Both the position numbers and the translations under genes were made by a program. Below are positions 1 to 12,392 of a DNA stretch of 12,392 nt, piece by piece. Under the pieces are notes generated by a model. It did no database searches, was not told where the DNA came from, and worked only from the letters and a program-made list of their open reading frames with translations. Positions within the stretch are counted from its first letter, which is position 1, and every line of letters begins with the position of its first letter. The DNA lies in NCBI GenBank assembly GCA_013166835.1, contig JABLTI010000104.1, positions 1 to 12,392 of the forward strand. Direction: 5' to 3'. Source of the stretch: Promethearchaeati archaeon (lineage in GTDB: Archaea > Asgardarchaeota > Heimdallarchaeia > JABLTI01).

Positions 1-2
1 AC

Positions 3-68
3 AAAAGTGAAATTATTAGGGTAGCAATTCGCGATTTATTGCGTGATGAATTGTGGGCAGCTGATTAA
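3..68 (+). CDS. 3' end (partial) of a ribbon-helix-helix CopG/MetJ-Arc family regulator (archaeal CdrS-like)
   Basis: Frame starting at 3 reads KSEIIRVAIRDLLRDELWAAD* (TAA 66-68), matching the 'RSEAIRxAIRDLLxxELW' second helix of small archaeal RHH proteins. The 5' part lies outside the window. Not in the ORF track. Confidence 0.8.
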   Translation, partial: KSEIIRVAIRDLLRDELWAAD

Positions 69-177
69 AACTATCATAATAGTTCTGTCCCTTTGTTCGT
101 GGAGGGCAAAGGTGAGCGGTGAACACCCTGATGAAGGGTCGAGACTAAGACCTTTCATCTCTAATTACTTTTTTTTT
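69..177 (+). other. GC-rich structured intergenic segment (three hairpins) ending in a terminator-like hairpin and T9 tract
   Basis: Inverted repeats: AACTAT 69-74/ATAGTT 79-84; CCTTTGTTC 90-98/GGGCAAAGG 104-112 (two G-U pairs); GATGAAGGGTC 130-140/GACCTTTCATC 149-159 (one G-U pair); then T9 at 169-177. Confidence 0.55.
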
Positions 178-236
178 ATTTTTATATTCTAAAAATTCTT
201 AAAGCTATAGTATAATTTTCTAGTACGTGATGAATT

Positions 237-1535
237 ATGAGTAAAGTAAAAGACCTCAAATTAGCAGATGAAGGGATGAAAGAATTAGAATGGGCAGAAA
301 AAAACATGCCCATCTTAACAGCTATTCAAAAGAGATTTGAAAAAGAGCAACCATTGAAAGGAAAGAAAGTGAGTCTTGCTCTTCACTTAGAAAAGAAGAC
401 CGGACAATTGATCAGAACATTACGGGCAGGAGGAGCAACAGTACGAGTTGCAAGTTGCAATCCTTTAACCACAGATGATCGAGTCGCAGCTGCACTCACA
501 AAATTTGATGGTATTGAAGTTTTTGCTTGGGCAAATCAAAGTACTGAAGATTACTATGCAAATTTGAATAGTGTTCTAGATTCAAAACCAAATTTGTTAA
601 TTGATGATGGTGCTGATTTAATCAATATTATACATTTTAAGAGAACGGAATTAATTCCAAATGTTGTTGGTGCTAGCGAAGAAACTACAACAGGTATTAT
701 CAGGTTAAAAGCAATGGAGAAGGAAGGAGCCCTTAAATTCCCAATAATCAATGCAAATGGTGCTTATTCCAAGCATTTATTTGATAATCGATATGGTACC
801 GGACAATCAGCACTAAATTCAATTATGACTATCACTAATAATTTAATTGCCGGAAAAAATGTTGTTATTGTTGGGTATGGTTGGTGTGGAAGAGGTTTAG
901 CTATCAGAGCAAGAGGTATGGGGGCACGAACAATTGTAGTTGAAGCTGGAGATAGAATGCCGTATGCAGAGGAAACAGAACCTTCAGGATGGCACAAGGG
1001 ATTAGAGGCTTTGTATGAAGGATTCGAAGTAATGAACATGGAAGAAGCAGCTTCAAAAGGAGATTTATTCATCACAGCAACAGGCGACAAGAAAGTAATT
1101 GATGTTAAACACATAAAAGAAATGAAAGATGGAGCAATGCTCGCAAACGCAGGTCACTTTGATTTAGAAATAGACATTCCCGGACTAGAAAAAATCGCTC
1201 AAGAAACTAAGGAAATAAATCCGAATTGTGATGAATATATCTTGAAGAATGGTAAAAGAATATACCTCCTCTCAAAAGGACGATTAGTTAACTTAGCAAG
1301 ACCAGCAGGACAAGGGCACCCTCTCGAGATAATGGATGGATCGTTCGCAATTCAAGCATTAGCTCTAGAATACTTGGCAACACAAGAAGGAAAATTACAA
1401 AACGAAGTGATCAATATTCCACCAGAACTAGATGATTATGTTGTAAGAATGGCACTTGAGTCACATAAAATACAATTACAACCATTAACAGATGAACAAA
1501 GAGAATACTTAACTGGATTTAAAGAAGGCACATAG
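237..1535 (+). CDS. ahcY: Adenosylhomocysteinase (SAH/SIH hydrolase)
   Basis: Family motifs LHLEKKT, SCNPLTT, DDGADL, EETTTG, KHLFDNRYGTG, Rossmann GYGWCGRG, NAGHFD.EI, GRLVNL and GHP. Confidence 0.97.
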   Translation: MSKVKDLKLADEGMKELEWAEKNMPILTAIQKRFEKEQPLKGKKVSLALHLEKKTGQLIRTLRAGGATVRVASCNPLTTDDRVAAALTKFDGIEVFAWANQSTEDYYANLNSVLDSKPNLLIDDGADLINIIHFKRTELIPNVVGASEETTTGIIRLKAMEKEGALKFPIINANGAYSKHLFDNRYGTGQSALNSIMTITNNLIAGKNVVIVGYGWCGRGLAIRARGMGARTIVVEAGDRMPYAEETEPSGWHKGLEALYEGFEVMNMEEAASKGDLFITATGDKKVIDVKHIKEMKDGAMLANAGHFDLEIDIPGLEKIAQETKEINPNCDEYILKNGKRIYLLSKGRLVNLARPAGQGHPLEIMDGSFAIQALALEYLATQEGKLQNEVINIPPELDDYVVRMALESHKIQLQPLTDEQREYLTGFKEGT

Positions 1536-1555
1536 AGGTATTGCAGAAATACCTC
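1535..1555. terminator. Hairpin between convergent ahcY and rfcS, possibly a bidirectional terminator
   Basis: Perfect 8-bp inverted repeat GAGGTATT (1535-1542)/AATACCTC (1548-1555) with a 5-nt loop, followed on + by a T-rich run. Confidence 0.5.
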
Positions 1556-1561
1556 ACACTT

Positions 1562-2566
1562 TTATTTTTCATTTAATTTTAAACCAACAAGATGAGCGAG
1601 AAGAGCTGTTAATTGAATTTCAGGGTTCGAACCTTCTGTAAGTCTGAAATCAACTTCTCCGATCATTTTAATCATTTCAACTTTTGTTTTATCGTCAATA
1701 TCGGTCATTACAATTGCTTCTCGGTGAATCTGTTTAATGACATCTTGTGCTGATAATCCTTGCTTAATGAGTAATTCTAAGAGTAATTTCCGCGAATCTT
1801 TGAAAGCTCCGGTGGTAGCAAGTTTAATCATTTTGCGGATTTCAATAGGTTGAGCTTTCCCAGTTGCATTGTAAATCTCTTCCTCAGTAATCTCTTTGCC
1901 AAGAATGGCGGAAGATTGGAGGACATTAGTTCCTCTTCGTAAGTCTCCCTCGGAGACATAAATAATTGCATCAACACCTTCAGGAGTTATGGCGATATTT
2001 TCTTTCTTTATGATATTTTGAAGATATTTCTTAGTGTCCTTCTCACTGAGAGGTGAGAAACGGAAGAGCGCACAACGAGATTGAATAGGTTCAATGATTC
2101 TTGAACTATAATTACAAATGAGAATGAACCGGCAAGTAGTACTGTATTTCTCCATGGTGCGTCGAAGAGCATGCTGAGCATCAGTAGTCATAGAATCGGC
2201 TTCATCCAAAATAATAACCCTAAAAGGAGCATTAATAGCCATAAGATGGGCAAAATTCTTGATACGTTCCCTCACAACATTAATACCGCGTTCATCAGAA
2301 GCGTTTAATTCTAAATATGGAACATTTGTTTGAAGCTGATCTTCTTTACGACCAAAGACATCAAAATCACCAAGGAGTTCGTTTATTAGAACGAGAGCCG
2401 CAGTGGTTTTGCCTGTACCGGGGGGACCAGCAAACAACAAGTGAGGCATAGTTCCAGCTTCAATAAAACCTTTTAATCGATTCTTAATCTCATGTTGATT
2501 AATGATGTCCTTGAGAAGTTTCGGACGGTATTTCTCAGCCCAGAGCATTTCTTTGTAACCTTCCAA
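1562..2566 (-). CDS. rfcS: Replication factor C small subunit (clamp loader)
   Basis: WAEKYRP, PHLLFAGPPGTGKTT (Walker A), LELNASDERG, IILDEAD (Walker B), ALRRTME, CRFIL.CNY, IQSRC. TTG start at 2566; ATG at 2548 is an alternative. Confidence 0.97.
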   Translation of the reverse strand: MEGYKEMLWAEKYRPKLLKDIINQHEIKNRLKGFIEAGTMPHLLFAGPPGTGKTTAALVLINELLGDFDVFGRKEDQLQTNVPYLELNASDERGINVVRERIKNFAHLMAINAPFRVIILDEADSMTTDAQHALRRTMEKYSTTCRFILICNYSSRIIEPIQSRCALFRFSPLSEKDTKKYLQNIIKKENIAITPEGVDAIIYVSEGDLRRGTNVLQSSAILGKEITEEEIYNATGKAQPIEIRKMIKLATTGAFKDSRKLLLELLIKQGLSAQDVIKQIHREAIVMTDIDDKTKVEMIKMIGEVDFRLTEGSNPEIQLTALLAHLVGLKLNEK

Positions 2567-2686
2567 TTTATTTCTATCGCAGACGATATCATGTTAACTT
2601 TTTATTATTTTCTATTGCCTTTGACTTAAAATAAAACATCGTATTATAACTAATTAGTAGTGCCCCTTTTTAAACATAGTATGTTC

Positions 2687-2761
2687 AAAAAATAAGAGAA
2701 AAGAAAAGGAGATGACGGAAGCGGTGGTGGGTGATCATGCACCACCACTCCAGTATTCGTC
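2687..2761 (-). terminator. GC-rich hairpin plus pyrimidine/T tract downstream of tfb
   Basis: Core stem GTGGTG-G-GTG (2724-2733)/CACCACCAC (2740-2748), extendable by GGA/TCC and GAC/GTC. On the minus strand it is followed by CCTTTTCTTTTCTCTTATTTTTT. Confidence 0.45.
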
Positions 2762-2792
2762 TATGAGATTGTAAAAGAAGGTTTGAGACCCT

Positions 2793-3785
2793 TTAGAATT
2801 TCTTGTAGGGATCTCTAACATATACTGGTGTCGCAGCAGCCCCTCTTTTTACAGTGACTTGACCAATTTCTAATGCTTTAACCAATTCCTTGAATCTATT
2901 TCGCAATGTTACAGGAGTGGTTTTAGCAGCTTCAGCAACTTGTTGCTGAGTTCTTCTTTCGCCAGTCTGAATTCCTGCTATGTAAATTACTGCAGCAGCT
3001 ATAGACATAGGATTCTTCCCAACATCGAGTCTAAATTCTCTAACTGTTTTGAGAATCTCTATAGCTCTATTTTGGGTGTGCATTGTAATTTTTAATTCAG
3101 TTCCTAGTCTTGACACAAGCTGTGCTGGATCGATTGGGGTTGGTTTTATCCCTAACTCAACGATATAGACTCTTACACACCGTGCCAATTCTTTGCGATC
3201 CACTTTACCAGTGGTGCAAATATCTTTGAGTGTTTTAGGAACGTTATGTGTTCTGCATGCAATATAAATCGCAGAAGCCGTCATAGAATCTATACTTCTC
3301 CCACGGATTAGTTTAGCTTTTAATGCTCTTCTGTAATAGATTGCTGCTGATTCTGTAATATCTTCGGATATACCTAATTGACTGGCAATCCTTTTTAATT
3401 CAAAGATAGCATCTCGTAGATTCCTTGCTTCTGATCTACCAGTTCTTCTGTTTAGCCATCTTAACCTATTCATTCTTGCTATTGTGGACGGACTTAAACT
3501 CTTGCCGGATATATCTTTGTAACCGGTACCTATTTGTGTTCTTAATCCCTTATCAATTTTCAAATTTGAGGTCGGAGCGCCAACTCTTTCTCGAGCGTTT
3601 TGCTCACTTTTTGTAAAGGCTCTCCACTCTGGGCCTGAGCTTATAATGATATCTTGAACAGCACCACAACTAGTGCATATTCTCTCACCTCGAGAAGTGT
3701 CATTTATTAAGGCGTCAGAACCACAGACCTTACAATTAGTTTGCGAGTCGTCTTGCTCTTCCCTTACTTCTGTTTTATTCAACAA
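2793..3785 (-). CDS. tfb: Transcription initiation factor IIB (archaeal TFB)
   Basis: Zn ribbon CKVC...CTSCG, B-reader GPEWRAF...RVGAP, two cyclin repeats (LIRGRSI, GKNP.SIAAA), C-terminal HTH RTQQQVAEAAKTTPVTLRNRFKEL. TTG start with GGTG SD-like motif at 3798-3795. Confidence 0.97.
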   Translation of the reverse strand: MLNKTEVREEQDDSQTNCKVCGSDALINDTSRGERICTSCGAVQDIIISSGPEWRAFTKSEQNARERVGAPTSNLKIDKGLRTQIGTGYKDISGKSLSPSTIARMNRLRWLNRRTGRSEARNLRDAIFELKRIASQLGISEDITESAAIYYRRALKAKLIRGRSIDSMTASAIYIACRTHNVPKTLKDICTTGKVDRKELARCVRVYIVELGIKPTPIDPAQLVSRLGTELKITMHTQNRAIEILKTVREFRLDVGKNPMSIAAAVIYIAGIQTGERRTQQQVAEAAKTTPVTLRNRFKELVKALEIGQVTVKRGAAATPVYVRDPYKKF

Positions 3786-3896
3786 TTTTTATTACACCAA
3801 ATATTCTTTTTTTTAGTACTACAACAAGGATAAGCTCTTACTCTCTTACTCAGTATTAGAGTAGGACTACCTTGGTGGTATATCTCTCTATATTCA

Positions 3897-3910
3897 TATA
3901 TAAACCTTCC
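3897..3910 (-). promoter_or_regulatory. Candidate BRE-TATA promoter of tfb
   Basis: Minus strand reads GGAAGG-TTTATATA: a purine-rich BRE followed by a canonical archaeal TATA box, about 110 nt upstream of the start codon. Confidence 0.55.
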
Positions 3911-4059
3911 GCCCAGTTTTTCAAGCAAAGCATTCCCCCTAATAGTACCCTGTACTATAGGGAAACAAGAATAATTATCCCACTATAAGTGTGAGAATAG
4001 ATTTATTGTCAATATATAGTGAAAATAAGTAAAAAATAAAGAAAGATAAAAGAGAAAAA

Positions 4060-4485
4060 TTAGTGTTTAACGTCAAAATCTGGACTGACATTACCACGGC
4101 ATTTTCCATAGAAGAAATCTTTTGCACACCAAGTGGTTTTACCGCCTTCAAATGCAAAATTAATTTCACCAGAGTCATAAATTACTCTATCATTTATCTC
4201 AACAACAATCTTATTCAGAATCCATTTATCAGCATGAACACTACGTTCTTTCTTAATGCAGAAATATTGGAACCAATCAGATGTTAAGCCTTCAGGAATA
4301 TCTAAATCGAAATCATCGGTTCGACCTTTTTCAAAATCATCACAGAATGGATGATCTAAATCCCATGTGTGTTCTCCAATGTACAATTTTATTGGGTCAT
4401 CAGTACCACTTCCACGTTTATTATCAGTTGTAACTGTCACTTTCATCTTGTGTATAATTTCACACATATCATCGTCTTCAGACAT
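4060..4485 (-). CDS. Stand-alone PLAT/LH2 domain protein
   Basis: KVTVTT....SGTDDPIKLYI, FEKGRTDDFDL and W.LNKIVV match the PLAT pattern (V.V.T....AGTDA.V.I.L; FERG..D.F; W.L..V.V). ATG start with GGAGG SD at 4499-4495. Confidence 0.8.
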   Translation of the reverse strand: MSEDDDMCEIIHKMKVTVTTDNKRGSGTDDPIKLYIGEHTWDLDHPFCDDFEKGRTDDFDLDIPEGLTSDWFQYFCIKKERSVHADKWILNKIVVEINDRVIYDSGEINFAFEGGKTTWCAKDFFYGKCRGNVSPDFDVKH

Positions 4486-4648
4486 TGTTTTTTTCCTCCA
4501 ATTTTTAGAAATTCAATAATATTTTGTTCTAATTACCATATATAATTCTTCTTACTAAAAGTTGCTAGTTTATTTTCTTTACAAATCAAGTGGATTTTTT
4601 TTATATTTCTACGAAATTGTTCTCAGAATAAAAAAGAAAATGTTGGAA

Positions 4649-6022
4649 CTAATTACTGGGTTTTCCAACACCATAAGCTGCGAAGCCTTTCTTTCGGAAT
4701 TCTTCTAATTTTATGACGTCTCGTCCATCAATAATAATTGGTGTTTTCATTCTGTCTTTTAACCAATCAGCTTTCAAGTCAAAGTATTCTTTGTGCTTTA
4801 CGAAAATAACTGCAATGTCTGCATCTTTAACGGTCTCTTCAAGATCTTTTGAAACCGTGTATGGAAATTCTCGTTGACGAACCAAAGGATCATGAATTAC
4901 CCATTTCACTCCTTCTTTCTCGAGTAGCTCAACATAAGTTTCAGTAGGGGAATTTCTTGTATCTTCTGAGTTTTCAATGAAAGAAGCGCCTAAGATAGCG
5001 ACCTTTGCTTTGGTAAAATCAATGCCTGCATCCTTTGCTCCTTTTTTAGCTAGGGTCACCATATGAGAAGGCATCATTTCATTTCGCATTCTAGCCTTAA
5101 CGATTACATCAAAAGGCACGTCTGTTTTTCCGTAAGTATCAACACCATACTTCAAAAGCCATGGATCTTTTGGTAAACAATGCCCACCAACTCCCGCACC
5201 AGGTAAATGTAAATCACGATAAGCATTAGAATTAAATGGTAGACTATTTACACACTTTCGTACTTCATTGAACTTAACATTAAGTGATTCACAAGCGAGT
5301 GCAACTTCATTAGCAAAAGCAATTTGAACATCTCGATAAGTGTTTTCAACAACTTTAGCGACTTCAGCAGTAGTTGCAGAAACCGGAATTAATTCCTCAT
5401 TTACAATATGCTTGTATAACCATAACCCCTTCTTAGAGCATTCTTCAGTAATTCCGCCTATTATTCGAGGATAGTTAACTATATTGTTAATCAATCTGCC
5501 AACCATAACGCGTTCGTATGCAAAGACTAAGTAAAAATCTTCACCTGTTTTCATACCAGAGTTTTCTTCCAAAATGGGTTTCACAATGAATTCTGTTGTT
5601 CCAGGAGCAACAGTGGACTCAACAGCAATCACTGCTCCTTTTTTCATTTTCTTACCTACAGTAGCAGAAACTTCCCTAAGAGATCGATACAAAGGCTCAT
5701 GAGTATCTTTCTCTGTTGGAGTTTGCACATCGATAAGAATAAAATCCATATCTTTCAGAACATCAGTATCATCGGTTACTCGGAAAGTCTTCTTTTCCAA
5801 TACAACACGCTTTATCAATTCAGGTAAATCTGGTTCATTAAGGATTGGGCACTCGCCCTTATTTAAAGCATCAATCTTCCAAGCAGAACGTTCGGACCGT
5901 CTTTGAATACCAATAACATCAAAACCATCCACATCAGCAAATAATGCAGCTGCAGGTATGCCAACATAGCCCATTCCAATTACCGCAACTTTTGTTTTGT
6001 TAACCAATGGATACCAACTCAC
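4649..6022 (-). CDS. Nucleotide-sugar dehydrogenase (UDP-glucose/GDP-mannose dehydrogenase family, WecC/WbpA-like)
   Basis: VIGMGYVGIP, VQTP, ESTVAPGTT, ERV..G, AEVAKVVENTYRDVQIAFANE, catalytic PGAGVGGHCLPKDP, D.RNSP. GTG start. Exact substrate cannot be determined from sequence. Confidence 0.93.
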   Translation of the reverse strand: MSWYPLVNKTKVAVIGMGYVGIPAAALFADVDGFDVIGIQRRSERSAWKIDALNKGECPILNEPDLPELIKRVVLEKKTFRVTDDTDVLKDMDFILIDVQTPTEKDTHEPLYRSLREVSATVGKKMKKGAVIAVESTVAPGTTEFIVKPILEENSGMKTGEDFYLVFAYERVMVGRLINNIVNYPRIIGGITEECSKKGLWLYKHIVNEELIPVSATTAEVAKVVENTYRDVQIAFANEVALACESLNVKFNEVRKCVNSLPFNSNAYRDLHLPGAGVGGHCLPKDPWLLKYGVDTYGKTDVPFDVIVKARMRNEMMPSHMVTLAKKGAKDAGIDFTKAKVAILGASFIENSEDTRNSPTETYVELLEKEGVKWVIHDPLVRQREFPYTVSKDLEETVKDADIAVIFVKHKEYFDLKADWLKDRMKTPIIIDGRDVIKLEEFRKKGFAAYGVGKPSN

Positions 6023-6124
6023 ATGTAACTTTGATCAAATAAATTAAGAATATTGATAAATTCTCCAAGAATATCTCTTACTCTTTCAGAAAAAGTGCTA
6101 CTTATTACTTTTTCTTTCAGTTTC

Positions 6125-8242
6125 TCATTTTGCGTTAAGTAGTTCAAGCATTTTATTAATGTCATCTGTGGGAAACTTACAAAAACGATTAATACAGACA
6201 TAAGCTGTTGCGTTACCATTTTTCGTAGACTTATATTTCACAAAATCAGTAACACTGGAAATTTCAGGATTCTCCACATCTGAAGGCAAGAACAGAACTA
6301 CTTTATTTGGAACATATTCACTTCTTAATGCTTTTATCATTTCTGCAGTATCAGTTTTTTTGAGATTACCTACAATGACTACTTCAAATGATGGACCAAA
6401 GGCATATTCTAAAGCAGATAAAAATAGTGTAAATGCGAGTAGAGATTGTTCAATTGTTATTGAAAACAATTTGTTTATTTGTACTGCTTTTTCCTCTAAA
6501 CTCAAGTCCATCGTAATTCTAGAGATTCGTAACATGTTTAGCATGGCAACTGAATTTCCAGAAGGGATTGCTCCATCGTAAATTTCTTTCTTACGAACAA
6601 TAAGCTCCTCTCCATCATCTGGGGTGAAGAAGAAAGCTCCCTTATTTTTATCCCAGAAATGTTCAATCATCTTGTCATTGTATTGTATGGCTTTCCTAAG
6701 ATAATCCACTTTAAACGTCGTTTCATATAACTCTAACAAAGCCCAAATAATGAAAGCATAATCATCAATCATACCATTTATAGCAATTTCACCTTCACGA
6801 TAGCGGTGCATTAATCGACCAGAATCTGTTTCCAGGTTTTCAATGATAAAATTAAGAGCTTTTTCAGAAGCTGTGGAATACTCTTCATTTTCAAGAACCC
6901 TACTTGCTTTAGCAAAAGCAGCAATCATTAAACCATTCCAATCTGTTAGAATCTTATCGTCTTTATGTGGATGAATTCGAGTTTTTCGTTTCTCAAAAAG
7001 CTTTACTCTCATACTCTCCAATTTTTCACCTAAATCTTTAGTTGAGATCTTAAGTTCAGAAGCCAAATCTGTAATTGATTTCTTTAAATGAGGAATATTA
7101 CTTCCAGTCTTTTTCTGAGTAGCTTGATCTTTGAAATTGCCATCTTTCTCAAAATTATAAATTTGTAAGAATAAATTACCATCTTCTTTTCCTAGAACTT
7201 CTATTATCTCATCATTTGTCCAAACATAGAATGTCCCTTCTTCACCTTCGCTATCAGCATCTTCTGCTGAATAAAATCCTCCTTCTGGCGACGTCATGTC
7301 TCTTAGGACATAGGAGAGTATTTCTTCTGCAACTTCGCGATACTCGATTTTTTTCGTAGCTTGATAAGCTTCAACATAAGCAATAACTAAGAGTGCTTGA
7401 TCGTAAAGCATCTTTTCAAAATGTGGTAGAAGCCAAAAGGAATCAGTAGAATATCGATGGAAACCAAAACCAATGTGATCAAAAATACCTCCTAAACGCA
7501 TCTCCGTAAGCGTTTTCTCCACCATCATTAAAGCTGCTTTATTCCCGGTTCTTTTCCAAAATCGAAGCAGAAACATTAACTTATGCGGAGTCGGAAATTT
7601 CGGTGCTCCTCTAAAACCGCCATTTTTCTCATCAAAAAGAAGAGTAGCTTCACGAAAAGCTTCGTTTAATATATCTTGCTTCAATTCCTCTCCAGGTGTC
7701 GTATCCAAACTCTGGAGCTGAGAAATAACCTCTTTAGCTGCTAAACGTAATTCTTCACGATTATTATCCCAATAATCCTTTATTTTTGGGATCAATTCTA
7801 GCATCCCAATTCGACCAAAACGACTCTCTTTTGGAAAGTACGTACCCGCAGTAAATGGCTTCTTATCTGCATCCATTATAATAGTTAAAGGCCAACCACC
7901 ACTACCAGTAATCATTTGACTGACTGTCATGTAAATGTTATCAATTTCAGGTCTTTCTTCTCTATCAACCTTAATATTCACAAAAGTCTCATTCATGAGT
8001 TTCGCAACTACAGGATCCTCAAATGATTCATGTGCCATAACATGACACCAATGACAAGTAGAATAACCTATAGAGAGAAATATTGGTTTATCTTCCTTCT
8101 TCGCTTTCTCAAAAGCTTCTTCGCCCCATGGATACCAATCCACAGGATTTGTTGCATGTTGTAATAAATATGGACTTTTTTCTTTAATTAACCGATTAGT
8201 TTTTGGTTTATTTTTATTAGTGGTTTTTTTACTCAAAATCAA
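6125..8242 (-). CDS. Thioredoxin-domain-containing protein, YyaL/SSP411 (SPATA20-like) family
   Basis: [90 protein letters not shown]. The true start may be TTG at 8236, which has better spacing from AGGTG at 8249-8245. Confidence 0.95.
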
Positions 8243-8282
8243 TACACCTAGAAAATAAAAAGAAGAAGAAAAACTTTTCTGG

Positions 8283-8756
8283 TTAACTTTGTAACTCCTT
8301 TAGCTTTTCTTTGACACTATCTACGTGGCCAGCTGCTTTTACTTTATTCCATGTTTCAGCTATTTTACCTTCAGGGTTAATTAGTACAGTACTTCTAATA
8401 ACACCAAAGTATGTTTTACCATACATGGATTTTTCACCCCAAGCACCATAAGCTTCTAAAACGGTTTTTTCTTCATCACTTAGAAGAAGCACTTTTAGCT
8501 CATGTTTATCTACAAATTTTTGATGACTTTTTGGTGAATCTGGACTTACACCAATAACTATAGTATTCATCTTTTCAAATTCTGGCAAACTTGCAGTAAA
8601 ATCCATAGCTTCAATTGTGCAACCACTTGTAAGATCTTTAGGATAAAAATAGAGTATTACCCATTTATTTTTGAAATTCTCCAAACAAACTTCATTTCCA
8701 TCTTTATCTGGTAAACTAAAAGTTGGCGCAGAATCTCCTACATTAACTTTTAACAT
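8283..8756 (-). CDS. bcp: Thioredoxin-dependent thiol peroxidase (BCP/PrxQ peroxiredoxin)
   Basis: [16 protein letters not shown] (peroxidatic PxxxTxxC), GVSPD, LLSD, YGAWGEK.MYGK.Y.G..RST. GAGGT SD at 8769-8765. Confidence 0.95.
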
Positions 8757-8913
8757 TAATAATTACCTCAGTTTTTTCGTGTTATCTTCGAAATAACATC
8801 TAATTAACATAAATCGCTTAAAAGTATTAAACTAATGATTCAGATTCTAAGAAAAAACATGCCAATTAGATAACTAAGTGTATTGATAATATAAAAACAA
8901 AAGAAAGAAGAAA

Positions 8914-9426
8914 TTACTTGCCATATAATTGCTTGAGCAAGATTTCTCTAGCTATAGATTGGAAAGCTCTCTTAACACCTATTCCTTTTGTAGCAATTGT
9001 TTCATAAACAGGATAACCATCAAGACCAAGTCCGGAAAGCATTTCAGGTCGAGTAAGAGCGCCTGGAACATCCCTTTTATTCAAAGTAACAACAATGGGG
9101 ACTTCTTTTCCAAAACTATCTCCTAAGAAATCTTTGAGTTCATCAACGGATTCTTGATTATATTTTTGCATTTCTGGAGTGGAATCTAGCATAAGAATGA
9201 TTCCATCAACGCCACGAAGGATAACTTTCCTTTGGCTTTTGTGTCTAGTCTGTCCAGCTACTGTATAGGCATCAAGAATAACTCGTCCAGAAGCTGAAAA
9301 TGGGGTAAAATCGAAATAAAGAGTTCTACCAGTAGGATCAGCGATTGATGTAAAACCACCTTTAGTTAAACCTTCAACCTGGTCGTAGAGCCATCGTAAA
9401 CCTGTAGTTTTTTCATTGTGTGCTAT
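8914..9426 (-). pseudogene. 5'-truncated MglA-type small GTPase
   Basis: The frame of the 92-aa ORF stays open to 9426 (stop at 9429-9427) and reads IAHNE-KTTGLRWLYDQVEG...TGRTLYFDF...YTVAGQ...ILRGVDGIILMLDS...TLNKRD...ETIATKGIGV. It has MglA-type G2-G5 motifs but only the KTT end of G1, and no in-frame start codon upstream of KTT. Confidence 0.75.
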
Positions 9427-9557
9427 TTATAAGGGAAATTATATGCGTTATATGTTTTTCTATCTAGTGCTACGGTTAATTCTTTTCGTGTTGGATAAAA
9501 AAACTATTGGTTGGTGTAAATCTTATCCTTAAGAATACTTTCTTTGCTACTAAATAA

Positions 9558-11042
9558 TCATCTTGTAGGATGCCTATCAGGATGCTTGTCTGAGTAGTAT
9601 CTAAGTAAATCTGTGAAACCAAAATCAAGACTTGTTTGTTGTGCTTCCTTTAATTGTTGCTCGATCATGTAGATTTTTTGTGTTGTTTTCTCTCTTCTTG
9701 AGAAATAAACTTCTGGAGTAATACTTCGATCATTAAAAGCTTTAATTAGTTCACGAAGTGTATCTTTAGCAGCTTTCAATTCAATCTTGAGATTCATTAC
9801 TTCTTCAGATTCAACTTGTCGTCTAGGTTCAATAGGTCGTTCTCTGAGTTGCTGTGTAGAGGGTGAAAAAGGTATTTCCTTCAAATCCTTAATACGTTTA
9901 TCGAGCTTGTCTTTTAGATGACTAAAGTTTAGTGTAGCTCGGTAATTTTCCATCATATATGGATCTGTAACAATATAATTTTCATTTTCATTAAAAAGAA
10001 TACCAAAAATGAATTTGAGTTTAGTAATGATGTCATCTGGACATTTTATTTTGATTAAACTCTTTTCAGACATGTTGATGAATAATTGATTCCCAGTGAA
10101 AATGTTACTCTTGGAATCTATATCTTTAATCATGGAAATAGGAACAGATTTAACTTTTTTATTGAGTAGTTTTGATCTAAGTAAGAAGTACATTTTCTTA
10201 TTAGTTATAAATAGAGTACCAACTTTCTTGCGTTTATCTGATGGGAAGGCCATTTTAATATTTGGAAAAGCAGCAATCTTGAGTTCATATATTTCAGGTT
10301 CGAATTTCTCAACAACATTATCGAATAATTCTGAATATAATTTTAATTCTTTTACTTTTACTTCAATGTCTTCCAATTCATTCAAAGGATCACTAAGATA
10401 ATCAGTGAGAATATTGGAGTAACTTAATGCATGAGTTTTAATAATTTTGAGAGTTTTATCGATTCCCCTTAATTTACTGACGGAAATATTTTGATTGAAG
10501 ATAAGAGTTCTAGCATCTTGATATATATGTTGACTAACTTTGTCTAGGATTTCTGATGCTCTTTGAATTATTTCATAAAAGAGATCTTGTATGCGCAATA
10601 AGTTACCTTCAATGTTTGGATAAAGCCCAAAACGTTCTCTACGCATATGTTTTGCTTGAGTTACAATTTCAGAATACTTATTAGCAAAAGCTTTGATAGT
10701 ATCCAGACCTGTGCTTAACGAATTAACGTTACTGCTAAATTCCTCCGTAAGTCCATCGATTTTTCTCTTTGAATCTTTGATCTTAATTGATGAACACATT
10801 GGACATCGTTTCAAAGTTTTCTCAGCAGTTAGATGGTTTATTTTCCCGCAAATTTCACACTTATTTCCAATGCTTATGTGCGAACACTCATTACAATAGG
10901 TACAATCAGTTTTCTCAGAAACAATGCAAGCAGTGCAAAACGTGCCACCACATTCTTCACAATAATATAGATAATCATTATATTGATAACACTTTAAGCA
11001 TTTTTTATTCGAATCATATCCCAATTTTAGTCTCACGCTCAA
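9558..11042 (-). CDS. Multidomain protein: FYVE-like multi-zinc finger, helical/coiled-coil stalk, PH/GRAM-like domain and steadiness-box-like C-terminus
   Basis: 494-aa ORF. Six CxxC pairs in residues 15-83; helical residues about 90-245; GTLFITNKKMYF followed by beta-rich sequence (about 248-350); AAKDTLRELIKAFNDRSITPEVYF...KIYMIEQQL (424-464). The ORF itself is secure, the domain calls are by eye. Confidence 0.7.
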   Translation of the reverse strand: MSVRLKLGYDSNKKCLKCYQYNDYLYYCEECGGTFCTACIVSEKTDCTYCNECSHISIGNKCEICGKINHLTAEKTLKRCPMCSSIKIKDSKRKIDGLTEEFSSNVNSLSTGLDTIKAFANKYSEIVTQAKHMRRERFGLYPNIEGNLLRIQDLFYEIIQRASEILDKVSQHIYQDARTLIFNQNISVSKLRGIDKTLKIIKTHALSYSNILTDYLSDPLNELEDIEVKVKELKLYSELFDNVVEKFEPEIYELKIAAFPNIKMAFPSDKRKKVGTLFITNKKMYFLLRSKLLNKKVKSVPISMIKDIDSKSNIFTGNQLFINMSEKSLIKIKCPDDIITKLKFIFGILFNENENYIVTDPYMMENYRATLNFSHLKDKLDKRIKDLKEIPFSPSTQQLRERPIEPRRQVESEEVMNLKIELKAAKDTLRELIKAFNDRSITPEVYFSRREKTTQKIYMIEQQLKEAQQTSLDFGFTDLLRYYSDKHPDRHPTR

Positions 11043-11355
11043 ATTGTTTGTGGTTCCAAGTCGTTAATACAAAAGTATTCAACGAGTGATACTATCATCT
11101 AAATGTAATCTCATAAGCACAGATTCTTACATCTAGTAATTTTATTTCATATAAAAGAAGGCTTTATTTGAAAATAAGTGATTGTAATATGAGGATGTTT
11201 TCCTAACAATGCTTAAAATAACTGTTTTTTCTTGCTTTACATTATAAAGCAAACATTTTAGGTATGCTTTAAACGAAAAATAAATGAAGGGTGAAACTAA
11301 ATAATTAATACCTAAGTGAAAATATAATATTGTGAATGAAGGTGTGCTAAAAGGG

Positions 11356-12392
11356 ATGGAAGACAAGAAATCATCAGACTTCCTTTGGAAGATTGTACTC
11401 TGCGGTACAAGTTTCGTAGGCAAAACAACAGTAAGAAAAAGAGCTATGGGAGAGCATTTTGCAGAAGAGTATATTTCAACCGTAGGAGCTGATTTTTCTT
11501 CATATAAATTAAAACTTGGAGATTTGACTATAGGATTTCAAGTATGGGACTTAGCTGGTCAAGACAAGTACAAATATATTCGCTCAAGTTTTTATGGAGG
11601 AGCAACAGGATGCTTCTTAGTTTTTGATGTTACAAATCCAAAATCCATGAAGGATTTATCCTCATGGGTGGACGAAGCAATTAGATATTCAAATGGAACT
11701 ATTGAGATTTTTGTGATTTGTGCGAATAAAATTGATTTGAAAGATAATCGAGAAATAACAAAGGATATGGGAGAACAATATGCTTTAGCATTAAGAGAGA
11801 GCTCTGGTCTTCAATGCGAATATATTGAAACATCTGCACTAACTGGAGAAAACATTGACGTTGCTTTTGATTTAATGGCAAAGTGTTTACTTGAACGTGA
11901 AGGAATTAGTCCTGTTGGACCAAAAGAAGAAATTATTGAGGTAGCTGAAGAAAAGACCGCAAGTGTTACTGAAGCTCAAATAGAAGGATCCGAACCTTTG
12001 GCTGTTGAAAGTATTAGCGAAACATCCACTACCAAAGTAATTGATACAATACCATCGACAAGTAAATCAATAATCATAGAGGAAGATAGTGGGGAAGCAA
12101 CAGAGAAATTAATTGCAGAAGTAATGGCTGTTCTCGATGAAACTGATGAGATAATTATCGGACGGGAAAAAACAGAAGATGGAGAACGAGCAATAACAAT
12201 TACCAAGGATGAAATAACAGAACGCGTTGTAGACGACGATGAACAAGCTCCTGAAATTAGTAACGAATTGGAACGAGTTCTGGGACAAATAAATATCAAA
12301 CTTGACAGCTTAACTGATCGATTAAAAGGTCTAGAAGAAGAAATTTCTCAAGTAAAACCTGAAGAATTAGTGGCAGAACCAGAAGAGGAAAT
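11356..12392 (+). CDS. Rab-like small GTPase with long acidic C-terminal extension (3' partial)
   Basis: Manual translation gives 345 codons with no stop up to the window end: KIVLCGTSFVGKTT (G1), YISTVGADF (G2), QVWDLAGQ (G3), ANKIDL (G4), ETSALTG (G5). GAAGGTG SD-like motif at 11338-11344. In-frame GTG alternatives at 11332 and 11344. Missing from the ORF track. Confidence 0.92.
   Translation, partial: MEDKKSSDFLWKIVLCGTSFVGKTTVRKRAMGEHFAEEYISTVGADFSSYKLKLGDLTIGFQVWDLAGQDKYKYIRSSFYGGATGCFLVFDVTNPKSMKDLSSWVDEAIRYSNGTIEIFVICANKIDLKDNREITKDMGEQYALALRESSGLQCEYIETSALTGENIDVAFDLMAKCLLEREGISPVGPKEEIIEVAEEKTASVTEAQIEGSEPLAVESISETSTTKVIDTIPSTSKSIIIEEDSGEATEKLIAEVMAVLDETDEIIIGREKTEDGERAITITKDEITERVVDDDEQAPEISNELERVLGQINIKLDSLTDRLKGLEEEISQVKPEELVAEPEEE

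Follow-up and report, generated by a model that had tools for sequence, protein, structure and literature searches.

Eukaryotic Rab GTPases carry a prenylated tail, and yeast Vps36 combines zinc fingers with a GLUE PH domain. In Asgard archaea, Znr_PH_CC_SB (also Znr_CC_PH_SB; asCOG cog.011556) has been described as an Asgard-only family and putative ESCRT-I component, with homologs encoded within ESCRT clusters (Makarova 2024, mBio; PMC10936438), and GTPase neighbours of the gene go unmentioned in the accessible text of that article. MglA-family GTPases are defined, according to the available portions of two reports, by a Thr that replaces the Asp of DxxG and by a switch-I Arg (PMC3000849; PMC10933270).

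The stretch of DNA analysed here (the window; 12,392 nt) is an entire contig, so its Rab-like gene is cut off at the contig end. An earlier note had proposed that an adaptor gene in the window is flanked by two different small GTPases, and PDB matches bear this out, identifying one as Rab-like and the other as MglA-type. Along the contig the order is MglA-like GTPase (-), ESCRT-I-type adaptor (-) and Rab-like GTPase (+). The adaptor and the Rab-like gene stand head-to-head with a shared upstream region of 313 nt between the adaptor and the Rab ATG at 11356, and these coordinates were confirmed exactly. The MglA-type gene lies downstream of the adaptor on the same strand. The features are as follows.

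8914-9426, - strand: MglA-type small GTPase fragment (frame; Arf/Ras profile matches)
9412..9413, no strand: junction with 77 nt missing (alignment with 10 relatives; X1 and X5 contigs)
9423..9432, - strand: TATA-like element TTATAAATAG (sequence; element also in closest relatives)
9558-11042, - strand: adaptor, 494 aa, Znr_PH_CC_SB type (ORF)
9630-9806, - strand: adaptor C-terminal helical hairpin, residues 413-471 (AF2 model)
9990-10280, - strand: residues 255-351 of the adaptor PH domain, which spans residues ~245-355 (fold matches)
10317-10772, - strand: three long helices of the adaptor, residues 91-242 (AF2 model)
10773-11006, - strand: adaptor Zn ribbons, residues ~13-90 (11 invariant Cys; AF2 model)
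11043..11355, no strand: divergent intergenic region, 313 nt (alignment of 11 loci)
11356..12392, + strand: Rab-like GTPase gene, first 345 codons (Pfam Ras 1.2e-39)

We assign the middle gene to the already described Znr_PH_CC_SB family by its fit to the published description, in the accessible text, and not by an asCOG profile (PMC10936438); the term cog.011556 had no match in the 10 of 12 supplementary files of that article that were searched. As a putative ESCRT-I protein with homologs in ESCRT clusters, it is the membrane-trafficking-type adaptor that the earlier note had taken it to be. Reverse BLAST of homologs from three other families (f2, f4 and f5) returned the window's adaptor as the sole match in its genome at E <= 1e-10, and a fourth distant homolog tried (L040) reached only 3e-7. 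In f2, 13 of 18 loci have a Snf7-Snf7 pair no more than 5 kb from the adaptor homolog, and three of the remaining five loci are cut by contig ends. The single f5 locus reads adaptor-Yip1-UEV-Vps28. The f3 adaptor has EAP30 on one side and Vps28-UEV on the other, and the cluster also includes Vps4, Vps25 and two Snf7 genes (4/4 loci read, together with gene positions in 19 genomes). S26e adjoins the homolog at all five f4 loci, and no ESCRT genes stand beside the adaptor at these loci or in the window's own family (f1). The window's genome carries UEV-Vps28-EAP30 on contig C110, apart from the adaptor.

For the MglA-type gene, an intact relative gave MglA as its best PDB matches (3t12, E 2.4e-36, aligned end to end), with MglA chains at E 2e-36 to 2e-35 and the next family, Arl8, at only 4e-9. 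Thr replaces Asp in DxxG (YTVAGQ aligned to YTVPGQ of 3t12), and the switch-I Arg is kept (GRTLYFDF aligned to ERTLFFDF). This is the most conserved gene of the locus, at 88-99% identity within the family and 57-64% across the class, and orthologs were found in 61/61 genomes of the class. Outside f1 a Roadblock gene adjoins the ortholog at 12/12 loci. Within f1, two Roadblock orthologs stand tail to tail across a gap of 67-94 nt that contains no GTPase, both in the window's genome (contig C59) and in 5/5 other f1 genomes. The gene adjoins the adaptor in 11/11 f1 genomes and in none of 25 non-f1 genomes having an adaptor homolog. Beyond f1 the two genes are 680, 801 and 91 kb apart in the three genomes with both on one contig (two closed, one in 10 contigs), or lie on separate contigs. 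We conclude that the MglA-type gene was relocated out of its Roadblock cluster in the f1 ancestor.

The Ras/Rab-family ORF runs on the + strand from 11332 (GTG) or 11356 (ATG) to the contig end, with its G domain at 11356-11931 followed by an acidic linker. The window's own C-terminus is not assembled; contig C147 resumes the gene after a gap of ~845 nt. The full-length protein of relatives has ~550-590 aa; it closes with a CxxC...CxxC Zn ribbon and five further residues, none of them Cys, and a prenylatable C-terminal Cys motif is absent. The G1-G5 motifs GxxxxGKT, TxGxDF, DLAGQ (with the catalytic Gln), NKID and ETSAL are invariant in 11 sequences, and all 60 listed PDB matches to the G domain are Rab/Ypt/Sec4, the best being a Thorarchaeota Rab (7ezb, 5.6e-34). 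From these motifs and matches we class the gene only as Rab-like. A paralog on contig C156 is built in the same way. The full-length gene occurs only in genus g1 (10/10 genomes), and in sister genus g2 a glycosyltransferase takes its place upstream of the adaptor.

Aligning the 11 loci across the divergent intergenic region revealed a 23-nt block (11168-11190) conserved across the genus and a second, A-rich conserved block ~60-80 nt upstream of the Rab ATG, outside of which the region varies. The 23-nt block has a single match in the window (0/200 shuffles) and is unique in the genome at up to three substitutions; no Rfam family matched the intergenic region. Judged from sequence, the two blocks could serve both the adaptor and the Rab-like gene.

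We then asked how unusual the arrangement is. The window's genome holds 36 small-GTPase loci. Of 200,000 random placements of a 1485-nt slot, 0.06% were flanked within 600 nt by GTPases on both sides, a figure that counts the adaptor locus itself and describes a locus chosen after the fact; 1.45% had such a neighbour on at least one side. Two-sided flanking is therefore rare for a given gene, and ~0.2 genes per genome are still expected to have GTPases on both sides by the same 600-nt criterion. The rarity of such flanking for a random gene was counted against reading the locus as three separately transcribed genes, as were adjacency kept while the adaptor diverged to 45% identity, and the genus-conserved intergenic blocks together with other GTPases near the adaptor in f3 and f5.

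Gene order in relatives gave a divided answer. It is kept in close relatives, but the Rab neighbour is confined to one genus and the MglA neighbour to one family. Unrelated genes for Bcp, DUF255 and UDP-glucose dehydrogenase (UDPGDH) are collinear across the same genomes in a 10-kb block; because these housekeeping genes are conserved equally well, the synteny carries no specific signal for a GTPase-adaptor link. The MglA-like gene has its own TATA-like element and ribosome-binding site within the 157 nt that separate it from the adaptor, so an operon of the two is not indicated. The TATA-like element is the same in relatives L021-L023, with a related A/T-rich box in others, and is predicted to be the MglA-like gene's own promoter. 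With such shallow, non-specific synteny and these separate signals, the co-regulated GTPase-effector module put forward in the earlier note was not upheld. With a layout confined to close relatives and raw data that contain an intact copy of the 'broken' GTPase (see below), the evidence falls short of a dedicated GTPase-effector module. We consider it reasonably probable that these are three separately transcribed genes of known Asgard kinds, juxtaposed by lineage-specific rearrangements; the function of each protein and the separate promoters are what we infer.

The main competing account holds that the GTP-bound Rab-like and/or MglA-like protein recruits or releases the adaptor at membranes, and that the genes were gathered and kept for this purpose. 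Its appeal lies in adjacency that is stable across the genus for the Rab-like gene (10/10) and across the family for the MglA-like gene (11/11), in the conserved blocks of the shared upstream region, and in an MglA gene that left its Roadblock cluster and landed exactly beside the adaptor. In f3 and f5, too, non-orthologous GTPases occur near adaptor/ESCRT-I genes. Solved structures often show GTPases bound through a PH domain or a helical hairpin, and the fold matches include Exo84-RalA and SIN1-KRAS; RNA-library contigs over parts of all three genes give a weak hint of expression. However, besides the equally conserved unrelated neighbours and the spacer with its own TATA-like box and ribosome-binding site, the three genes follow no pattern of co-occurrence: MglA spans the class, the Rab-like gene is confined to one genus, and the range of the adaptor extends beyond that of the Rab-like gene. 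Furthermore, the highly conserved Roadblock partners of MglA are retained elsewhere in the genome, and the adaptor homolog has no GTPase neighbour up to 5 kb away in f2 (0/18 loci) or f4 (0/5). We therefore regard such a module as possible though unlikely.

A broader version of this idea draws on the other families. The UEV-Vps28 unit of f3 is headed by the gene for a 405-420-aa protein whose C-terminal domain is of the Ras family, and this gene lies 1.5-2.0 kb from the adaptor in 19/19 genomes with both. In f5, the distance from the adaptor homolog to a Rag-like gene is 2.5 kb. Both are non-orthologous to the window's two GTPases, which themselves are not beside adaptor homologs in families outside f1. 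A GTPase is near the adaptor in 3/5 informative families versus a 6.4% background for a GTPase within 2.5 kb (nominal binomial p ~0.002), a post hoc comparison whose background comes from the window's genome only. Small GTPases of different subfamilies may have been placed repeatedly and independently beside Znr_PH_CC_SB/ESCRT-I genes in Heimdall-type Asgard archaea, the cases being Rab-like-Zn-ribbon plus MglA-like (f1), an N-terminal domain fused to a Ras-family domain at UEV-Vps28 (f3, 19/19) and Rag-like (f5). That this would reflect recruitment of an archaeal ESCRT-I adaptor to membranes under the control of GTPase switches, as a precursor of the way in which eukaryotes couple small GTPases to endosomal sorting, is a speculative reading that we find decidedly unlikely.

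The window's MglA-type fragment comprises codons 21-187 and the stop (8914-8916), in a stop-to-stop frame of 170 aa. It matches the Arf (5e-8) and Ras (9e-6) profiles and is 98% identical to residues 21-187 of an intact 187-aa relative. Alignment with 10 relatives showed that 77 nt are absent from the window between 9412 and 9413. In relatives this stretch comprises a GAGGT ribosome-binding site, a TTG start and the initial 20 codons, with most of the P-loop among them; it is present in all 11 family relatives, in each of which the gene is intact (187 aa). Sequencing runs spoke to the same point. A 10,760-nt contig (depth 35) from run X1, possibly the source sample, has 77 extra letters exactly at 9412|9413 and is otherwise identical. 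Run X5 belongs to another study; its contigs have loose ends at positions 9412 and 9413, which between them cover the beginning and the end of the same 77-nt stretch. The earlier note had called this gene a GTPase remnant: a co-directional MglA-type frame lacking P-loop and start codon is indeed what the window contains, but a biological remnant it probably is not, the 5' truncation being an assembly fault or a minor variant. A true strain-level lesion, with loss of the MglA-like switch and a resulting pseudogene, would fit the deposited contig, where the deletion is not a multiple of three and removes the ribosome-binding site, start codon and P-loop, and since contigs drop rare variants a minority deletion allele could exist. 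We give this reading little credence, given that the sole X1 contig over the site has the 77 nt, as do the X5 contigs, that the rest of the frame is undamaged and that the gene, found in 61/61 genomes, is the best conserved of the locus.

The AF2 model of the adaptor (pLDDT 84.8) clarified its architecture. Three N-terminal Zn ribbons have 11 invariant and one nearly invariant Cys in 26 sequences, and residues 13-90 form beta-hairpin strands (pLDDT ~80-90). Weak zf-B_box matches occur in 11/26 family members. The zinc fingers are of the ribbon or B-box-like type, and the analogy to FYVE proteins such as EEA1 and rabenosyn drawn in the earlier note fails on this point: the FYVE signature R(R/K)HHCR is absent from the adaptor, and FYVE is not among the 25 listed of 38 Pfam families matched by the 26 members. 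Helices 110-135, 143-177 and 188-242 follow (pLDDT >90). The PH fold matches many PH domains (VIA Z 12-13, rmsd 2.3-2.8 A over 89-108 residues), with Vps36/EAP45 GLUE and MTMR GRAM among the top matches; Pfam finds GRAM in 11/26 and bPH_3 in 7/26 members (best E 1.2e-6), the window's own adaptor having only bPH_3 at E 0.019, below the cut-off. The C-terminal hairpin pairs helices 413-437 and 443-471, and Vps23_core matches two of 26 members weakly (best E 0.0063). That the adaptor instead regulates a neighbouring GTPase, its helical bundle and PH domain acting like a DH-PH exchange factor, is highly improbable: Foldseek lists many DH-PH RhoGEF modules (310-400 columns, E ~1e-4) and VIA aligns Trio DH/PH (1nty; Z 11.6 over 165 residues), but the long Foldseek alignments have rmsd 18-23 A and TM 0.2-0.3, the Z is no higher than for PH-only matches (Z 12-13, ~95 residues, 2.3-2.8 A), without any gain from the helical part, the model shows three long helices and no DH bundle, and adaptor homologs lie in ESCRT clusters.

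Returning to three separately transcribed genes, the adaptor's fold, its published assignment and the ESCRT genes beside its homologs suggest that it is most likely an accessory or alternative ESCRT-I subunit. The steadiness-box-like hairpin at its C-terminus would attach it to the Vps23/Vps28 headpiece; membrane or ubiquitin may be bound by the GRAM/GLUE-like PH domain, and cargo or partners by the three Zn ribbons. The downstream gene would encode an intact, class-wide MglA-family switch whose regular partners are two Roadblock (MglB-like) proteins and which would have left their cluster for its present place in the f1 ancestor. The upstream gene would encode a genus-specific Rab-like switch with an acidic linker and Zn ribbon instead of a prenylated tail.

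Together, this survey corrects an apparent MglA-like pseudogene to a probable assembly fault, assigns the middle gene to a published family and documents a clean relocation of an MglA-type gene out of its Roadblock cluster. It also illustrates that one-family synteny is too shallow here as an argument for function. Should an ESCRT-I-type adaptor indeed be under the control of a small GTPase in an archaeon so closely related to eukaryotes, the GTPase-ESCRT link would predate eukaryotes, and the Ras-family fusion gene in the f3 ESCRT cluster is a better place to test this idea.

Comparison with known systems places each gene. The best G-domain matches of the Rab-like protein are Thorarchaeota Rab (7ezb), Rab1/Ypt1, Rab8 and Rab10 (E 6e-34 to 1e-30), with which it shares the P-loop, switch I TxGxDF, DxxGQ, NKxD and SA(L/K). 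In contrast to these Rabs, it has no prenylation tail and carries a ~350-aa acidic linker that includes a conserved helix, followed by the Zn ribbon at the C-terminus. The MglA-like protein resembles MglA-MglB of Thermus thermophilus and Myxococcus xanthus (3t12, 6hjh, 5ymx) in its Walker-B Thr, switch-I Arg and Roadblock neighbours (12/12 loci of other families), but it is archaeal, has two different Roadblock partners (~100 and ~163 aa) and, in f1, is encoded apart from them, behind the adaptor. Like EEA1 and rabenosyn-5, the adaptor joins a zinc module, long helices and a lipid-binding-type domain and is encoded beside a Rab-like gene; unlike them, it has no FYVE signature, and its Zn sites are ribbons or B-box-like. 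It shares a GRAM-like PH fold with Vps36/EAP45 GLUE (2hth_B, Z 12.4, 2.7 A, 105 residues; 2cay, TM 0.63 target-normalised), at a sequence identity of 10-13% and with other PH domains matching equally well, but it is without winged-helix ESCRT-II core domains, and its Zn ribbons stand at the N-terminus instead of interrupting the PH domain. The closest likeness is to Znr_PH_CC_SB as described in the accessible text, both combining three Zn ribbons at the N-terminus with a coiled-coil or helical stretch, a PH domain and a helical hairpin at the C-terminus (PMC10936438), whereas in f1 the adaptor gene lies outside the ESCRT cluster, between two GTPase genes.

The earlier note had the adaptor lying between two different small GTPases, and this layout is real: the adaptor is a Znr_PH_CC_SB-type gene, and the flanking genes are Rab-like and MglA-like, both known Asgard kinds. 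All 12,392 nt of contig C12 make up the window, and the three genes sit in a genome bin that is 85% complete. Heimdallarchaeota or "Asgard group" are the source names given for close protein relatives.

8914-9426, minus strand: reading frame of a GTPase fragment, the MglA-like gene
9558-11042, minus strand: reading frame of the adaptor, a 494-aa protein
11356 (ATG; GTG at 11332) to contig end, plus strand: reading frame of a Ras-family gene, the Rab-like gene

The shared upstream region of the adaptor and the Rab-like gene measures 313 nt (11043-11355), as claimed. This genome has 36 small-GTPase loci; a GTPase falls within 600 nt on both sides of a random adaptor-sized slot in 0.06% of placements, this locus counted in, and a GTPase lies within 2.5 kb in 6.4%. 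The layout is therefore unusual around any single gene, though not once a whole genome is combed for oddities. Elsewhere in the window, we observed a 141-aa PLAT/LH2-domain protein (4060-4485, minus strand; Pfam E 1.5e-6); this beta-sandwich is associated with lipids and is most familiar from the lipoxygenases and lipases of eukaryotes.

Within the divergent intergenic region, a 23-nt block (11168-11190, plus strand) is conserved in 11 loci of the window's genus, with 15/23 positions invariant and flanking DNA that diverges. A second conserved block, rich in A, precedes the Rab ATG by ~60-80 nt. Since the 23-nt block occurs only once in the genome, the idea of a shared regulon motif was rejected. 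Rfam matched no family in this block or in the window as a whole. A scan of the window for sigma-70 promoters and terminators stayed at shuffle level, and its model is not relevant to an archaeon.

The MglA-type "remnant" of the earlier note is a co-directional fragment but probably not a true remnant. An alignment of the upstream region to ten relatives revealed that 77 nt are absent from the window between 9412 and 9413; in the relatives these include GAGGT, the TTG start codon and codons 1-20 with the P-loop. Each of the 11 other genomes of the window's family has the complete gene (187 aa), and at 88-99% identity there no other gene of the locus is as well conserved. Contigs of public sequencing runs aligned to the window, conclusive only as far as contigs go, contain the same stretch. 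Run X1, which may be the source sample, yields a single 10,760-nt contig at depth 35 that carries 77 letters between 9412 and 9413 and has no other difference, and in X5, from another study, loose ends at 9412 and 9413 read both ends of the same 77 nt. We take the truncation for an error of the assembly or a minor allele.

Gene order outside the window's family does not bear out the conserved neighbourhood expected of a GTPase-adaptor module. Members of the family retain the order Rab-like, adaptor, MglA-like, and they retain the adjoining Bcp-DUF255-UDPGDH block as well, so synteny at this depth says little about a module. Outside the family, an MglA ortholog stood beside the adaptor homolog in 0/25 genomes having such a homolog, and 21 GTPase queries found a GTPase in the 5-kb adaptor flanks at 1/25 loci, several of them cut by contig ends. 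For synteny, this matches the outcome that the earlier note had set as refuting. The juxtaposition is young, dating to genus level for the Rab-like gene and family level for the MglA-like gene. Runs X19 and X20 provided short RNA contigs on parts of the three genes, from which strand, level and co-transcription are not readable. In three genus members, an additional peroxiredoxin gene of the AhpC/TSA type separates the MglA-like gene from Bcp, and in one of their loci, L024, the DUF255 gene aligns as several shifted pieces and may be frameshifted.

L024:7300-7794: second AhpC/TSA-type peroxiredoxin
L025:3601-4089: second AhpC/TSA-type peroxiredoxin
L030:3573-4043: second AhpC/TSA-type peroxiredoxin

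The MglA-like gene has apparently come from elsewhere. Its ortholog occurs in all 61 genomes of the class sample (57-64% identity), and a Roadblock/LC7 gene directly adjoins it in 12/12 loci from six other families. On contig C59 of the window's genome (G000), two Roadblock orthologs instead stand tail to tail, ~90 nt apart, with no GTPase between them, an arrangement found likewise in 5/5 other genomes of the family.

G000:C59:11744-12031, plus strand (L084:6745-7038): Roadblock/LC7 gene, highly conserved
G000:C59:12124-12612, minus strand (L084:7125-7613): the other Roadblock/LC7 gene, highly conserved

This pair marks the place that the MglA-like gene vacated, and the two patterns indicate that the gene left its Roadblock cluster in the ancestor of the family and settled 157 nt behind the adaptor. 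Within the 157-nt spacer lie a separate TATA-like box and ribosome-binding site. A 436-aa Rag-like GTPase gene also lies ~3.4 kb from the C59 pair.

The Rab-like gene has complete G motifs, invariant across the genus, and its best solved relatives are a Thorarchaeota Rab, Ypt1, Rab8, Rab10 and Rab1. Full-length relatives (~550-590 aa) consist of the G domain, a ~350-aa acidic linker in which one helix is conserved, and a CxxC...CxxC ribbon at the end; a paralog on contig C156 shares this build. The full-length form is confined to the genus (10/10 genomes), and the sister genus has a glycosyltransferase upstream of the adaptor. The 3' end of the Rab-like gene falls in a gap of ~845 nt between the window's contig and its continuation, contig C147. 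Also falling in this gap is the stretch where most genus members have, right behind the Rab-like gene, an ORF of ~155 aa with weak longin/roadblock signals.

L023:8534-8998, plus strand: ~155-aa ORF
L024:2494-2967, minus strand: ~155-aa ORF
L022, L026, L027, L029: same ORF

At L021, L028 and L030 the ORF has decayed to fragments or a shortened frame. The L024 copy, the one member scanned, matched Pfam Fuz_longin_1 (E 0.0023), and Atlas offered "Roadblock/LAMTOR2" as a lead (0.90 at rank 10). An AF2 model from an alignment of seven (pLDDT 44) is too poor for fold search or confirmation; the order of its strands and helices, b-b-a-b-b-b-a, is the only feature that agrees with a longin domain.

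Adaptor homologs neighbour ESCRT genes in three other families. A single-sequence search of the window's genome and 60 relatives found them in 37/61 genomes; a profile search added a divergent ~450-aa form in 5/5 genomes of two families where the gene had seemed absent, and this form occurs in 21/22 genomes of genus g4. At 13/18 loci of family f2, the 5 kb after the adaptor contain an ATP-synthase-c-like gene and a Snf7-Snf7 pair; of the other five, three are cut by contig ends and two are without the pair. The neighbour in f4 is ribosomal protein S26e (5/5 loci), and in f5 the adaptor is followed by Yip1, UEV and Vps28. The f3 cluster runs Vps25, Vps4, Snf7, Snf7, EAP30, adaptor, Vps28, UEV. 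The window's genome keeps UEV-Vps23core, Vps28 and EAP30 on another contig, without the adaptor. Snf7 lies ~13 kb from the adaptor there (via C147) and 14 kb away in G005; we did not count this linkage because the examined flanks of three further genus members lacked Snf7. On C147, Snf7 precedes a 303-aa GTPase-like gene on the same strand, 129 nt downstream.

G000:C147:4765-5673 and 5802-6407, both minus strand: the two genes of this pair, kept in G005

A second adaptor-like match in genome G008 (C107, or L069) was set aside: this 3.6-kb contig in a bin of the window's genus carries adaptor, ATP-synthase-c-like and Snf7 genes 87% identical to those of f2, and probably is a misbinned contig of another organism.

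One pattern in other families points towards a module. In f3, the UEV-Vps28 unit begins with the gene of a 405-420-aa protein whose C-terminal domain is of the Ras family; this gene lies 1.5-2.0 kb from the adaptor in 19/19 genomes with both.

L079:8474-9697, minus strand: Ras-domain fusion gene, the same gene in 18 further g4 genomes

The L079 protein matches Pfam Ras C-terminally (8.8e-37), and its N-terminal half of ~200 aa is without an assigned family. Around it lies a complete Ub-ESCRT cluster (Vps25, Vps4, two Snf7, EAP30, adaptor, Vps28, UEV) that also holds Yip1 with a Zn ribbon and ThiF/E1. Family f5 has a Rag-like gene at a distance of 2.5 kb from its adaptor. Some small GTPase is thus near the adaptor in 3/5 informative families vs the 6.4% background, a nominal p of ~0.002 from a post hoc comparison with a small sample and a background from one genome. 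The recurrence of unrelated GTPases near the adaptor in other families is the lead worth following.

The adaptor, likened to FYVE proteins by the earlier note, is not one. Its AlphaFold model (pLDDT 84.8) resolves four parts, and 11 Cys are invariant in an alignment of 26 homologs.

Residues 13-90: Zn-ribbon hairpins
Up to residue 242: three long helices
Residues 255-351: PH domain
Residues 413-471: C-terminal hairpin

Reading the adaptor as a DH-PH exchange factor deserves little weight: many Foldseek matches point that way, but rmsd is ~20 Å and the DH-PH matches do not exceed PH-only matches in Z-score. NCBIfam gave no match for the adaptor, and a PDB profile search with the homolog alignment returned coiled-coil and small Zn-ribbon noise only (best E 0.001). 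Weak Pfam matches among the 26 members are in line with the modelled parts (GRAM 11/26, bPH_3 7/26, Vps23_core 2/26). By its modelled architecture, the protein is the already described putative ESCRT-I adaptor: in the portions considered here, Makarova et al. 2024 (PMC10936438) name Znr_PH_CC_SB and propose it as an Asgard-specific ESCRT-I component. Those portions link no GTPase to it, and 10 of the 12 supplementary files contain neither cog.011556 nor a small-GTPase entry; "GTPase" does not occur in the main text of Hatano et al. 2022 (PMC9192718).

The adaptor PH domain resembles many PH domains (Z 12-13), and the EAP45 and Vps36 GLUE domains and myotubularin GRAM-PH domains are among its fold matches. 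For the intact MglA-like protein, MglA from Thermus and from Myxococcus come out at E 2e-36 and the next family at 4e-9; it has the Thr at the DxxG position and the switch-I Arg.

Follow-up and report, generated by a model that had tools for sequence, protein, structure and literature searches.

What is the role of an archaeal protein that joins a cysteine cluster, a long helical stalk, a PH-type domain and a helical hairpin in one chain? The question arises from the minus strand of the window, the 12,392-nucleotide contig that was analysed as a whole, where positions 9558 to 11042 hold an open frame of 494 codons and a stop, with a TTG start. An earlier note had proposed that FYVE-like, PH/GLUE-like and steadiness-box-like modules are fused here into a membrane-binding, ESCRT-I-like adaptor, in an architecture that it did not recognise.

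The frame is a genuine conserved gene. Thirty full-length homologues align with it at 45-95% identity and 88-100% coverage, the named ones all being Asgard or Heimdallarchaeota proteins and the NCBI one, 88% identical, bearing the title "hypothetical protein", and a broad family profile (A2), searched within the phylum, finds matches in 376 of 400 genomes and in 85 of the 90 high-quality ones. The 30 homologues and the 376 genomes exclude a pseudogene or a chance reading frame. A search for relatives across all databases returned 61 matches, listed without names. Contigs of two metatranscriptome runs (X19 and X20) map inside the gene, at 10249-10689, which is a hint of transcription at most, as such libraries can contain DNA; the parts of the gene that these runs leave uncovered carry no meaning. 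The start of the neighbouring GTPase gene, 77 nt, is missing from the window.

Far from being new, the architecture is in print. The passages of Makarova et al. 2024 (mBio 15:e00335-24; PMC10936438) drawn on here describe exactly the same arrangement as Znr_CC_PH_SB, or Znr_PH_CC_SB (asCOG cog.011556), an Asgard-specific and probably ancestral family that they call "a likely ESCRT-I component". By its architecture, the 494-residue protein belongs to this family: it has the six CxxC pairs, the helical region, the PH domain and the steadiness box, and it occurs widely in the phylum.

The link to ESCRT-I rests on the C-terminal hairpin (residues 413-473; positions 9624-9806, minus strand), predicted by AF2 as two helices, 413-437 and 443-473. 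Aligned by hhalign, profile A2 matches the hairpin of the lineage's Vps23 over residues 415-468 (94.1% probability, E 1.2e-7, 55 columns) and the N-terminal hairpin of Vps28 (74.1%, E 2.8e-5). Run against the host's own genome, the C-terminal part of the profile finds Vps23 (3.6e-7) and Vps28 (1e-3); conversely, the third-best match of Pfam Vps23_core (PF09454) in that genome, behind Vps23 and Vps28, is the 494-residue protein. On the C-terminal segment this model scores 15.4 bits (E 0.018), below its curated cut-off of 26.8 bits, and the highest-scoring homologue, P0039, comes to 26.3 bits (7.2e-6). The sensitivity of the model is low in this lineage, since even the genome's genuine Vps23 (22.3 bits) and Vps28 (18.6 bits) miss the cut-off. 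Among PDB chains, A2 matches the yeast Vps23 core (2p22_A, 2f66_A, 2caz_A) and human TSG101 (6vme_B), with E-values between 4.5e-4 and 7.1e-3 and alignments that all fall on profile positions 356-463; these chains are reached by the broad profile and not by the close-family profile A1, and they stand amid coiled-coil matches of similar E-value (NASP, designed bundles). The turn of the hairpin carries a motif, F-x-D-G/R-x-I-[ST]-P-x-x-Y, that is also present in the genome's own Vps23 and Vps28. On this profile evidence, the hairpin is, as the earlier note had suspected, a steadiness box; it is homologous to the hairpins of Vps23 and Vps28.

We modelled a three-chain complex of Vps23 (residues 140-247), Vps28 (1-110) and the 494-residue protein (365-494). 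Three runs score 0.66, 0.70 and 0.66 (median 0.66), against 0.00 for the best of three controls. In the calibration, which comprised neither three-chain jobs nor user-made alignments, 58 of the 80 solved complexes attain this mark, as do 2 of the 110 mismatched pairs. The pLDDT of the partners is at least 63, and the contacts agree between runs to at least 67%. The predicted interface places residues 443-462 against residues 196-233 of Vps23. When Vps28 is swapped for an unrelated protein, the score falls to 0.00. The model might owe its score to a likeness to solved ESCRT-I headpieces, and a homologous hairpin could score well in such a complex without being a true partner.

The gene neighbourhood differs between families. 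In the host genome, UEV-Vps23 (18122-18865), Vps28 (18881-19519) and Vps22 are encoded on contig C110, Vps4 and Vps25 on C125, and Snf7 on C147 and C221; the 12.4-kb contig itself is free of ESCRT genes, and none adjoins the gene across its family (f1). Other lineages place the gene among ESCRT genes. In family f31, Vps4 is at most 1.5 kb away at 21 of the 25 loci. The gene adjoins two Snf7 genes, Vps4, Vps25, Vps22 and a Vps23-Vps28 fusion in one genome of family f2 (G040), and UEV and Vps28 genes in one of family f5 (G032); in a further genome (G012) it is 6.3 kb from Vps23-Vps28.

Within f1, the gene stands between a divergent Ras-like GTPase gene, its direct neighbour at 9 of 10 loci, and an MglA/Arf-like small GTPase gene, found at 10 of 10. 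Such steady flanks, on a contig that holds no ESCRT gene, are what one would expect if the protein had left the ESCRT pathway in this family to act as membrane adaptor or effector for the two GTPases, its hairpin self-associating. However, the whole 12-kb block is equally kept in f1, including AhpC, DUF255, UGDH, PLAT and TFIIB, so that the synteny mirrors close kinship and not specific linkage. The GTPase neighbours are missing at the f4 locus L030 and at the 25 f31 loci, and the hairpin is well conserved and models onto the Vps23 and Vps28 of its own genome. We therefore hold a departure from the ESCRT pathway to be decidedly unlikely.

Between stalk and hairpin lies a GRAM/GLUE-like PH domain (residues 248-352; positions 9987-10301, minus strand), at almost exactly the range, about 248-350, where the earlier note had expected one. 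AF2 predicts seven strands at 255-333, followed by a helix at 336-350, with pLDDT of about 86-92. The full model gives 18 PDB matches in Foldseek at E<=1e-3, all of them chains with a PH or GRAM domain, including the PH-like domain of Lam6, the GRAM-PH of MTMR6 and MTMR2 (rmsd 2.6-3.0 Å over 94-111 columns) and BBS5. In Pfam, the isolated segment matches bPH_3 (8.4e-4) and GRAM (0.01). The Vps36 GLUE model (PF11605) has no match on the 494-residue protein; the Vps36_ESCRT-II (GLUE) matches among relatives are weak, in 1 of 25 close homologues (0.033) and in P0045 (1.8e-4), and no Vps36 chain is among the 49 Foldseek matches listed. The term GLUE-like thus holds for the type of fold, the GLUE-specific score being insignificant: this domain and Vps36 GLUE share a fold class, the GRAM-like PH. 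The segment is strongly basic, with a net charge of +10 (median +10 in 25 homologues, range +7 to +16) and 12 columns that are at least 80% K/R in the same 25 sequences; conserved Lys columns include 255, 263, 282 and 298. The other modules are near neutral. The PH domain is "expected to be membrane associated" in the portion of Makarova et al. 2024 (PMC10936438) used here.

The best direct Pfam match of the domain is a bacterial PH family, bPH_3, at 15.8-20.2 bits for a cut-off of 23 and thus sub-threshold. Taken with the turn of the hairpin, which presumably resembles SHOCT in a superficial way, it could suggest an ordinary prokaryotic membrane-associated protein of bPH and SHOCT type with no link to ESCRT. 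Yet the C-terminal segment gives no SHOCT match at E<=10, with HMMER filters that drop most matches above 0.1, and the 25 families listed for 25 homologues include Vps23_core and not SHOCT. Moreover, the turn motif is common to the genome's Vps23 and Vps28, ESCRT genes adjoin the gene in three other families, and no named homologue falls outside the Asgard and Heimdallarchaeota. The hairpin homology and the ESCRT neighbourhoods refute this reading, which we regard as extremely improbable. The PH fold and the steadiness-box similarity are present and the relatives are not ordinary PH and SHOCT proteins, three points on which the earlier note had made its proposal depend.

The helical stalk (residues 91-244; positions 10311-10772, minus strand) is the "CC" of the published name. 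AF2 predicts helices at 91-107, 109-138, 142-177 and 188-244, folded into an antiparallel bundle with three long helices; their pLDDT is mostly 85-96, and that of residues 1-245 is 86.4. R134 and E145 are invariant in the alignment. The close-family profile A1 finds nothing significant in the PDB, its best match being NurA at 0.0039, on the stalk. A helical bundle ahead of a PH domain, flanked by GTPase genes, recalls the DH-PH guanine-nucleotide exchange factors, and the full model does retrieve DH-PH chains in Foldseek (collybistin, Trio, Dbs and Vav1, E 1e-4 to 1e-3). Their alignments, though, have an rmsd of 17-22 Å and a TM-score of 0.2-0.3. Residues 1-245 searched alone give 0 matches at E<=1e-3 and list generic helical bundles and no DH chain, so Foldseek is uninformative for the zinc module and the stalk, and no RhoGEF family appears in the Pfam lists. 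The DH-PH matches stem from the PH domain alone; an exchange factor for the neighbouring GTPases is effectively refuted and retains next to no probability.

At the N-terminus, the zinc module (residues 12-90; positions 10773-11009, minus strand) contains 13 cysteines between residues 15 and 83. Twelve are arranged as six CxxC pairs (15/18, 28/31, 36/39, 50/53, 62/65 and 80/83). In 30 sequences from several families, 11 of the twelve never vary and C39 is conserved to at least 90%; the thirteenth, C47, is specific to f1. The first four pairs have a spacing like that of B-box and RING domains, C-x2-C-x9-C-x2-C-x4-C-x2-C-x10-C-x2-C, and the last two look like a zinc ribbon. Six pairs are enough for three putative zinc sites; from the spacing we infer which pairs share an ion, and likewise the topology, a cross-brace or sequential ribbons. 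Pfam zf-B_box matches 9 of 25 close and 4 of 20 distant homologues; one of the latter, at 24.8 bits, exceeds the curated cut-off of 24.1 bits. Zn_ribbon_8 matches the segment at E 0.065. PDB profile matches are the RNF4 RING (5.5e-6), a PHD finger and RNA polymerase subunit P.

It is here that the earlier note needs correcting, as it had called the cluster FYVE-like. A FYVE domain is recognised by a basic PI3P-binding motif of the R(R/K)HHCR type around its third cysteine. No such motif is visible in the family alignments, no FYVE match is found in Pfam at E<=10 on residues 1-86, and FYVE is missing both from the 25 families listed for the 25 homologues and from the lists for distant homologues. 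The nearest models are instead B-box, RING, PHD and Zn-ribbon, and from these weak profile matches the module appears to be a B-box/RING-like unit plus a ribbon; the FYVE reading is rejected.

The zinc fingers could nonetheless have a receptor's task. The protein might be an ESCRT-0-like receptor, whose zinc fingers, PH domain or both bind ubiquitinated cargo and whose hairpin tethers it transiently to ESCRT-I, an account that differs from the one we prefer in purpose and not in family membership. In its favour, Makarova et al. 2024 (PMC10936438) summarise that both ubiquitin and Vps28 are bound by the GLUE domain and NZF fingers of yeast Vps36, and the same portion of that paper describes the Asgard archaea as being without identifiable Vps27 and Bro1; the weak GLUE matches given above point the same way. 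Against this, we identified no ubiquitin-binding motif and no NZF or UBD family in any Pfam list, and Vps36 GLUE structures are missing among the 49 Foldseek matches. On balance, we find a receptor of this kind unlikely.

Three other segments complete the chain. A post-PH segment (residues 353-395; positions 9858-9986, minus strand) includes a predicted helix at 374-392 and is conserved, with D386, L387, K388 and P391 invariant. It is followed by a Pro/charged linker (396-412; 9807-9857, minus strand) that is predicted to be disordered, with pLDDT below 50 at 396-409, and that varies in length and sequence. After the hairpin comes a tail of low confidence (474-494; 9561-9623, minus strand), which ends in a nearly invariant Arg. 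The linker, the cysteine cluster and the long stalk are thus all in place as first described. In a rare fusion, the same head is joined to winged helices of Vps22/36 type (P0045 and two further clusters).

We consider it probable that the Znr_CC_PH_SB protein is an ESCRT-I-associated, membrane-anchoring adaptor, which leaves the central proposal of the earlier note as the most likely one. This view builds on what the analysis shows: the domain folds, the hairpin homology, the charge of the PH domain and, in other lineages, the linkage to ESCRT genes. The steadiness-box hairpin would pack with its homologues in Vps23 and Vps28 to build an ESCRT-I headpiece. The strongly basic PH domain would keep the complex on an acidic membrane surface, and the three-zinc module, spaced off by the stalk, may bind a further partner, be it cargo, ubiquitin or another ESCRT part. 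The protein would then be the membrane-anchoring third subunit of the archaeal ESCRT-I and do the job shared in eukaryotes by Vps37/MVB12 and the GLUE domain of Vps36. A third subunit is not required, since a 2:1 Vps23:Vps28 trimer suffices in Odinarchaeota according to the part of Hatano et al. 2022 used here; the same part describes Asgard archaea as being without Vps37 and full-length Vps36, and an undetermined factor as probably bridging ESCRT-I and ESCRT-II.

A bolder proposal has two halves: that the protein stands in the place of Vps37 within a 1:1:1 Vps23-Vps28-Znr_CC_PH_SB headpiece, to which it lends a membrane anchor, and that its zinc-stalk-PH head is portable, joined to Vps22/36-type winged helices in P0045 and two relatives, and an archaeal forerunner of the GLUE and zinc-finger head of Vps36. 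Both together we hold to be possible rather than probable; neither is stated in the passages of Makarova et al. 2024 and Hatano et al. 2022 drawn on here. With the architecture and the ESCRT-I assignment in print since 2024, our analysis adds little as a discovery. The literature searched holds a computational description of the family and no experimental study. Near-universal in the phylum, it readily suggests itself as the candidate for the membrane-binding part of the archaeal ESCRT-I, and the Vps23 and Vps28 of the same genome, with a concrete predicted interface, make the idea testable at the bench.

Compared with the published Znr_CC_PH_SB family, the protein has the same three zinc units, coiled-coil, PH domain and steadiness box in the same order, and, judged by its named homologues, the same confinement to Asgard archaea, where it is widespread and often beside ESCRT genes. 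Nothing material separates the two: in f1 the gene is relocated from the ESCRT cluster, and we read the first two zinc sites, from spacing and weak profiles, as a probable cross-braced B-box/RING-like unit rather than two ribbons. The FYVE domain of Vps27/Hrs and EEA1 is likewise a small Cys-rich module in a membrane-trafficking context, but it binds two zinc ions through four CxxC pairs, as against six here, and bears the PI3P-binding signature that the archaeal protein lacks. Vps36/EAP45 of ESCRT-II, with its GLUE domain and, in yeast, NZF fingers, also combines a GRAM-like PH with zinc fingers and an expected membrane binding; it differs in having EAP30 winged helices in place of a steadiness box, and zinc fingers inserted in the PH domain, whereas the archaeal zinc module is N-terminal. 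The eukaryotic ESCRT-I subunits have neither zinc nor PH modules, the archaeal protein is without a UEV domain, and its long helices form an intramolecular bundle in the model, in contrast to the intermolecular ESCRT-I stalk. What it shares with Vps37 (Mod_r) and the core of Vps23/TSG101 is a helical region and, after it, a hairpin of steadiness-box homology at the C-terminus; this hairpin is modelled within a three-hairpin headpiece together with Vps23 and Vps28.

The open frame at 9558-11042 (-), 494 codons long with a TTG start, is a real gene, and its product most probably belongs to a published family, asCOG cog.011556. According to Makarova et al. 2024 (PMC10936438), eukaryotes lack this family, which is likely to be ancestral in Asgardarchaeota; they regard it as 'a likely ESCRT-I component' whose PH domain is 'expected to be membrane associated'. 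In the literature searched we found no experimental work on these Znr_CC_PH_SB proteins. The genome assembly (3.56 Mb, 260 contigs, 84.75% complete) contains the window as one entire contig. A word-indexed search returned 30 full-length homologues (45-95% identity, 88-100% coverage), the named ones all from 'Asgard group' or 'Candidatus Heimdallarchaeota' archaea; exhaustive phmmer gave 61 representatives at E ≤ 1e-3, mostly at 20-29% identity. The broad-family profile, built from 35 sequences, matches 376 of 400 genomes of the phylum at a genome threshold of E ≤ 1e-6, and 85 of the 90 with at least 90% completeness and at most 5% contamination. The close-subfamily profile matches all 11 further genomes from f1, the family to which the window belongs, and, at E ≤ 1e-5, one of 49 from other families of the class: the protein family is therefore near-universal yet fast-evolving.

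An AlphaFold2 model of the full protein, from a 25-sequence alignment, reaches a mean pLDDT of 81.0 and a pTM of 0.63; residues 1-245, modelled separately from 30 sequences aligned across families, reach a pLDDT of 86.4. The Cys cluster, helical stalk, PH domain, linker and hairpin described in the earlier note are accurately placed, according to the models and alignments. Residues 12-90 form a small, β-rich module, in which CxxC pairs 15/18, 28/31, 36/39, 50/53, 62/65 and 80/83 are kept across 30 sequences from several families; three Zn sites are therefore predicted. C39 is conserved at no less than 90% across these sequences, while C47 is restricted to f1. The first four pairs are spaced as in cross-braced fingers, and the last two resemble RNA-polymerase subunit P and Zn_ribbon_8. 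Pfam zf-B_box matches are weak (9 of 25 close and 4 of 20 distant homologues; homologue P0052 scores 24.8 bits against a cut-off of 24.1), as are the PDB profile matches to the RNF4 RING (5.5e-6), a PHD finger and the TIF1-β B-box. From spacing and these weak matches, the module is predicted to be B-box/RING-like plus a ribbon; 'FYVE-like', as first proposed, is wrong in detail, the FYVE family being absent from every Pfam and PDB match list. Three long antiparallel helices (residues 91-244) constitute the stalk. A Foldseek search with the helical half alone finds nothing at E ≤ 1e-3, and the likeness of the protein to a DH-PH exchange-factor fold is an artefact of the PH domain.

The PH fold, expected at about residues 248-350, is present at 248-352. 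Foldseek gives 18 matches to the full model at E ≤ 1e-3, the best being the Lam6 PH-like domain (1.2e-4), with tight superpositions on the GRAM-PH domains of MTMR6 and MTMR2 (rmsd 2.6-3.0 Å), USP37, Pob3 and BEACH-PH; Pfam recognizes GRAM in 14 and bPH_3 in 8 of 25 homologues (best bPH_3 1.2e-6). Its net charge is +10 (median +10, range +7 to +16 in 25 homologues), twelve columns are at least 80% Lys/Arg, and the remaining modules are all close to neutral. The PH domain is followed, ahead of the linker, by a strongly conserved segment with a helix (residues 353-395; window 9858-9986 (-)) that carries an invariant D-L-K-x-x-P motif and matches no family; D360, Y362, D386, L387, K388 and P391 vary little or not at all. 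A disordered linker (396-412), a helical hairpin (413-473) and a floppy C-terminal tail (474-494) complete the model.

Four independent lines agree in predicting that this hairpin is a steadiness box. Pfam Vps23_core matches the protein weakly (E 0.018), its cut-off being missed also by the undoubted Vps23 and Vps28 of the same genome; matches occur in homologues P0039 (7.2e-6), P0043 and P0060 and in 3 of 25 close homologues. A search of the genome with Vps23_core ranks the gene third, behind Vps23 and Vps28, and in the reverse direction the C-terminal part of the family profile finds the genome's own Vps23 at 3.6e-7 and Vps28 at 1e-3. Profile-profile comparison with Vps23 and Vps28 alignments (23 sequences each, taken from neighbouring genes in relatives) gives 94.1% (E 1.2e-7) and 74.1% (E 2.8e-5), respectively, both pairing hairpin with hairpin and sharing a turn motif. 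Against the PDB, the broad-family profile matches the yeast Vps23 ESCRT-I core (2p22_A 4.5e-4, 2f66_A 2.8e-3, 2caz_A 7.1e-3) and, at the same C-terminal positions, human TSG101 (6vme_B 3.2e-3), amid coiled-coil matches of similar strength. An ordinary PH+SHOCT protein was the alternative; Pfam finds no SHOCT match in the C-terminal segment or in 25 homologues.

Steadiness-box-like hairpins also end two other proteins of this genome (C200:25816-27042 (-) and C130:30814-31944 (+)), whose matches to the C-terminal portion of the family profile reach E 6.3e-8 and 3.1e-4. The first of them mentioned or the second is not singled out by size: one, of 408 aa, is very acidic, and the other, of 376 aa, is helical. 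Possibly both are additional ESCRT-I-docking adaptors like those that Makarova et al. list.

On contig C110 of the same genome, UEV-Vps23, Vps28, a 121-aa ORF and Vps22 follow in a row; Vps4 and Vps25 lie on C125, and Snf7 genes on C147 and C221. We modelled Vps23 (140-247), Vps28 (1-110) and this protein (365-494) together, each with its own alignment. The complex scores 0.66 (runs 0.66, 0.70, 0.66), a mark attained among solved complexes by 58 of 80 and among mismatched pairs by 2 of 110; the highest-scoring of three controls gives 0.00. The partners have a pLDDT of 63 or more, and contact agreement between runs is at least 67%. The confidently predicted contacts pair residues 443-462 with Vps23 residues 196-233, and an unrelated protein in place of Vps28 abolishes the score. 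The model supports, rather than shows, binding to Vps23 and Vps28: the pass may reflect likeness because eukaryotic ESCRT-I headpieces are already solved, and a cousin protein could also pass because the hairpins are homologous to one another.

The ORF between Vps28 and Vps22 (100-121 aa; C110:19526-19891 (+), and L005:11526-11891) is conserved: it can be detected at all 11 f1 loci and, weakly, at one locus of family f2; it has no Pfam family. Genome G040, also of f2, has a similar small ORF at the equivalent position.

In f1, the gene has left the ESCRT cluster. Its neighbours there are a divergently transcribed Ras-family GTPase gene and, downstream, an MglA/Arf-like GTPase gene, beyond which lie genes for AhpC, a DUF255 thioredoxin-like protein, UDP-glucose dehydrogenase and a PLAT-domain protein, then TFIIB, RFC small subunit and AdoHcy hydrolase. 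Gene order is retained in 9-10 of 10 f1 loci, but tells little about function because the entire block is conserved. Elsewhere, ESCRT genes are neighbours: Vps4 within the 1.5-kb flank at 21 of 25 f31 loci, which are kin and not independent; two Snf7, Vps4, Vps25, Vps22 and a Vps23-Vps28 fusion within 7 kb after the gene in G040; a Yip1-domain membrane protein, a UEV protein and Vps28 after it in G032 (family f5). In G012, 6.3 kb separate it from a Vps23-Vps28 fusion.

PLAT/LH2 is a lipid-binding β-sandwich known chiefly in eukaryotes; the PLAT/LH2 protein of the window (4060-4485 (-), 141 aa, E 1.5e-6, above cut-off) is conserved within the f1 block. The 92-aa 'Arf-like' ORF (8914-9192) represents the 3' portion of the MglA/Arf-like gene (8914-9430 (-), ~187 aa), which is intact in 10 of 10 f1 relatives (79-99% identity). 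Missing from the window, between 9412 and 9413, are 77 nt that contain the TTG start, first strand and P-loop: relative L025 has exactly 77 additional bases there, '77 letters between' are likewise present in a contig of sequencing run X1, which may be the source sample, and contigs of an independent study (X5) break at this point, their loose ends continuing unlike the window. The break is therefore an assembly gap or strain variant in this contig rather than a truncated gene. The Ras-family GTPase (11332-12390 (+)), adjoining the gene in 9 of 10 f1 loci, is cut by the contig end; its full-length counterpart (L025:7844-9601, 586 aa) consists of a Ras domain, an extended acidic region that is probably disordered and, at the C-terminus, a CxxC...CxxC zinc ribbon.

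Hairpin homology, the complex model and ESCRT neighbours elsewhere together support the ESCRT-I adaptor that the earlier note had proposed, an interpretation already published. New here are the phylum-wide count, the explicit profile homology to Vps23 and Vps28 of the same genome, the PH-domain charge pattern, the controlled complex model with a named interface and the position of the gene away from the ESCRT cluster in f1.

A rare Vps36-like architecture occurs outside the window, in P0045, P0092 and P0093: three 90%-identity clusters only, all from assembled sequencing runs. Here the Zn-stalk-PH head, 23% identical to this protein across residues 26-310 (E 6e-16), is joined to winged helices of the Vps22/36 type in place of the steadiness box; the C-terminus matches EAP30 in Pfam (1.8e-11) and, among PDB chains, yeast Vps22 (5.5e-6), human SNF8 (8.6e-6) and human Vps36 (3.4e-3). 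We found no mention of this fusion in main-text passages of Makarova et al. 2024 or Hatano et al. 2022 (PMC9192718), and a 2023 preprint on Asgard Vps23 names GLUE and Vps36 in the introduction and reference list but nowhere else. According to Hatano et al., Asgard archaea have neither Vps37 nor full-length Vps36, and the Odinarchaeota Vps23:Vps28 trimer is 2:1. The complex model and the P0045-type fusion hint at the boldest reading, one that we consider rather unlikely, in which this protein would fill the Vps37 slot and its head would be the forerunner of the Vps36 head.
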